Below, in pieces: positions 1 to 64,000 of a DNA stretch of 64,000 bases. A program made the translations under genes and the position numbers. Each line of letters opens with the position of its first letter. Positions within the stretch are counted from its first letter, which is position 1. The stretch comes from a virus: positions 1 through 64,000 of IMG/VR virus record IMGVR_UViG_3300040809_000464; one strand, written 5' to 3'. The notes beneath the pieces were generated by a model. The model was not told the DNA's origin. It did no database searches and worked only from the letters and a program-made list of their open reading frames with translations.

Positions 1-162
1 CTCACCTCTACTAAGCTCACCCCTCTTAATAGCATTCCTAATAGAACTCTCTCTAGATTCCTTACCAAGAATATCTCTAGCGGCAGCTCTTACAGACATT
101 TCGTTGTTGAGTGCTTCTTGTAGTTGTTGTAATTCTTCATCAGTAAATTTCTGCATACTCAT
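1..162 (-). CDS. Partial hypothetical protein running off the window edge
   Basis: ATG at 162 with purine-rich RBS (GAGAG); open to position 1 (MSMQKFTDEELQQLQEALNNEMSVRAAARDILG...). Confidence 0.55.
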   Translation of the reverse strand, partial: MSMQKFTDEELQQLQEALNNEMSVRAAARDILGKESRESSIRNAIKRGELSRGE

Positions 163-170
163 ACACTCTC

Positions 171-377
171 TTATAGTCTTTTATAGTTACCAGATACATT
201 CCAATGCTTATTAAGGTAAGCACACTTAGTAAGACGCTCTTCAAAGATAACACCTCGTAAGAACTCTGCCTTGACAGATCCTTTAGGATAATCTTCATGG
301 TCTCTGTAATATTGCTGTCCTAGCTTGAATGATGCTTCTTTTGGTGTAAGGTTTGGATCTAAAATAGTTGATGTCAT
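171..377 (-). CDS. Hypothetical protein (68 aa)
   Basis: ORF with GAGGAG RBS, co-oriented with the operon. Confidence 0.6.
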   Translation of the reverse strand: MTSTILDPNLTPKEASFKLGQQYYRDHEDYPKGSVKAEFLRGVIFEERLTKCAYLNKHWNVSGNYKRL

Positions 378-406
378 ACGTTCTCCTCTGACTGGTTTAC
401 TTTCTA

Positions 407-492
407 CTACAGTTTTATGCGCTAAAAAGTGTTACATCTCTACAGTTATATGTACATAAAAGTGTTATCTACATAGGTACATAAAAATGTAA
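407..492. repeat. Degenerate intergenic tandem repeat, about 3 copies
   Basis: CTACAGTTTTATGCGCTAAAAAGTGTTA (407-434), CTACAGTTATATGTACATAAAAGTGTTA (440-467), CTACATAGGTACATAAAAATGTAA (469-492). Confidence 0.7.
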
Positions 493-504
493 CACATTAA
501 ATAT

Positions 505-1221
505 CTAATCAAACAAATGAGCTATTACTCTATCTAAGTCTGGCTCTACAAAGCTTGAAGGTTTAATCACCTTACCATTCTCATTACGGAACACTAAATA
601 AGTTTCATCTTCATAGGTAACAGCTTCATACGTCACTTCCTTAAGGTCTTTCCCTTTAGCTGTATAGATACTCTTGATGTCTTCCATCTCTGTAGCAGCA
701 ATCTCTTCAAGGTCTTCCAGAGGAATCCCTGTAACGTCAATGAACTTAGATAGGTTGCTCTTATGTACTTCTTCTAAGGCTGCGTTATGATCTATATTTA
801 GGTCTATAAGAATGTTTCTTGCATTACATAGTAAGTATATAGGATCAATTCTATCATTAAAACCCCCGCTATACATGTGGATCTGGTTAATATTAAGTTC
901 TAAGGTATAACCTAGTTGGGTACTTCCTAAGTGTAGTCCCTCTAAGAAGTGTTGATAGAATCCAGCTACATAGAAGATATCACAGCATCCATCCACTACC
1001 TCCCTTAAAGATTCTCTCTCTGTAAGTTCATTACCATCTACATCAGTCCCATTGAAAGCACAAACTGTTTCGTTAGCTTCTTCTATGCACAAGTCTTTAT
1101 AGATTTTACGTAAGAAGTCTTTATCTTTTCTAGTGTTACCAGCTATGTGGTTGAACTTCATAACTTGTTCTAGGTGGTGATCCCATAAGTTGATAGTATA
1201 CTTCTCTAGATCATATTTCAT
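505..1221 (-). CDS. MazG-like / PRA-PH-family nucleoside triphosphate pyrophosphohydrolase
   Basis: EEANE, EVVDGCCDIFYV, EVHKSNLSK and C-terminal NGKVIKPSSFVEPDL motifs typical of phage all-alpha NTP-PPases. Confidence 0.8.
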   Translation of the reverse strand: MKYDLEKYTINLWDHHLEQVMKFNHIAGNTRKDKDFLRKIYKDLCIEEANETVCAFNGTDVDGNELTERESLREVVDGCCDIFYVAGFYQHFLEGLHLGSTQLGYTLELNINQIHMYSGGFNDRIDPIYLLCNARNILIDLNIDHNAALEEVHKSNLSKFIDVTGIPLEDLEEIAATEMEDIKSIYTAKGKDLKEVTYEAVTYEDETYLVFRNENGKVIKPSSFVEPDLDRVIAHLFD

Positions 1222-1550
1222 AGTTTACCGTCCTTCTTACATAGATGCTTATGCTGTTCAAACAACACCTCATAGAACTTAGCCTTGTTCAACTCTTGTT
1301 CTACGTTATCCTTGCCACCAGCTCTAAGTTTATACTTCAACTGATTACCTAAGCAGTAACCTAAAAAGGCTTCCTCTGTAAGAGTAGAGGCAATCACTTC
1401 GATAGCTTCTATACCCCCTAAGAGTTGATAATGTGAAGGATTCTTAACGTTATCTGTAAGGTCAAGTTCCTTACTCATAGCTTTAATCGCTTCATCTTGT
1501 AAGGCTGTTATACCCTTCATAGGTCTACCCTCACCATCATAAATATCCAT
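1218..1550 (-). CDS. DUF3310 protein (T7 gp1.7-like nucleotide kinase family)
   Basis: DNVKNPSHY..IEAIEVI..GYCLGNQLKYKLRAG.K..ELNKAKFY signature. Confidence 0.85.
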   Translation of the reverse strand: MDIYDGEGRPMKGITALQDEAIKAMSKELDLTDNVKNPSHYQLLGGIEAIEVIASTLTEEAFLGYCLGNQLKYKLRAGGKDNVEQELNKAKFYEVLFEQHKHLCKKDGKL

Positions 1551-1746
1551 CAGTATTCTCCTCTAAGTCATTCCCGTTAAAGTCTGTGATTATCCAATCT
1601 CTCTTACGTAGCTTCTTAAGAGCTTCTTCTTCAGAACATCTATGCCAAGGACTTCCTTTAACAGTAGTGCAGATGAATTGACTCTTAAGCTCACCCCAGT
1701 AGTAGATATCTGTATCTTCTTTGTATCTAAAGTAGAATGATTTCAT
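1537..1746 (-). CDS. Hypothetical protein
   Basis: ORF in tightly packed operon. Confidence 0.55.
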   Translation of the reverse strand: MKSFYFRYKEDTDIYYWGELKSQFICTTVKGSPWHRCSEEEALKKLRKRDWIITDFNGNDLEENTDGYL

Positions 1747-1749
1747 AGG

Positions 1750-2211
1750 TTATGCTTCAAATGTATCTTGTTTAGGCAATACTTCACCCATGATTGTAGC
1801 ATTCTTATCCGTATCTTCCTCACCATGCTTGTCCATATACTCTTCATCATACTTCTTCATAAATTCTTGATAGGTTGGGATAGCTTTATTATAAACTATA
1901 GCGGATGCCTCTGCTAGTTGTTTTGTGTAGGTTTCATCATTCTCGATAAGATGTGCATGAGTTACTAGATATTTAATTCCTACACGATCTACCAATGCAT
2001 CCCAGAGCCACTGATCATAGTATTCTTCAAAAGAACTAATCCCGAAGATCTTCTCAAATGTGATATTGTCAGGATCATCTTTATCAGGTGGTAATACAGA
2101 AGCTTCCATCTCAAATGCTTCTACCGTCTTTTCGTATGAAGATAGGAACATAGGTTTCAATGTTTCTCTGACTTCATCAATGTTGTAGTTAATTCTAATC
2201 TGTTTTCCCAT
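1750..2211 (-). CDS. Hypothetical acidic protein
   Basis: 153-aa ORF, AAGGA RBS. Confidence 0.65.
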   Translation of the reverse strand: MGKQIRINYNIDEVRETLKPMFLSSYEKTVEAFEMEASVLPPDKDDPDNITFEKIFGISSFEEYYDQWLWDALVDRVGIKYLVTHAHLIENDETYTKQLAEASAIVYNKAIPTYQEFMKKYDEEYMDKHGEEDTDKNATIMGEVLPKQDTFEA

Positions 2212-2227
2212 TTAGGTATCCTTCTTA

Positions 2228-2500
2228 TTATTTATGTTTGGCTGTACGGTAATCGTGAAACTGTTGTTGCTCGTCTGTTGACCATTTAGACCAACTCCAG
2301 AGGTCTTGTGTTTGCTTATACTGCGAGTCCTTTTCGAAATAATCTAAAGTCCAGCTTAATTGAGCATCCCAAGGAGTGTAATTACTTTTCACATGGTTCC
2401 AATCTGAATGAGTAAACTGTAACACGGTATCTTCTTTTACTTTTGCTGGTCTATTCTGTATCATAATAATACCCCCAGCTTTAACTTTTATTTCGTACAT
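2228..2500 (-). CDS. Hypothetical protein
   Basis: Likely start ATG 2500 (MYEIKV) behind AGGAG. Confidence 0.6.
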   Translation of the reverse strand: MYEIKVKAGGIIMIQNRPAKVKEDTVLQFTHSDWNHVKSNYTPWDAQLSWTLDYFEKDSQYKQTQDLWSWSKWSTDEQQQFHDYRTAKHK

Positions 2501-2510
2501 GTTATCTCCT

Positions 2511-2888
2511 CTACTTTCGAGCAGTCTCTGTAACTTCTTCTGAGAACAACTCATACAGTTTTATCTTAGTATCTTCTTTGGTATCACCTACCACTTCAAC
2601 AGAGGTCGCTAGATCTCCTATGTGTAATGCTAAGTTTACTTCTTCACTTTCTGTCTCAGTAATATGTTTGATGTTTTGTTTCAAGTATAGTCTACCTTTA
2701 GGCGTACTCCTAAGAGTTGCAATAGAAGTACACCCTTTAGGGTATGTTATACTCTTTACATACTCCTGAGTGAGAGCGTCTTCTAAAACTTCAGTATACT
2801 CTAACTCACTGCATCTCATCAAGAAGTTATCTGAAAGTTTAAATTGAGATAAGAACATGCACATATTCACTGTTTGCAAGTCACTCAT
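2511..2888 (-). CDS. Hypothetical protein
   Basis: 125-aa ORF, GAGGT RBS. Confidence 0.6.
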   Translation of the reverse strand: MSDLQTVNMCMFLSQFKLSDNFLMRCSELEYTEVLEDALTQEYVKSITYPKGCTSIATLRSTPKGRLYLKQNIKHITETESEEVNLALHIGDLATSVEVVGDTKEDTKIKLYELFSEEVTETARK

Positions 2889-2906
2889 ACCTACCTCTAA
2901 GTTAAA

Positions 2907-2928
2907 TAGGAGACCGTTAAGCCTCCTA
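2907..2928 (-). terminator. Possible intrinsic terminator or hairpin
   Basis: TAGGAG...CTCCTA stem followed by TTT on the minus strand. Confidence 0.4.
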
Positions 2929-3049
2929 AATAAGATTATTCTAACAAGTACATCAAAAGGAATTAAAACTATTAGGTTCCTACTCTTAAAGTATTATCTC
3001 TTTAAGTTTTAATCCTTTTATGTAAAGCGTTATAAGACTAACATACAAA

Positions 3050-3505
3050 TTAACTAATGTCAAACATCTTTTTAGCCTTATTCAGAATCGTCTTAGGCTT
3101 ATGTTTAGGATTACCTTCAAAGCCAAACTGAGACAGATACTCTACCAAGTCTCCACTCTCTTCAATTGACGCTGCATAGTCCCAATCTGGTGAAGCAACT
3201 GTTGAAGCTACACCCCCTCCATCGTCTTCTTCCTCCACAGTTCCTTCTGTCTCAGGTAGTGCTTCAACGACCTCTGGCGTATCTTCTGTTTGATTCTCTT
3301 CAATCGGTTTTTCATAAGTGTCCTCTTCTGGTGTCACCTCTTCTGGTGTTGGTACGTCTGAGGTGTCTGTATAGGTAATCTCCACTACAGAGTTAGCTTC
3401 ATAGATAGAATAACCTACGTCTGGGTTCTCCCATAACGTAGCCACTACATCATTGATAGCATCACCAACTTTAGTCGGACCTTTAAACTGTTTACGCTTC
3501 TGCAT
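3050..3505 (-). CDS. Hypothetical highly acidic protein
   Basis: Likely start ATG 3505 (MQKRKQ) behind GGAG; E/D/T/P-rich linker. Confidence 0.65.
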   Translation of the reverse strand: MQKRKQFKGPTKVGDAINDVVATLWENPDVGYSIYEANSVVEITYTDTSDVPTPEEVTPEEDTYEKPIEENQTEDTPEVVEALPETEGTVEEEDDGGGVASTVASPDWDYAASIEESGDLVEYLSQFGFEGNPKHKPKTILNKAKKMFDIS

Positions 3506-4214
3506 TATCTTCTCCTTGTGTTTCTTGTGAGTCTTCTTTAATTGTGATTGTAACATCTTCTGCTTGACCATCCACTATCAGTGTCACCTCTTCATCTTTC
3601 TTTGTAGAGGTTTTCTTACCAGTAGATTTCTTCTTAGCGTTAGTCTGTTTACGTTCCTCTGAGGCAGCTTTCTTCTCAGCTTCATGTTCCTCTACCAACT
3701 TAGCAGCATCTTCCCGCATACGATCTGTAGGTTCTTCAAACTCTTTAAGGTACATATTAGGATAAGCCTCTACCATAGCATCTCGTACAGTCATCATATA
3801 ATCACTTACCTTAAGAGTCGAACTATCTGGAAGTTTGAAACCTCCTAGGTTGTACTGTGATAGTGCGTCCATTACTTGCTTGATGTTACGTCGGCTGTTC
3901 TTAATCTCTTTATCCCAATGACCCCAGTCAACCTCTTGAGGGAGGACCACTATACGGTAATCTCTTAGGTTAATCTTAGCAGTGACCAATCCAGCTTCCT
4001 TCTTAGCTTTCTCAAAGGCTTGCTCTCGTAGGAATTCGATATCTTTCGGGTCAAACATCAAACCAGTTAAGTAGTTCCCTGACTGAGAGAAGCATTTATG
4101 ATTTGAAGCTGGGAAGCGTTGTAATCCTTGTTTAGTGTAATGATCGTACCAGTCCAGAGCTGTATTAGTATCCCCTGAGATTTTTCTGAATACGATAATC
4201 TTTCTAGTTGCCAT
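3492..4214 (-). CDS. Hypothetical protein with charged C-terminal tail
   Basis: 240-aa ORF, GAGG RBS. Confidence 0.7.
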   Translation of the reverse strand: MATRKIIVFRKISGDTNTALDWYDHYTKQGLQRFPASNHKCFSQSGNYLTGLMFDPKDIEFLREQAFEKAKKEAGLVTAKINLRDYRIVVLPQEVDWGHWDKEIKNSRRNIKQVMDALSQYNLGGFKLPDSSTLKVSDYMMTVRDAMVEAYPNMYLKEFEEPTDRMREDAAKLVEEHEAEKKAASEERKQTNAKKKSTGKKTSTKKDEEVTLIVDGQAEDVTITIKEDSQETQGEDNAEA

Positions 4215-4491
4215 TAAATGTTTCCTCTATGAATTTTAATGTGTTTAGTGCTTTGGTTAATGTTTTCTTACAATCATCTAGTATATCGGAGTCGCCAACA
4301 ATATCATCTGGGTCTGTATTGCAGACATCCCCTAGAGAGTCTTGCATGTTGCATACCAGTAGGTTTACATCAAGAATGCTTATAAGTTGTTCTACTTTAG
4401 CGTCCTTCTCGTGTAGCTGTTTCTCAAGATCCTTAATAGTTTTGTTAGCTATCTCAAGTTTCTTATCTTCTTTAGTATCAGCCATCTTCAC
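4204..4491 (-). CDS. Hypothetical coiled-coil protein
   Basis: Heptad-like N-terminus; overlaps neighbours as in an operon. Confidence 0.6.
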   Translation of the reverse strand: MKMADTKEDKKLEIANKTIKDLEKQLHEKDAKVEQLISILDVNLLVCNMQDSLGDVCNTDPDDIVGDSDILDDCKKTLTKALNTLKFIEETFNGN

Positions 4492-4942
4492 TCCATTCTT
4501 CTAATGTAACACCATTGAGGTGGTTATGTCGTAGGTCTCTGTTAGTTGTCTTCGTAGTCTTGTGCAAGCCTTCAAGCTCGTTACGTAAATACTTATCTGT
4601 TTCTTTGACAAGCATATACTCCACAGTTTTTATTCCATGTAGGTCTAAGTAAGATTGATCTGCAAAGCCATATACTAGGTGTGTATCTACTACTTTGTTC
4701 TCTAGGTTACGATACTTGTAAGCTTCCTTAGTAACAAGGTAAGGTAGCTCTGTATCGAAGCCTAGATATTTCATAGCTGCTTTGAGTGCTTCTACTTGGT
4801 TCTCTTCTACGTTTACATCATAACCTTGACTCTGTAAGTATCTAGCTTGAGAGATAAGATCTGTTAGGGCTATCTTCCAATTGTAGTCTGCGGTGACTAG
4901 TGGATCAACTTCTTTGTTGTATACCTTTTTGGTTTCTGTCAT
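4478..4942 (-). CDS. Hypothetical protein
   Basis: 154-aa ORF, GAGGT RBS. Confidence 0.65.
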   Translation of the reverse strand: MTETKKVYNKEVDPLVTADYNWKIALTDLISQARYLQSQGYDVNVEENQVEALKAAMKYLGFDTELPYLVTKEAYKYRNLENKVVDTHLVYGFADQSYLDLHGIKTVEYMLVKETDKYLRNELEGLHKTTKTTNRDLRHNHLNGVTLEEWSEDG

Positions 4943-4956
4943 ACTACCTCTCTTTA

Positions 4957-5190
4957 CTATTCTAAGGTTTTCATCACTTCAATGTAAGCATCCATAACCC
5001 CGATAACCTTACTTAATTGCACTACCTGTTGATCTTCCTCTGAATAGGTATCAACTACGCTGTCCATACTTTCTAGTACATCTTTTGCTATCTTCTCTGC
5101 AAGAGCTACAGCTTCAGCTCCTTTGTTTTCAGAGATTAAACCAATCAGTAGATACTTTACTAATTTTATTTGTTCTATTTCTTCATTCAT
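4957..5190 (-). CDS. Hypothetical protein
   Basis: 77-aa ORF with RBS. Confidence 0.6.
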   Translation of the reverse strand: MNEEIEQIKLVKYLLIGLISENKGAEAVALAEKIAKDVLESMDSVVDTYSEEDQQVVQLSKVIGVMDAYIEVMKTLE

Positions 5191-5203
5191 TGTGGTTCCC
5201 CTC

Positions 5204-5515
5204 TTATTCGTAATATGTTACAGTTTCTACACGTTCTTTCTTTTCCACTATCCAGAAGTCTTCATCTAGGTCATACTCTAAGTCCATATCCTCCATACAA
5301 GCATCACCTGTAATAATGTATTTATAGAATTTAATATAAGTGTCATTTAATTTGTGTACACACTCCTGTCTGTTATACCAACGATGTACATCCATATCCG
5401 AATCTGCCCATACCTCTTCTCCATCATCTAAGATTGTTTCTATAAGGTCACAATCCCTAATTTCATAATCTTTCTCAATATTGTACTGTGTAAGTAGTCC
5501 TCTTAGTTCACTCAT
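5204..5515 (-). CDS. Hypothetical acidic protein
   Basis: 103-aa ORF with RBS. Confidence 0.65.
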   Translation of the reverse strand: MSELRGLLTQYNIEKDYEIRDCDLIETILDDGEEVWADSDMDVHRWYNRQECVHKLNDTYIKFYKYIITGDACMEDMDLEYDLDEDFWIVEKKERVETVTYYE

Positions 5516-5526
5516 CCTACCTTCTC

Positions 5527-5787
5527 CTAAAAATCACTACCAGAACTGCTGCTACTTCCACTATCATATGAACTTGAACTACTACTGTAGGAGCTACCAC
5601 TGTCATAAGATGATGAAGAATAACTACTTGAGCTGCTACTAGAATCAGAAATCCATCCTCCTGCTAAGGCTTCTACTTCAACTGTATCTGAGTAGGTTAG
5701 GTTTGTTAAGTATACCCATGTGTTAGTATGTGAATCGAAAGCTTGTTTGCGACCATTGTATTTACGTTTCTTTGTATATCGTGCCAT
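5527..5787 (-). CDS. Small protein with Ser-rich low-complexity C-terminus
   Basis: SSSSSSYDSGSS repeats; AGGAG RBS; directly downstream of a sigma70 promoter. Confidence 0.65.
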   Translation of the reverse strand: MARYTKKRKYNGRKQAFDSHTNTWVYLTNLTYSDTVEVEALAGGWISDSSSSSSSYSSSSYDSGSSYSSSSSSYDSGSSSSSGSDF

Positions 5788-5822
5788 TGTAGTTCTCCTG
5801 TGTTTCCTAATTCGGAAGGTGT

Positions 5823-5851
5823 ATTAAACCATAAAATGTGTTGTTTGTCAA
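5823..5851 (-). promoter_or_regulatory. Sigma70-type promoter
   Basis: TTGACA-17 bp-TTTAAT on the minus strand. Confidence 0.65.
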
Positions 5852-5872
5852 GGGTTAATTTAGATTAAGACC

Positions 5873-6295
5873 TCAAAGTAAATAGCCTACCAGAAGACCA
5901 GCAAGAAAAGTTATAGGTAAACTTTTATAGACTATCTTTATCAGGTCTTTCTTATGAAGCTCAATATTAACCTTTAGTCTGCTTTCTAATCTCTCTACAG
6001 TACCTTTACTTATTATATCTACATTATCACTTACTTTGTTATATAACTCATCAAATATATCAAACCTTTTTCCATATCGCCAAGGTTGATAACTAAGGTC
6101 TAAATTTTCTATAATGTCGTCTAAAGGTCTATCTTTTAACCACATAAGATTAACTATATCATCTCTTCTCTTGTCCCTTTCTTTGGTCAACTCTTCTATC
6201 TCTTCTTTCAAATCTAATTTCTTATTAACACTTAGATTATAAGAATTCTTATGCATAATACTTTCTACACGGTTACTCATTAATATTCTCCTCAT
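5873..6295 (-). CDS. Hypothetical protein with C-terminal membrane anchor
   Basis: Ends LPITFLAGLLVGYLL. Confidence 0.6.
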   Translation of the reverse strand: MRRILMSNRVESIMHKNSYNLSVNKKLDLKEEIEELTKERDKRRDDIVNLMWLKDRPLDDIIENLDLSYQPWRYGKRFDIFDELYNKVSDNVDIISKGTVERLESRLKVNIELHKKDLIKIVYKSLPITFLAGLLVGYLL

Positions 6296-6839
6296 TCAAT
6301 AACCATTCAACTATTTGTTTACGTCTCTTAGTGGCATTACTCTCAGGAACTATCCCTCTATGTTCCAACCACTTCTTATCTATCTTCTGCTTCTGAATCT
6401 GTATAGCTTTCTTCTCAGCAACAGCCTCTTCAAAGGTAATCCCCATACGTTCTGCATAGGACTTAATCTTATGAGCTTCCTTCTTAACAAGAGCCATATT
6501 ATCAGGTGGTGGGATAAGATGCAAGACAAATTTTAGAATATCTTCAACGGATGTTAGTGATACATTCCCTTCTATGTGGTCCACCTCTAGTTTGCTCTTA
6601 CCTTCCCATTCACCTGTCAAGTAGCAATACTGCCCAGACTTAGCTCTACCAGTGTAATCTTCTGGGGGTTTGCTACAGGACTTATTCTTGAAGTCTAGTT
6701 TGATAGAACTCTTTTCCCAAAGACCCCTTCGAAGCCCTCCACGTAACCATGTCCAGAATTTAGCCTCTGTAGGGAATAGATGCGGATACCACTTCCATGG
6801 GGCAAACTCTGTAGTTTGATCTTTAGTTTCTTTCTTCAT
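6273..6839 (-). CDS. Putative HNH-like endonuclease near the exonuclease
   Basis: WLRGGLRR..CYLTG..LEVDH..HKIKS pattern (degenerate Zn ligands, VDH catalytic motif). Confidence 0.6.
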   Translation of the reverse strand: MKKETKDQTTEFAPWKWYPHLFPTEAKFWTWLRGGLRRGLWEKSSIKLDFKNKSCSKPPEDYTGRAKSGQYCYLTGEWEGKSKLEVDHIEGNVSLTSVEDILKFVLHLIPPPDNMALVKKEAHKIKSYAERMGITFEEAVAEKKAIQIQKQKIDKKWLEHRGIVPESNATKRRKQIVEWLLNEENINE

Positions 6840-7309
6840 AGGTTCTCCTCTTCAGTGATTATTTCGTAAAAACCTTTTCTGATATGTATATAATATTCAG
6901 GTAGGTGTAAAGAACCAACCTCATCAATGTCGTCTTCTCTAACGGTAATGATTTTATCTCCACACTCTACAATAGCTCTAAGAGTAAGTGTGTAACGGTA
7001 CAACCCTTGACGGCTTTGCACTTCCAACTTCGGTCTCTCTTTAGGTATACCTTCTAGCAATAATTCTTTCAGTAATCTAACTCTTACAGTGTTGTTATTG
7101 ATAAGCTTAATCTTGAAGAAGTCTGACATTCTGTCTACATTTATTCCTAGACTTTCTAAGTGATCTCCTTCTGCTTTGTTAGCCAACATATACTTAACTT
7201 TATCATCACACCCTTTTATGAAATATTGTTGGTCTAACTTGTCGAATACCTCTTTAGGTACATCGACAGCAGTATAGTACCCACCTTTCTCTGTATACAT
7301 CTCATACAT
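6836..7309 (-). CDS. Hypothetical protein
   Basis: 157-aa ORF, GAGG RBS. Confidence 0.6.
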   Translation of the reverse strand: MYEMYTEKGGYYTAVDVPKEVFDKLDQQYFIKGCDDKVKYMLANKAEGDHLESLGINVDRMSDFFKIKLINNNTVRVRLLKELLLEGIPKERPKLEVQSRQGLYRYTLTLRAIVECGDKIITVREDDIDEVGSLHLPEYYIHIRKGFYEIITEEENL

Positions 7310-7311
7310 AG

Positions 7312-7668
7312 TTAATTATCCTCTTCAGTTATATTCTTATGCAGTACCAACAATAACCCCAGTATATCAGTGATCTTCTTAATAAGGTATTTTGCAAGGC
7401 ACTCTTTATCATTACCTAAGAGATTACCAACCTCTACATATCTTCTATCGTCACTTTCGCTGTTCCATATTTCATTACCTAAGAAGTGGATGCTAATGCT
7501 TTCTTCATAAATACCTTTGTGAGTTTTCATCCTAAAGATGTTATATAAACCAGTATCCTCAAACTGCCTATGTAACGTATCAATAGTTTCAAATAGGGTG
7601 TGCGTTACATAGTCAAAGCATTCGGTAATCTCTTCTTTAGTTAAATCTGCATTGGTAAAACTCTTCAT
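7312..7668 (-). CDS. Hypothetical protein bracketed by 22-bp direct repeats
   Basis: 118-aa ORF, GAGGAG RBS. Confidence 0.6.
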   Translation of the reverse strand: MKSFTNADLTKEEITECFDYVTHTLFETIDTLHRQFEDTGLYNIFRMKTHKGIYEESISIHFLGNEIWNSESDDRRYVEVGNLLGNDKECLAKYLIKKITDILGLLLVLHKNITEEDN

Positions 7669-7699
7669 CTTTACTTCTCCTCTTCAGTTATATTCTTAT
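7319..7699. repeat. 22-bp exact direct repeat at gene junctions
   Basis: TCCTCTTCAGTTATATTCTTAT at 7319-7340 and 7678-7699; 11-bp partial copy at 6846-6856. Confidence 0.9.
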
Positions 7700-8981
7700 T
7701 AGGTTCATCTACATCAGGTTCCTCTACGTTTGGATTGGTCTTGTAGGGGACTCCTAGGCTGTCTAATATATCGGTAAACACAGGAATCTTATCTCTTTCT
7801 CTTAACATCGCTACCATTACATACATCTGATTTAACCACTCGTATGTTGTCATAGTGATCTCCTTCCCAGACCAGCTTGTAAACTTAACCTCATTATCAG
7901 GGAACCATCTATAATATTGTGCTACTATAACCTCACACATCTCTTTTAAAGATTTACAACCCTTAAGTAAATTGTATGCAGATTTATCCCCAAAAGAGAT
8001 ACCTAAGTATTTTGTGGGAGAATAGGTGTCACAAGAGTCACCTGCAAGGATCTGGAAGCCCTTGAAGAGATATCCATATCCCTTTACAGAGCCTTTTTTG
8101 TTAAGGTATAATTCCCCTAGACCTGTAATTAGGTAAGGATGCGGATGTTTCCAGTTACCAGAATTATCTTTCATAAAATTGAATATCAACCCTTCATGCG
8201 ACATAGAGTCTTTATCTATTGATATACCTATATACTTGTGAGTGCCATATCTCTTGTAATGCTTATGTGATTCATACATATAGATGTTTAGAGCATCGTC
8301 CGCTTCGATCCCCGTAATTCTTTCAGATTCATCTTTCTTTAGCACGTAATCCCTAACCGCTCCCAATTGCGGTGGTCTCTTAGCCACCCTAGAGCCTTTA
8401 TAGCGACCCATTTCAGGAGAGTCTTTATGGCGAGGGTTTAGAGGCATCTCAAGTTTATGTCTGTGGCAATCTGTAGTACCAACCAAGATCACCGCTTCCT
8501 GTACACCTAGATAGTCTTTAACCTCTTGGATTTTCCTATTAAAGTTTCCATATGCAAAGTGAATCTCATTAGGTATCAACTCTTCATCAAACTCGAAATC
8601 TTCAACCTTATAGGGTTCTTTACCTTCAGATTCTCTTTGTAAGTTATGCTCTCCAAGCCAACCCTCTATAGTTTTCTTCTTACGACCTTTGAACTCCGTG
8701 ATGTTCTTAAAACGTTCGTTGATAAATTTACCTGTACTACGTTTCTCGTAAATAGGTTTCTCATCACCGTTATAGAAAGCACCAAGTACAGAACTATTAG
8801 TACAGACAGTTTCAAATTGCTCAACGTTTTCTGCTTTAAAGAACTCCTTTCCAGTCTCTTTTAAGAATACTTTAAATACTTTTGTGGTGTTAGCACTCGC
8901 AGATGTATAGATGAACGTGTCAGCATCTATAATAAGTTTAACATCATCTGTGACGATATCCCGCCAGTTTTTACATATCAT
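7671..8981 (-). CDS. 5'-3' exonuclease (T7 gp6 / PIN-FEN-like)
   Basis: IIDADT, YKGSR, EADDAL, IDKD, GDSCDTY catalytic motifs. Confidence 0.88.
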   Translation of the reverse strand: MICKNWRDIVTDDVKLIIDADTFIYTSASANTTKVFKVFLKETGKEFFKAENVEQFETVCTNSSVLGAFYNGDEKPIYEKRSTGKFINERFKNITEFKGRKKKTIEGWLGEHNLQRESEGKEPYKVEDFEFDEELIPNEIHFAYGNFNRKIQEVKDYLGVQEAVILVGTTDCHRHKLEMPLNPRHKDSPEMGRYKGSRVAKRPPQLGAVRDYVLKKDESERITGIEADDALNIYMYESHKHYKRYGTHKYIGISIDKDSMSHEGLIFNFMKDNSGNWKHPHPYLITGLGELYLNKKGSVKGYGYLFKGFQILAGDSCDTYSPTKYLGISFGDKSAYNLLKGCKSLKEMCEVIVAQYYRWFPDNEVKFTSWSGKEITMTTYEWLNQMYVMVAMLRERDKIPVFTDILDSLGVPYKTNPNVEEPDVDEPNKNITEEEK

Positions 8982-8990
8982 CGTTAGCCT

Positions 8991-9224
8991 CTATCTATTT
9001 TTGTTTAGTAATATCTTACCAGATTTTATTCTACTAAGATCCTGCCATGAAGTTTCCCCTGTAGTTAGTAATTTAACCAAGACTTTATTAAAAGTTATAT
9101 ATCTAAGGATCTTCACATAACCATCTTTGGTCTTATATACACGACCTTCGTAGAATCTTTTATTTCTCTTCCGTCTAAGTTTAAAATTATAAACTACTTC
9201 TTTATTGTACCTCTTATAATTCAT
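8991..9224 (-). CDS. Small basic protein resembling the N-terminal repeat domain of phage HNH/AP2 homing endonucleases
   Basis: GRVYKTKDG.VKILRY...VLVK..TG......IKSG pattern; no nuclease domain. Confidence 0.45.
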   Translation of the reverse strand: MNYKRYNKEVVYNFKLRRKRNKRFYEGRVYKTKDGYVKILRYITFNKVLVKLLTTGETSWQDLSRIKSGKILLNKNR

Positions 9225-9481
9225 AATTCACTTACCACTTCAATATCCACCACATCTGTATTTGATTCAAACCACACCCTCGCCCCGCAGCTCAAAGGAT
9301 TAAACGGGGAATATACAAATTTACCAAGATACTCACCAGATTTAGTCCTCAATATAGCCTCATAAGCATAGTTATTACTCTTATAAGTTTTGACCGTAAG
9401 AACTGGTAGGATATCTTCATCGTTCTCTGCTTTGATGTTCTTCTTTATATGATGCTGGTTTACATGTACGATCTGTTTCAA
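9221..9481 (-). CDS. Conserved phage hypothetical protein
   Basis: HVNQH..K.N...PVLTVKTYK.N.Y...YSP..PLSCGARVW motif recognised from other phages. Confidence 0.7.
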   Translation of the reverse strand: MKQIVHVNQHHIKKNIKAENDEDILPVLTVKTYKSNNYAYEAILRTKSGEYLGKFVYSPFNPLSCGARVWFESNTDVVDIEVVSEL

Positions 9482-9969
9482 GTTAATTCTCCTTCAGAAA
9501 TAAATTCACGTAGTTTATACACTTTAAGTTCTCCACCAGAAGCACTATCTTGTAAGAATGCATGTTGGAAAGCCTCTGGTATATCCATATTAGCAGCTAA
9601 AGCTCCCCATAGGTGATAAGCCCCAGAGCCAAACGCTAAATTCTTCTCCTCCATATCTTCTACTTTATTCTTCCAGTAGAACTTAAAAGGACCCACTTCT
9701 ATTGGGTTAGGTTCATAGATTGTAACATCACCAGTTAGTTTACTTATTATTGCAACTATGGAGTATTTAAGTCTTTTAGTTTTACCCTTCTTAAGTTTCC
9801 TTACAAAGGTATCTATCTCTTCAACACTGCCACTACCAACGGCATAACTGAATATATCAACCTCCCAACGTTTGCACATAGTATCTGTGTGCCCACTACC
9901 ATCTGTGTAAGTACCTCTGCTGTCAGTCACCACCATGTTATACTGCTTAGATATTAATATAGTTGTCAT
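9478..9969 (-). CDS. Ntn-hydrolase, HslV/proteasome-beta-like peptidase
   Basis: N-terminal M-T-T, D-S-R near residue 16, GSG, FGSGA, and D..SGG near the C-terminus. Confidence 0.75.
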   Translation of the reverse strand: MTTILISKQYNMVVTDSRGTYTDGSGHTDTMCKRWEVDIFSYAVGSGSVEEIDTFVRKLKKGKTKRLKYSIVAIISKLTGDVTIYEPNPIEVGPFKFYWKNKVEDMEEKNLAFGSGAYHLWGALAANMDIPEAFQHAFLQDSASGGELKVYKLREFISEGELT

Positions 9970-9984
9970 AGTTTCTACACACCT

Positions 9985-10431
9985 TTATAGTTCCCAAATC
10001 TCGATATCAAACTCTTTCAAGATAACCTCGCACAACTCACTCACAACGTCCCAATCACCACCAGCCAACTCTGAAGCCATCTTATAAGGAATGATCACTG
10101 TGAAGGGGTCTGCTCCTAGTGCTTTCTGTATAAGATTCAGGTAGCCTTTAACTTTAAAGAGACACCATGATAGATGTCCGTAGTGTACTTGTCTTTTATC
10201 TGTCCCTACATGTTCCTGAGCTGTTAAGTTCATCACCATATCGTTCTCATCATAAGATACGTCACCTAAGTTATGATCCTCTAAGTAAGCTCTATAGGTT
10301 TTGGGATAGGTGAGTTTAATCTGCCTAGCAATACCTGCCCCCATCACACCTTGAGCGTTACAACAATGTAGCAATACTGTATTATCCTTATGTTGGTGTC
10401 TCTTAATAGCACAACCTTTATAGTGTTTCAA
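9985..10431 (-). CDS. Macro-domain (ADP-ribose processing) protein
   Basis: HCCNAQGVMGAGIARQIK and IPYKMASELAGGDW motifs. Confidence 0.88.
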   Translation of the reverse strand: MKHYKGCAIKRHQHKDNTVLLHCCNAQGVMGAGIARQIKLTYPKTYRAYLEDHNLGDVSYDENDMVMNLTAQEHVGTDKRQVHYGHLSWCLFKVKGYLNLIQKALGADPFTVIIPYKMASELAGGDWDVVSELCEVILKEFDIEIWEL

Positions 10432-10450
10432 GTTATATTCTCCTCTAACA

Positions 10451-10498
10451 TTGACAATTCATAGAACATACTGTATCATACTGGCTATCGTAAGTCAA
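10451..10498. promoter_or_regulatory. Overlapping divergent sigma70 promoters at the strand switch
   Basis: (+) TTGACA 10451-17 bp-TATCAT 10474; (-) TTGACT 10498-17 bp-TACAGT 10475. Confidence 0.7.
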
Positions 10499-10516
10499 CA
10501 CATAAAAGGAGAAAAC

Positions 10517-10672
10517 ATGAAAAGAATACTCTTCAAAGCCTTAGGCAGTAAAGAAGGTGATACAGATAAAGAGGCTGATAAGGTGGCAATGGTCAGGCTC
10601 GTGCTTGTAAGTATCGCTCTTGTGACGAATATCCTTATCAGTGTGAACATTGTCATAGGATGGTTACAATAG
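10517..10672 (+). CDS. Small membrane protein (family seen in marine phages)
   Basis: ATG 10517 with AGGAG; KALGSK....DKEADKVA..R followed by a hydrophobic helix. Confidence 0.65.
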   Translation: MKRILFKALGSKEGDTDKEADKVAMVRLVLVSIALVTNILISVNIVIGWLQ

Positions 10673-10710
10673 ATTAGTATCTCTTATATGAATCTCTTAT
10701 AAGAAAACTC

Positions 10711-10739
10711 TTGACAAATGGTTTATGTACAAATACTAT
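10711..10739 (+). promoter_or_regulatory. Sigma70-type promoter
   Basis: TTGACA-17 bp-TACTAT. Confidence 0.7.
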
Positions 10740-10771
10740 ACTTACTATATTAATTAACAGAGAGGTAAAAT

Positions 10772-11506
10772 ATGTTTGATAAAGATAATAAATGGTTAAT
10801 GCAAGGTGATTGCCTTGAAATGATGAAGCAGATCCCTGATAGCAGTGTCGATATGATATTGACAGACCCTCCTTATGGTACTACAAAATGTAAATGGGAC
10901 TCCATTATACCTCTTGAATCTATGTGGGGACAGTTGAAAAGGGTATCAAAAGATAACAGTGCCATATTACTTTTTGCACAAACCCCTTTTGATAAGGTAC
11001 TAGGTTCAAGTAATTTACCTATGTTACGTTATGAATGGATCTGGGAGAAGACTGCCGCAACAGGTCATTTGAATGCCAAAAAGATGCCTATGAAAGCACA
11101 TGAAAATATATTAGTTTTCTATAAAAACCTCCCTAAATATAATCCAATTAAGACAAACGGTCACATTAGAAAGACCACTAAACAAGTCAGACATGAAAGC
11201 TCTCTTTACGGTAATCAAGATAGTTATACTTCTTATGATAGTACCTCCAGATACCCTAGGAGCGTACAAGAGTTCTCTAGTGATAAACAGAAAGAAAACT
11301 ACCATCCAACACAAAAACCTACAGCTTTGATCGAATACCTAATTAACACCTACACTAATAAAGGTGAAACGGTTTTAGATTTCACAATGGGTAGTGGTAC
11401 AACGGGTGTAGCTTGTAAAAACCTTGATCGTAAATTCATAGGTATAGAGTTAGATGAGAATTATTTCAATATTGCCAAGAACCGTATCGAAGGAGAAACC
11501 TTATGA
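10772..11506 (+). CDS. DNA N6-adenine/N4-cytosine methyltransferase (beta class)
   Basis: DPPY precedes HPTQKP and DFTMGSGTTG SAM-binding motif. Confidence 0.93.
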   Translation: MFDKDNKWLMQGDCLEMMKQIPDSSVDMILTDPPYGTTKCKWDSIIPLESMWGQLKRVSKDNSAILLFAQTPFDKVLGSSNLPMLRYEWIWEKTAATGHLNAKKMPMKAHENILVFYKNLPKYNPIKTNGHIRKTTKQVRHESSLYGNQDSYTSYDSTSRYPRSVQEFSSDKQKENYHPTQKPTALIEYLINTYTNKGETVLDFTMGSGTTGVACKNLDRKFIGIELDENYFNIAKNRIEGETL

Positions 11507-12066
11507 GGCGACCTAAACAGTTCAAATTTATGATATTACTTTTATCTGTACTAATCTTACTATCCTACCTCTTCACTAATGTGAGTAGTGGTCAGTCTAT
11601 AATACCATCTGATGAAGTGTGGCACTATGAAGATATACAGAAGGAGTATAGCGCTAAGAAGTTTGATACGAAAGAAGAATACCATTTCGTGTATGATGGA
11701 GATACTTTCTTCGTATCTAATAAGAAGTGTATGAAGGAAACACCAGTACTGTGCAAACGTATAGGTGTAAGGATCAGAGGAGTGGACACACCAGAGTTAC
11801 ATTCTGCTAAGTGTGAACGTGAGAGGAAGTTAGCTTTGATGGCGAGGGGTTATCTGAGATGGACTTTAGAGAGTCAAGAGTTTGAGCTGAGGAATATAGA
11901 TAGAGGTAGTCGTTTTAGGGTGATTGCTGATGTCTATATCAAGGAAGGTAATCTTCTACCATTCTTACTTGCTAAGGATTTCTATAGAGAGTATTCTGGT
12001 AAGAGTAAGCGTGAACCTTGGTGTAGTCAGAGTGAGATGGAAGCTTTTAAGAGAAACAAGAAGTAG
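11503..12066 (+). CDS. Staphylococcal-nuclease (SNase) family protein with N-terminal signal/TM segment
   Basis: YDGDT, RIRGVDTPE, FRVIADV, R.PW motifs; hydrophobic residues 9-26. Confidence 0.85.
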   Translation: MRRPKQFKFMILLLSVLILLSYLFTNVSSGQSIIPSDEVWHYEDIQKEYSAKKFDTKEEYHFVYDGDTFFVSNKKCMKETPVLCKRIGVRIRGVDTPELHSAKCERERKLALMARGYLRWTLESQEFELRNIDRGSRFRVIADVYIKEGNLLPFLLAKDFYREYSGKSKREPWCSQSEMEAFKRNKK

Positions 12067-12081
12067 ATATAGACGTATAAC

Positions 12082-12172
12082 GCTCTGTATGGCATTCTAA
12101 GAGGATATCACCTATCAAGTAGGGTCATTGTACTGGGTAAGGTGTAGAACCTCTTAGGATTGATTACAGAAA
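12082..12172. repeat. Long imperfect hairpin element, copy 1 (inverted relative to 17771-17856)
   Basis: TTCTAAGAGG/CCTCTTAGGA, TCTGTA/TACAGA and CACCT/AGGTG arms; AACCTCTTAGGATTGATT (12148-12165) is the exact reverse complement of 17783-17800. Confidence 0.8.
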
Positions 12173-12213
12173 GGGTTATACGTAGACGTATATAAACATT
12201 AAAGAGGAAACAT

Positions 12214-12891
12214 ATGAAGATTAGATTAACAGATAGTGAGACGGCAGGTTTCGATGGTGGTATTGTTGAGATTGGTTCTATAGAGATTGATAAGGATGGT
12301 AAGATACTATCCACGTATGAGACTCTAGTGAACCCTGAGAGGGAGATTGAGATTGGGGCTATGGTAGTACATAACATCACTAACGAAATGGTTGTAGAGG
12401 CTCCTACGTTTGCACAGGTGAAGCATAACATTACAGATGCAGACGTTAGTATTGCCCATAACAGCTCTTTCGATGCAAGAGTGCTTGAGATGAAGGATTA
12501 TAAGTGGTGGTGTACTTTAGGGGCTTCTCGTTTAGTGTATCCTGAGTTGAAGTGTCATAAGAACATGAGTTTGTTTTATGAACTAGGTCTGCATAAGGAA
12601 TTCTCTTTTGATGGCACTCCTCATAGAGCTTTATTTGATTGCCATGTAACGTTAGAGCTTGTACGTGATATGATGAGGAAGATGGATATGGACTTGCTTG
12701 AGTTGATGTCTTATGTAGAGGATATGGCTGGAGAGAAGATCTGTCAGTATAAGAAGTATAAGGGACTGCCTTGGAAGATTGTTCTTGAGACGGATGAAGG
12801 ATATTGTCGATGGTGTGTGGAGAATAGTCTGAAGAAGGGTCCTGAGCAGGCTGTTAGAGAGTGGTTGGTTAAGAGGTTGGGTCAGGAGTGA
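12214..12891 (+). CDS. DEDDh 3'-5' exonuclease (ExoX / DnaQ-like)
   Basis: DSETAG, AHNSSFD, HRALFD motifs; ExoX-like C-terminal KYKG.PW..V...D.GY..W. Confidence 0.9.
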   Translation: MKIRLTDSETAGFDGGIVEIGSIEIDKDGKILSTYETLVNPEREIEIGAMVVHNITNEMVVEAPTFAQVKHNITDADVSIAHNSSFDARVLEMKDYKWWCTLGASRLVYPELKCHKNMSLFYELGLHKEFSFDGTPHRALFDCHVTLELVRDMMRKMDMDLLELMSYVEDMAGEKICQYKKYKGLPWKIVLETDEGYCRWCVENSLKKGPEQAVREWLVKRLGQE

Positions 12892-12925
12892 GTGTAGAAA
12901 ATCAGGCACTATCCCAGATTAAACC

Positions 12926-12954
12926 TTGACAAATTAAAGATTCCATGTTATAAT
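12926..12954 (+). promoter_or_regulatory. Consensus sigma70 promoter with extended -10
   Basis: TTGACA-17 bp-TATAAT with TG at -15/-14. Confidence 0.85.
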
Positions 12955-12980
12955 ATTAGTGTAAGTTTAAGGAGATTTAA

Positions 12981-13157
12981 ATGTTTGCAAGATCAGAAGA
13001 TGTTACAAAAGCATTATTAGCTGGAGAAACAACAGTAAGAAAGATACGTAACAGGATCTCATATCACAGGGTTAGAGGTAACGTACCTGCTGTAATGATG
13101 TTCTTAGAGGGTATTGAATGGTACTTGTACGAGAAAGAATATAAACCTGAAGAGTAA
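12981..13157 (+). CDS. Small hypothetical protein (58 aa, absent from the ORF track)
   Basis: AAGGAG RBS; MFARSEDVTKALLAGETTVRKIRNRISYHRVRGN... Confidence 0.7.
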   Translation: MFARSEDVTKALLAGETTVRKIRNRISYHRVRGNVPAVMMFLEGIEWYLYEKEYKPEE

Positions 13158-13159
13158 AC

Positions 13160-13384
13160 AGTTTAGGTAGTTCGAGGGGGGTATCTATTTTTACAACTAA
13201 GCTACAGCCCTTATTTTATAAGGGTTTGTGCCAATTGGTAGTGTAGGAATGTTTCCAGAATATACCTTATCCTTTCTATTCTTATTATTATCTTTCTATT
13301 TCTCTTATTCTATCCTTCTCTTTAAGAGTATTCTTTAGAGATAGCTCTTTAAGTATTAACTTTAACAGTAACTTTAGAGGTTAT
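13160..13384. other. Putative replication-origin-like non-coding tract
   Basis: CCCTTAT-TTT-ATAAGGG palindrome (13208-13224), ~60-nt pyrimidine-rich strand (13265-13323), five CTTTA repeats just before the polymerase-like gene. Confidence 0.45.
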
Positions 13385-14749
13385 ATGATTTATGAATTAA
13401 GTAAATTAAATATATTTAGTATAGAGGACCTTAAACTAAAGAGTCTTAGGTATTCTCTCTATTATAACAAGAGTAAGCATTATGAAGTAGTGGTTAAATT
13501 ATTAATTAAGGAATATGGTAAGAAGTATGAACCTGATATAAGATGCTTAGTTACTAACATAGCTAAAGCATTTAAATCAAGAACAAAGTATCTTACTGTA
13601 ACACTACATGCTGCACATTATTCTAATAATATACTAGATATATCTTACCGTAAGACACGTAAACTAATATCTTTAATGGAACAAGATGGTTACATAGATA
13701 TTTATAAGGGTTTCTCTAAAGGTAAGAAGGTTAATCAAGAGTTTGAAGTATCTTTAAGTAGTGCTACAATAATTAAATTTAATAAACCTCTTGAAAATAT
13801 ATGGGAAGACAGGTATCATAAGTATGTAAATCTAATAGATTTCGATCTTATAGAAGTTAGAGACAGAGAAACTAAGAAAAGTAAAAGCACAAGAGGCTTT
13901 AAAGGTCTGTCTGATAAGAAAGCTTTTATGAAGAAGTATAATATGTTACTAGAGAATGTAGAGTTTAGTGTTATGGGTGAAATAGTTCCATCACCACTTT
14001 ACAAAAGAGTATATACAGATAATCCATCTAAAGGTGGTAGGTTCTATAACTGTGGGAATTTCCAAACTATGAAGAAAGAATTAAGACCAAGTATTAAGAT
14101 TGATGGTGAAGATACCGTATGCTTAGATTATTCCGCATTACATCCTTGTCTATGTTACAACCTTGTAGATGTCGAACTAGAAGATTGGTTCTCACCTTAT
14201 GATTGTGATACCAGTTTTATTAAGGTGGATGAAGAAAAGGTTGAAGAATTTAGGAAGAAATATAATAAGCCTAACTACGACCCTGTGAGAAACCTTGTAA
14301 AGATTGCCATGTTATGTGTGCTTAACAGTCCTGAAGGCAATGGTGAGAATAATGCTTCTGTAGCTATATTGGCAATATCTAGTAAGATCGGTCTCGACAG
14401 AGCTAAACAGAATGATGAAGAAACTGTTGGTGATTCTATGTTCTATGGTTTATGCTTTGGTAGGAAACCTATACCAGTTAAAGAACTTGTAAAGAGTATC
14501 TTGACACATAATTTCCCTATTGCAGAGTTCTTCTTTACAGATATTGGATTAGAGTTGCAACGACATGATAGTGATATGGCTGAGTACATCTTAGGGCATT
14601 TCTTACAGAAGAATGAGGTATGCCTCAGTTGGCACGATGGATTTGTTGTCAAGAAAGACTTGAAAGACGAACTCAACAGTGTTATGCTAGATGCTTACAA
14701 AGAAGTGACTGGTACAGAAAAGAATTGTAAGATTAAACAAGAGTATTAG
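13385..14749 (+). CDS. TV-Pol-type family-A polymerase (PolA/T7-RNAP superfamily, no exonuclease domain)
   Basis: GGRFY, motif A LDYSALHP, motif B RNLVK, LQRHDS, motif C WHDGFVV. Confidence 0.72.
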   Translation: MIYELSKLNIFSIEDLKLKSLRYSLYYNKSKHYEVVVKLLIKEYGKKYEPDIRCLVTNIAKAFKSRTKYLTVTLHAAHYSNNILDISYRKTRKLISLMEQDGYIDIYKGFSKGKKVNQEFEVSLSSATIIKFNKPLENIWEDRYHKYVNLIDFDLIEVRDRETKKSKSTRGFKGLSDKKAFMKKYNMLLENVEFSVMGEIVPSPLYKRVYTDNPSKGGRFYNCGNFQTMKKELRPSIKIDGEDTVCLDYSALHPCLCYNLVDVELEDWFSPYDCDTSFIKVDEEKVEEFRKKYNKPNYDPVRNLVKIAMLCVLNSPEGNGENNASVAILAISSKIGLDRAKQNDEETVGDSMFYGLCFGRKPIPVKELVKSILTHNFPIAEFFFTDIGLELQRHDSDMAEYILGHFLQKNEVCLSWHDGFVVKKDLKDELNSVMLDAYKEVTGTEKNCKIKQEY

Positions 14750-14760
14750 AGAGGTGTGAT

Positions 14761-14952
14761 ATGAACAATTTCGATGTAATTAAAAACCATATGTTTGAAG
14801 ATGAAGAGGTTGTCTTTAACAGTGATGACTTTAATGAATGTAAACGAGTATGTGATGAACTATCTAAGAACGCCTCTTATGGATATAGATATGCAGTTTA
14901 TCCTAGTGAGGTTATGCTAGCTTATGGAGGACATAATTATGGAGTGGATTAG
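14761..14952 (+). CDS. Hypothetical protein
   Basis: 63-aa ORF, GAGGTG RBS. Confidence 0.6.
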   Translation: MNNFDVIKNHMFEDEEVVFNSDDFNECKRVCDELSKNASYGYRYAVYPSEVMLAYGGHNYGVD

Positions 14953-15163
14953 TGTAGAAGATAACCTTCCAGCATTAGGCGTTCCAGTATTGACAATCTT
15001 TAGATGCGAAGCTTTAGTGTTGGTACTCTGTGAGGAACATCCTTCTTATGAGGAAACCTTTGAACCTTTTGCGTATTGGAGTGAACCCTATAGTGGGATA
15101 TTGGAACCTGACTGGTATGAAGTAACTCACTGGATGCCATTACCAGAATTACCTGAGAAGTAG
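14939..15163 (+). CDS. DUF551 family protein
   Basis: MEWISVED.LP ... VTHWMPLPE.P signature. Confidence 0.88.
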   Translation: MEWISVEDNLPALGVPVLTIFRCEALVLVLCEEHPSYEETFEPFAYWSEPYSGILEPDWYEVTHWMPLPELPEK

Positions 15164-15173
15164 AGGAGATAAA

Positions 15174-15599
15174 ATGGGTGAATATGCAGAGTATTTCTTG
15201 TATGATGTTGCTGAAGAAGAGAACCTAATAGAAAACCAATACGATTTATCTTTGGAAGAAGCTTATGATTTAGGTTTAACGGATCACTATGGAGCTACGG
15301 ATAGATTGCCTACATCTGGTTCAATGTCTCTAGAAAGCATTACGCAAGAGTTGGAACTATGTACAGCTCAGTTTGATAATTTATGCAGTAAGACTAATGG
15401 TTATTCTTATGATAATACCTTTACAGTGGTATTAAACAAATCTGCTGTAGAGAACCTTAAGAAAGCATCACCTACCTGTAATGTATGTAGCAAGCTTATG
15501 AAGAGTAGAACTGGAAAGTATGGTAAGTTTTATTATTGTTCTTGTGAGGGTCAACCTACAGTGAGTGATAGTTATTGGCAGAGTGTTAGAATTAAGTAG
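15174..15599 (+). CDS. Protein with C-terminal C4 zinc ribbon
   Basis: PTCNVCSKLMKSRTGKYGKFYYCSC; flanked by 14-bp repeat AAGTAGAGGAGATA (15158, 15594). Confidence 0.7.
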   Translation: MGEYAEYFLYDVAEEENLIENQYDLSLEEAYDLGLTDHYGATDRLPTSGSMSLESITQELELCTAQFDNLCSKTNGYSYDNTFTVVLNKSAVENLKKASPTCNVCSKLMKSRTGKYGKFYYCSCEGQPTVSDSYWQSVRIK

Positions 15600-15611
15600 A
15601 GGAGATATAAT

Positions 15612-15917
15612 ATGTGGACAAGATTTATGGATATGCATTCAGGTGGTGGGTGTAAACTAGATTGGGAATACATCTACATAGAAGCACCTGAAGAGGAAGC
15701 TATAGAGGTATTTTCTAATAAGTTTGGTCGTGACCCAGAAGATGTTACGTGTGATTGTTGTGGACCTGATTATTGTATATCGGAGTATGACACACTAGAA
15801 GAAGCAACAAGGTATGATGTAATTTCTAGCTTAGAAGAATACCTTGAAAGAGATGACGTATTTGTTATGAATAATGTAGAGATTGGTTTAGATATGGTAT
15901 TGGAGAAGATATTATGA
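15612..15917 (+). CDS. Conserved phage hypothetical protein (Cys motif)
   Basis: FMDMHSGGG.K...YIEA....TCDCCG.DY. Confidence 0.7.
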   Translation: MWTRFMDMHSGGGCKLDWEYIYIEAPEEEAIEVFSNKFGRDPEDVTCDCCGPDYCISEYDTLEEATRYDVISSLEEYLERDDVFVMNNVEIGLDMVLEKIL

Positions 15918-16123
15918 TAGTAACCAAAGTTAGATTAACAAAGAATTACGCACTCTTTAAGAAGTTACTCTTCAAAGACACGATCCTATATGTGTCTGGT
16001 GATTACCATGTAGAAGGTCATGGACGTTGCTCAGAGGTTTATTCTGAAGAAGGTACTTATCTAGGTCTTATAAGAGGTACATATGATAAGTTACCAGTAG
16101 ATATAGTATGGGGTGATGAGTAA
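15914..16123 (+). CDS. Hypothetical protein
   Basis: ATGA overlap with upstream gene. Confidence 0.6.
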   Translation: MIVTKVRLTKNYALFKKLLFKDTILYVSGDYHVEGHGRCSEVYSEEGTYLGLIRGTYDKLPVDIVWGDE

Positions 16124-16137
16124 TCTTAATAAATCCC

Positions 16138-16166
16138 TTGCAAGATTATCTTAGTAGTGTTATTCT
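16138..16166 (+). promoter_or_regulatory. Sigma70-type promoter
   Basis: TTGCAA-17 bp-TATTCT with extended TG. Confidence 0.55.
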
Positions 16167-16195
16167 TAGATGGTGTTTAATTGAGAGTAGATAAT

Positions 16196-16513
16196 ATGAA
16201 CAATAAAGTTAATGTTCCTATAGGTAACTATGAAGAACCCTATATAGAGTATAAGCTTACAGATTTCATTGATAACTTAAAGGAAGATTTAAATAAAGTT
16301 CCTGAGAATTTTGTAGATCAGGCATATATAGAAATAGAAGCTAATACAGATATGTATGGGGATACTTCTGTGAGTCTTGGTATTTATTATAAGAGACCTA
16401 AAACAGAAGAAGAGTTATCTAAAGATTATGCGTTTATGCAGACACAGGAGTATAAGCAACGTGAAAGTGATTTATCAGAATATAATAGGCTTAAAGAGAA
16501 ATTAGGATTGTAG
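16196..16513 (+). CDS. Hypothetical protein
   Basis: Likely ATG at 16196. Confidence 0.6.
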   Translation: MNNKVNVPIGNYEEPYIEYKLTDFIDNLKEDLNKVPENFVDQAYIEIEANTDMYGDTSVSLGIYYKRPKTEEELSKDYAFMQTQEYKQRESDLSEYNRLKEKLGL

Positions 16514-16526
16514 GAGAAAAGATATT

Positions 16527-16721
16527 ATGAATCTTATAAAATTAATACTACCTAGCCTTGTATTAGGACTATTACTTGCAGGGTTATCCTTGTGGTTGTA
16601 TAATATATTTGGGTATGATATTAAGAACCACCCTGATAAGTTAGGTTTAATGATTGGCACTATTTTCGCTTTTATGTGTGGAGTTATGGCTGGAGTACAC
16701 CCTGATTTCCATAAGGAGTAA
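16527..16721 (+). CDS. Small two-TM membrane protein
   Basis: Two hydrophobic stretches; AGGAG RBS. Confidence 0.65.
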   Translation: MNLIKLILPSLVLGLLLAGLSLWLYNIFGYDIKNHPDKLGLMIGTIFAFMCGVMAGVHPDFHKE

Positions 16722-16729
16722 TTTTAAAT

Positions 16730-17008
16730 ATGAAAGAAACACCAGAGGACGAATACCGTATAAAGCCAATACTTAAAAGGTTTGACATCGAAGATGAACA
16801 ACTCTATGAAGCTTTAGTCGAACAGTTTGATCGTGTATGTGGTGATTATATGAGGGTTACTAAAGATGTTAAGAATTCTATTAATTTGTCTATAAGTTGT
16901 GTCCTTAAGGTTTGTTTAGACTTTGATGAGGATGGTAAGAAACCTTTGAGAAAATCTATAAAGGACTTAGCAGATCAACTAGAAAGTTATTCACGTAAAG
17001 GGTGTTAG
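16730..17008 (+). CDS. Hypothetical protein
   Basis: AAGGAG RBS. Confidence 0.6.
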   Translation: MKETPEDEYRIKPILKRFDIEDEQLYEALVEQFDRVCGDYMRVTKDVKNSINLSISCVLKVCLDFDEDGKKPLRKSIKDLADQLESYSRKGC

Positions 17009-17020
17009 GGAGATATAGTT

Positions 17021-17224
17021 ATGAACATTTACGAACACGAAGGTAAGTATTATACAGATAGAATAGACACACCTATCGACTCATACTACGAAGAAGATCC
17101 TTCTAAGTATCACTACATGGAGGTGGAATTAAATTCTTCCTTCGAGTGGAAGATACTTATGCGAGGGAGTTATCTTAGTAAGAGAGAACCTTTAGAAGTG
17201 GTTCCTGAACAAGAGTTAGGTTGA
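17021..17224 (+). CDS. Hypothetical protein
   Basis: GGGAG RBS. Confidence 0.6.
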   Translation: MNIYEHEGKYYTDRIDTPIDSYYEEDPSKYHYMEVELNSSFEWKILMRGSYLSKREPLEVVPEQELG

Positions 17225-17269
17225 CTTATGATGTGTATAATAGGTTGAATGAAAGAGAGGAGAACAATA

Positions 17270-17761
17270 ATGAGCAATGAAAACATTAAAGAAACGACAG
17301 AACAAGTATTATCTACAGAAGCTATTTCTGAAAAGGTAGACGTAGTAGATAAACTTAATGATTCCCTTGTAAGGATGATCGAAGGTATTGAAGATGGAGC
17401 AGTATTCTTAAGTGGTGAGATCCCAGAATTTGTTAATCAACTACTTATGTGGCATCTTGTTAAGAATGGTCTGATGGCTATATTTGGTTTAATCTTTATA
17501 GGAATGTCTATATACACACTACATCTATGTTTAAAGTTCTTTAAAAAGGCAAAGAATGACCACAAAGAATGTAAAGAGTGGACTATGTACGGGAGCCATC
17601 CAGAAGTAACATCCAGTCTATATGATATTCATGGTTCTGTAATTATAGCCCCTCTAGTGTTATTTATTATAGGGCTACTAATGATGAACCTAGAATGGTT
17701 ACAGATATGGATTGCCCCTAAAGTCTGGTTAGTTGAGTATATCACTACATTAGTTAAATAA
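17270..17761 (+). CDS. Membrane protein (2 TM)
   Basis: GAGGAG RBS; EIPEFVNQLLMW and WLQIWIAPKVWLVEY motifs common in phage membrane proteins. Confidence 0.7.
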   Translation: MSNENIKETTEQVLSTEAISEKVDVVDKLNDSLVRMIEGIEDGAVFLSGEIPEFVNQLLMWHLVKNGLMAIFGLIFIGMSIYTLHLCLKFFKKAKNDHKECKEWTMYGSHPEVTSSLYDIHGSVIIAPLVLFIIGLLMMNLEWLQIWIAPKVWLVEYITTLVK

Positions 17762-17770
17762 CTTACACGT

Positions 17771-17856
17771 TAACCCTAACAGAATCAATCCTAAGAGGTT
17801 ATCTCTACAAGACCTAAGCTACCGTACCACTTAGGAGAACAACCTTCTTAGAATGC
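17771..17856. repeat. Long imperfect hairpin element, copy 2
   Basis: AATCAATCCTAAGAGGTT ... CCTAAG/CTTAGG ... TCTTAGAATGC; both ends match the reverse complement of 12092-12178. Confidence 0.8.
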
Positions 17857-17905
17857 TTTATAAGAAATATTTTAAGAAAAGTTTTGTATTTTATTAAAAT
17901 ACCAC

Positions 17906-17934
17906 TTGACAGATTTGAGATGTGATGTTATAGT
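17906..17934 (+). promoter_or_regulatory. Sigma70 promoter with extended -10
   Basis: TTGACA-17 bp-TATAGT, AT-rich upstream. Confidence 0.8.
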
Positions 17935-17976
17935 GATGCTTTGATAATAAATTGCGATAAAACGCAGAGGAGTAAA

Positions 17977-18252
17977 ATGACAAAATCAATCATAAGTATG
18001 GTAGCACCTGATGAAAGCGGTGTGTTAGTATTACAAGAGACGGTATTGAAAATCTTGGAGTCACCACATACAGATGAACTAACTAAACAGAAAGCTTTAG
18101 AAGTAATGGCTAAAGGTGTAACACCACCAGAACATATACATGTATCTGGTTGCAGCTTCGTCTGTCATGAAAACTCTTGCAAAGATCAAGAACTGGAGAA
18201 ATCAACTGTAGACCAAACTGTAGAAGACTCTTTAGATAATTTTGCTGACTAG
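17977..18252 (+). CDS. Hypothetical protein, weakly TerS-helix-like
   Basis: ATG 17977 with GAGGAG RBS. Confidence 0.65.
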   Translation: MTKSIISMVAPDESGVLVLQETVLKILESPHTDELTKQKALEVMAKGVTPPEHIHVSGCSFVCHENSCKDQELEKSTVDQTVEDSLDNFAD

Positions 18253-18264
18253 TGCTTGGTTTAA

Positions 18265-18393
18265 ACCATTGCCTATGCGGTGGTAGCAAAACGGTGCGGT
18301 GTACATCGTAAGCAACAATACACCCGTAGTTAAGATGTATCTACGATACTCCTTGGCGGAGGTTAGTTCGCCTATGACGTAACAAGAACTAAC
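18265..18393 (+). ncRNA. Candidate structured RNA (five consecutive hairpins)
   Basis: ACCATTGC/GCGGTGGT, GGTGTA/TACACC, CGTAG/CTACG, CTCC/GGAG, GTTAGTTC/GAACTAAC; GC-richer than flanks. Confidence 0.5.
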
Positions 18394-18455
18394 ACATATT
18401 TTAAACATTTACATAATCTACATTGTAGATATAATATTAATAACAGGAGCAGTAT

Positions 18456-18731
18456 ATGTCTAGATGTAGAGCATGTAACCGTATGATAGATATATATGAT
18501 AAGAACGCTGTATTAGAATTCCCTTCAGATAGTGAAATCTTAGAAGCATTGTACGATTTAGATGAAGAAACATTAGAAGAGTCTTTCAACAAAGAACCTA
18601 ATAGCGTTCGTGAAGAAGAAGACCTATGCAGTCATTGTCGTGTAGAGGTGATTAACTCAGTGCGATACTCAAGAGAATATGAACACGAAGATGTAGTGAA
18701 TGACCCTCTAAGAGAAATATTTAATAACTAA
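18456..18731 (+). CDS. Small zinc-binding protein
   Basis: CRAC ... CSHC pairs; AGGAG RBS. Confidence 0.7.
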   Translation: MSRCRACNRMIDIYDKNAVLEFPSDSEILEALYDLDEETLEESFNKEPNSVREEEDLCSHCRVEVINSVRYSREYEHEDVVNDPLREIFNN

Positions 18732-18745
18732 ATTATATTATTCTC

Positions 18746-18774
18746 TTGACAAGACTCTAATTATATGATATAAT
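18746..18774 (+). promoter_or_regulatory. Consensus sigma70 promoter
   Basis: TTGACA-17 bp-TATAAT with TG. Confidence 0.85.
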
Positions 18775-18859
18775 ACTAGGTAGATTATTTTTATGTATAT
18801 CTCTTTCTTGGTATCCATAAGAATAAAGATTTATCAGAATTACATATAAAGGAGCCTTT

Positions 18860-19189
18860 ATGAGACCTCTATTGGAAGATGAGGCTAAAAAGAATAACCG
18901 TAAAGCATTCACCAAACTTCTCAAACGCTGTGGTGAAAGCCTCCCTAAAGCTCTCGATACCATCCTAGATATTATGGATGATCCTAATGCACCTATCACG
19001 TCAAAACTCCAAGCAGCTCGTACCGTTATAGATTTAGTATCTAGCGGTGATAAAGTCTTGAAGAGCTACTTAGAAGATAGGCTTGAGAATGAATACGGTA
19101 AAGCCAAACAAACTAAAAAGAAAATCATTGAAGAAAACCCAGAATTAGATGAAGAGACTGAAGTGGTTGTTTCTATTACAGGCACATAA
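18860..19189 (+). CDS. Putative terminase small subunit
   Basis: 109 aa, ALDTILDIM...KLQAARTVID helical hairpin, terminal beta strand VVVSI, position upstream of terL. Confidence 0.55.
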   Translation: MRPLLEDEAKKNNRKAFTKLLKRCGESLPKALDTILDIMDDPNAPITSKLQAARTVIDLVSSGDKVLKSYLEDRLENEYGKAKQTKKKIIEENPELDEETEVVVSITGT

Positions 19190-19343
19190 ACAGACCTCTC
19201 TATCATAGGAACCTAATACGTTCCACATCAACAAGAATCTCTCCCAACCTTCCATATTAAGCTATATCCTCGTAGCTATCTCTTATCTATACCTTTAGAT
19301 ATCCCTATTAAGCTATCACGCTTATTGGAACATATTTCTCCTC

Positions 19344-19357
19344 TGCCAAGGATGGCA
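19344..19357 (+). promoter_or_regulatory. CsrA/RsmA-type GGA-loop hairpin upstream of the holin
   Basis: TGCCA-AGGA-TGGCA contains the CARGGAUG core with GGA in the loop. Confidence 0.45.
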
Positions 19358-19431
19358 ACCCTCTTCTACTGTTTATCTGTAGATCTTCTATATAACATGA
19401 GTATTCTTGTACAACACTAAAAGGATACAAC

Positions 19432-19845
19432 ATGGCACTCCCTCTTATACCAATACTAACTACCCTAATATCCCCTGTCACAGATTATCTTACACGAAGA
19501 CAAGACAGAAAGCAATTACAACAACAAGCAGAAGCAAAGATTACACAGTCACGACTTGACAATGACAAAGCTATAGAACTATCTATACATGAGTGGGAAG
19601 CCATAAATGTAACTAAACAGGATAGCTCTTGGAAGGATGAACTTGTAACGTTAGTCTTCCTATTACCTATCATTATGATCTTCGTAGGGAGTATCTATGG
19701 AGCCTTCACTGGTAATATGACACTACTAGAAGGAACTCTCAAAGGTATTGAAGCCTTAAAGGAACTCGGGATAGACTTCGGTACAATTACTACTACTGTG
19801 GTGTTCGCTGCTGTAGGTATCAAAGCTGTTAATAGATTCAAATAA
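19432..19845 (+). CDS. Putative holin (3TM, gene-transfer-release holin-like)
   Basis: SWKDELVTLVFLLP motif, N-terminal amphipathic helix, two C-terminal TMs. Confidence 0.65.
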   Translation: MALPLIPILTTLISPVTDYLTRRQDRKQLQQQAEAKITQSRLDNDKAIELSIHEWEAINVTKQDSSWKDELVTLVFLLPIIMIFVGSIYGAFTGNMTLLEGTLKGIEALKELGIDFGTITTTVVFAAVGIKAVNRFK

Positions 19846-19856
19846 GAGGTATGTAT

Positions 19857-19931
19857 ATGAGTTTTAAGTCATTCCTAAGAAGACAACACGATAAAGATAA
19901 TCAGGATAAGAACGATGCCAGTAAACCGTAA
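19857..19931 (+). CDS. Possible 24-aa peptide
   Basis: GAGGT RBS; ATG TAT ATG dual start; MSFKSFLRRQHDKDNQDKNDASKP. Confidence 0.35.
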   Translation: MSFKSFLRRQHDKDNQDKNDASKP

Positions 19932-20260
19932 ATTTAGAAGGATGGGCTGCTTCAGAGGTATGCGTCAATGTGTCCTTAGAGGCTTCCCTGAGAGTCAGTA
20001 TAAGTGGTTAGGTCGTGGTAGGTATGGACGTATGAGGTTGGGATCTAATAAGAAGTGCTTTGGGGTTGGCTGGAGGAGTGTGTGCTAGATATATTAAAAC
20101 TATACGTGTGGCTACCCTTTGTACTGATCGGAACTGTATGGGCTTCTGCTGTGTTTGTTATCTATGGAGCCTACTTTGAGTTATTCTTCTTATGGTTCTG
20201 TACTTGGAGGTGTACCTTTGACTTGGTGGGGACTTTAAGGATTATATTGAGAGGTGTTGT

Positions 20261-21175
20261 TTGAAGTATTTATATATAATTCATAATAGTGTTAATGATA
20301 AGAAGTATGTTGGTGTTTCAATAAGACCTGATGAAAGGTTTAAACAACATAAAAGAAGAGAAGGTTGCCCAGCTCTACGTAGTGCAATGAAGAAATATGG
20401 CACTGACAAATTCAGTATGGAACTACTTTGTGTAGGTGATGCAGAAACAATAGACCAGTTAGAGATTGAAGCTATACAGTTGTTCAATTCAGTAACACCT
20501 AATGGGTATAATGTATCGTTAGGCGGTGAAGGTGCTAAGTACATACAATGGTCAGATGAACAAGATAATCTTTTATATACGCTTAATAACATTACTGTAG
20601 CTAAACTTTTAAATATAGACCAGAATACAGTAGCTAGACGGAGGAGATTCTTAGGTATACCAAATATACCTCAAGATTTTAGTTGTAAGGAATTTAATAT
20701 AACTAAAGATGTTGAAGAAATATTCAGAGACACATCTATAACTATTAACACTGCGGCTAGAAAAGTCGGATGTGATAAAGCAACTGTATCAAAGTTTAGA
20801 AAGAAACATAACATAGGTCTTGATATAGGTGTACGTAAGGTAAATGGTGATCTAGTAAAGTTTGAACTTACAGAGGATATCATAGAGGAATATAAAGAGG
20901 GTAAACCTTATAAGTTTTTCAAAGAAAAGTATGGTATATCAAGAAGCTTGTTTAACAGACATAGATCAGGTCTTAAACTAACAGTTAGTAATGCGATTGT
21001 TTGGACAGAGGATATGTTAGAAGTGTTATTAAATAAAGAGTACACTGTAAGTAAGAAAGCAAGATTACTAGGATTGAATTACCGTACAGTAGAGAAAAAG
21101 TTGAGGAAGATACATGACAAAAAAGAAACAAATAGTATTGAGTCCTCAGAAAGGACCTCAAGAAGAATTCCTTAA
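20261..21175 (+). CDS. GIY-YIG homing endonuclease with C-terminal HTH repeats
   Basis: YLYIIHN...KKYVG...RFKQH...E..AI....NGYN; overlaps the terL start by 62 nt. Confidence 0.85.
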   Translation: MKYLYIIHNSVNDKKYVGVSIRPDERFKQHKRREGCPALRSAMKKYGTDKFSMELLCVGDAETIDQLEIEAIQLFNSVTPNGYNVSLGGEGAKYIQWSDEQDNLLYTLNNITVAKLLNIDQNTVARRRRFLGIPNIPQDFSCKEFNITKDVEEIFRDTSITINTAARKVGCDKATVSKFRKKHNIGLDIGVRKVNGDLVKFELTEDIIEEYKEGKPYKFFKEKYGISRSLFNRHRSGLKLTVSNAIVWTEDMLEVLLNKEYTVSKKARLLGLNYRTVEKKLRKIHDKKETNSIESSERTSRRIP

Positions 21176-23648
21176 AAGAAAAGATGAGGTGTTCCTTGTT
21201 CTCTTTGGTGGAGGTGCAGGTGGCGGTAAAGCACTAAGGGATGACCAACTAGTTTTAACTCCTACAGGTTGGGTGCAGATATCAGATTTAAAGTTTGGTG
21301 ATGAAGTTATGACACCAGACAATGAAGTAACTAATGTTACAGGAGTTTATCCGCAAGGTAAAGTAGATCTATATGAAGTCACTTTATTAGACGGCAGGAA
21401 GTCGATCTGCTGTGGTGATCACTTATGGGAGTGTTGGGATGCACGTAGAGCAAAGAGAACAGTAAGAAAGACTTCAGAGCTTATAGAACGTATTAAGCAT
21501 ATAAATGTATTATTACCAACTGTAGAGGAGATAGATTACTTATCAGAGTACCAAACAGAATTACCTTTAGATGCTTACGTGTTGGGCGCTTTATTAGGTG
21601 ATGGAGGTATGAGTAGCGACAGTGTTAGTTTTACAACTGCTGATGAGTTCTTTATTAAAGAGTTCATTAAGTTAGGTGTAGATATTGTTAAGTGGAATAG
21701 TGGTAAATACGCTTACGGTATTAGAGGTTTAAATCCTACACTAAGATCGCTGAATCTTATGTTTAAGACTTCTCATACTAAATTCATACCAGATATCTAT
21801 AAGAAAGCTTCTATACAAGACCGTAAGAATCTTATACAAGGTTTGATGGATACAGATGGTTATGTCTCTAAGGAAGGTAAACTTTACTATTATACTGTTA
21901 GTGAACAACTTGCAAAGGACTTCCAAGAGGTTGTCAGAAGTCTAGGGGGTTCAGCAACTATAACAGATAAGTATACTAAGTATAACGGTAAGCGTGTTAA
22001 GTCTTATAGTGTTTATATCAAATACAATGAGGGTAAAGAGCTTGTAAGATTACCTAGAAAGAGAAACCTTGCAAGGACTAAGAATACACATAACGGTGTT
22101 CGTATCAAGAGTATTGATAAAGTTGAATCTGGTGAGGCAACTTGCATTAGTGTGGCTTGTCCTAAGAAATTATTTATTACGAATGACTTCATAGTTACTC
22201 ATAATACGTATGGTATACTTTTAGACAACCTTCTATATATCAATGATCCAAATTATTTCTCTGTGTTCTTTAGACGTACACTTGTTGAGTTGAAGACGAA
22301 TCTGTTCCCCGAGATGTTGAGGTTAGCAGAACCATTCTTATTCTATCAGAGCGGTCCAAACAAAGGTAAGCCTAAAGGTAAGGCACATATAAGCCTTCAA
22401 GATTACACAATAACATGGCCATCTGGTGCTAAGACAACTTGTGCATATTTAGATCTAGAAAAAGATTCTGACAAATGGTATGGTGCTGAAATATCAAGAG
22501 CTTACTTTGATGAATTCCAGTTTACAAGAGAATATTGTTTCGATGTAATACGTTCTCGTATGCGTTCTAAAGCAAAGATAAAATCTTGTATCAGGTGTAC
22601 ATTGAACCCAGACGATTCACACTTCTGTTATAACTACGTTAGAATATTCTTAGATGAGGAAGGATTCCCAATCCCAGAGTATAGCGGTAGAGAAGCATTC
22701 TTCTTAATACATGACGGTGTGACGTACACAGCTTGGACTAGAGAGGAATTACTTGAGAAGTTCCCTGAGAAAAAAGGCGGTATAAAGAACTACACTTACA
22801 TACCTTCTACCCTAGAAGATAACGCTATCCTTATGAATTTAGAAGCTGATTATAAAGCCACACTAGATTCATTACCAGAAGCAAAGCGTAAGCAGCTCTT
22901 ATTAGGTTGCTGGCACGCTAGTCAGTCTGAAGGGGAGTATTTCCGTAAAGATTGGGTTAAGATGGTAAATGGTTCTGCTGAGAATGCTACTAGGTGTAGA
23001 GCTTGGGATTTAGCTGGTGTAGAACATGATCCTAATAGTACAGGGTATGCTAAGAATCCAGACTGGACTGCTGGTGTACTTATGAGTAAGAGACCTACTC
23101 CGAGCGGTGTACCTATCTATAGGGTTGAAGATGTAATTAGGGATCGTAAATCTATTGGTGATATCGTTAGCTTGATAGTACAGACTTCTGTAGAAGATGC
23201 AGAACTATACGGTGATAAGTATTCAGTATTCATCCCTTCAGATCCAAACCCTTCAGCAACAGCCTTCGCTAAAGATATTGTTAGCAAGTTAGTTGAGAAA
23301 GGTATCAAGGCGTACACTTCAAGTAGTAGGGATAGCAAGATAGACAGATACTTACCATTCTCTTGTGCTTGTCAGAACGATCAAGTTGAGGTTACAATAG
23401 CTCCTTGGAACAAAGAATATTTCCTTGAGTCTGAAAAGTTAACCTCTGACAGGTTGAAACAGAAGAAGCAAAAGGATGATCAGGTGGATGCTACTAGTGA
23501 TGCGTTTATAAGATTAAACAGTACTCGTGTTGTACCAGTCCCCACCTTACCAGCATCTTCTCAATCGACAGCAACCCGTTTAGATGAGCTTCGAAGGGAC
23601 ACTGGCAGAGGATTACCTAACGTGAATGACCTTAAGAAGAACCGTTAG
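21114..23648 (+). CDS. terL: Terminase large subunit (intein-containing)
   Basis: PQKGPQ Q-motif, Walker A GGGAGGGK|T, Walker B AYFDE, TLNP, nuclease AWDLA, DWTAG and DDQVDA. Confidence 0.95.
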   Translation: MTKKKQIVLSPQKGPQEEFLKRKDEVFLVLFGGGAGGGKALRDDQLVLTPTGWVQISDLKFGDEVMTPDNEVTNVTGVYPQGKVDLYEVTLLDGRKSICCGDHLWECWDARRAKRTVRKTSELIERIKHINVLLPTVEEIDYLSEYQTELPLDAYVLGALLGDGGMSSDSVSFTTADEFFIKEFIKLGVDIVKWNSGKYAYGIRGLNPTLRSLNLMFKTSHTKFIPDIYKKASIQDRKNLIQGLMDTDGYVSKEGKLYYYTVSEQLAKDFQEVVRSLGGSATITDKYTKYNGKRVKSYSVYIKYNEGKELVRLPRKRNLARTKNTHNGVRIKSIDKVESGEATCISVACPKKLFITNDFIVTHNTYGILLDNLLYINDPNYFSVFFRRTLVELKTNLFPEMLRLAEPFLFYQSGPNKGKPKGKAHISLQDYTITWPSGAKTTCAYLDLEKDSDKWYGAEISRAYFDEFQFTREYCFDVIRSRMRSKAKIKSCIRCTLNPDDSHFCYNYVRIFLDEEGFPIPEYSGREAFFLIHDGVTYTAWTREELLEKFPEKKGGIKNYTYIPSTLEDNAILMNLEADYKATLDSLPEAKRKQLLLGCWHASQSEGEYFRKDWVKMVNGSAENATRCRAWDLAGVEHDPNSTGYAKNPDWTAGVLMSKRPTPSGVPIYRVEDVIRDRKSIGDIVSLIVQTSVEDAELYGDKYSVFIPSDPNPSATAFAKDIVSKLVEKGIKAYTSSSRDSKIDRYLPFSCACQNDQVEVTIAPWNKEYFLESEKLTSDRLKQKKQKDDQVDATSDAFIRLNSTRVVPVPTLPASSQSTATRLDELRRDTGRGLPNVNDLKKNR
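21231..22205 (+). mobile_element. Class 3 intein (325 aa) with LAGLIDADG endonuclease, inserted in TerL Walker A
   Basis: Starts Ala (ALRDDQLVLTP), ends VTHN|T; DHLW, ATCISV, VTHN give the W-C-T triplet; LGALLGDG and GLMDTDG motifs. Confidence 0.92.
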
Positions 23649-23727
23649 AAGATGGATACCTAAAGGTTTCCTAAAGGGTCTTGTCAAGCCTTATTTCGTT
23701 AAATTTACATTTCTTTTAAGAAAAAGC

Positions 23728-23756
23728 TTGACAAGATTTACTTACCGTGTTATAAT
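23728..23756 (+). promoter_or_regulatory. Consensus sigma70 promoter for the mini-portal ORF
   Basis: TTGACA-17 bp-TATAAT with TG. Confidence 0.88.
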
Positions 23757-23799
23757 AATAGGGTAAAATTTACAGAGTAATCTAAAAAGAGGAGAGAAT

Positions 23800-24009
23800 A
23801 TGAGTACTGAGGAATTTATAGGCGGGGGTTGCACTTTACATATACCTAGAGGTATTTTAGATAAAGCTGCTAAAGACAACGAATCTCCTGAAGCAGTCCT
23901 TTTGAAAGATTTAGAAAAGGATGCAGCTCTTATTTCTGATGGTACTGAAAAGTATTTGGTACTCCCAGATGTAAAAGGTTTTAGATTAACCTCTACTAAG
24001 TCAGTATAA
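23800..24009 (+). CDS. Stand-alone portal clip-domain paralogue (69 aa)
   Basis: GAGGAG RBS; residues 15-52 align ungapped to the portal segment at 25436-25549 with 19/38 identities. Confidence 0.85.
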   Translation: MSTEEFIGGGCTLHIPRGILDKAAKDNESPEAVLLKDLEKDAALISDGTEKYLVLPDVKGFRLTSTKSV

Positions 24010-24016
24010 AAAGTTT

Positions 24017-24339
24017 ATAGTTCTCCCTAAGAAGAGGCGGCTACCTGAGACTATCTTAGAAGGTATGTTTGCAAGCGAGGGGATATAATAGTCTTTAACG
24101 TATTAGGGGTGGATTGGATAGAGCCTACCGTATATACTTTAATTAGTATTACGCTTACGCCCCCTAGAACTATTTCTTATACGATAAGCCCTGAACCTTC
24201 ATGCTAAAGGGTGTGCGATTGACTGCACTTAAGAGATTCACTGCTTAGAGGGAAATACTTAATAGTATTAACTTCTGAAGTGTGGACTATACCAATAGGC
24301 TGTAGAGGGGCGTATCACTCGACTACAAGCGGCAGGTAG
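24017..24339 (+). ncRNA. Candidate large structured non-coding RNA
   Basis: Nested stems ATAGTTCT/AGAACTAT, AGACTAT/ATAGTCT, TAGGGGT/GCCCCTA, GTGC/GCAC, AATACT/AGTATT, TGTAG/CTACA; long-range CTACCTG/CAGGTAG and TACGCCCCT/AGGGGCGTA. Confidence 0.55.
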
Positions 24340-24502
24340 ATATATCTTACTCTTTAGTACTTTATAGATACCACTGATACATTACAACAGTTTCTCCTCA
24401 GACACCTTTTAAGTTTCCCCTTTAATGGCTCTCACCATGTTTACGGCTTAGAAGGTGTCGTCCCATTCTCTATCAATTCCTACCATATCAAAGGAACACT
24501 TA

Positions 24503-26182
24503 ATGGCTGAACAGTCAAAGAAAACGCCTAAGACGAATTATTTAAGGCGTAATAAAAGTAGGAATAGTAATAAGAATAAGAATAACACTATTCAGACTCC
24601 CGTACAGAAAGCAGACACAGAAGATTTAGTTATCGAAAAGGAAATCAACGGACAGTCTGTAGTAATTAAAGGTACTTCCAATTTAGATAGACCAGTCTCA
24701 AGATTAGGTTCTAAGCAGAAGTCCTACCCAGCTCTATCTGTTACAGGTGGTAAGATAACAGAAGAACGTATTAAAGATTTACAGTATCAGAATCTATATA
24801 AAACTGTCAATGAGATGGTGAACGATGATGCTGTAGCGTTAGGTTACTTCACTAAGAGAGCGTTATTACAGATAGCACTTTCTAAGGCTCGTATCAAGAA
24901 AGGTAAGAGTACTTCTCCTCAAGCTAAAGAAGCTTACGAATTTATAAAGTGGGTGTTCGATAATATTGATCAGTCTTGGTATGATATTATAAGTAACATC
25001 ACTACATATCCTAAATATGGTTTCTCCTTACAAGAGATTGTACTCACCACGATCAAAGAGGGTAAGTATGAAGGTAAGAAGAAGCTTAAGAGATTGTCCC
25101 CTATATCAGCCAAGTCTGTAGAAGATTGGGTCTTTACAGATGACCAGAGAGAGTTGTTAGGTATTACACAATCTACAGCTTGGATGAATGACACTGGAAT
25201 AGCTGGCACAAACACTTTTAAAACTGCTACAGAATTTAGAAGACAAGACAATAAAACAGATATTGCAATACCTATTGAAAGGTTACTACACTTTGCTTAC
25301 AACGCCGAAGCTAATAATCCTACAGGGGAATCTCAGTTTAAGAGAGCCTATATAGCTTGGCGTGAGAAGACCCTTATTCAGGATCTAGCTCTTGTTGGTG
25401 TATCTAAAGATATGTCTGGTGTAATTCATATAGAGATACCTTCCGAAGTACTGGTCAAAGCAGCTAACGATCCAACCTCTCCAGAAGCAGACCTAGTAAA
25501 CCAGATGGAAAGGGATGCAGCTAACATATCAGCCAACTCTCAAGCTTATTTTATTACTGCTTCTGATGTAGATGAAGTTGGTAAGAATAAACTATACAGT
25601 ATGACCTTGAAGGGTGTTGAAGGCGGTAGTAAGAACTATGATGCAGATGCTATGGTGTCTACTCGTAGGAAAGCTATCTTAGACATCTTTGGTGTAGGCT
25701 TCATTGATAATAACTCTAACAGTTATAATAGCTCTGAAGCTGGTGCTAACTTTCATGAGCTGTTACTTGAGAGTGAATTAAATTTCATACTAGAACAATT
25801 CAACAGTAAACTTATCCCAACACTTCTAGCAGTGAATGGCTTTAGAGTGGACTCTGATGAAGCTCCTTATATGGAAGCTGGTAACGTTACAGAACGTTCA
25901 AGAGATGAGACCTCTAAGTTTATCCAACGTGTATTCGCTGTTAATGGTATCCCACGTACTAAAGAGATCATCTTAAAGCTTGTTGAAGATTCAGGACTAC
26001 CTACAGAGGAACTTGAAGATTTAGAGACTGAAGAGATATGGGAACTTATGGGGTGGAATCCAGAAGATAAACCTACTAGCAGATCTTCACAAGGGATGGA
26101 AAACGGGATGCCTAATGGCACTGGAAATGCAGATGGCAGTTCTGGTGATAGTAGCTCCTCTAACAATGAGAATGCTGAGTAA
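24503..26182 (+). CDS. Portal protein
   Basis: Position after terL; YGFSLQEIV, NPTGES..KRAYIAW..K motifs; likely ATG 24503 with AAGGA RBS. Confidence 0.9.
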   Translation: MAEQSKKTPKTNYLRRNKSRNSNKNKNNTIQTPVQKADTEDLVIEKEINGQSVVIKGTSNLDRPVSRLGSKQKSYPALSVTGGKITEERIKDLQYQNLYKTVNEMVNDDAVALGYFTKRALLQIALSKARIKKGKSTSPQAKEAYEFIKWVFDNIDQSWYDIISNITTYPKYGFSLQEIVLTTIKEGKYEGKKKLKRLSPISAKSVEDWVFTDDQRELLGITQSTAWMNDTGIAGTNTFKTATEFRRQDNKTDIAIPIERLLHFAYNAEANNPTGESQFKRAYIAWREKTLIQDLALVGVSKDMSGVIHIEIPSEVLVKAANDPTSPEADLVNQMERDAANISANSQAYFITASDVDEVGKNKLYSMTLKGVEGGSKNYDADAMVSTRRKAILDIFGVGFIDNNSNSYNSSEAGANFHELLLESELNFILEQFNSKLIPTLLAVNGFRVDSDEAPYMEAGNVTERSRDETSKFIQRVFAVNGIPRTKEIILKLVEDSGLPTEELEDLETEEIWELMGWNPEDKPTSRSSQGMENGMPNGTGNADGSSGDSSSSNNENAE

Positions 26183-26273
26183 TGAAGTTAACAATACAAG
26201 AATTAAAACAAATAGTAAAATGGGTGGGATATACAAATCCATCATCACCTAAGAAATACCTTAAGGAGTAACG

Positions 26274-27737
26274 ATGGCAGGTCCACTACAGAGACTCACC
26301 TCTAAGTTGTATGACACACCACACATTGTAACACAATCCCGATTAGATGACATCTTTGGTTATCTAGAAGAGCGTAACTTACGTCCTCATGACTTCCCAA
26401 CTGATCAAGAACTCGTTAATGAATCAGCTCGCATTAAAGGTGAGTATGAAGCTACAGAGTTACAGATTGAAGATGGTATCGCTACATTAGACTTAAGAGG
26501 TACAACAGTTTACAGAGAGTCTGCTATTGATGCTTTCTGTGGATTGGTATCTTATCAGGGTTTGGTACGTAATATTGATACGTTAGTTTCTCGTAAAGAT
26601 GAAGTTAGCTTATTAGCTGTATTCATTGACTCACCGGGTGGTGAAGCCTTTAGAGCATTCGAAGCAGGTCGTTCTGTTAAAGAGAAACTTACTCAAGCTG
26701 GTATACGTTCAGTAGCTTACGTTGATGGTATTGCTGCTAGTGGTGGTTATGTATTAGCTAGTGCTTTCGATGAGATTGTAGCTAATCCAGATAGTGAAGT
26801 AGGTAGTATTGGTGTTCGTGTAGCTCTACGTAATCCTTCACAAGAAGAAAAAGATAGAGTTCTGTATGTAACAGCAGGTGAGAATAAAGTTCCATTCGAT
26901 GCAGAAGGTAACTTCACAGAGAGCTTTATTAATAAGATTCAAACAGGGATCAATGAAACATATGACACGTTCGTTACTTATGTAGCTGATATGCGTGGTA
27001 TGACTCGTGAAGCTGTTATCGATACAAAGGCAGATACTTTCTCAGCTAAACGTTCATTAGAGATGGGCTTGATTGATAAAGTTATGACAGGTGATGAGTT
27101 TGTAAACTACATTGCTGATTTAAAAGATTCAAGTACTAAGAGTGGTAACTTACTAACTGTTAGTGCTGACACAGATTCTCGTATAGAGGATGATTCCGTT
27201 GCAGAAGATTCTATTGTGGTTGAAAGCAACGAAAACTTAAATGTCGAGGAATTGTCCTCAGACGATACTACTATTGAAAATGGAGACATAATGTCTGATA
27301 AAGAATTAAGCCAACTTGAAGTGATGGAAAAGACCATTGCAGATATGCAAGCTCAAATGACTACTCTTACAGAGGCTAATGCTAAGTTAGCTGCTGAAAA
27401 GGTTGCTGCTGAAGAAGCTGCTGCTGAAGAGTTAGCTCGTAAACAAGAAGCAATTGATGCACAAGATAAAGAAGCTTATGGTGAATTCCTAAGTGGTTTA
27501 TCTTTTGTTTCTGATAAAGAAGCTATGACCGATACGTTATTCAAGATTGATCGTTTTGAAGCTCAAATGGCTGATGTTATCACTAGCGCTTTAACTGATG
27601 CACAAGCAGCTATCGATGCTGTTCCTGAGCAAATTTCTGTAGCGGCTCCTGAAGAAGAAATCGCTGAAGAAGCCTCTGAAGATGAAGCTCATGTATCTCG
27701 TGTAGCATCTCGTCTTAAGAACCTAACAAACAAATAA
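26274..27737 (+). CDS. S49 (SppA/ClpP-like) prohead protease fused to scaffold
   Basis: IDSPGG, AASGGY, GSIGV, TAGENK; acidic coiled-coil C-terminus. Confidence 0.92.
   Translation: MAGPLQRLTSKLYDTPHIVTQSRLDDIFGYLEERNLRPHDFPTDQELVNESARIKGEYEATELQIEDGIATLDLRGTTVYRESAIDAFCGLVSYQGLVRNIDTLVSRKDEVSLLAVFIDSPGGEAFRAFEAGRSVKEKLTQAGIRSVAYVDGIAASGGYVLASAFDEIVANPDSEVGSIGVRVALRNPSQEEKDRVLYVTAGENKVPFDAEGNFTESFINKIQTGINETYDTFVTYVADMRGMTREAVIDTKADTFSAKRSLEMGLIDKVMTGDEFVNYIADLKDSSTKSGNLLTVSADTDSRIEDDSVAEDSIVVESNENLNVEELSSDDTTIENGDIMSDKELSQLEVMEKTIADMQAQMTTLTEANAKLAAEKVAAEEAAAEELARKQEAIDAQDKEAYGEFLSGLSFVSDKEAMTDTLFKIDRFEAQMADVITSALTDAQAAIDAVPEQISVAAPEEEIAEEASEDEAHVSRVASRLKNLTNK
27291..27737 (+). CDS. Nested in-frame scaffolding protein (lambda Nu3-like)
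   Basis: Internal GGAG RBS and ATG at 27291 at the start of the coiled-coil region. Confidence 0.6.
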   Translation: MSDKELSQLEVMEKTIADMQAQMTTLTEANAKLAAEKVAAEEAAAEELARKQEAIDAQDKEAYGEFLSGLSFVSDKEAMTDTLFKIDRFEAQMADVITSALTDAQAAIDAVPEQISVAAPEEEIAEEASEDEAHVSRVASRLKNLTNK

Positions 27738-27758
27738 GAATAATAAGAGGATAATATA

Positions 27759-28172
27759 ATGGCTAACGTTGGCTCTAAAAAAATTCGTTCTGGTGATGTA
27801 ATCCAGTATGAACAAGCTCCACAGTTTGGTTTCTCTCGTGAAATGGCAACTGTTCAAATCGAAGCAGGTATGCGTGTCGGTGCTGTAGTTCAATGGGTAT
27901 CTGGTAACTCTCGTTACGAGTGGGTTGCTGATGCAGATGTTGCTACACTTGACGCTGATGTACGTATCTTAGTAGATGATTACTTATACGATAAAGATTT
28001 AAGCACTGTTCCTGTTGACCTTGAACTTGCTACATTAATGGATGATTCAATTGTAGGTCGTACTTTCTTACAGTACGCTGATACAGTATCAGGTCCTAAT
28101 CAATTAATCGTTGAAACAGCATTGAAAGATCGTAATGTTAAAGTTACTGATCAAGTACCTGCTAATTCTTAA
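27759..28172 (+). CDS. Head decoration protein
   Basis: Size and position between protease and capsid; SRE..TV...G motif. Confidence 0.75.
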   Translation: MANVGSKKIRSGDVIQYEQAPQFGFSREMATVQIEAGMRVGAVVQWVSGNSRYEWVADADVATLDADVRILVDDYLYDKDLSTVPVDLELATLMDDSIVGRTFLQYADTVSGPNQLIVETALKDRNVKVTDQVPANS

Positions 28173-28203
28173 TCCATAATAATAATTATAAGAGGTTTAA
28201 AAC

Positions 28204-29265
28204 ATGGCAATTTCACGTTCACATAACGATGTAAATCGTTTCGTAGACCACACAGCTACAGTATCAGAGATGCCTAATCTGTATGGTTTATTCAACCAGA
28301 TGGGTTTATTCACTGAGGTAGGTATCCGTTCTACTTTCGTTCAATTCTGGAAAGAGTATCACACTGTAAGCTTACTTCCTTCTGCTCCTCGCGGTGGTCG
28401 TGGCTTCGTTAAAGGTAAAGACAAAAGCGCTGACCTTTTCGTATTGAACACAACTTTCTTCAAGTACGCTGATCATATCACTTCTGAAGATATCCAGAAT
28501 TACACTCAAGTTTCTAGCACAGAAGAGCCTTTAGAAGAAACTGAAGCTAATATCGTTGCAGATAAGCTACAAATAGGTCGTGAACACTTCGATCAAACTA
28601 TCGAGTATATGAAGTTCAATGCGGTTACTGGTATCTCTGTTAACCCTGATGGTGATGTACTTGCTAACATGTTCACTGAATTCGGTGTCACTCAAGATGT
28701 TGTCAACTTCGACTTAGGTAATGCATCTAGTAATATCACGAAGCATGTATCTGAATTGAAGCGTATTGTTGCAGCTAACCTTAAGATGGGTCGTAATTTA
28801 ACAGACTTATTCTTAGTAGTTGATAAGCAATTCTTCGATGATTATGTTAACCACGCTGATGTAGTTGATCGTTGGAATCAATACAACAATGCTGGTATGC
28901 AACGTAACCGTGACAACCTTCAAGATTTCCGTGAATGGGGTGCAATTTCGGTCTTTGAAGACCGAGGATTAACCCTAATCGAGTATAACCCGGAGTTCAC
29001 ATTACCAGATGGTACTACTACTAACGTACTGACTGCTGGTGAAGGTATTGCAATTGTTCCGGGCTTCACAGGTGCTAATGCAATCTACCGTGGCTACTAC
29101 GCTCCTTCTGACAAGAAGTCTGATGCTAACCGTCCGGGTAACGAATTGAACGCTTGGGAATACACAGATGATCGAGATACTTATACAGATATCGAGATGC
29201 AGTCTGCACCATTGTTCTTCAATACTCGTCCGGGTATTGCTGTTAAGGTTACTGATCAGCCTTAA
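28204..29265 (+). CDS. Major capsid protein (lambda gpE-like)
   Basis: 353 aa, QTIEYM, QSAPL....RP C-terminal motif, strong codon bias. Confidence 0.92.
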   Translation: MAISRSHNDVNRFVDHTATVSEMPNLYGLFNQMGLFTEVGIRSTFVQFWKEYHTVSLLPSAPRGGRGFVKGKDKSADLFVLNTTFFKYADHITSEDIQNYTQVSSTEEPLEETEANIVADKLQIGREHFDQTIEYMKFNAVTGISVNPDGDVLANMFTEFGVTQDVVNFDLGNASSNITKHVSELKRIVAANLKMGRNLTDLFLVVDKQFFDDYVNHADVVDRWNQYNNAGMQRNRDNLQDFREWGAISVFEDRGLTLIEYNPEFTLPDGTTTNVLTAGEGIAIVPGFTGANAIYRGYYAPSDKKSDANRPGNELNAWEYTDDRDTYTDIEMQSAPLFFNTRPGIAVKVTDQP

Positions 29266-29273
29266 TAAATGAT

Positions 29274-29300
29274 AAGAGGGTTTTGTCCCTCTTCTCTACT
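29274..29300 (+). terminator. Terminator-like hairpin after the capsid gene
   Basis: AAGAGGG/CCCTCTT stem followed by a pyrimidine-rich tract. Confidence 0.6.
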
Positions 29301-29336
29301 TTACATAAATACATTTTCAAGTTATAATATTCTTAA

Positions 29337-29888
29337 GTGTATTTATATAAGGTAACAATTTTGAAAGATAATTATTTAAACGAAGCAAGACTAGGTGAAC
29401 ACTTAAAAGTTATTTTCCCTGATAATGAATTTGTTCATGATAAACCAGTGCCTGATTCTTCTAATAAAAGAAGACGTCCAGATTATAGATGTGATGAGCT
29501 AATGTTAATAGTGGAGTTCGATGGTATATCACATTATCAAAATATTAATATTATACTTTCTGATATTGAAAAAGATAAAGATTACTCTTCTTTAGGTTAC
29601 AGAGTACTACGCATACCTTATTTTGTACAACTGGACAAAACCACTACATATAACATATTCGGAATAGCTTTAGAAGAAGAGCTATACAGTTACCCTCAAG
29701 GTTTTATAGATAAGAAAGCAACTTTGCCAGCAAGCTTCTGTTACAATGGTTTGATGAAGTTTGAAGAAGACTTAAAAAGATTCTACTGGCTATCTCCTGA
29801 TATACTATACAGCTTAGAAAGTAAGATACAGGAATTAGGTGAAGAGAGAGTCTTGCCAAAACCTTTACTACATTTGATAACTCAATAA
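29337..29888 (+). CDS. DUF559/Vsr-like PD-(D/E)xK endonuclease
   Basis: RPDY...IVEFDGISHY...D..KD....GYRVLRIPY; start codon uncertain. Confidence 0.75.
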   Translation: MYLYKVTILKDNYLNEARLGEHLKVIFPDNEFVHDKPVPDSSNKRRRPDYRCDELMLIVEFDGISHYQNINIILSDIEKDKDYSSLGYRVLRIPYFVQLDKTTTYNIFGIALEEELYSYPQGFIDKKATLPASFCYNGLMKFEEDLKRFYWLSPDILYSLESKIQELGEERVLPKPLLHLITQ

Positions 29889-29890
29889 CA

Positions 29891-29986
29891 ATACCCTCTA
29901 CGCCTCTATGATAAGCGTACCAGAGAGGGTTTCTTTACATAAGAGTATTCCTGACGAGTCCCACTTAGAAGTGTTCTTATATAAAG
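29891..29986 (+). repeat. Terminator plus long-stem element, copy A
   Basis: ATACCCTCTA, AGAGGGTTTCTTTACATAAGA and AAGTGTTCTTATATAAAG blocks identical to 32128-32216. Confidence 0.85.
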
Positions 29987-30028
29987 TATTTGATACATAG
30001 AATATTCATTACAAGATAGGATATAATA

Positions 30029-30373
30029 ATGGCGTTAGTTAATACAGTTGTAGCATCTACAACAAACGGTGCAGAGTTTCAACAATCAGATAGTGAGTTC
30101 TCTGTTGAGGTTAACCCGTCACTAGGAAGACACCAAGTAGGTGTATTTACAGATGTAACCCCTACAGCGGGAACTGCTTCAGTTTTTTATGAAGTATATA
30201 AAAATGTATACCTACCTGTAAAAGAAGAAGGTGTTAATAAAGTTATAGATCTAACAAACCCTCAAACATTTAGCATGGACGTCCATACAGCCAGTTTTAA
30301 GTTTGTTCTCTCAGGTTTTGATGCTGACAAATTTGTGGGTGCATCGATTTACTCTAAGAATGATTTATCCTAG
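30029..30373 (+). CDS. Putative virion accessory protein
   Basis: Beta-rich 114-aa ORF in the head region. Confidence 0.6.
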   Translation: MALVNTVVASTTNGAEFQQSDSEFSVEVNPSLGRHQVGVFTDVTPTAGTASVFYEVYKNVYLPVKEEGVNKVIDLTNPQTFSMDVHTASFKFVLSGFDADKFVGASIYSKNDLS

Positions 30374-30382
30374 GAGTGATCT

Positions 30383-32122
30383 ATGAGCGTAAGAAACATA
30401 GAAGCTGTCACATTAGGTAATTCTTCTTCTGACTTACCTACAAAGGTATTCACACCAAGCGACCCTACAGGCAGTAAAGACGTAGCAGCAGAGTTAGAAC
30501 AGTTTGTTACCAATAATCAAGGTAAGACAATTAGAGTAGATGGTGTTACTATCTTGCTTAATGATTTTGGTAATAAAGGCTTCCTTAAAGCTACAGATGA
30601 TATCTTAATAGATTTCACTAACAGTACTATCCTTTACGATGAAGGTGAGGTTAGTATGTGGTTAGATAACAGCGGTAATGCTTCTTCAGAAGTCGGTGTA
30701 GCAAGTGTAATAGATACCACTATTAATTCTGTTAGCGGTGTTACTCAAATTACATTAGACTCAACATTAAACGCTAAAGCACATGATTGGATAGCTATAT
30801 ATTCAGATGATGCTAACCCGTCTAGAGCTGGTGGTAAGCTTGGTGAGATAATGCAAATCTCAGAGGACGAGTCAGGTCTAGTTATAAACTTAACAGGTAA
30901 GCTTGGTAGGACTTCACTGTATAGTACTAATGTAAGGGCAAGACTATTAGACAGTACTCGTAAATGCCAAATAATAGGCGGTACGTGGAAAGCTAATGGT
31001 GATACTGATAACCCTGCTATTACTGACAGAGAGCAAGCTCTACATATTCAAGGCTTTGTAAATGCTAGACTAACTAATCTAACCTTTGACGCCCCTTGGG
31101 CACAGGGTGTACAAGTTCAATGTACAGCAGCAACAATTGTAGACAACCTAGAGATACGTAACACTCTTAATATGGGTAACTTCCAAGGGTTCTCTTATGG
31201 TGTTGTTCTTTACGGTATGAATGGCAGTAGTATAGTTAAGAATACTGTAGCTAGAAACTGTAGACATCCCGGAGGTACTACTGATGGCAATACAGCTTCT
31301 TCTACTTGGTATCAATTAGGTTTCCCTACATATTATAAGTTCCTGAACACAGCAGGCTATAACTGTTATGGTTCTATAGGGGACTCTCATGAAGAGGGTA
31401 TGTATGGTCTGTGGGATGGTCTTTGGGATCACAACCCTATACAAGATGCTAATGGAAGTTTCGTAGGAAGATTATTCCAAGGTCGAGCTGCTTTTGAAAC
31501 AGTACGTAATTTCGCTTCAATAGGTGGCTGTAGAGGTATCTCCTTTGATGATATAGACCACGGAGTTCTTGACGTTGTAGTTGTACAGAATGGTACAGTA
31601 CGTAATAAGAATAATAGTGCGGTTAATGCAGAAGCTATCTATCTAGCAGATAACACTAATACTAATAAACGACATTACAAGATTTCTAATGTAGAAATTG
31701 AGAAGGTCGATACAGGTATTTATGCAGGTAGAGAAAACATTATAACCTTAGATAATGTTAAGGTTAGCGGTAGTGAAGAGTATGCAGAATGTAGACCGGG
31801 CTGTGACATAACTGTAACTAATATGGTTAATGACCATAGAAACTCTGATGCTGCTGGTGCTACTTATGTATTCCAATGTCGTTCTGATGTAACTTCAGGA
31901 GGATGCTCTGTAAGAATACTTGATAAACCTGTAATCATGAAAGGTAATTCTTCTAACAGACCTTCTGCACTGTTTAATGAAATAGATACTAATGCTAATA
32001 AGACTGTATGGCATAACGGTATCATACAATATAACCCAGATGGTGTTACAGATATATTATCTAAATCTTCTGGTAGTACTACTTTTGTCAATGCAACAGA
32101 TATTGTAGAAGTAGCTTTATAG
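30383..32122 (+). CDS. Right-handed beta-helix (pectin-lyase-like) virion protein
   Basis: DPTGSKDVAAEL N-motif, N/G/V/I-rich beta-helix repeats, RNCRH. Confidence 0.7.
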   Translation: MSVRNIEAVTLGNSSSDLPTKVFTPSDPTGSKDVAAELEQFVTNNQGKTIRVDGVTILLNDFGNKGFLKATDDILIDFTNSTILYDEGEVSMWLDNSGNASSEVGVASVIDTTINSVSGVTQITLDSTLNAKAHDWIAIYSDDANPSRAGGKLGEIMQISEDESGLVINLTGKLGRTSLYSTNVRARLLDSTRKCQIIGGTWKANGDTDNPAITDREQALHIQGFVNARLTNLTFDAPWAQGVQVQCTAATIVDNLEIRNTLNMGNFQGFSYGVVLYGMNGSSIVKNTVARNCRHPGGTTDGNTASSTWYQLGFPTYYKFLNTAGYNCYGSIGDSHEEGMYGLWDGLWDHNPIQDANGSFVGRLFQGRAAFETVRNFASIGGCRGISFDDIDHGVLDVVVVQNGTVRNKNNSAVNAEAIYLADNTNTNKRHYKISNVEIEKVDTGIYAGRENIITLDNVKVSGSEEYAECRPGCDITVTNMVNDHRNSDAAGATYVFQCRSDVTSGGCSVRILDKPVIMKGNSSNRPSALFNEIDTNANKTVWHNGIIQYNPDGVTDILSKSSGSTTFVNATDIVEVAL

Positions 32123-32127
32123 ATAGG

Positions 32128-32216
32128 ATACCCTCTAAGCTTATAGAGGGTTTCTTTACATAAGAATATTTATAGTATGCGTATAAAATACACCTTAAAA
32201 GTGTTCTTATATAAAG
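32128..32216 (+). repeat. Terminator plus long-stem element, copy B
   Basis: Same blocks as copy A; CCCTCTA/TAGAGGG hairpin followed by TTTCTTT. Confidence 0.85.
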
Positions 32217-32283
32217 ATAGAAACCTATACAGACCAACCTTACAATTTAACATCCTCATTAACAAACCTTAAAAGGAGATATT

Positions 32284-32676
32284 GTGACAGACAATATTAA
32301 ACGGATTTTAGGCTTTGTATTAACCTTCACACTCTATACCCTCTTTGGTTTACTCCTCTTAGATAACCCTTATCTAGCTTCATTCTTCTTAGTTACATTC
32401 TTAGGTATGCTCTTTGGTAATAACACCATTAAAGAGTATTGCACTAATGTATGGTTCCAGATAGATGTATTAGCAGGCAGTGTATTCCACTTTAAGAAGA
32501 GACGTACAGTTAGTGGTATTACTGGTGAGAGAGCTATTAATGAAAGGTATGGAGCTATTATCATGGAGAAGCTTATTAATAAACTCTTCAATGATGACCT
32601 CCACTGTAGAAGAGCCTACTATCACGAGATTAAGCTTATAGAGTTTGAAGACTCTTTAAAAGAAAAACAGGAATAA
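32284..32676 (+). CDS. Membrane protein
   Basis: Two N-terminal TMs; TVSG..G....I..LF....HC..AY motif. Confidence 0.65.
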   Translation: MTDNIKRILGFVLTFTLYTLFGLLLLDNPYLASFFLVTFLGMLFGNNTIKEYCTNVWFQIDVLAGSVFHFKKRRTVSGITGERAINERYGAIIMEKLINKLFNDDLHCRRAYYHEIKLIEFEDSLKEKQE

Positions 32677-32679
32677 GAG

Positions 32680-33387
32680 ATGTCATTACTTCAAGATATT
32701 ATTGATGAACTAAACACTGGAAGTTATTCTTCTGATGATGTGACAGCTCTTGGAGAGTTGCAAGCTTCGGGTATAATGAATCAAGGACCTGCTCCTGCTG
32801 GTTTAGTATTAACCTATTTAGCTGAAATTGGTAAGTTACAAACTGTAGAGGATATATCTAATAATAGTTCTCATCCTCTACAGAACGCTGCTAAAGCTGT
32901 AGTAGTTACATATTCTAATCGTACAGAGTTTGAGTTTCAGAAACCTACTGTACAAGCTATGTGCCAAGCCTTCGTAGATCTAAAACTAGACGGTAATCCT
33001 TCTAATGGCGTTGATGATGGTATTCTCACACAAGTAGAGAAAGATAACTTAGAAGCTATTGGACAGACTCCTAGATTTGAACAAGCTACATTAAGACTTG
33101 TTAGGGAAGCTCGTGGTAAGACAAATACTCAGACGTTAAACTATGAAGTGAATAAGAATATCAAGCTAACTGTTACAGATCCTCTACATGAAAGTGTTCG
33201 TCCTTATATAACTTATAGTGATGGTGTGGCTGCTGATAACTTACCTCTTGGTGCTACGGTAAACATAGATGGTTCTAAGCTGTATTATGAAGTAGACTTG
33301 AAGAACTTAAGATTAAAACTTAGAGGATCAACTGTATTCACTATCGAGCTAGGAGCGCCTAATAGTTTTACCGTTGAGATGGTGTAG
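32680..33387 (+). CDS. Putative virion protein
   Basis: 235-aa ORF in structural block. Confidence 0.6.
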   Translation: MSLLQDIIDELNTGSYSSDDVTALGELQASGIMNQGPAPAGLVLTYLAEIGKLQTVEDISNNSSHPLQNAAKAVVVTYSNRTEFEFQKPTVQAMCQAFVDLKLDGNPSNGVDDGILTQVEKDNLEAIGQTPRFEQATLRLVREARGKTNTQTLNYEVNKNIKLTVTDPLHESVRPYITYSDGVAADNLPLGATVNIDGSKLYYEVDLKNLRLKLRGSTVFTIELGAPNSFTVEMV

Positions 33388-33389
33388 GT

Positions 33390-35219
33390 ATGCCGTGGGC
33401 TTTACAATTTGATGGTGTTGATGATGTGCTTGTCGTACCATGCAGTAGTACAACAGTAACAGCAACAATAAACATAAAACTTGGCGATGATATCCCAGCT
33501 TGGGCAGGAACAAATACCTATCTATTTGATGCAAGGTTAAGTAGATCGGCATATATATATAGAGCGGCATCCAATGGCAATGTATATTCAAGCAACGTTT
33601 CAAATTTTAAAGTTAACGGTGCGTCAGTTGGTGTTGCTGATCTATTTTCTGCGGTGGCTGGTGATGTTTTATCTTTTGATTCAGATGTTAGGTTTAATTT
33701 TAAATTATTCAATAAGTACGATGAGACTAGCGGTCTGGCTGGAGCGGTTGAGTATGTTGAGCTGGATTATGGCAATGGAGTTATACAGCGCAATGACGCA
33801 ACAGCCAGCGACCATAGCAACACAGGACAGCAGCCTGTACTAGTTGATACCGTTGGATCCAATGACGCTACAGGTGTTAATATGCCGACAGACGGTAGCG
33901 CTTGGGTTGATCTTGGAGGTGGTGCTACACAACTCTTAGTAGATAACTCCTCTCAGATACAAGTTTTAGGGGTATCAACGTTAGATACTACTACAGGTTT
34001 AATAACGGATAATGCTTTCCAAGAACAAACAGTAGAGAATGTAACACTAGTGAGTGGTGCTACCAGTTTGTCCGTGTTTAGCTCCTTCCAAGAACAATTC
34101 TTAGATACGGCTACACTAGATACTACAACTGGTATTACACCTGATAGTTTAGAGCAATTACAATTACTTAACACTGTTACGTTAGATACTACAACTGGTA
34201 TTACACCTGATAGCTTAGCTCAAGTACAGATACTTGAAGCTGCCCTATTAGATACTACAACTGGTATTGTTCCTGATAGTTTATCGCAGACACAGGTGTT
34301 GGATACAGCATCACTATCGTCAGGTACCAATATCTTAGTAAGTAACCTTCAGCAATTACAATTCACTGAAGAGGTCTTGCTAGATACGCTCACTGGGTTA
34401 CTTGTTAATAACTCTTTTCAAGATCAGACAATCACTAATGTCTCCCTCGGTGTTGGTACATCATTACCCGTATCTGATATAGCCCAAGAACAATTCTTAG
34501 ATAATGTTGCGGTAGATACCTTAACGGGTTTGCTTGTAGATAATACACACCAGACACAGCAAGTAGCTAATGCAAGTTTAGACACTGCAACTGCGTTACT
34601 AACTGATAGCTTAGTACAACAACAATTCTTAGAAGGTGTGTTACTAGATACTACTACGGGTGTTATACCTAACAATACTATACAACTACAGATTGTTGAA
34701 AATGTATCCTTATCTACCGATGGGGTATTATTAGCAAGTAGCTTGATACAAGAGCAGTTCTTACAAGGTACTACTGTAGACACCACTACAGCACTACTAA
34801 TAGATTCTACGTATCAAGATCAGACTGTAACGAATGTTTCTTTAGATGCTAATATAGATTTATTAGTTGCATCTGCATATCAAGAACAATATACACAAGA
34901 ATCCTCTTTAGACACTACTACCAACATTATACCTCATAATAGTTTTCAAATACAGACGGTAACTAATGTAACATTTGGTGATGATGTAGTAGTTGTAGAT
35001 AACTCCTATCAAGAGCAATATTTACAAACTGTAGTCGTGATTACTGATGACTCTGTTTATCCAGATAGTTCTATACAATTACAATTTGTAGATACCGTGT
35101 TCTTAGGTGATAAGGTTAATGGTTATATTACCCTAACTATTACAGAACAAAATAACATATTTGATGTTCAGGTACAAGAGTTATCTGAAATCTTTAGTGC
35201 AAACATTTATATTAATTAA
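33390..35219 (+). CDS. Fibre-like virion protein: variable N-terminal (LamG-like) domain plus ~22-aa tandem repeats
   Basis: ALQFDGVDD start; LDTTTGITPDSLxQxQ repeats with 66-nt period (34117, 34183, 34249). Confidence 0.7.
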   Translation: MPWALQFDGVDDVLVVPCSSTTVTATINIKLGDDIPAWAGTNTYLFDARLSRSAYIYRAASNGNVYSSNVSNFKVNGASVGVADLFSAVAGDVLSFDSDVRFNFKLFNKYDETSGLAGAVEYVELDYGNGVIQRNDATASDHSNTGQQPVLVDTVGSNDATGVNMPTDGSAWVDLGGGATQLLVDNSSQIQVLGVSTLDTTTGLITDNAFQEQTVENVTLVSGATSLSVFSSFQEQFLDTATLDTTTGITPDSLEQLQLLNTVTLDTTTGITPDSLAQVQILEAALLDTTTGIVPDSLSQTQVLDTASLSSGTNILVSNLQQLQFTEEVLLDTLTGLLVNNSFQDQTITNVSLGVGTSLPVSDIAQEQFLDNVAVDTLTGLLVDNTHQTQQVANASLDTATALLTDSLVQQQFLEGVLLDTTTGVIPNNTIQLQIVENVSLSTDGVLLASSLIQEQFLQGTTVDTTTALLIDSTYQDQTVTNVSLDANIDLLVASAYQEQYTQESSLDTTTNIIPHNSFQIQTVTNVTFGDDVVVVDNSYQEQYLQTVVVITDDSVYPDSSIQLQFVDTVFLGDKVNGYITLTITEQNNIFDVQVQELSEIFSANIYIN

Positions 35220-35234
35220 AAAAACGAGGATGAA

Positions 35235-35603
35235 ATGGCTAAAGCTATACCTGATGCTATTATAGATTTACAATTAGGCGTACTAGAAGGTGATTCAGTT
35301 AATGTTAACTCTGCTGAACCTACAAACTACACCGAAGCAACCTCTACTTTCCAGCTTGCTTCACAACCGATCACTGGTGCCAACTTTACTTATGCTGCTG
35401 GAGATGTTAGTGGTCGTAAATGGACATTAACACCTGCAACAGGCACTAACATAGATAACTCTGGTACAGCTACTCATGTATCTATCACTAACTTAGGTGA
35501 TACAACTTTGAGGTTAGTAACTACCTGTACATCTACTGCATTAACAGCCACTAACGCTGTAGATATTAATGCTTTCCAACATGAAATTCGTGACCCAGCT
35601 TAA
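35235..35603 (+). CDS. Putative virion structural protein
   Basis: GDVSGRK, SGTATH motifs; Thr/Ala-rich. Confidence 0.65.
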   Translation: MAKAIPDAIIDLQLGVLEGDSVNVNSAEPTNYTEATSTFQLASQPITGANFTYAAGDVSGRKWTLTPATGTNIDNSGTATHVSITNLGDTTLRLVTTCTSTALTATNAVDINAFQHEIRDPA

Positions 35604-35614
35604 GGAAATAAAAC

Positions 35615-35827
35615 ATGACAGTTGAAATTAAATTAATCAAAGTAGTAATGCTAGAAGATTACAAACACGGTCGTGAAACTCTATGGAAAGGTAACTCTTA
35701 TCCATTAGAAGAGCATGTTGCAGAAACTTTATTAGATGCTGGTGTATGCTCTACAGAGGGTCGTGAAGTTAAAGAACGTGCTACAGGACCTTTCAAGATC
35801 TACCCGATGACTGTAGACCCGCAGTAA
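35615..35827 (+). CDS. Hypothetical protein
   Basis: AAGGA RBS. Confidence 0.6.
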   Translation: MTVEIKLIKVVMLEDYKHGRETLWKGNSYPLEEHVAETLLDAGVCSTEGREVKERATGPFKIYPMTVDPQ

Positions 35828-35844
35828 TAATATAGGAGGAGCTT

Positions 35845-36159
35845 ATGCCATCTCCTAATAATACATCTTATGTTATTGTTAAATCTATACGTAATCAATC
35901 TACTGGTGAGATTATCAACGATGCTACTGTAACATTAATAGTATACGACTCTAATGATATCCCTATGACAGGTGATACCTTCCCTAAAACACTAACATAT
36001 ATCCCTGATAGTAAAGGTCAGTATGAGGCTACATTATCGGATAGTATCCCTTGGGTTGTTGGAGAGGTCTACACCTACGAGTATACGGTTTTGTGGATGG
36101 GATTAAAAAGAGTCGTTACTTGCACTAAGACTGCTACAGAAGATACTTGTGGTTGTTAA
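35845..36159 (+). CDS. Ig-like beta-sandwich putative virion protein
   Basis: DATVTL..YD...G......L.Y....GQY pattern. Confidence 0.55.
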   Translation: MPSPNNTSYVIVKSIRNQSTGEIINDATVTLIVYDSNDIPMTGDTFPKTLTYIPDSKGQYEATLSDSIPWVVGEVYTYEYTVLWMGLKRVVTCTKTATEDTCGC

Positions 36160-36252
36160 TATTACTAACAAAGGTTAGTAGACTAATTTTAATATAACAT
36201 AATCATTTAATGGAATGTACACGACAGATGATTTCTCTCAAAAGAGGACATT

Positions 36253-36504
36253 ATGTCAAGCGCGAATTATGTTGTAGACGACACAGCTTATACATTAGTA
36301 TCAGCTACAGATAATGTGTTACAGAATAAATCTTCTGTGCATGTTAGAGTTATATTCTCTACAGTGCTTCCTGCTGTAGATGATGATAGTTATTTCTCAA
36401 TACCACCCAATCAAGGTTTTGTTACCAAAGATGCACTCCCTGTAGGAAACACCTATGCAAGAGCTGAAGAAGGTACTGCTAACGTTGTGGTCGGGGAGGG
36501 ATAA
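36253..36504 (+). CDS. Putative virion protein
   Basis: GAGG RBS; beta-rich. Confidence 0.6.
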   Translation: MSSANYVVDDTAYTLVSATDNVLQNKSSVHVRVIFSTVLPAVDDDSYFSIPPNQGFVTKDALPVGNTYARAEEGTANVVVGEG

Positions 36505-36506
36505 CT

Positions 36507-36656
36507 ATGATTCTTATTCAAGAATACTTAGTCAATTGGATTATCAATCCAGAAGAACTTATTACTAGAACTACTCCTACTTTTCCTTGGATTTTAGATA
36601 CAGGGCAATGGACGGACTCTGCGTTCTGGTTAGATAATTCAGTATGGATAGACTAA
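36507..36656 (+). CDS. Small Trp-repeat protein (49 aa, absent from the ORF track)
   Basis: GGAGG RBS; ...WILDTGQWTDSAFWLDNSVWID; abuts both neighbours. Confidence 0.65.
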   Translation: MILIQEYLVNWIINPEELITRTTPTFPWILDTGQWTDSAFWLDNSVWID

Positions 36657-36657
36657 T

Positions 36658-38070
36658 ATGGCTAAGATATCACAAGTAAATAACGGTGATACTGGCTTAG
36701 TATCCCGTAATAAATTAAACGAAGCAATTGAAACTGTAGAAGTAGATGGAACCACTGTAGCAGGCGATGGTAACGTAGGGACACCTCTTAACGTATTATC
36801 TACAGGTTTGGATGCTGATCAGATCCCTTTCACATCAACCACTCCCAATATAACCGAGACAGAGTTAGGTCCAGCTTTAAACCAAATAGGTAACAGAGCA
36901 GCTAACTTAACAAAGGTTATCAATACAGAAGCAGACTTCCCAGCTCCAGTTAGTGGTGTTATCACATTAGAAGATAACATAAACTACATTATTGGTCAAC
37001 CTATCACAACAGCTAACAGGTTTGTCTTAGGAGCTAACAATTCTATAACAGCACGTAACCCGCTTATACCATACCTAACTTACACTGGTACTGGTACAAT
37101 GTTCACAGGTACAGATACACCCTTAGAGATGTCTGCTATAGCTATCAACTGCCCTAATGCTGAAGCTTTTAATATTACAGGAACTAACTTTGGTACGTTT
37201 GTATTATTTACTAAGGTGCTTGTAATATTCGCGCAGAAGTGGGGAACCTTTACTAATACAGATACACTTGATATATCTAACTCAGGAAGTCTTTCTGTAG
37301 AAGATGGTATCTCACTAGGTGGTAGCTTATATTGGAAGCTTCTCACTATAGACCGTTTAAGTATTAAGACAACTAATGCCTCTGCTATTGCTTTAGATGT
37401 TGGTGGTTCTGTACACCCTACTTTCAAGGTAAACTCTTTAGAGGTTGAAGGTGTACCGGGTACTATAGGTATATCTGGTTTAGCTAATTCAGCTAACATT
37501 ACAGCAGGTACTATAGCAGCAGTTAATGATGGTGGTTTCTTAGGAGGTATGACACCTCTTAGTGGTATAGATGTAGATGATATTAGATGGTCTTTTGCTA
37601 ATAATTCTAATCTGGAGAATTCTGTAGTAGCAGCAAACCCTTATGTAGACCCTTTAGCATCACCTCTTACTGTACCAATCACTACAGTAGGGACATTTGT
37701 AAAGATTAATCAGGGTGCGTGGTTATCTACAATTAGTAAGAAGTTATCTGTAACTACTAATGGTGATGTAGTTAATGATACAGAAATACCTCTTCAGTTG
37801 GACTGTAATGGTTTCGTAACTATGGAGAAGTCTGGTGGAGGTAGTGATGAATTGGCTGCTAGATTGGTGATCAATGACCTACCTAACGATACAGCTTCAG
37901 TAGTTACAGAGAACTCTACGCAGAATACCACACCTACTAGTGTACCCCTTGTCGGCTTATTCACATTGCAACCGGGTGATACTATCTCACTGTACGTAGC
38001 TAACTTAGATGGTACATCTGATGTAATAGTACATAATGCTAAGTTCGTAAACTTCAGACTATTCCAATAA
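36658..38070 (+). CDS. Fibre/spike-like virion protein
   Basis: NNGDTGL..R.KLN fibre-type N-terminus, beta-helix-like middle, beta-sandwich C-terminus. Confidence 0.65.
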   Translation: MAKISQVNNGDTGLVSRNKLNEAIETVEVDGTTVAGDGNVGTPLNVLSTGLDADQIPFTSTTPNITETELGPALNQIGNRAANLTKVINTEADFPAPVSGVITLEDNINYIIGQPITTANRFVLGANNSITARNPLIPYLTYTGTGTMFTGTDTPLEMSAIAINCPNAEAFNITGTNFGTFVLFTKVLVIFAQKWGTFTNTDTLDISNSGSLSVEDGISLGGSLYWKLLTIDRLSIKTTNASAIALDVGGSVHPTFKVNSLEVEGVPGTIGISGLANSANITAGTIAAVNDGGFLGGMTPLSGIDVDDIRWSFANNSNLENSVVAANPYVDPLASPLTVPITTVGTFVKINQGAWLSTISKKLSVTTNGDVVNDTEIPLQLDCNGFVTMEKSGGGSDELAARLVINDLPNDTASVVTENSTQNTTPTSVPLVGLFTLQPGDTISLYVANLDGTSDVIVHNAKFVNFRLFQ

Positions 38071-38101
38071 CATTTAAAATAAAATTAAAAAGGAGACTCT
38101 C

Positions 38102-38167
38102 ATGGGTTCTACAACTACACCTAAACGTGGCGGCGGTACTAAACCTAAAAAACCTTCTAACCGTTAA
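38102..38167 (+). CDS. 21-aa basic peptide
   Basis: Strong AAGGAG RBS; MGSTTTPKRGGGTKPKKPSNR. Confidence 0.5.
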   Translation: MGSTTTPKRGGGTKPKKPSNR

Positions 38168-38186
38168 CTTAATATTGTAGGTCAAG

Positions 38187-38720
38187 ATGGATATACAAGC
38201 TTTCCTAAATACACATTTAATAGACTCTATCTTTATTAGTTTATATTTAATATTAACGCTGATTTATATAAAGTCTAGGAAGGCTTTTATTCCTCTAGTG
38301 TTATCGATTTCAGTAGGATTACCTCTATTCTTTGTAACTAAATATGTAGAGGTATTTGAAAGTATTGAGCATATGTGGAGGTTCTACTTCATAATGACAA
38401 TACTAGACTTTGGAGCTTTCTCAGTAGTTACATCTTCATATATAGATCTTAAAAAGAGAGCAGGCTTTTATATAAAGTTTGGATGTGCTTCTCTAATGAT
38501 AGCATCTTTCTTCTCTCTAGTAGAGACAGCGTTTAACATAGAAAGAAACTCTATCAGTGATATCTTCTATAAGGTTATAACTCCATTAGCTCATATTCTC
38601 ATAATAGTTAACCTGTTCAGAATAGGAGATCAATGTGTCAAAGGATTACCTGATAGCAGTGTTTCTAGGGATAGTGTTAGTAATAAGAGTAGTACGGATA
38701 ATAGTGGAGGCTTACCGTGA
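38187..38720 (+). CDS. Multi-pass membrane protein (~5 TM)
   Basis: Several hydrophobic helices. Confidence 0.7.
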   Translation: MDIQAFLNTHLIDSIFISLYLILTLIYIKSRKAFIPLVLSISVGLPLFFVTKYVEVFESIEHMWRFYFIMTILDFGAFSVVTSSYIDLKKRAGFYIKFGCASLMIASFFSLVETAFNIERNSISDIFYKVITPLAHILIIVNLFRIGDQCVKGLPDSSVSRDSVSNKSSTDNSGGLP

Positions 38721-39037
38721 TGATCAATGTAATGGAGAGATTGAGTCGAGTACTAACGGAACATCCGATTACTGATAAACTTACAGTGCAGACTACAGCG
38801 ATTGCTTCTGGAGCTGGTACTGTTGCAGTGGATACGATGGTACAAGCACAACCTGAAATGTGGTTTGGTTTTACTATAGTTGATTGGGCTGCAATCTTCT
38901 CAATCTGTTTGGCGTTAATAGCTCTAGGGAAGGAAGTCTTTAAAGGTATTAGAACGTTTAAGAATTTTCTTGAGAAGAGAAAACAAAAGAAATTAGAAGA
39001 ACAACAAGAAAAGGAGACTCCAAGCAATGACTTGTGA
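38717..39037 (+). CDS. Holin-like small membrane protein
   Basis: 1-2 TMs plus highly charged C-terminus; GTG-ATG dual start. Confidence 0.5.
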   Translation: MMINVMERLSRVLTEHPITDKLTVQTTAIASGAGTVAVDTMVQAQPEMWFGFTIVDWAAIFSICLALIALGKEVFKGIRTFKNFLEKRKQKKLEEQQEKETPSNDL

Positions 39038-39515
39038 TATTTCTCCACCAGACTTTACTACAGAACTTGGTAAGGTCAGATACTATTCGGGTGATAGAAC
39101 TCTTAATGAGAATGGGCAGTATATCATCCCCGATGCAGTGATATTAGAAATACTAGATATGTATGCTGATAAGCCTTCCTCTTGGAGAGTTTACTACGCT
39201 ACATTAGATACACTCTTAATGATGAAAACAACCTTTGCCCCTTATGCAGCTAGAAGCAGAGAACGTGAAGGTAGTGTTGAGGTTGAATTGTATGGTAATG
39301 AACGTTATCAGAATATCTGTGACCTGTATGATTGGTTTAGGAAGAAGCCTGACATCATCGTTAAAGACGCTGTACAAGGTTCTATCATCATAGGTGGTGT
39401 TCGTATAGATAAATACTGTGATGTATTGACTGATGCGAATGGTCTTTATAAAGGCTCTCGTATTGATGATATCTATAAAGTTCCAGTTACTTCTAAGGCT
39501 CATAAACAACCATAA
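39027..39515 (+). CDS. Head-tail adaptor / head completion protein
   Basis: VRYYSGD motif, position before neck genes. Confidence 0.6.
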   Translation: MTCDISPPDFTTELGKVRYYSGDRTLNENGQYIIPDAVILEILDMYADKPSSWRVYYATLDTLLMMKTTFAPYAARSREREGSVEVELYGNERYQNICDLYDWFRKKPDIIVKDAVQGSIIIGGVRIDKYCDVLTDANGLYKGSRIDDIYKVPVTSKAHKQP

Positions 39516-39532
39516 GAATAAAAGGATAAGTT

Positions 39533-40006
39533 ATGTTGAAAGCATCCCTAAGAACAACAGTTACACATGACTTAGACGAAATAATAAGAAACTTAGAAGA
39601 ACTAGACAACACAGAGGTTTCTGCTGGATATTACGACAGTCAAGAACATCCAGAACATGACCTTACAGTGCCAGAGATAGCAACGATAAACAACTATGGC
39701 TTCTTCAATGTACCTCGCAGACCTTTTATGTCTGATGCAGGGCAGGATAATATAAAAAAGACTACGGAATATATTGGAGAAGCTATCGTAGATGCTATAC
39801 AGAATAAACCTGTAGATGATGACCTTCAAAGAGCTGCTGATAACTTAAAACAAAACATACAAGCTCGTATCCTTACTAATGATTATGAAGAGAATAGAGA
39901 ACCTTATAAATCATTCAAGCAAGAGGTATATGGTCATACTAAACCTTTAATAGCTACAGGGTATATGAAAGATAATGTGAATACAAGAGTAAAGAAAGGT
40001 GGATAG
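39533..40006 (+). CDS. Neck / tail completion protein
   Basis: IATINNYG...VPRRPFM...KPLIATG.M signature. Confidence 0.75.
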   Translation: MLKASLRTTVTHDLDEIIRNLEELDNTEVSAGYYDSQEHPEHDLTVPEIATINNYGFFNVPRRPFMSDAGQDNIKKTTEYIGEAIVDAIQNKPVDDDLQRAADNLKQNIQARILTNDYEENREPYKSFKQEVYGHTKPLIATGYMKDNVNTRVKKGG

Positions 40007-40393
40007 ATGATTTCAGGATTTCCTACTACAATGGGTTCGTGGAGACCTAAGCTACTACCAAGATTTACTTACCAAGCATACCACTACCAAGAAGTCACTG
40101 ATGCAAGGGGTCGACCTTTAGCGCCAATCACAGAAGAATTTACAATAGAGAATGCTTCAGGACTTCAACCTGTGGATGGTGATGTGCAGATGACTTTACC
40201 AGAAAACCTTAGAGATAAGGAAGTCTTCTGGTTTGCTACAACTACTCCTGTCAACACTGTAATGAACTTCACTGTAGAGTTATCTGATAGAGTAGTTGTT
40301 AATGGAGTCACTTATATAGTAATACGTAGTAAGAACTGGACCAGTAAGGTTAAGAACCATTATGAGATTTTAGTAGTGAGAGAGGATACATAA
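40007..40393 (+). CDS. Head closure protein
   Basis: LQP.....LPE..R pattern; synteny. Confidence 0.6.
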   Translation: MISGFPTTMGSWRPKLLPRFTYQAYHYQEVTDARGRPLAPITEEFTIENASGLQPVDGDVQMTLPENLRDKEVFWFATTTPVNTVMNFTVELSDRVVVNGVTYIVIRSKNWTSKVKNHYEILVVREDT

Positions 40394-40965
40394 TGAGTTT
40401 CTATGATATTAAGGTTACTGTTGAGAATGCTGTATGGGACTTCGTTAAAGATGTCTCTCAGTATGATGATAACAACATTACCTTTGGTAAGACTAATAAG
40501 ATACGCCCAGAAGACCCTTATATCACTATAAGGTTTCTCAATGCAGAGAGGTATGCTAGAGGTAGACGAGAAGGTTACACTCCTACTTGTGAAGAACAGA
40601 CAGCAGCAGACTACAAACTACAATTCGAAATAGCTGCATTCAGAGATGACCCTACCAACTCTATAGACCCTTTCGCTACACTATGGCAAATCACTCATGC
40701 TTTTGGTCAACCCTCTCACTTACAAATTTTTAATGATGCTAATATAGGTTTCTCAGATAGTACAAACGTAATAGATACGTCTGGTGTACGTGATGGTGCT
40801 ACTTGGGAACAGTCAGGATCATTCTTCCTTACACTTAATGTTGGCGTCTTAGAGGTAGGTCGTGTACCTATTGATATTATTGAGACAGTCAACATGGAAG
40901 CAACACTTTTAGATACAGATGAATCGGTGATCGCTCAAGAGAACATATCTGTAACCAACCCTTAA
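40393..40965 (+). CDS. Tail terminator protein
   Basis: RPEDPYITI; position immediately before the sheath gene. Confidence 0.65.
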   Translation: MSFYDIKVTVENAVWDFVKDVSQYDDNNITFGKTNKIRPEDPYITIRFLNAERYARGRREGYTPTCEEQTAADYKLQFEIAAFRDDPTNSIDPFATLWQITHAFGQPSHLQIFNDANIGFSDSTNVIDTSGVRDGATWEQSGSFFLTLNVGVLEVGRVPIDIIETVNMEATLLDTDESVIAQENISVTNP

Positions 40966-41007
40966 ACATTTTAAATGTGTACACAACAATAACAATGGAG
41001 TCAATAT

Positions 41008-42366
41008 ATGGCTATAGCTGATATTAGTCAAGTAGTCAACGTCACCGTTTCACTTGATACAGCACCAATCCCACAGCAAGGTTTTGACACGGTTATGTTC
41101 TTAGGTGAACATAAAGTCTTCACTGAGCGCTGGAAGGTATATAACACTGCTGCTGATATGCTTAATGATGGTTTTGAATCTACAGACCCTTCATACTTAG
41201 CAATTGCAACTTTATCTAGCGGTCCTAACAAGCCTAAGATTATGATGGTAGGTCGTAGAGAGGTTGATAGCCTCACATATACACCTACAGTAGAGAACTT
41301 AGCAGTTTACACCTTAGAGCTTAAAGTAAAAAGTAAAGCTTTTGAAGAGTTTACTTTTACATCTGATGCTGATGCTACTGCTACAGAAATCGTTAATGGT
41401 TTGATTGCAGATTTTACAGCTAACGCTACACCAGCTTTAGCAGCAGTGGTTACTCTTACGAATGTAGCTGATGAATTAGAGGTTACAGGTACAGACGAGT
41501 GGGCAGTAAGAAATGTAACATCTAACTTAAATCCTGCTACAGCATCAAAAGTAGTAACAGAAACTATCCCTGAAGCCTTAGCTGCTCTTAAAGTAGCAGA
41601 TGCTACATGGGCATATTTCGGTATTGAATCTAGACTAGCTGTAGATGTTAACGCTGCTAGGGACCATGCAGAATCTACCACTGAGATATTTGGTTTCTCT
41701 ACCTCTGGTGCGGAAGGTAAACTACCTAATGGTAACAGCAGCCTAGATGATGCCTACGCAGACTTATCTCAATACAGTGTAGGTATCTGGAGTGCTGATG
41801 CTGCTATGTATCCTGAGATGGGAATGCTTCGTCCATTAGCTACTGTTCAGATTCCGGGTCAAACTACTCTTCACGGTCAACAGTTATATGGCATCGCTGT
41901 AGATAAAGATTCTACACTCACTAATTCTGAATCTCTTATTGTACGTGGTAAGAACGCTAACACTTATGAACTCATTGGTGGTGTTGGTTTTGTACGTGAT
42001 GGTAAGGTATTCTCTGGTGAGTTTGTTGATAACGTAGACTTAGCTCGTTGGTTTAAAGCTCGCTTACAAGAGAACGTATACCAGTTAGTAGTATCTAAAG
42101 CTCGTGCAAACACTAAAGTACCTTATACCAACTCAGGTATTGCTATGGTTGGTGATCGTATCATCGAAGTAGTTAATCAAGGGATCAATGGTGGAGTCTT
42201 TAATGGTGACTTCAATAATGGTCTAGGTTATATCTTAGAGTTACCAGCTTTAGAGGAAATCCCTACTAATGATAGAGCTAACCGTGTATTGAATGGTGTT
42301 AAGATTACAGTACAAACTACTGGTGCAATCTACACTATCAATATCGATGGTATCATCACAGTATAA
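41008..42366 (+). CDS. Contractile tail sheath protein (DUF3383-type)
   Basis: VVNVTVSL..GF...MFLG start; GEFVD...WF...LQE, KVPYT..G, DRANR. Confidence 0.9.
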   Translation: MAIADISQVVNVTVSLDTAPIPQQGFDTVMFLGEHKVFTERWKVYNTAADMLNDGFESTDPSYLAIATLSSGPNKPKIMMVGRREVDSLTYTPTVENLAVYTLELKVKSKAFEEFTFTSDADATATEIVNGLIADFTANATPALAAVVTLTNVADELEVTGTDEWAVRNVTSNLNPATASKVVTETIPEALAALKVADATWAYFGIESRLAVDVNAARDHAESTTEIFGFSTSGAEGKLPNGNSSLDDAYADLSQYSVGIWSADAAMYPEMGMLRPLATVQIPGQTTLHGQQLYGIAVDKDSTLTNSESLIVRGKNANTYELIGGVGFVRDGKVFSGEFVDNVDLARWFKARLQENVYQLVVSKARANTKVPYTNSGIAMVGDRIIEVVNQGINGGVFNGDFNNGLGYILELPALEEIPTNDRANRVLNGVKITVQTTGAIYTINIDGIITV

Positions 42367-42383
42367 TAACATAGGAAATAATA

Positions 42384-42845
42384 ATGGCACAACTATTAGA
42401 TGTAATTAATCCTTCAACGGATATAGTAAACATCTCTGGTCACGAAGTAACAGGTTTCGCTGATGACTCTATGTTAACTATTTCTCGTGATGAAGATGTA
42501 ATGCTTAAGACTGTTGGTGTACAAGGTGATATGACTTTGTATCAAAACCAAAACAGAACAGGTACTCTAACTATCAGATTGCAAGAGACTTCACCTACGA
42601 ATGATTTCTTCTCTGGTATCTTAGCAGGTATGAGAACTGGGACTATCAAAGGTGTAGTACCTTTCACTGTTATCCGTAATGGTTCTTACTCAAGTATCTC
42701 TGGTGGTCAGTGTTGGATTCAAGGTCAACCAGATCGTACATACGGTAAAGAGGGTGAAGTATATGAATGGACCTTCGGAGTGTTCGACTCTGAAGTGGGT
42801 ATTTTAGGTGCAATAGAACAAGCTCAGGATATTGCTGGTCTATAA
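42384..42845 (+). CDS. Tail tube protein (DUF3277-type)
   Basis: TGFADD, VG..G, GTLTIRL.ETSP.N, WI...P...YG......W. Confidence 0.88.
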   Translation: MAQLLDVINPSTDIVNISGHEVTGFADDSMLTISRDEDVMLKTVGVQGDMTLYQNQNRTGTLTIRLQETSPTNDFFSGILAGMRTGTIKGVVPFTVIRNGSYSSISGGQCWIQGQPDRTYGKEGEVYEWTFGVFDSEVGILGAIEQAQDIAGL

Positions 42846-42948
42846 TGTACTTATATTTCACACTATATAATTTTTAGGATTTTCGATTGTCGTGTGGTCA
42901 TGGAAGACCTTTTTCTTACACGACTTTCATTTTAAGGATTAACACGAC

Positions 42949-43380
42949 ATGACAATTCAAAACAATCAATCTCACATCAAAACCTCAAACAATACTTATC
43001 TCGCACATAGCTGGAACATGATTACACGCTTCCAGAGAATCCCCTACTTCGGTAAAATCTTAGGTATCCCATTCGCTCAGTTAGCCTCTGCTAAAGAGGA
43101 AGCAGACTTTGGAGAAGCCTTAGCAGACTCACTCTTCTTACTCTTCACTACTTTAGACGAAGTTGGTACAGTAGACCTTATCAATAAACTACTAGATGGA
43201 GTACACTCTGTCAAAACTAATCAGCAAGTGGATATTGAAGCAGACTTCGATGGTGATATGTCTGAAGTAGTAGAGTTATGTGTAGCAGCCTTTAAGTTCC
43301 AATACGGGAGTTTGCTCAAGGGAAAGTCTTTGACAGGTCTAATCGAAGTGGGGAGCGGAATAAGCGCCTTAAAGGGTTAG
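42949..43380 (+). CDS. Tail assembly chaperone (G-like)
   Basis: Between tube and tape measure; contains slippery G GGA AAG at 43320-43326. Confidence 0.8.
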   Translation: MTIQNNQSHIKTSNNTYLAHSWNMITRFQRIPYFGKILGIPFAQLASAKEEADFGEALADSLFLLFTTLDEVGTVDLINKLLDGVHSVKTNQQVDIEADFDGDMSEVVELCVAAFKFQYGSLLKGKSLTGLIEVGSGISALKG

Positions 43381-43607
43381 ACGAATACATTGAACATAAC
43401 ACAACTGTTCCTTGGTATATGGCTAGAGTGCATAACCTTTTAAGAAGTTCTCAGAATAAGAATGGACAGCTTACATATGACACTGTTATGTATAAGATGA
43501 GCCTAGAAGAGTTTATCCAAGCAGAGGAGCAGTTTGATATATTTCAGATGTATGAAGATGAGCTTGAGAAGATTGCTGAAGCGGAAGCTAAGACTAAAAA
43601 TAATTAA
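43320..43607 (+). CDS. Tail chaperone -1 frameshift extension (GT-like, ~219-aa fusion)
   Basis: GGGAAAG in the lambda G/T phase; -1 frame open from 43320 through ORF 43419-43607. Confidence 0.8.
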   Translation, partial: GKVFDRSNRSGERNKRLKGLDEYIEHNTTVPWYMARVHNLLRSSQNKNGQLTYDTVMYKMSLEEFIQAEEQFDIFQMYEDELEKIAEAEAKTKNN

Positions 43608-43623
43608 GGTAAGGTACTAGATC

Positions 43624-45669
43624 ATGGCAACAACTACAGTTAATGTTTCTGAAATTAAAAATATAGCCACGGTTGATACTAGGTCTGCCTTAAGAAAGCT
43701 TAAAGAATATAAGAAAGAGCTAGAATCTTTCAAGAACATACAAATACCTAAGATTGGTCTTCAACGTTCTCAAGCTGTTACTAAGATGGGCTTAAAGGCT
43801 CAGAAGCAAGTCAATGAAGAGTTACGTAAGCAGAAAGAACATAGGAAGATGCTTGCTAATGCGGAGAGGGAAGCTCACAGAGAGAACTCTCAACGTATTA
43901 AGGAAGCTATAAGGCTCAGGCAACAACAATCTAAAGCTGAACAGAAAGCCTTAAACGATGCTCAACGTCAAGAAGCGAAACGTAGACGTGAACACGCTAT
44001 CAAGGAAGAGAACATAGACTTCACTCGTGATAAGCTCAAGACTATGGGGGTCAGACCTGATAGTAAGCTTGCTAAGAGTGTGGAAGAATCTTCTAAGAGG
44101 TTACGTAGTGGTACTATCTCATTAAAGCGGTACAGACATGAAGTACGTATGGCTGAGATGGAGAACCGTAGATTAGCCCGTTCCACTAAAACTGTTGGTG
44201 AATCATTTAGAAGTCTTCGTTCAATGATTGTAGCTGCTACAGCCTCTATGACGTTGTTTGCAGAAGGTAGAGAGATAGTTAGTACAGGTCTTGAGATTGA
44301 AGGTCTCCACTTAGCGTTGAAAGCTATTACGAAGGATACTGGTGCTGCCACTAAAGAGTATGAGTTCTTTAGGGGTGTAGTACATCAAACAGGTCTTGAC
44401 TTACTTTCTAGTGCTAAATCATTTAAGATATTCACAGCAGCAGCATCTACTACAACATTGAAAGGTGAGAAGGCTAGAGCGCTCTTTGAAGAAACTTCTA
44501 AACAGATAGCTACATTAGGTTTGAGTGCTGATGAAGCATTCGGTATCTTCAAAGCTATGGGTCAGATAATGTCAAAGAACCGTGTTAGTGCGGAAGAATT
44601 ATCTAACCAGTTGGGTGATAGGATGCCCGGTGCTGTAGGTTTGGCAGCTAAAGCGATGAACATGACAACCAAAGAGTTGTTAGCCTTAGTAGCTACAGGT
44701 AAGCTTACTGCTGAAGAGTTTTTACCTAAGTTAACCAAAGCCCTAAAGGATTCTAATAGTGGTTTCGCTGCTATGGCTGAAGAGAGTAAACGTATTGCTT
44801 TCGGTAGGTTCAAAACAGCTATCACAGATCTTCGTAATACAATCTTCCAAGGTGGTTTCGGGCAAGGGTTGGCTGATTTAGCTAATACCATGTCAGAGAT
44901 ACTTATGAAGGCTAAACCGTTAGGTGCTTTCTTAGGTGGTACATTTAGAGGTATCCTTCTTGGTCTAGCTACTCCTGTTATGATACTAGTTGCTGCTTTA
45001 GTAGACCTAGTAAATATCCTTTCTGAAATATTCTTCGACAAAGCCTTTATAGATTTAGATAAGACAGACTTAGACCTTATAGCATTGACAGGTACTATAG
45101 GTGGACTGGCTATTGGCTTAGGTGCTTTATCTGTAGTCTTAGTTAAGATAGTTGGTATCTTCAAATCACTACGTAAAGTGGCTCTAGGCGCTAGTTTAGC
45201 TATGTGGTTAAACCCTTTAGGTATTGCAGTAGCACTGTTCATAGGTTTGGCAGCAGGTGCAGTAGTCTTTAGAGATGAGCTTAAGGGTGTTATCGAGGTA
45301 ATGGATAAACTATTTGATAAGATGGAATCACTTTCAGAGTTTGCTGACAAGTTCCAACTAGGAGAGTGGTTTAAAGGTTTGCAAAGATTCAGTGAGTTTG
45401 TATCCCCGTGGACATCTGCACAAGGTAGACTTGATATACTAAGAGATAGATGGAATGAGAGTATCAATCCTCAAGCTTCTGTGCAAGGTAATACTACATC
45501 GGTCTCATCTAGTAACACTATTCAGAATGGTACAAGTGCGGCTCCTAAGACTGATGTGACTATCACATTACAGGGTGAACAATCTTGGCTTAGTGACTTT
45601 ATCAACATCATTGTAGATGATAAAAGAGCGGATAGTGTACTTAAGATAATGAATGCAACATCTAAATAG
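43624..45669 (+). CDS. Tape measure protein
   Basis: QIMSK..VSAEELSNQLGDRMPGA tape-measure motif; Ala/Gly-rich hydrophobic middle. Confidence 0.92.
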   Translation: MATTTVNVSEIKNIATVDTRSALRKLKEYKKELESFKNIQIPKIGLQRSQAVTKMGLKAQKQVNEELRKQKEHRKMLANAEREAHRENSQRIKEAIRLRQQQSKAEQKALNDAQRQEAKRRREHAIKEENIDFTRDKLKTMGVRPDSKLAKSVEESSKRLRSGTISLKRYRHEVRMAEMENRRLARSTKTVGESFRSLRSMIVAATASMTLFAEGREIVSTGLEIEGLHLALKAITKDTGAATKEYEFFRGVVHQTGLDLLSSAKSFKIFTAAASTTTLKGEKARALFEETSKQIATLGLSADEAFGIFKAMGQIMSKNRVSAEELSNQLGDRMPGAVGLAAKAMNMTTKELLALVATGKLTAEEFLPKLTKALKDSNSGFAAMAEESKRIAFGRFKTAITDLRNTIFQGGFGQGLADLANTMSEILMKAKPLGAFLGGTFRGILLGLATPVMILVAALVDLVNILSEIFFDKAFIDLDKTDLDLIALTGTIGGLAIGLGALSVVLVKIVGIFKSLRKVALGASLAMWLNPLGIAVALFIGLAAGAVVFRDELKGVIEVMDKLFDKMESLSEFADKFQLGEWFKGLQRFSEFVSPWTSAQGRLDILRDRWNESINPQASVQGNTTSVSSSNTIQNGTSAAPKTDVTITLQGEQSWLSDFINIIVDDKRADSVLKIMNATSK

Positions 45670-45677
45670 GATAACTT

Positions 45678-46334
45678 ATGGCAGACAACCTTGTAATATT
45701 AGCTGGAGGAGGTAGGAACTTAAATGAATCTGCCTTAATACCTTCAGTAGCAATAACAGTAGAACATAGTATGTCTAATGAGATCAGTAGTTATCCTATT
45801 GAGAAGATGGCTGATGCACTACTCAACTCTAAGAAGAATAACAACATCATTACGATGTCAGGTATGTTCTCCGAGATACATTTACCTGCTGTCCTTGGTG
45901 GTGTTACTACTCCAGATGTTCTGAAAAGCACTATAGACTCTGGAGGTAACAGACCTCAAGCAGCTTTCGATTTGATTGAAAGAGTAAGGAATGACAGCTC
46001 TTATGTAGATTTAGTCACCAAATATAAGACCTATAAAGATTGTCTCATCAAGACTTTCTTAGTGAATGAGGACAGTACAACTGATAAGGTTATGAGCTTT
46101 CAGATTACCTTTGAACAACCTCGCTTCATAGTTACTACTCAACAGGTAACAGCTAATATAGTTGAATCTAAACAGGATAGTGCTAGTGATAATATCTCTG
46201 GTAATCCTGCTACGAAGAAAGAAGAAGATGAGAAAACTTTAAGGGCGTTAGGTGATGTAGGAGATCTTATAGAGGATATAGCTTCTGGGATCTTAGATAC
46301 ACTTAACCCTACAGAGGAGACACCAACACCATGA
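45678..46334 (+). CDS. Tail tube initiator / Dit-like baseplate protein
   Basis: H.....ISSYPIE..., I.MSG, F.ITFEQ; synteny. Confidence 0.7.
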   Translation: MADNLVILAGGGRNLNESALIPSVAITVEHSMSNEISSYPIEKMADALLNSKKNNNIITMSGMFSEIHLPAVLGGVTTPDVLKSTIDSGGNRPQAAFDLIERVRNDSSYVDLVTKYKTYKDCLIKTFLVNEDSTTDKVMSFQITFEQPRFIVTTQQVTANIVESKQDSASDNISGNPATKKEEDEKTLRALGDVGDLIEDIASGILDTLNPTEETPTP

Positions 46335-46684
46335 CAGTATTTTCATTACCTGTATCAGATTATGCAGACAATACCCAAACGATTGTTTTGGATGGTGTAT
46401 CCTACAGTATGAGATTACAGTGGAACACAAGAGATGAGTCTTGGCAGTGTTTCTTAGGTGCTACTGGAAGGGAGTTTAAGTGTAAGTTTAAAGTGGTTGT
46501 TGGTTTTGATTTACTAAAACCTTTTAAAGCTTATGACGAGACACCAAACGGTAAGCTTTTCGTGTGGGACAATGAGCGGTATTTTGGTAGAGTTGGGAGA
46601 GATAACTTCGGTATTGATAAGCGCTTTGAGTTCTTTTACGAAACAGAAGATGGTACAGTAGCAGACCAACTCTTAGGAGAGTAA
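46331..46684 (+). CDS. Baseplate protein (plug-like)
   Basis: Q.I.LDG..Y...L.WN.R...W pattern. Confidence 0.7.
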   Translation: MTVFSLPVSDYADNTQTIVLDGVSYSMRLQWNTRDESWQCFLGATGREFKCKFKVVVGFDLLKPFKAYDETPNGKLFVWDNERYFGRVGRDNFGIDKRFEFFYETEDGTVADQLLGE

Positions 46685-46685
46685 T

Positions 46686-47612
46686 ATGTACAAGTATGAA
46701 CTTATTATAGGTGTTCCTTTAGAGATTGATAATCAGAATATAGATCAGCTAGCTACAGTTACTAATGAGTTCACTCTTACAAATAACCAGATAACGTTTG
46801 ACATCAAGAAGAACAATGCAGCAGCTAGCAACTCTGGAAGTATAATAATAGTTAATGCTCCTCGTGAACTAGCTAACTTACTTACTGAACAACAAGGTCA
46901 ACGTTCTATTATAGAATTCAAAGCTGGCTTCACAACAGATCCAGAGCTACCTGAGATATTCAGAGGAGTGGTTGAGAACGCTACAGAAGACAAGCAAGGT
47001 GTGGATTATCGTCTGACCTTAAAGTTATCTGATGGCGGTTCAAACAAGAGAGAGTTTGTATCTAAAAGAGCATACCCTACAGGTACTTCTATAGATGTCG
47101 TCTTAAGAGATTTAATAGGTGATGCTGGTTTGGCTAGGGGACCTATATATGAGATACGTGAAGAGTTGAAAGCACCCTTATCTGTCTCTGGGAATACATA
47201 CACGAACATAGTTAAGATAGCTGAGAAGTATGGTATGAACTTTTCTACTCAGAGTGGTACAGCTTATTTGATACCCGGTAATGCAGCTACGGAAGCACAA
47301 GTAGTTAGAATCAATGCAGATACAGGTATGGTTGGGAGTCCCTCTTTAGGAAGTAACCCAGCTAATCTATCTGGTGATGGTACGACACCAAAGCAAGGCA
47401 TAGTTGTAACGAGTATCTTAAATGGTAATATCATCCCAGAGAACTTTGTAGAAGTAGCTTCTGAGAATGTGAACGGTTTATATAAAGTAGAAGAAGTACA
47501 TCACAGCGGTAACTATGAAGGTTCTGTATGGTTTAGTAAGGTGACATGTAAACCTACTGATTACACTATTCAGAATTATGTAGTAGAAGTGCCTTATAGA
47601 GTTGGAGGTTAA
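46686..47612 (+). CDS. Baseplate hub protein
   Basis: AG......IFRG.V, TGMVGSP, G.YKV..V.H.G......W. Confidence 0.8.
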   Translation: MYKYELIIGVPLEIDNQNIDQLATVTNEFTLTNNQITFDIKKNNAAASNSGSIIIVNAPRELANLLTEQQGQRSIIEFKAGFTTDPELPEIFRGVVENATEDKQGVDYRLTLKLSDGGSNKREFVSKRAYPTGTSIDVVLRDLIGDAGLARGPIYEIREELKAPLSVSGNTYTNIVKIAEKYGMNFSTQSGTAYLIPGNAATEAQVVRINADTGMVGSPSLGSNPANLSGDGTTPKQGIVVTSILNGNIIPENFVEVASENVNGLYKVEEVHHSGNYEGSVWFSKVTCKPTDYTIQNYVVEVPYRVGG

Positions 47613-48522
47613 TATGAGTAATGTGAATGATGAGGTTCAAGCTCTTAGTAACTTCATAGACTCAAAGCATAATGATCTATTTACACAGATACCAGCTAAA
47701 GTAACTGATGTAAGTATGGTAACAGAAGGTAAGCCTTTTATTAATGCTGAACCTCTTATCAATACTAAGCGTTCTGATGGTACATATTATGAATTAGCAG
47801 AGGTATTGGAAGTCCCTTTGATGGTATACTCTGCTAACAACGGTAAAGCTAAGTTCACTCTCCCTATTAAGGTTGGTGATAATGTATTACTAATCTATTC
47901 TATGAGGGATACAGAAGATTATCTAACCAAGGATAGAACTGCCGTAGCTAATGCTGAATATCTACAAGTCTTAGGTGAGTACCCTATCATGGCTATCCCA
48001 GCAGGGTACACTCAAAGTAATTATGTAGAGGTAGATCCTGATAATATTCTCATTGAGAATGATATTCTTAAAGTGGTTATGAAACCTGATGGGGAAATGA
48101 CTACAGATAATGATGTTACAAATATTACACATCAAGCAGATGGTACTTCAACGTATTCAAATGATAAGGTCAACGTAGAGTATAACAATGATGGTACAGT
48201 AACTATTACGAATGGTACTGCTACAGTAACTCTTGAATCGGGTGGTAATATAGTAGCTAACACTTCTGGTAATATTACAGCTACAGCAGGTGGTAATGCA
48301 GATGTAACAGCTTCAGCAATCACTCTTAACGGTCCAGTAACTATCAATGGTACACTCAATGTAACAGGTGCTACAACAGCGGCAGCTATTACAGGGGCAG
48401 CTATATTAGGTACAAGTGTTGCTACTACTGGTGGTGTTAACTTGGATAGCTTCAAGTCTGATTACGATACGCATACACATATTTCTAATGGTTCTGGTAA
48501 TGAAACTGACCCTCCTTCTTAA
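47602..48522 (+). CDS. Baseplate central spike (gpV / Gp138-like)
   Basis: P+KVGD.V motif, beta-repeat C-terminus, terminal HTH (HxH metal site); real start probably ATG 47614. Confidence 0.85.
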   Translation: MEVNMSNVNDEVQALSNFIDSKHNDLFTQIPAKVTDVSMVTEGKPFINAEPLINTKRSDGTYYELAEVLEVPLMVYSANNGKAKFTLPIKVGDNVLLIYSMRDTEDYLTKDRTAVANAEYLQVLGEYPIMAIPAGYTQSNYVEVDPDNILIENDILKVVMKPDGEMTTDNDVTNITHQADGTSTYSNDKVNVEYNNDGTVTITNGTATVTLESGGNIVANTSGNITATAGGNADVTASAITLNGPVTINGTLNVTGATTAAAITGAAILGTSVATTGGVNLDSFKSDYDTHTHISNGSGNETDPPS

Positions 48523-48543
48523 TATGGTCCTAGGATACTCCTT

Positions 48544-49182
48544 ATGTTCGATTTATATTTAGATCCCTACACTAATGATCTTGTGATAGAGAATGATGAT
48601 TTCAAGACAACCACCACGTTAGCCGAATCACTTAGACAGAGGTTATCTATCACGTTAAAGACTTGGCAAGGTGAATGGTTTCAGGATACCACTTACGGTA
48701 CTCCATATATACAGTCTATATTAGGTAAGCCAAGAACGCAAGAAGAAGTAGATGCTATCTTCTTATCTATCATAGGAGAGTATAACGCTGAGATACTTTC
48801 TGTAAACTCCTTCAATTCCAACTTCGATAGACGTACTAGAAACTTTGATTTAGATTTTGATGTAACAGCATTAGATGGAAGTACCCTATCGTTTGGTACA
48901 CCTTTACCTAGGGATGAAGAGATTTACCCTGACCCTGTAGACACAACTATCACACCAGTATGCCCTGTGAATATCCCTTTCGTAGTAGAGTGTGGTAACT
49001 GGTTAGCTCATGCAGCTATGGATGATTTTAGAGTCCAATCAGGTAACTATTTCACTAGTGATAGTGGTGAGATCCCTAATATACCTTATGGTTATGCTAC
49101 GGAATCTGGAGAACCTTTCACTGAGTCAGGCGAAACTATTATGGAGTCAGGAACGTTTAATGATGTTACACCTGACAGCTAA
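48544..49182 (+). CDS. Baseplate wedge / sheath initiator (gp25-like) with C-terminal extension
   Basis: LRQRL.I.L.TWQGEWF.D...G.PY...ILGK. Confidence 0.8.
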   Translation: MFDLYLDPYTNDLVIENDDFKTTTTLAESLRQRLSITLKTWQGEWFQDTTYGTPYIQSILGKPRTQEEVDAIFLSIIGEYNAEILSVNSFNSNFDRRTRNFDLDFDVTALDGSTLSFGTPLPRDEEIYPDPVDTTITPVCPVNIPFVVECGNWLAHAAMDDFRVQSGNYFTSDSGEIPNIPYGYATESGEPFTESGETIMESGTFNDVTPDS

Positions 49183-49204
49183 TTAATTTAAAGAGATTTA
49201 TGAC

Positions 49205-50737
49205 ATGGCAGAATTTGGTGTAACAGGTTTTGGTTTTGTAAAGAAAACCAGAAACGAGATACTAGAAGATTTAAAAAGTAAAGCTAGAGACGAATATGGT
49301 AACTCTATAAATACTGATAATGATTCTCTGGTAGGGCAAACCTTAGCGATCTATACTGACCAGCTTACGGACTTATGGGAAGGTTTAGAGGGAGTATATA
49401 ATGCTCAAACTATTAATGGTGCAGAGGGTATTTACCTAGATGATGTACTATCTTTACAAGGTATTAATCGTAGAGGCAAGCAGAAAAGTACAGGTCTAGC
49501 ATATCTAACAACAAATGGCTTTACCCCTAACAATACTGATTTAGATAGTGGTACTACTTTCCTAACTAATACTGGTGAGAGGTATCTACCCGTGTTAGAT
49601 ATTATAACAATCACCAACAATGTGATTGGTTCTAGGGTACATACAGATGATGTTATACTTAATGAGGTTTATAGTGTTACGTGTATATCAGAAGTTACAG
49701 GTACTACAGAGAGTATATCAGTAACAGCAACAACGGACGAAGAGAAGTATACTTTAGTAGTTCAAGGTATTTATAACTTCTTGACGGGATGCCATCCTAG
49801 CCTTATCTCTCTTATACAGTTGGAGACGATAGCGGGTAGCCCTACAACGGGTGCTTGTTACCTCGGTTATGATACTAATCTAAATCTGCAAGGGTTATCT
49901 GTCCCTATCCTCTTTGCTAAGACTCCTCAACTAAATCTTTCAGGTTATGAGTCGCTAGGTACACGTATTACACGTATATCTGTAGAAGCAGAGGAAGCGG
50001 GTATCCAGAACGTTACAGCAGGGTCTCTTAACCGTATATCACCTGAACCAATAGGTTTTGATTCTGTTACTAATATTAACAGTATGTCTGAAGGTGCTGG
50101 CGTAGAGACTGATGCAGCATACAGGTTCAGGTATAATCAGATAGTAGATAGTACAAGTGCTGCTACAAGAGATGCTATAGAGGGTGCATTACTTCAAGTT
50201 AACGGTGTAACCAAAGTACGCATTTATGAGAATACTACCCCAGTCGATACCCCTGAAGCGGATTCTTATTCATTCAATAGTGTTGTCCTTGGCGGTATAG
50301 CAGAAGATATCACACAGACTTTATTCGATAAGAAACCTATCAATGTTAAAGCTTCTGGGACTACTTGTGTAACTGTATTATCTAGTCAAAATGATGCTAC
50401 AGTAGTGTGTTACAGCCCAGCAACAGAACAAGATTTATCAGTACGTATTACATATACAACTAAAGCTGGTACAGCCCTAACACAACAAGAGCAACTAGAT
50501 GTAGCTGAGTCTTTAGAGAACTACTCTGCCAACTTAGATATAGGTGATACAGTCTTTATAGGGCAGCTTCAAAGTTACATATACAATGTTTTAGGTTTTG
50601 ATAGGTTGATATTCTTACAAGTAGAACTTAAAGAGGTTAGCCAACCTGATAGCAGTTATGCTAGTAGTGATTACACACCTGATTTTGATGAAGTAGTTGC
50701 TATCAACAATACCAATATTACATATATAAGGCAGTAA
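49205..50737 (+). CDS. Baseplate J-like wedge protein
   Basis: G+T..GF.KK, AEGIYLD, G...ETDA.YR.R, V.GV..V...EN. Confidence 0.9.
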   Translation: MAEFGVTGFGFVKKTRNEILEDLKSKARDEYGNSINTDNDSLVGQTLAIYTDQLTDLWEGLEGVYNAQTINGAEGIYLDDVLSLQGINRRGKQKSTGLAYLTTNGFTPNNTDLDSGTTFLTNTGERYLPVLDIITITNNVIGSRVHTDDVILNEVYSVTCISEVTGTTESISVTATTDEEKYTLVVQGIYNFLTGCHPSLISLIQLETIAGSPTTGACYLGYDTNLNLQGLSVPILFAKTPQLNLSGYESLGTRITRISVEAEEAGIQNVTAGSLNRISPEPIGFDSVTNINSMSEGAGVETDAAYRFRYNQIVDSTSAATRDAIEGALLQVNGVTKVRIYENTTPVDTPEADSYSFNSVVLGGIAEDITQTLFDKKPINVKASGTTCVTVLSSQNDATVVCYSPATEQDLSVRITYTTKAGTALTQQEQLDVAESLENYSANLDIGDTVFIGQLQSYIYNVLGFDRLIFLQVELKEVSQPDSSYASSDYTPDFDEVVAINNTNITYIRQ

Positions 50738-50741
50738 GTAG

Positions 50742-51377
50742 ATGACTGAACCAGTTGAGAAGATACAGCTTGTACCAAACAGAGAAGAACTTGCTCTAGA
50801 ACTTTTACCTTCTCAATACCATGGTAAAGTTAATGTAGAGGGTCTTATAAAGATGTTCTCTGATGAGGTGCAACTTGTAGAGAATACTCTTATAGATTTA
50901 CTTACTCTGAGAACCCTAAATAAAGCTTCTGGTGAGCAACTAGATGAGATTGGTAGGCGATTGAATCTATCAAGGACCAGCCAAAATGATGAAATATTCA
51001 GAACTGCGATAAGAGTTAAAGCTCTAAGTAAGCGTAATGAAGGTACTGAAGAAGATGTAGCTAGGTTATTACAATTAATCAGTGGCGACCCTAATGTATC
51101 ACTCTATAAGTTTGAACCTTATGGTGTAACAGCTACGTATAATACAGCTTGTGTTCCCGAGGATAGAATAGAACAAATATCTGCTATATTCCCTGTAGTG
51201 ACAGATTTATATTTAGAAGAGTTCATTACAGCAAGAGGTTTCGGTTTTAGTTCTATTACAGATCCAAACCCAGATCTTAACACAGTTAATTACGGTCCTT
51301 TCAGTTCCATAGGCTCTCAGCCTGACCCCTTAACTCAAGGTACTTTTGTATCATTAGCATACTCTACCACGACATAA
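50742..51377 (+). CDS. Baseplate wedge protein (DUF2612-like)
   Basis: LPSQY, A.G.QLD.IG....SR...D..FR. Confidence 0.8.
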   Translation: MTEPVEKIQLVPNREELALELLPSQYHGKVNVEGLIKMFSDEVQLVENTLIDLLTLRTLNKASGEQLDEIGRRLNLSRTSQNDEIFRTAIRVKALSKRNEGTEEDVARLLQLISGDPNVSLYKFEPYGVTATYNTACVPEDRIEQISAIFPVVTDLYLEEFITARGFGFSSITDPNPDLNTVNYGPFSSIGSQPDPLTQGTFVSLAYSTTT

Positions 51378-51392
51378 TATTAAGAGAAAACT

Positions 51393-53282
51393 ATGCCTAT
51401 AAATAAACCTAGTGACTTCCCTGTGTGGGCATCTAATGATGTTACATTACCAGTGGCAGGGACAGATAATAAAGTAAAACCTAGAACAATATTGCAAACT
51501 CAGGGTGCAGACTTAGGTAATTTCTTTGCCGCTGAGGAAGCCAACTGGATGTTTGATAACCAGAATCAGTGGGTGCAATACTTTGATCAAGAGATTACAA
51601 ACCTTGACAATCAGAACATAAAAGACTACCCCTCTACAATTGAGATGATAGCAGATACCTTCTTAGAAGAGAATGACTATGTTAGAACATATGGTTATTC
51701 TTCTTTTGGTGATACTGGTGGAGCTATCTATAGAGTACTCACTACTGGCACTGCTGATGGGATGGAGGTTATAGCTCTTTCTAATGGATTGTTTGCACAC
51801 TTCCAATACCTATCTAACGTAGTTAACCCTATGCAGTTTGGAGCTGCTGGTAATGGTACTGCTGATGATACCACTGCCCTACAGAAGATCATAGACCTTC
51901 CAGAAGATAATCCAGCCAACCCTCTCTTCACTAATGGTATTGTAGTAGAGTTGTCTAATAAGAGTTACGCCTGTAGTGTTGTATTTCAGAATAAAACAAC
52001 TATTAGAAATGGTACATTGGTCCAACGTGCTTTAGGTGATAACATATTAGAACATGTAGAGGGCAGTACTAAGAGTACAGGGTGGAAGTTCTTAATAGTA
52101 GAGAATGTAACTTTCGATGGTAATGACTTTGAAGGTACTGATGTAAATACTATTGAGAATGATAACACAGCAGATATCATAAGTGGTAATACAGGATTAT
52201 ATGTAGATATAACAACTGTAGCTGTAGATAATGAATATAACCTATACTTCAAGGGTTGTACTTTTACAAAATTATATAACTCTAATATATGTTACCAGAA
52301 TGCTAAGAGATTCACCACTGAAAAAGGTTTCAATACAATATTTGAAGATTGTATTATAGAGGAGACCACTAATGATGATATCTTTGGTGGACCAGATTAC
52401 ACTAAGAAGTTACAGAATACTTTCATAATTGGTGATCCAGATTTATTTCTTTCTGCTCAACAAGAAGTATTGTTTAAGAATTGTAGGTCAGAAGATATTA
52501 CATTAGGTTACATGTATGATAGAGGCTGTAGATTAATCTTTGACAACTCCTACATTAAAGGCTCGGGTACTTCTGGTGGTCCTAGTTTCTTAACAGGTAA
52601 TGGGTCTGTGTCCTTTCTTAATAAATCGTATCTAGAGCTTACTTTAGATGATGCATTCTTGACAATGGATTCTTACGATCTAGTAGTGGATAATAGTAAA
52701 CTTGTGAATACTGCTACGGGAGAGTTAAAGGTTTGGTCTCAGTTTGGAGGATTCTACACCCCTGCAATGACCTTTATTAGCGGTGGTAACTCTAACCTTG
52801 GACGACTTAGTATCTCTAGGGACTCAAACGGTAATGTTGGAGGAAGACCTGAGGTTAAGGTATCTATAGCAGATTCTTATGCAGATTACTTATTCATAAA
52901 ACCTAGTGACTTGATAGAAGGGACCTCTCCAGACTTCGATACTATAACTATTACAGGTAGTACTCTAGACGATTTCAATATTGTATTAGATAGTGATTAT
53001 AGTAGGTTAACACTTACAGGTAATGTACTTAACAGCTTCACTTCATATACAAACCTAGAGAGTATTGTACTTCCTGATAACACACCCTCAATGATCAGTA
53101 TTACAGGTAATACATGTAATAAGCTATCTGGGGGTTCTGTAACAGCCTTATGTACTGCTGACAGGTCTAATGTAGACACTAATAAATACTTTGCCTTTGG
53201 AGGTAACTGGTTAAACAACTATACGGATCTTCTAAGGTCTACTGATGACAGTACCACCCTCCCTACAGATTATAATTTATAA
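51393..53282 (+). CDS. Tail fibre/tailspike 1 with beta-helix domain
   Basis: KP...P.WA fibre start, GY...GD.GGA.Y, NPMQFGAAGNGTADDT.ALQ pectate-lyase-3 motif. Confidence 0.85.
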   Translation: MPINKPSDFPVWASNDVTLPVAGTDNKVKPRTILQTQGADLGNFFAAEEANWMFDNQNQWVQYFDQEITNLDNQNIKDYPSTIEMIADTFLEENDYVRTYGYSSFGDTGGAIYRVLTTGTADGMEVIALSNGLFAHFQYLSNVVNPMQFGAAGNGTADDTTALQKIIDLPEDNPANPLFTNGIVVELSNKSYACSVVFQNKTTIRNGTLVQRALGDNILEHVEGSTKSTGWKFLIVENVTFDGNDFEGTDVNTIENDNTADIISGNTGLYVDITTVAVDNEYNLYFKGCTFTKLYNSNICYQNAKRFTTEKGFNTIFEDCIIEETTNDDIFGGPDYTKKLQNTFIIGDPDLFLSAQQEVLFKNCRSEDITLGYMYDRGCRLIFDNSYIKGSGTSGGPSFLTGNGSVSFLNKSYLELTLDDAFLTMDSYDLVVDNSKLVNTATGELKVWSQFGGFYTPAMTFISGGNSNLGRLSISRDSNGNVGGRPEVKVSIADSYADYLFIKPSDLIEGTSPDFDTITITGSTLDDFNIVLDSDYSRLTLTGNVLNSFTSYTNLESIVLPDNTPSMISITGNTCNKLSGGSVTALCTADRSNVDTNKYFAFGGNWLNNYTDLLRSTDDSTTLPTDYNL

Positions 53283-53294
53283 GAGAATAATAAC

Positions 53295-55793
53295 ATGGCA
53301 AAGAATTTATTAACGACCTATCCGGGGAAGGTGAATCCATCTACACCACAATACCCTTATGGTGAACCTAAGAATGTTAACGTTAATGGAGATGGTACGG
53401 GTACACCTTTTGAAGCTGAGTTAGTTAAAGATATTGCAGGTTTCCATCAAGCAATCTTAACTGAGGCTGGTATTGTACCTAGTAACATCGCGGATAATGC
53501 TACTAACAGTCAATATCTTGAGGGATTGAAGAGAATTGTTAAACAAGCTAATGTAATTACATCTGATCTTATTTACAACCTTAACAATAATTACAGTACA
53601 GGTGTAGCAATACAAACTACAGGGTTCTCTGTAAACGGTGATGGCGGGGAAGGTTTGTGGTTAAAAACTGCGACAACAGGTACCTCCTCTCAAACACCTG
53701 ATGCATTAGGTTCACCATCACTAACAGATAGTAACGGTAATGTATGGTTGTTAGTATATGGAAATACTATAAAAATTAAATCATTAGGTAATTCTGCTGT
53801 AGCTTGTGAAGGTGTATCCAATATAAAAGTAGATTTACAAGGTCAAACAGTACAAGCATTACTTGCTAGTGTTAACAATCAGTATTTCAATGGCAGTCTT
53901 GTACTTACAGGGGCTAATGCTGATTTTTCTTTACAGAAGAATATCGTAGGTGAGAATGATTATGCTTTAACTAGATCGAGAACTAAAAGCCCTGTATTAA
54001 ACTGGGAGGGTAAGGATGTATTATGGTTAGGTACTTCAATACCAGCTCAAGGAGGTACAAACTCTTACCCTGATATGTTTGCAGATACATTAAACTGTAA
54101 CGTTAGCAACTTAGCCTTTGCAGGTTCCCATGCTCAGTGGGTATCTACAGATGACCCTTTTGCTATAGGTACTATAAAAGCTTTATCCATGACTGAGGCA
54201 GACCGTCAGTGGGGTTTGACAACGTATGGACCTACATCTGCTTATGATGACTCTTTTGACGCGATTACTAAAGCTAGTCAAATGACAGCAGACCATAGAA
54301 TTAAAGCAGAGTTCGCTAAATCAAATAAAGATGTAGTGTTTCTAGATCATAACCACAATGATAGACGTGGGGATGAAGGTGTATTAAACCCTACAAAGAT
54401 AACTGTAACAGGTGTTACTATAGGTACTACCACACAAGTTGAAGTTACGGATGCTTCTAGTCTAACAGTAGGTAACGGTGCTGCTTTAGAGATTGTAGGT
54501 ATTACAAATCTTAACTACGCTGCTGGTAGAATAACATCCATAGTAAGCAACACGGTTACTATAGATTATGACAGTTCTTCTTTTACAGGTACATTTGTAA
54601 GTGGTGATCTGGTAGAGTTGGATAGAGCTACAGTGTATGGTTCTTGGAACTTCTTGATTTACTATATTAAGAATATGTCTGTTATCTATGGTGATGGCGA
54701 TGTTAAGATTATATTAAGTTCTGCACCATCAGAACATACTGATACTAATGTGTATGATCAGTATATCTATAGGATTGGTCGTTACATTAAAAATATAGCG
54801 GATAAGTGGGATTTATCATTCTTTGATGTAGAGTATTTATATGATATTAAGTTTCACGATCATCTTACATATTTCCCTGATGGGGTACATCCAACAACAA
54901 CAGAGTCAAGACAAGCATTAGCAAATCATTGGATCGAGTGGGCTGTAGGTGGAGTTACTAAGCAAGTCAACTCTAAGGATTTCCTACCATCAGCAGGCAC
55001 ACCTTATAAGGATTCAAGAGAAGCTTTATATAGTACCGCTGCTAGTGGTTTTGAAACTCCAGATTTCATATATACAACAGGCACGCAACTTGTTAATGAT
55101 GACTTTAGTGGTGGACTAGGTGATTGGACACTATCAGGTACATCTCCTGTTGTAGTGGGTGCGCCTTGGGTTGGCGGAGGTAGTGCTGTACTTTGTCAAG
55201 GTACTGATGCAACTAACAGCACATTAGATAACTTTAAAGCTTTTGGTGATGATGTAGAGTTTAGTTTTGATTTTCAAATGCCTGTGGTTAGTGGTTTAAT
55301 TGACCAAGGAGACCCATTAGGTACTATTACAATATGCCAATGTAGAGTAGGTGGTGCATATTTACAACTACAACTTATTGCAAGACCTACAAGCCTAAAC
55401 TTTAGAGCTGTTTACTTTGAATCGCCCAATACTGGATTGAATAATCTACCGGGTATTGCATATCCTTTTGAAGTAAATACTAAGTATAATATAAAAGTTA
55501 GACTTACTAAATCTACAAGTGATACAAATCCTAACGGTAAGATCGTTATTGAGATAGATAATGTAATAGTATTCTCAGCTGGTAACCTAGACACATACAA
55601 TCAAAACCCTATTAATGAATTCACATTACAAAGTGCTATGTCTAATGTAGATTCTTTTGATTGTTACTTCGGTAATGTTATTGTTAATCAATTAGATGCT
55701 AATGATTACACTCAAAGGTTTACTGGGAGTTTTACAGCTCAAGGTGGTGAAACTGTAACAGTTGTCAATGGTATTATAACTACTGTCATATAA
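53295..55793 (+). CDS. Tailspike 2 with SGNH esterase and C-terminal lectin-like domain
   Basis: WLGTSI, NLAFAG, HNHND, DGVHP SGNH blocks; N-terminus shared with tailspike 3. Confidence 0.82.
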   Translation: MAKNLLTTYPGKVNPSTPQYPYGEPKNVNVNGDGTGTPFEAELVKDIAGFHQAILTEAGIVPSNIADNATNSQYLEGLKRIVKQANVITSDLIYNLNNNYSTGVAIQTTGFSVNGDGGEGLWLKTATTGTSSQTPDALGSPSLTDSNGNVWLLVYGNTIKIKSLGNSAVACEGVSNIKVDLQGQTVQALLASVNNQYFNGSLVLTGANADFSLQKNIVGENDYALTRSRTKSPVLNWEGKDVLWLGTSIPAQGGTNSYPDMFADTLNCNVSNLAFAGSHAQWVSTDDPFAIGTIKALSMTEADRQWGLTTYGPTSAYDDSFDAITKASQMTADHRIKAEFAKSNKDVVFLDHNHNDRRGDEGVLNPTKITVTGVTIGTTTQVEVTDASSLTVGNGAALEIVGITNLNYAAGRITSIVSNTVTIDYDSSSFTGTFVSGDLVELDRATVYGSWNFLIYYIKNMSVIYGDGDVKIILSSAPSEHTDTNVYDQYIYRIGRYIKNIADKWDLSFFDVEYLYDIKFHDHLTYFPDGVHPTTTESRQALANHWIEWAVGGVTKQVNSKDFLPSAGTPYKDSREALYSTAASGFETPDFIYTTGTQLVNDDFSGGLGDWTLSGTSPVVVGAPWVGGGSAVLCQGTDATNSTLDNFKAFGDDVEFSFDFQMPVVSGLIDQGDPLGTITICQCRVGGAYLQLQLIARPTSLNFRAVYFESPNTGLNNLPGIAYPFEVNTKYNIKVRLTKSTSDTNPNGKIVIEIDNVIVFSAGNLDTYNQNPINEFTLQSAMSNVDSFDCYFGNVIVNQLDANDYTQRFTGSFTAQGGETVTVVNGIITTVI

Positions 55794-55857
55794 CAGAGAT
55801 CATGCAGGGTGTTGTTATAGACTCTGCACATATCAAATACAATAAGAGAATAATAAC

Positions 55858-57894
55858 ATGGCTAAGAATCCATTAATAACGTACCCGGGTAAAGTACTTC
55901 CTTCTAGTCCTCAATACCCATATGGGGAACCTCGTAATGTCACTGTAAACGGTGATGGTACAGGTACTCCTTTTGAAGCTGAATACTTGAAAGATATCTA
56001 TGGATGGCAACAAGCTATCTTGGTAGAGGCAAATATTGTACCCAGCAATACTGCCGACACCGCTACTGCTAGTCAATATTTAGAAGGTATTAAAAAATTA
56101 GCTAGGATTGTTAATCTAACCACTAGTGATATCATTACCACTTCTACAGACTACACAGATGGTACTGTATTACAGACTACAGGTTATCACTCTTCTGGTG
56201 ATGGTGGTGAAGGTATGTGGCGTAAAACTGGTAACACAGGAGCGCCCTCTCAAGACCCTGCTGCATTAGGTGAGGCTAAATTCACAGACCTTAGTGGGGA
56301 TGAGTGGGAGCTTGTAAATACAACACTTATTAATGTAGCTAGTCTAGGTGTAAACACTGGTATAGACTCAGCACCTATATTTAATGCGGCATTAACTTCT
56401 GTAGTTGATGGTGGTACAGTATTCAACAAGAGTACTTATGACGTAGAATCTGGCGAGATAACAATTCCCCCTTCTAAGACTCTTATAGTAGATCTAGGTA
56501 AGATTAGGCTTAGAGACGGAAGTGATACACCTCTAATATCAGGTACTAATATATTCACCGTAGTCATAACAGGTAACTTCATAGACGGTAACAAGGCTAA
56601 TCAAACCACTCCTCCAGCGGCTATAGGAGATTATCCTCTTATTAATATCTCTGGAAGCGAGAGGGTTACGGTAAAAGACTGTTATATTAAGAATGCTGCT
56701 GATGTATCTATAGAAGTTAATGATACTAAGCAAGTACGAGTGATAGATAACAATATAAATAACTCACAGTCTCATGGTATCGTAGCTGCTGGTAATAATG
56801 AATTAGTTCTTATCTCTTCTAATACGGTCAAAGGTATTACAGAGGGTGCAGGTATAATCCCTATGGGGAATGCTGTATATACTTCTGTAGTAAATAATAT
56901 TGTTGAAGATGTAGATGGAGATTCTGGTGATGCGATTACTTGTTATAGTGACACTGGCAAGTTTATAACTATCGCAGGTAACGTAGTTAAAGATGTAGAA
57001 GGCCATGGTATTCATACAGGCGGGGAGTACGTAACAGTAACAGGTAACGCTATAGACTCAGTAACAGCTGCTGGCATCTATATAAGATCTCAATCTACAA
57101 CTGCTAACTATGTATCTGTAACTGGTAACACTGTCAATGCAGATACTATAGGTGTAAGTACTTTCGCTAGAGATGGTATCTATATTAATAATGTAGAAAC
57201 CTTTGCAGTCACAGGTAACACTATACATAATGCACAAGACCACGGTATACACTTGAAACAGTGTGCCGGAGGTGTTGTAAACGGGAATAGTGTAACTACA
57301 TCTCTTAACACTGGATTATACTCTGAGATAGATGGTATACGTAATGTGTATTGTAATAATGTGTTTAGAAATATTAATAGTACAGCTATGTTATTCGACC
57401 AAGAAGACCAAGGGAAGATAAATGATAACCTTATAGAATCGTGGTCTGTAGTAGATGCTTCTGGTTATGGTATAGACCTAACTGGTACTCTAATGAGTGT
57501 AGAGAACAATAGTATAAGACGAGGCACAGGTACAGTACCAGCTATCGGAAATTCGGTCTCTGCAACAGTGACTCTCAGTAAGTTCAAGGACAATGTAATC
57601 AGCTCTGGTAGTACTATAAATAAAGGTAGTGTTGCATCTAATACAACTACTAACTTACCGCACGAGTATGATTATATCACCATTTCTGGTACTACTCAGA
57701 TAGATAATATGAATACTGATACTTACGAAGGTAGAGAGGTAACTCTTAGATGTACATCTTCAGGTCTTACAATTAAAGACGGTGTAGGTAATCTAATATT
57801 AAACGGTGATTTTGTAACTTCAGGCTCATCTAGTTTCATAAGGTTATTGTTCTCTGGGGGTTCTTGGTTTGAACTCACTAGAAGTATCAACTAA
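55858..57894 (+). CDS. Tailspike 3 with right-handed beta-helix (putative depolymerase)
   Basis: IDGNKANQ, repeated V.GN.I/V and GI motifs. Confidence 0.85.
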   Translation: MAKNPLITYPGKVLPSSPQYPYGEPRNVTVNGDGTGTPFEAEYLKDIYGWQQAILVEANIVPSNTADTATASQYLEGIKKLARIVNLTTSDIITTSTDYTDGTVLQTTGYHSSGDGGEGMWRKTGNTGAPSQDPAALGEAKFTDLSGDEWELVNTTLINVASLGVNTGIDSAPIFNAALTSVVDGGTVFNKSTYDVESGEITIPPSKTLIVDLGKIRLRDGSDTPLISGTNIFTVVITGNFIDGNKANQTTPPAAIGDYPLINISGSERVTVKDCYIKNAADVSIEVNDTKQVRVIDNNINNSQSHGIVAAGNNELVLISSNTVKGITEGAGIIPMGNAVYTSVVNNIVEDVDGDSGDAITCYSDTGKFITIAGNVVKDVEGHGIHTGGEYVTVTGNAIDSVTAAGIYIRSQSTTANYVSVTGNTVNADTIGVSTFARDGIYINNVETFAVTGNTIHNAQDHGIHLKQCAGGVVNGNSVTTSLNTGLYSEIDGIRNVYCNNVFRNINSTAMLFDQEDQGKINDNLIESWSVVDASGYGIDLTGTLMSVENNSIRRGTGTVPAIGNSVSATVTLSKFKDNVISSGSTINKGSVASNTTTNLPHEYDYITISGTTQIDNMNTDTYEGREVTLRCTSSGLTIKDGVGNLILNGDFVTSGSSSFIRLLFSGGSWFELTRSIN

Positions 57895-57920
57895 ACCCTA
57901 ACGTTCACCTAAAAAACACA

Positions 57921-57959
57921 AAAACCCTCTCAAGAGCAATCCTGAGAGGGTTTTTCTTT
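57921..57959. terminator. Bidirectional intrinsic terminator at operon convergence
   Basis: AAAACCCTCTCA/TGAGAGGGTTTT stem with A and T tracts on both sides. Confidence 0.88.
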
Positions 57960-58009
57960 ATATGCAATACCTACTATGTAACTCTTCTAAGAACCTCTTA
58001 CAAGGCTAT

Positions 58010-58651
58010 CTAGAATGGTGGTTTATCGCCATCGAAGTCATCTTCTGGTTCAGTTACGTTAGAAGGTTGTGCTGTACTCTCTCCTCCAACCACAGTACCA
58101 AAAGCCCCACCACCTGAAGGTTCATACTCGATAAAGTCTGTAACTAAAAGTGAATTAAGTTTAAGAGATAAACCACCGTAGCTATTCTTCTTAGCAATGA
58201 ATGCTACATCAGCTTTACTGCCATTAGCTACTTTCTTTGTCCATGTAATATCCTCGTTAGTACCATCACCATTAGGTAACAACACTTTAGGTCGCCAATC
58301 TTTAGGTACTAGGTCGCCAGCTTTATATTGATTACCCTGTTTATCAGTGAAGTCATTAGAGAATTTCTCATCTAACTTAAACTTATAAACATACTGCTCT
58401 TCTTGCTCAGGGAATGGGATAGCTACTTTCTTATACTTCTCATAATCTTCATTCTCAATCTCACGGCAAGTATTCTTCTTAAAGATTTTCTTCCAAGCTT
58501 TGTGTGTAGTTGCATCCATAGTAACTTCAATACTGTACTCTTTCTCTGTAGTACTTTCATATTTGAACTGCGGGTTGTTCAAACAGTTGTATGTTAATGT
58601 AACACCACGTAAGTAGCTAAAACCCTTTTCATTGTATTCTAATTTACTCAT
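58010..58651 (-). CDS. Single-stranded DNA-binding protein (T7 gp2.5-like)
   Basis: VANGS, L.LNS++V motifs; acidic tail ending in Phe (DDFDGDKPPF); likely ATG 58651. Confidence 0.75.
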   Translation of the reverse strand: MSKLEYNEKGFSYLRGVTLTYNCLNNPQFKYESTTEKEYSIEVTMDATTHKAWKKIFKKNTCREIENEDYEKYKKVAIPFPEQEEQYVYKFKLDEKFSNDFTDKQGNQYKAGDLVPKDWRPKVLLPNGDGTNEDITWTKKVANGSKADVAFIAKKNSYGGLSLKLNSLLVTDFIEYEPSGGGAFGTVVGGESTAQPSNVTEPEDDFDGDKPPF

Positions 58652-58699
58652 AAATATATTTCCTCTTATTTCAACGTTGAATGTCATTCCGACAAAGTT

Positions 58700-58728
58700 A
58701 TTATCTCACAAGAACCTTTATATGTCAA
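58700..58728 (-). promoter_or_regulatory. Sigma70-type promoter
   Basis: TTGACA-17 bp-GATAAT with TG. Confidence 0.7.
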
Positions 58729-58752
58729 CCTCTTATGAGGTATTATTTTAAA

Positions 58753-59022
58753 TTAATTTACTATGTGGTTACGTAACTTAATAGGGTTGGTCTCTACAAA
58801 GTAACTTCCCCAGACTCCTAACAAGTACCCTGCTGCAACTACACAAAGGAAGAGAATCATATTGGTAGCTAGTATCTCTACATACGCCATCTCTTCATAT
58901 TCAAACTCATACATACCCTTAGCTATAACGATAAACACTAAAGAATACACCATCCAGCTCAAACTCTGTAGGAAGTAACCAAACACTCTCTTACCTGTAG
59001 AGGAGGATTTCCTGTTAGTCAT
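58753..59022 (-). CDS. Small two-TM membrane protein
   Basis: Two hydrophobic helices. Confidence 0.6.
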   Translation of the reverse strand: MTNRKSSSTGKRVFGYFLQSLSWMVYSLVFIVIAKGMYEFEYEEMAYVEILATNMILFLCVVAAGYLLGVWGSYFVETNPIKLRNHIVN

Positions 59023-59893
59023 CCTTAAGCTTATCCTCTAAGTCTTTAACCATCAAGGATAACTCTGTAATAGTGTAGATCAGAGTCTTGCACAATGTAT
59101 CATCCTCATCTTCTCCTTCCATATTGCTATCAAAGGACAACCCTTTAAAGACGAACTCCTTAGTGATTTCCCCTGTAATGAAACCATCATAAGCGAACTT
59201 ACCTTGAGTGAACATCTTACCAGCTTCAATCATAGCATGGCATTCTTTACCTTCTACACTATTCTTATCAAGCATCCCTTTAGATTTATCCTCACCTACC
59301 AAGATAATCTTATCACCCCACTCCATCGGTTCGACAAGGCTATTATCAATCAACATACTTGTCATAGTATCGCTAAGGTTATCCACTTGTACCTGCTCAA
59401 TATCTTCCCCTTCTACAACGTCCATACCAATAAGTATATTCTTCATAGTATCAACCTCTTTAGATGAAGCTGAGAAGACGTATAAGCGGTTATCTTTAGG
59501 GTTGAGACATGATAGTACACTCTTGTTAGAATAGTTCGCATCGGGTAATAGAGAAGCTTCTACAGCGTCCATAATATCTTCTTTGGTTTCCTTATCAATA
59601 CTATCTACAGAAGAATACTCACCAGAGTCTACTAAGCTAAGGAACCGTTCATGAGCTACATCTTTAACCTTATCCTTAGAGACTGAACGCTTATGGAAGT
59701 TGACAGAGAACCATAGCTTACCTTCTAGTTGTGTTAAGTATTCGTCCCAAGTATCCTTAATAGGAACCAATCCAATAGATTCCTTATGAGAAGGGATACA
59801 TCTAAAGGCGAATCGTTGCTGTGTATCCTCGTTAAGTAAGTTCTCTAAACGGGTATCTGTTAATTGTAATACTGTTAGGTTTTTTAAATTCAT
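59015..59893 (-). CDS. rdgC: RdgC-like recombination-associated protein
   Basis: KNL.+ start, F..C.....SIG.VP, LLP.A, L.V..ASSK pattern; ~290 aa. Confidence 0.72.
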   Translation of the reverse strand: MNLKNLTVLQLTDTRLENLLNEDTQQRFAFRCIPSHKESIGLVPIKDTWDEYLTQLEGKLWFSVNFHKRSVSKDKVKDVAHERFLSLVDSGEYSSVDSIDKETKEDIMDAVEASLLPDANYSNKSVLSCLNPKDNRLYVFSASSKEVDTMKNILIGMDVVEGEDIEQVQVDNLSDTMTSMLIDNSLVEPMEWGDKIILVGEDKSKGMLDKNSVEGKECHAMIEAGKMFTQGKFAYDGFITGEITKEFVFKGLSFDSNMEGEDEDDTLCKTLIYTITELSLMVKDLEDKLKDD

Positions 59894-59921
59894 TGTTTCT
59901 CCTTCGTGTTGTTTCGTGTGT

Positions 59922-59950
59922 ATTTTAGTTGTATTTGTTATTTATGTCAA
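59922..59950 (-). promoter_or_regulatory. Sigma70-type promoter
   Basis: TTGACA-17 bp-TAAAAT. Confidence 0.7.
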
Positions 59951-60540
59951 GGGTTTCTTTCTAAATACTTTTCAAGTCTCCATTCAGGTAGACCTTTTAG
60001 TTCTTCCGTAACGAACTCCACCCATTCAGGATTACTTCTACCATTGTATACACTTGAGATAGTGGTACGTGCAAAACCTAAGATATCTGCTGTTTCCTTC
60101 ACACCTTTACCGAGTAACTTATACACCACTGCTTTAGTTCTATCCTCATCAGTTAACTGTTTAGTCTTCCCACGAGGTTTATTGTTAATCTTACCATCAC
60201 GGACACCTTGAACAGTATTCTCCTTCTGTGTACCCCATGCGAGATTGCTTATGTGGTTATTCTTAGAATTATGATCTAAGTGCATCACTTGAGGTTTGTC
60301 CTCTGGGTTAGGGAGGAATGCTTTAGCTACTAGGCGGTGAACATAGCATCTATCGTATAATCTTTTACCCTTACAATCCTTACCCTTATACATCTGGACA
60401 TACATATAACCTGAACCATTATCACCCGGCTTCATTACCTTTTCTTTCCACAGGGAATACACTCTGCCATAATTACTGATCTTATAATTACTGTTTATCT
60501 CTACCGTTTCCCATACTTCATTTTCTAAATTTTCAACCAT
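59947..60540 (-). CDS. NUMOD4-HNH homing endonuclease
   Basis: E.W..+....Y.ISNYGRV, VHRLVA.AF.PNP...V.H.D....NN...NL.W.T..EN; C-terminal HTH. Confidence 0.92.
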   Translation of the reverse strand: MVENLENEVWETVEINSNYKISNYGRVYSLWKEKVMKPGDNGSGYMYVQMYKGKDCKGKRLYDRCYVHRLVAKAFLPNPEDKPQVMHLDHNSKNNHISNLAWGTQKENTVQGVRDGKINNKPRGKTKQLTDEDRTKAVVYKLLGKGVKETADILGFARTTISSVYNGRSNPEWVEFVTEELKGLPEWRLEKYLERNP

Positions 60541-60553
60541 TTCACCACCCCTT

Positions 60554-63247
60554 CTAATGGCATTCTGCCCAATCTCTACCTATTATATAACCTGCTGTTA
60601 ACTCTATATTTAACTTGTAATAGTCTCCAGTTCTTTGAACTGCTTCTGCTGCTAATTGCCCAGCTTTACTGTAAGCCACAAACACACACTTGTCATTAGC
60701 TACAATATCACTCCAGATCTTACTGTTACTTTTAAACTCCGTATCTTTAAACTGTTGTGCTTCCTGTTTAAGTTTCTTAGTATGTAGTTTCTTGTCATCT
60801 TTATCCATATCTTTAAAACCTTCTGGATAATTAAATATCTTGAAAGTGACTTGATCCTTATTTACTTCTAGTTGTGCCTCATCGTGCATCGCTATCATTT
60901 GCTGGCAAAAGTCTTTTTTCTTCCAATCATCTTTAAAGAAATCAACTATTAGGTTATTCTCTCTGAGTAGCTCTTCATGTATTACCATCGCACGTTTAGC
61001 AGCTATAACACCAGCAGACTGAAAAGCAGTGTTTATTACATTACCTTTAGATCTCACAGGTAACTTCCTACCGTCTAACCCTAATAGGAACTTCTTCTGA
61101 CCTTTTGTTTCCCAGTATCTCTGCATATTCTTCTTAAGCTGGTTAAGGGGGAACGCTTGATCCCAGAAAGTATCGAATATTACCTGAGCAGTTGGTAAAT
61201 CACAACCTACGGTCCTTGCCACACGAGGAGGTTGAGCATTATAACTACAGCCATATTTAACACTCTTAGCAGATCCTCTAGGGAAATCAGTACCTAGTAG
61301 GTCAGATATCTTTTCAGCTAATTTAGTATGACAATCATTAGGCTTTTCTAAAGTAAGTGAATTACAATACTCTTTAGTAGGGTCATAGCGCCAACAATAA
61401 TGCGACTCTATCTTAGCTTCTAAACTATCAAAGTCATAACCTATCTGATAATACCCTTCACCAGCACCAAATAGTGACCTCATATTACTACCATACAGAG
61501 AAGTTACCCTAGGTATGTTAGCTACAACCCTGTGTTTCATCCTAGAAGTAGCTGCATCACAAGTACCTGCTGGTGTAGCTATTCTACCATCTTCTCTGAT
61601 ATAAGCCATGTAACCTTTTTCAGCTTCCCCTTCTTCGTCCCATTCAAGACCACCACCTAAGATACTATTACGTCTATGCTTGTAAGTCATATACTCTACG
61701 ATATTTCTAGCGTAGGGGAACTTATCAGATAACTTATCAAGATTAGGACATATCTCTTTTTCTTGACCCTTAGTAAAGTTTGGATTTGTAGGTACTTTAC
61801 ACATACCACCGTCTTTAGTACGTAAAAGCTTAGCCTTCAACCTTGTACGTGTTGTCTCTAGGAGGTCTAACCTTTCTTTACAAAGTGGTGAATTCAATGT
61901 TTCTTCTACATACTTATCTACAGCTTCTTCAAACTCTTGTCTAGTTCTTTTAATCTTAGCTGTTTTAGTTTTTCTTTCATACAGATCCTTCTCTTTGAAT
62001 TCACTAGGGACCCAACCAAACTCCTCAACAAGCCATCCTTTTATATGGGTAGAGTCATTGATAGTTGCAACCATACTGGTCTTTACAGGTTCTAAGTCCA
62101 TTGGTAGTGCATATGTTTTACCATATAAAGTTACTTCTGTATTGGCTTCATTAACACTACCTTCATGTCTATCTAAAAAGTTAACCATATGATTAGATAG
62201 TGTACGTTCTTCTTTTATTACAGTACCTTGTTTAATAGGTAAAGTATATGTCTTACCATATAAGGTACATTTACGGTCATCCAATAACTTCCCATTGTTC
62301 TTGTCAATGAACTTTAACATGATAGCACTTACATCACCACTCTTTTTAAACTGGGTCTTAGGTGGCTCTACTGTAACTACCTTTACCTGATTTACTGGTG
62401 GAGTATGATCAGATAAGAATTTCTTTGTAGCTTTTCTAGGAGGAAGAACTGGCTCTACTGTAACTCTATGCTCTTCCATCATCTTATCTAACTCTTCAAC
62501 AGAATCTTCTGCCAGTTTCCTATTAAAAGCAAAACCTCTATGTTCTTGTCTGGTAACAATATCCGCTACTTTCTTTTCAAGTCTGATCGGGTCATCCCAT
62601 TCCCAGTTACCTTTCTCCTTCTCTAAGTATTTATACACCTTAGTATTTACAAGAACATCCCTGATACAGTAGTACAACATATCTGCTGCAAACTCTTCAA
62701 ACTTCTTTTGTTTGTCCTTGATATAGGGTCTGAAATCTATCTTACGTAAACCCACCTTCTCTGACAAGTTATCAAGACTATGCCCACCAAACCTATCAGG
62801 ATTTAACGTCTTAGACAGTACCATTGTATCAACTATCTCGGTAGGTTTACCACACCAAGAGTCAGGCTCTACTTGATAATCCATACCGTAGTAAAGTTTA
62901 CAAACAAGATGATCATAGTTAATCCCATTGTGAGCCACCACCTTATTTATTTTATTACTTTCAATATAAGATTTAAACTCGTTCAACTGTTTATGTACAT
63001 ACTTGACAGGCTTATAATTCTCCAAGACGTAATCTACATCAATAGATCGACCTTTCTCAGAGTATTTCCTCCCATCAAGTTCATAAGTATCACCATTATA
63101 GAAAGCAATGATCTCTCCAGTCTGGTGGTTCTCTGTAACAATACAATGCATCTTAAAAGAGTTTTTCAACTTGTACGGTGAACTTAGGTAATCAATCGTA
63201 TTATGGTTAAGTAAGTTATTAGCCTCTATATCGAAAGTAATATCCAA
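60554..63247 (-). CDS. polA: DNA polymerase, family A (T7-like) with 3'-5' exonuclease
   Basis: FDIE, HNGINYD, YCIRDV exo motifs; DFDSLE, AKSVKYG, MHDE polymerase motifs. Confidence 0.95.
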   Translation of the reverse strand: MDITFDIEANNLLNHNTIDYLSSPYKLKNSFKMHCIVTENHQTGEIIAFYNGDTYELDGRKYSEKGRSIDVDYVLENYKPVKYVHKQLNEFKSYIESNKINKVVAHNGINYDHLVCKLYYGMDYQVEPDSWCGKPTEIVDTMVLSKTLNPDRFGGHSLDNLSEKVGLRKIDFRPYIKDKQKKFEEFAADMLYYCIRDVLVNTKVYKYLEKEKGNWEWDDPIRLEKKVADIVTRQEHRGFAFNRKLAEDSVEELDKMMEEHRVTVEPVLPPRKATKKFLSDHTPPVNQVKVVTVEPPKTQFKKSGDVSAIMLKFIDKNNGKLLDDRKCTLYGKTYTLPIKQGTVIKEERTLSNHMVNFLDRHEGSVNEANTEVTLYGKTYALPMDLEPVKTSMVATINDSTHIKGWLVEEFGWVPSEFKEKDLYERKTKTAKIKRTRQEFEEAVDKYVEETLNSPLCKERLDLLETTRTRLKAKLLRTKDGGMCKVPTNPNFTKGQEKEICPNLDKLSDKFPYARNIVEYMTYKHRRNSILGGGLEWDEEGEAEKGYMAYIREDGRIATPAGTCDAATSRMKHRVVANIPRVTSLYGSNMRSLFGAGEGYYQIGYDFDSLEAKIESHYCWRYDPTKEYCNSLTLEKPNDCHTKLAEKISDLLGTDFPRGSAKSVKYGCSYNAQPPRVARTVGCDLPTAQVIFDTFWDQAFPLNQLKKNMQRYWETKGQKKFLLGLDGRKLPVRSKGNVINTAFQSAGVIAAKRAMVIHEELLRENNLIVDFFKDDWKKKDFCQQMIAMHDEAQLEVNKDQVTFKIFNYPEGFKDMDKDDKKLHTKKLKQEAQQFKDTEFKSNSKIWSDIVANDKCVFVAYSKAGQLAAEAVQRTGDYYKLNIELTAGYIIGRDWAECH

Positions 63248-63259
63248 AATAAACTCCTA

Positions 63260-64000
63260 TTAAAAATCTTCTATAGTTTCTTCTACAGGTTTACCATTAG
63301 GATACATACTATACCATTCTTGTAGTGTTTGGCAAGAGTCATCTTCAAGGAAACCTTCTGGTGGTTCTACATAATCCCCAGTGTCTACATCATAGAACAT
63401 AGGTATCTTACCAGTGCGTCCATGTTTACGATCATCTAGTAGTACCATATGACTAGTGTTAATCTCTTTCTCAGACAATTCTGGATCTTTATTACGTTCA
63501 ATACCGATTAAATAATACGCGGCTCTCATCATTGCTCTACTGCCTGTAAACTGACTAGATACTACCTTACCACCAAACTCATGAGATGGTCCTTGAGATG
63601 GTGCTTTAAGGTGGCAGAAGCAGTAATAAGTGAAACCTAGATCTTTACTCATCTTACTAATTTCATCTGCAAAGCGCTCTAATTCAGTTGAAGCTTCAGA
63701 GGCAGACATACCAGAAGTTAGCCTCGTAATAGGATCAATAATGATATCTTCAATATGTTCTACCAACACAGCATGACGTATAGCTCCTTTAAGCTCATCC
63801 CAATGACATCGACCATAGTTATTATACATAACCAGTCGTGGACCAATGGTATCAACAGCGTAGTCTAATTCTTCTTGAGTGAAGTATGTATCACGGTACT
63901 TAATATCTTCACCCCAGATATCATGCTCTCTTCCTGCTTCATCTATGAAGAGAATCTTCTCAGGGTTAGAAAAGTCTTTCTTGAAGAACTTACCAGCCAC
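63260..64000 (-). CDS. Primase-helicase, C-terminal DnaB-like domain (partial)
   Basis: IIIDP, FCHL, F.GSRA, IER, DR..G.TG SF4 helicase motifs; ORF continues beyond the window. Confidence 0.88.
   Translation of the reverse strand: MAGKFFKKDFSNPEKILFIDEAGREHDIWGEDIKYRDTYFTQEELDYAVDTIGPRLVMYNNYGRCHWDELKGAIRHAVLVEHIEDIIIDPITRLTSGMSASEASTELERFADEISKMSKDLGFTYYCFCHLKAPSQGPSHEFGGKVVSSQFTGSRAMMRAAYYLIGIERNKDPELSEKEINTSHMVLLDDRKHGRTGKIPMFYDVDTGDYVEPPEGFLEDDSCQTLQEWYSMYPNGKPVEETIEDF

Follow-up and report, generated by a model that had tools for sequence, protein, structure and literature searches.

The phage portal is a surface that bacterial immunity can read. According to the report on the SpbK-YonE system, SpbK is a TIR protein activated by clustering on the portal clips of SPbeta; the clip domains of the YonE dodecamer act as sites at which SpbK's N-terminal domain docks and drive this clustering, the clip helix being specifically what SpbK reads (PMC12847820). 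RAZR, as described in its own report, assembles around portal rings (PMC13017515). A free clip would be an obvious competitor for readers of the SpbK and RAZR type; the accessible text of both reports describes no portal-fragment decoy and deals with portals of a family different from that of the phage studied here. The clip, which lies between the stem helices alpha3 and alpha5 and makes up the capsid-distal, protruding tip of the portal ring, has other partners in the assembling virion, and two further reports present it as the docking site of the terminase and, later, of the neck proteins (PMC13450770, PMC11821841). In phi92 the C-arm of the adaptor is described as adding a strand to the clip sheet, and in phiTE the tails of the terminase and the arms of the adaptor reportedly bind between two neighbouring clips.

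Avs4 is a further bacterial defence that reads the phage portal directly. The counter-defence of SPbeta itself is directed at SpbK and is not known to be a piece of a portal. Outside the phage world, microProteins are small single-domain paralogues that compete with their multi-domain relatives, a concept from plants and animals. The gene described below, ORF69, resembles them in being small, separately encoded and made of only one presumed interaction domain of a larger protein; microProteins are, however, known from eukaryotic regulation.

ORF69 encodes 69 amino acids from an ATG start (23800..24009, + strand) and lies between the genes for the large terminase subunit (TerL) and the portal of an uncultured estuarine phage of roughly the 150-kb class with a Mu/rV5-type portal. 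The window, i.e. the whole stretch of DNA that was analysed, covers the initial 64 kb of an IMG/VR record that is 88,675 bp long and has a CheckV completeness of 58%, and identical DNA was found in estuary metagenomes and metatranscriptomes. Every gene near ORF69 is read from the + strand. The TerL gene (21114-23648) is directly preceded by one for a GIY-YIG endonuclease (20261-21175), and its 844-aa product is split by an intein (LAGLIDADG/Hint insert). Among the relatives discussed below, contig L009 also has a GIY-YIG gene (23-886) directly 5' of TerL (1286-2746), and its TerL ORF has 486 aa and no LAGLIDADG/Hint insert. The portal gene (24503..26182, + strand) encodes 559 aa from its ATG and matches PF06074 Portal_Mu (Pfam E 2.5e-10); a GTG at 24455 is also open, and the database gene call uses the ATG at 24503. 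A gene for an S49 prohead protease and then the head genes follow 3' of the portal, again on the + strand.

Homology of ORF69 to the presumed portal clip

A gapless alignment pairs residues 7-54 of ORF69 with portal residues 304-351 (numbered in the 559-aa form; 25412..25555); 20 of 48 residues are identical and 29 of 48 positive (BLASTP, E 1e-9). The Smith-Waterman score of the pair is 91; none of 2000 shuffles of ORF69 reached it (mean 30.1, sd 4.4, maximum 52). When the ORFs of the 88.7-kb record with 40 aa or more, 377 in number, were all compared with one another, the pair was recovered again, with E 1e-7. An earlier note on this DNA had pointed to a gapless match of 38 residues with 19 identities at portal positions 25436-25549; these coordinates are right, and the match forms part of the 48-residue alignment. 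At the nucleotide level 80 of 144 positions of the aligned segment are identical, and 8 of the 20 identical residues are encoded by different codons, including the GCT/GCA, GAC/GAT, CCT/CCA and ATT/ATA pairs listed in that note.

The identity of ORF69 to its own portal (39-42%) does not exceed that to portals of other phages, which reaches 44-46% for rV5-like portals (tblastn across 2.3 Gb, E down to 2e-5) and 43% for the portal P0012. Since ORF69 is as distant from its own portal as from the rV5-like ones, we consider it old and not a recent copy, which bears out the earlier opinion that it is not fresh duplication debris. A comparison with known portals gave a sequence match to the solved portal of phiTE (9cc7, residues 258-308, E 2.2e-5; phmmer against PDB) and one to phi92 gp120 (residues 265-316, E 0.1). 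The homology of ORF69 to the clip of these two portals (9CC7 and 21VL) extends over ~50 residues and includes the conserved ones: the residues that are invariant in portal clips (G, P, D, E, A) are kept, as is the clip signature K-A-A-x-D-x-x-S-P-E-A. No Pfam family was matched by the 69-aa protein at E up to 0.1, and the sole match in PHROGs was phrog_30239, a family of unassigned function (positions 268-317 of 349, E 3e-4).

The assignment of the copied segment to the clip was approached through the full-length portal, the profile of which matches phiTE 9CC7 with E 7e-165 and phi92 gp120 (21VL) with E 3.5e-125. In the portal alignment the segment copied by ORF69 is the most conserved part; it lies in ~70 residues that are bordered on each side by a helix-like stretch free of gaps, and these are followed by a loop rich in Gly, Asn and Ser and then by a long helix. 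The order of elements given for portals in the SpbK-YonE report is stem helix, clip, stem helix, tunnel loop and long helix (PMC12847820), and in the P23-45 portal the clip helix (residues 263-275) is described as lying ahead of the tunnel loop (about 325-335) and of the crown (377-436). Based on the sequence matches to solved portals and on this standard order of portal topology, the segment copied by ORF69 is likely to be the clip.

In the MAFFT alignment ORF69 reaches from the stem-clip junction through the last strand. Its residue pattern suggests a first strand, two helices around the D-x-x-S-P-E-A loop, a second strand and a shortened third strand. Compared with Portal_Mu portals, the 69-aa protein lacks wing, stem and crown, the conserved K-D-M-S-G motif of the stem-clip junction and ~10 residues from the loop that precedes the last strand. 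The earlier note had suggested that GFRLT of ORF69 may match YSMTL of the portal; this placement is plausible in MAFFT, although it is reached only after the 10-residue deletion. A full portal has wing, stem, clip and crown and forms a dodecameric ring; with 69 aa and without wing, stem and crown, ORF69 cannot be a portal subunit. The model of ORF69 stored in the ESM Atlas has low confidence (pLDDT 0.54, pTM 0.34), which suggests that the 69-mer may not fold alone. Its feature matches in the Atlas (0.91-0.92) and its structure matches (TM 0.45-0.55) were unrelated small proteins, as retrieved with this poor stored model.

Coding status, promoter and gap

A search of positions 23001-24700 with 20 family portals (tblastn) revealed no further portal piece in any frame. 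The best other matches had E 0.02 or worse, and weak antisense matches over 23886-24008 (E 0.02-0.5) were taken as chance. With no collinear portal remnants flanking ORF69, a decayed second portal (pseudogene) was rejected. The gene is a discrete mini-gene, free-standing as originally described, and its portal homology is confined to one segment with no portal remnants on either side. The codon-usage score of ORF69 is 0.72 in frame, as compared with -1.17 and -1.51 in the other frames and 0.56 +/- 0.22 for windows of real genes. The Shine-Dalgarno sequence GAGGAG, already recognised in the earlier note, is located at 23789..23794 on the + strand, 5 nt 5' of the ATG. The G+C content of ORF69 is similar to that of its neighbours, and a foreign insert was rejected on this ground. 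As regards population variation, the data sets X4, X5 and X6 contained no differences within ORF69; the contigs of data set X8, which comes from a relative, lie only on TerL and the portal start.

Upstream of the ribosome-binding site is a sigma70-consensus promoter (23728..23756, + strand) that matches the consensus at 12 of 12 positions (TTGACA, 17 nt, TATAAT) and has a TG-extended -10 element; it heads a series consisting of ORF69, the portal gene and the head genes. The note had described it as a perfect promoter belonging to ORF69. The perfect match stands, but the promoter is not the gene's own: contigs L004/L008, L007 and L009 have, upstream of the portal, DNA with 79-80% identity to the surrounding block of ~80 nt (23702-23780), L006 has DNA with 77% identity and L005 a weak match, and the block thus persists in relatives that have no mini-gene. 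It is accordingly the promoter of the portal/head operon, with ORF69 as the first cistron. Exact TTGACA-N17-TATAAT sites occur three times in the 64 kb as against 0.16 expected, and none of 100 shuffles had three. The other two are at 12926-12954 and 18746-18774; all three are on the + strand ahead of gene blocks and share an A after the -35 and a TG before the -10 element.

Between ORF69 and the portal ATG lies a stretch of 493 nt without a credible ORF (24010..24502, + strand), which contains ORFs of 32 aa and 23 aa only and has a non-coding codon score in all three frames. An intron or RNA element was considered for this gap and rejected: no Rfam match was found at the gathering threshold or at E up to 1, no tRNA was detected, and the fold z-score was -1.3, with 8 of 100 shuffles folding equally well. 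The corresponding gaps of relatives are similar in size (511 nt in L004), and no DNA similarity to them was detected. Contigs from two metatranscriptome libraries span 23666-26074 and 23793-24968, covering ORF69, the gap and the start of the portal gene, at depths exceeding those of the contigs just upstream (15.4 vs 5.1 and 2.6; 7.8 vs 2.8). These contigs give a weak hint that ORF69, gap and portal are co-transcribed, as contigs from RNA libraries cannot prove transcription or a start site.

Relatives, selection and distribution

Close relatives proved scarce. Contigs of the same clade were recovered with a portal alignment, and those showing the DNA upstream of the portal were counted; their portals are 57-65% identical to that of the window. 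L004 is the same contig as L008, L012 and L108. A mini-gene is present in three of the seven contigs that show the region (the window, L004 and L007), and a clip-like ORF is absent from the slot in L009, L003, L005 and L006. The gene in L004 (2062-2310) and L007 (1100-1348), ORF82, encodes 82 aa and occupies the same slot as ORF69: the order in both contigs is conserved promoter, ORF82, a gap of roughly 500 nt and portal, as in the window. Both proteins begin with M-S-T. ORF82 is identical to ORF69 at 20 of 48 residues (BLASTP, E 7e-9) and matches portal clips with E 5e-6; in the MAFFT alignment it ends after the second strand and has no third one. An open frame, an ATG and a ribosome site have thus been kept in the same slot in two lineages with portals ~60% identical. 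A maximum-likelihood tree built from 59 clip columns joins ORF69 with ORF82 as its sister, the pair having a long stem (ultrafast bootstrap 89, SH-aLRT 91), a grouping that could be due to long-branch attraction; the tree does not resolve the place of the pair among the portals.

Identity between ORF69 and ORF82 is 25/45, 32/45 and 17/45 at the first, second and third codon positions, as compared with ~0.28 for random codon pairs, third positions being near saturation. The second position (71%) differs from the third (38%) with a Fisher p of 0.003, in a test made on an alignment chosen at the protein level, a choice by which the identity of positions 1 and 2 is inflated. The DNA of ORF82 is identical in L004 and L007 and so yields no dN/dS. 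Because the sequences compared are the mini-genes themselves, the asymmetry would be a signature of selection on the small proteins, and it points to protein-level selection on ORF69 and ORF82. The protein-level conservation that the earlier note had suspected from codon differences is supported in this way by an orthologue. The two mini-genes are 42% identical, whereas the portal clips of these phages share 71% of their residues. Judging from these comparisons, the mini-gene is a seemingly old but dispensable occupant of a variable slot, evolving faster than the portal clip, and ORF69 looks like a real accessory gene kept by selection.

Other cargo was found in the slot of the relatives: a tRNA-Thr (TGT) gene in L005 (552-627) and a tRNA-Tyr (GTA) gene in L006 (863-946). 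The L006 slot also has a 48-aa ORF (1123-1269). This slot, bounded by the conserved promoter and the portal, behaves as a site for accessory cargo. In L004 and L007 a second copy of the promoter core (L004 1434-1453), followed by a 75-aa ORF (1506-1733), is located between TerL and the ORF82 unit; this ORF belongs to no confident family, its best PHROG match having E 0.015. The portal genes of these two contigs (L004 2822-4624, L007 1860-3662) differ at 117 of 1803 positions, of which 109 fall in residues 451-540. This C-terminal cluster is a recombination patch. ORF82 and the gap are identical between the two contigs.

The mini-gene family comprises two sequence types only, ORF69 and ORF82. 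Among cultured phage genomes 250 match ORF69, each at one place only, so none of them has a second clip-like locus; in all three genomes checked (FENT2, 4MG and GAP31) this place is inside the full-length portal gene. ORF82 gave one match among cultured phages (E 0.8) and none in PHROGs. No recorded orthologue of ORF69 belongs to the phages with the portals P0003 and P0004, which are 90% and 85% identical to that of the window. A word-based search of 5.8 billion clustered proteins returned two candidates of near length, of which one, ORF69 itself, was a hit, and at longer lengths 74 candidates, none with E up to 10. In a phmmer search of 1.84 billion representatives only ORF69 was found at E up to 1e-3, a size of database at which portal matches of ~40 bits cannot pass. 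IMG/VR scans with ORF69 or the portal as query yielded no new family members, and a scan with the alignment of ORF69 and ORF82 brought back only the known L004/L007 contigs. The same alignment picked 71 stretches in GTDB genomes, none of which was confirmed, and a scan of IMG/VR with the promoter pattern picked 102 stretches, in which screening by tblastn turned up no further relatives, either of the portal or of the mini-genes. Our literature searches, one query of which was swamped by surgical 'portal' papers, found no description of a free-standing portal-clip gene or a portal decoy.

Two further small ORFs are similar to portions of larger ORFs in the record. A 77-aa ORF (8991-9224, - strand) shares 36% identity with residues 14-69 of an ORF of 231 aa that lies at 75839-76534 of the record (E 7e-7), and a 73-aa ORF (33953-34174, - strand) is 43% identical to its 120-aa neighbour (34424-34786, - strand; E 2e-8). 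Neither small ORF has a Pfam match.

Possible functions of a free clip

We propose that ORF69 originated by one partial duplication or capture of a portal gene, before the lineages of the window and of L004/L007 split. Its product would be made together with the portal and probably in excess of it, given the stronger ribosome site and the position as first cistron. It would mimic the clip and titrate a factor that otherwise binds the clips of assembled portal rings. As the clip binds terminase, neck proteins and SpbK, a free clip made with the portal would be expected to compete for a reader of the clip. As target we favour an immune sensor of the host that binds to portal clips and is set off only by clustering on the 12-fold ring, in the way shown for SpbK on the SPbeta portal; an isolated clip would tie up such a sensor and leave it unclustered. 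We favour a host sensor since the gene is accessory, patchy and fast-evolving, the slot elsewhere holds tRNA genes, and a monovalent clip would be a logical tool against sensors that work by clustering. The accessory distribution, the variable slot and the fast evolution are all seen in ORF69 and fit other accessory roles too. A site for terminase and adaptor that spans two clips counts against a mimic, as a lone clip would offer half of it. Taken as a whole, the reading of ORF69 as a selected accessory clip mimic that titrates a clip-binding factor, with a host immune sensor as the favoured target, is a tentative one, possible although short of probable. Its more specific form, a monovalent trigger mimic made in excess that blinds an SpbK- or RAZR-like, ring-clustering immune protein, appears unlikely. 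The evidence does not distinguish the clip-binding models (decoy, brake or poison) from one another.

The main rival to a host sensor as target is the timing of docking of the phage's own TerL and adaptor, a reading that we hold rather unlikely. ORF69 would modulate its own phage's packaging or head completion by binding TerL, the neck adaptor or unassembled portal subunits, thereby timing the docking or release of the motor or the binding of the adaptor, or it would chaperone the clip-binding arm until the head is filled. The location in the portal operon, directly between TerL and portal, speaks for such a role, as do the retention in ORF69 of the clip residues invariant across portals and the docking of terminase and neck proteins at the clip in the described systems; the strand that the adaptor C-arm of phi92 is described to add to the clip sheet makes a contact possible even for a lone clip. 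A core factor of this kind should, however, be clade-wide, and yet four of the seven related contigs and all 250 cultured phages with a matching portal are without the mini-gene, which also evolves much faster than the portal clip (42% vs 71% identity) and, in the shape of ORF82, does without the third strand. Patchiness and fast evolution are typical of accessory genes engaged in conflicts, and ORF69 might instead be a weapon against competing phages or satellites, binding the terminase, adaptor or portal of the rival while the machinery of the phage that encodes it has diverged enough to ignore it; the similarity to foreign portals (up to 46%; 43% for P0012), as high as that to its own (39-42%), would suit this. 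The gene nevertheless belongs to a late/structural operon and not to a prophage or early unit, and the half-site problem of a lone clip applies here too; we regard a weapon as very improbable.

A non-functional relic of an old or foreign portal, left by illegitimate recombination in a slot prone to it and open by chance, is quite improbable as well, if slightly less so than a weapon. In line with a relic, the family is tiny and scattered, the variable slot that separates TerL and portal holds different cargo in each relative, mobile elements (the GIY-YIG gene and the TerL intein) are nearby, and the stored single-sequence model has low confidence. A relic would not explain the open frame, start codon and ribosome site kept in two lineages, the 71% identity of second codon positions while third positions approach saturation, or a codon usage fully adapted to the phage; no portal pieces flank ORF69 in any frame, and the remnant of a replaced gene is expected to be a gene end and not a domain from the interior that has a start codon of its own. 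Least probable of all, in our estimate, is a function that has nothing to do with partners of the clip; ORF69 could, for instance, be a small regulator of the operon that binds nucleic acid and reuses a strand-helix-helix core recalling ribbon-helix-helix proteins. ORF69 is the first gene after a strong promoter, ahead of the 493-nt untranslated stretch, and its predicted order of strand, helix and helix would be compatible with such a regulator, but no ribbon-helix-helix family was matched in Pfam at E up to 0.1 and no such chain in PDB at E up to 10; wherever ORF69 has significant matches, these are portal clips, and the clip signature is kept.

Few phage proteins are known that bacterial immunity reads directly, and portals belong to them. 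A separately encoded, selected copy of the clip tip would offer a simple handle on what binds the clip in vivo; the small size of the protein makes pull-down, toxicity rescue and structure work ordinary experiments. Should ORF69 tune the docking of motor or neck, it would represent a new kind of assembly regulator. If the favoured reading as a decoy is correct, it would be, to our knowledge, the first known case of a phage countering a protein sensor with a harmless copy of the trigger epitope.
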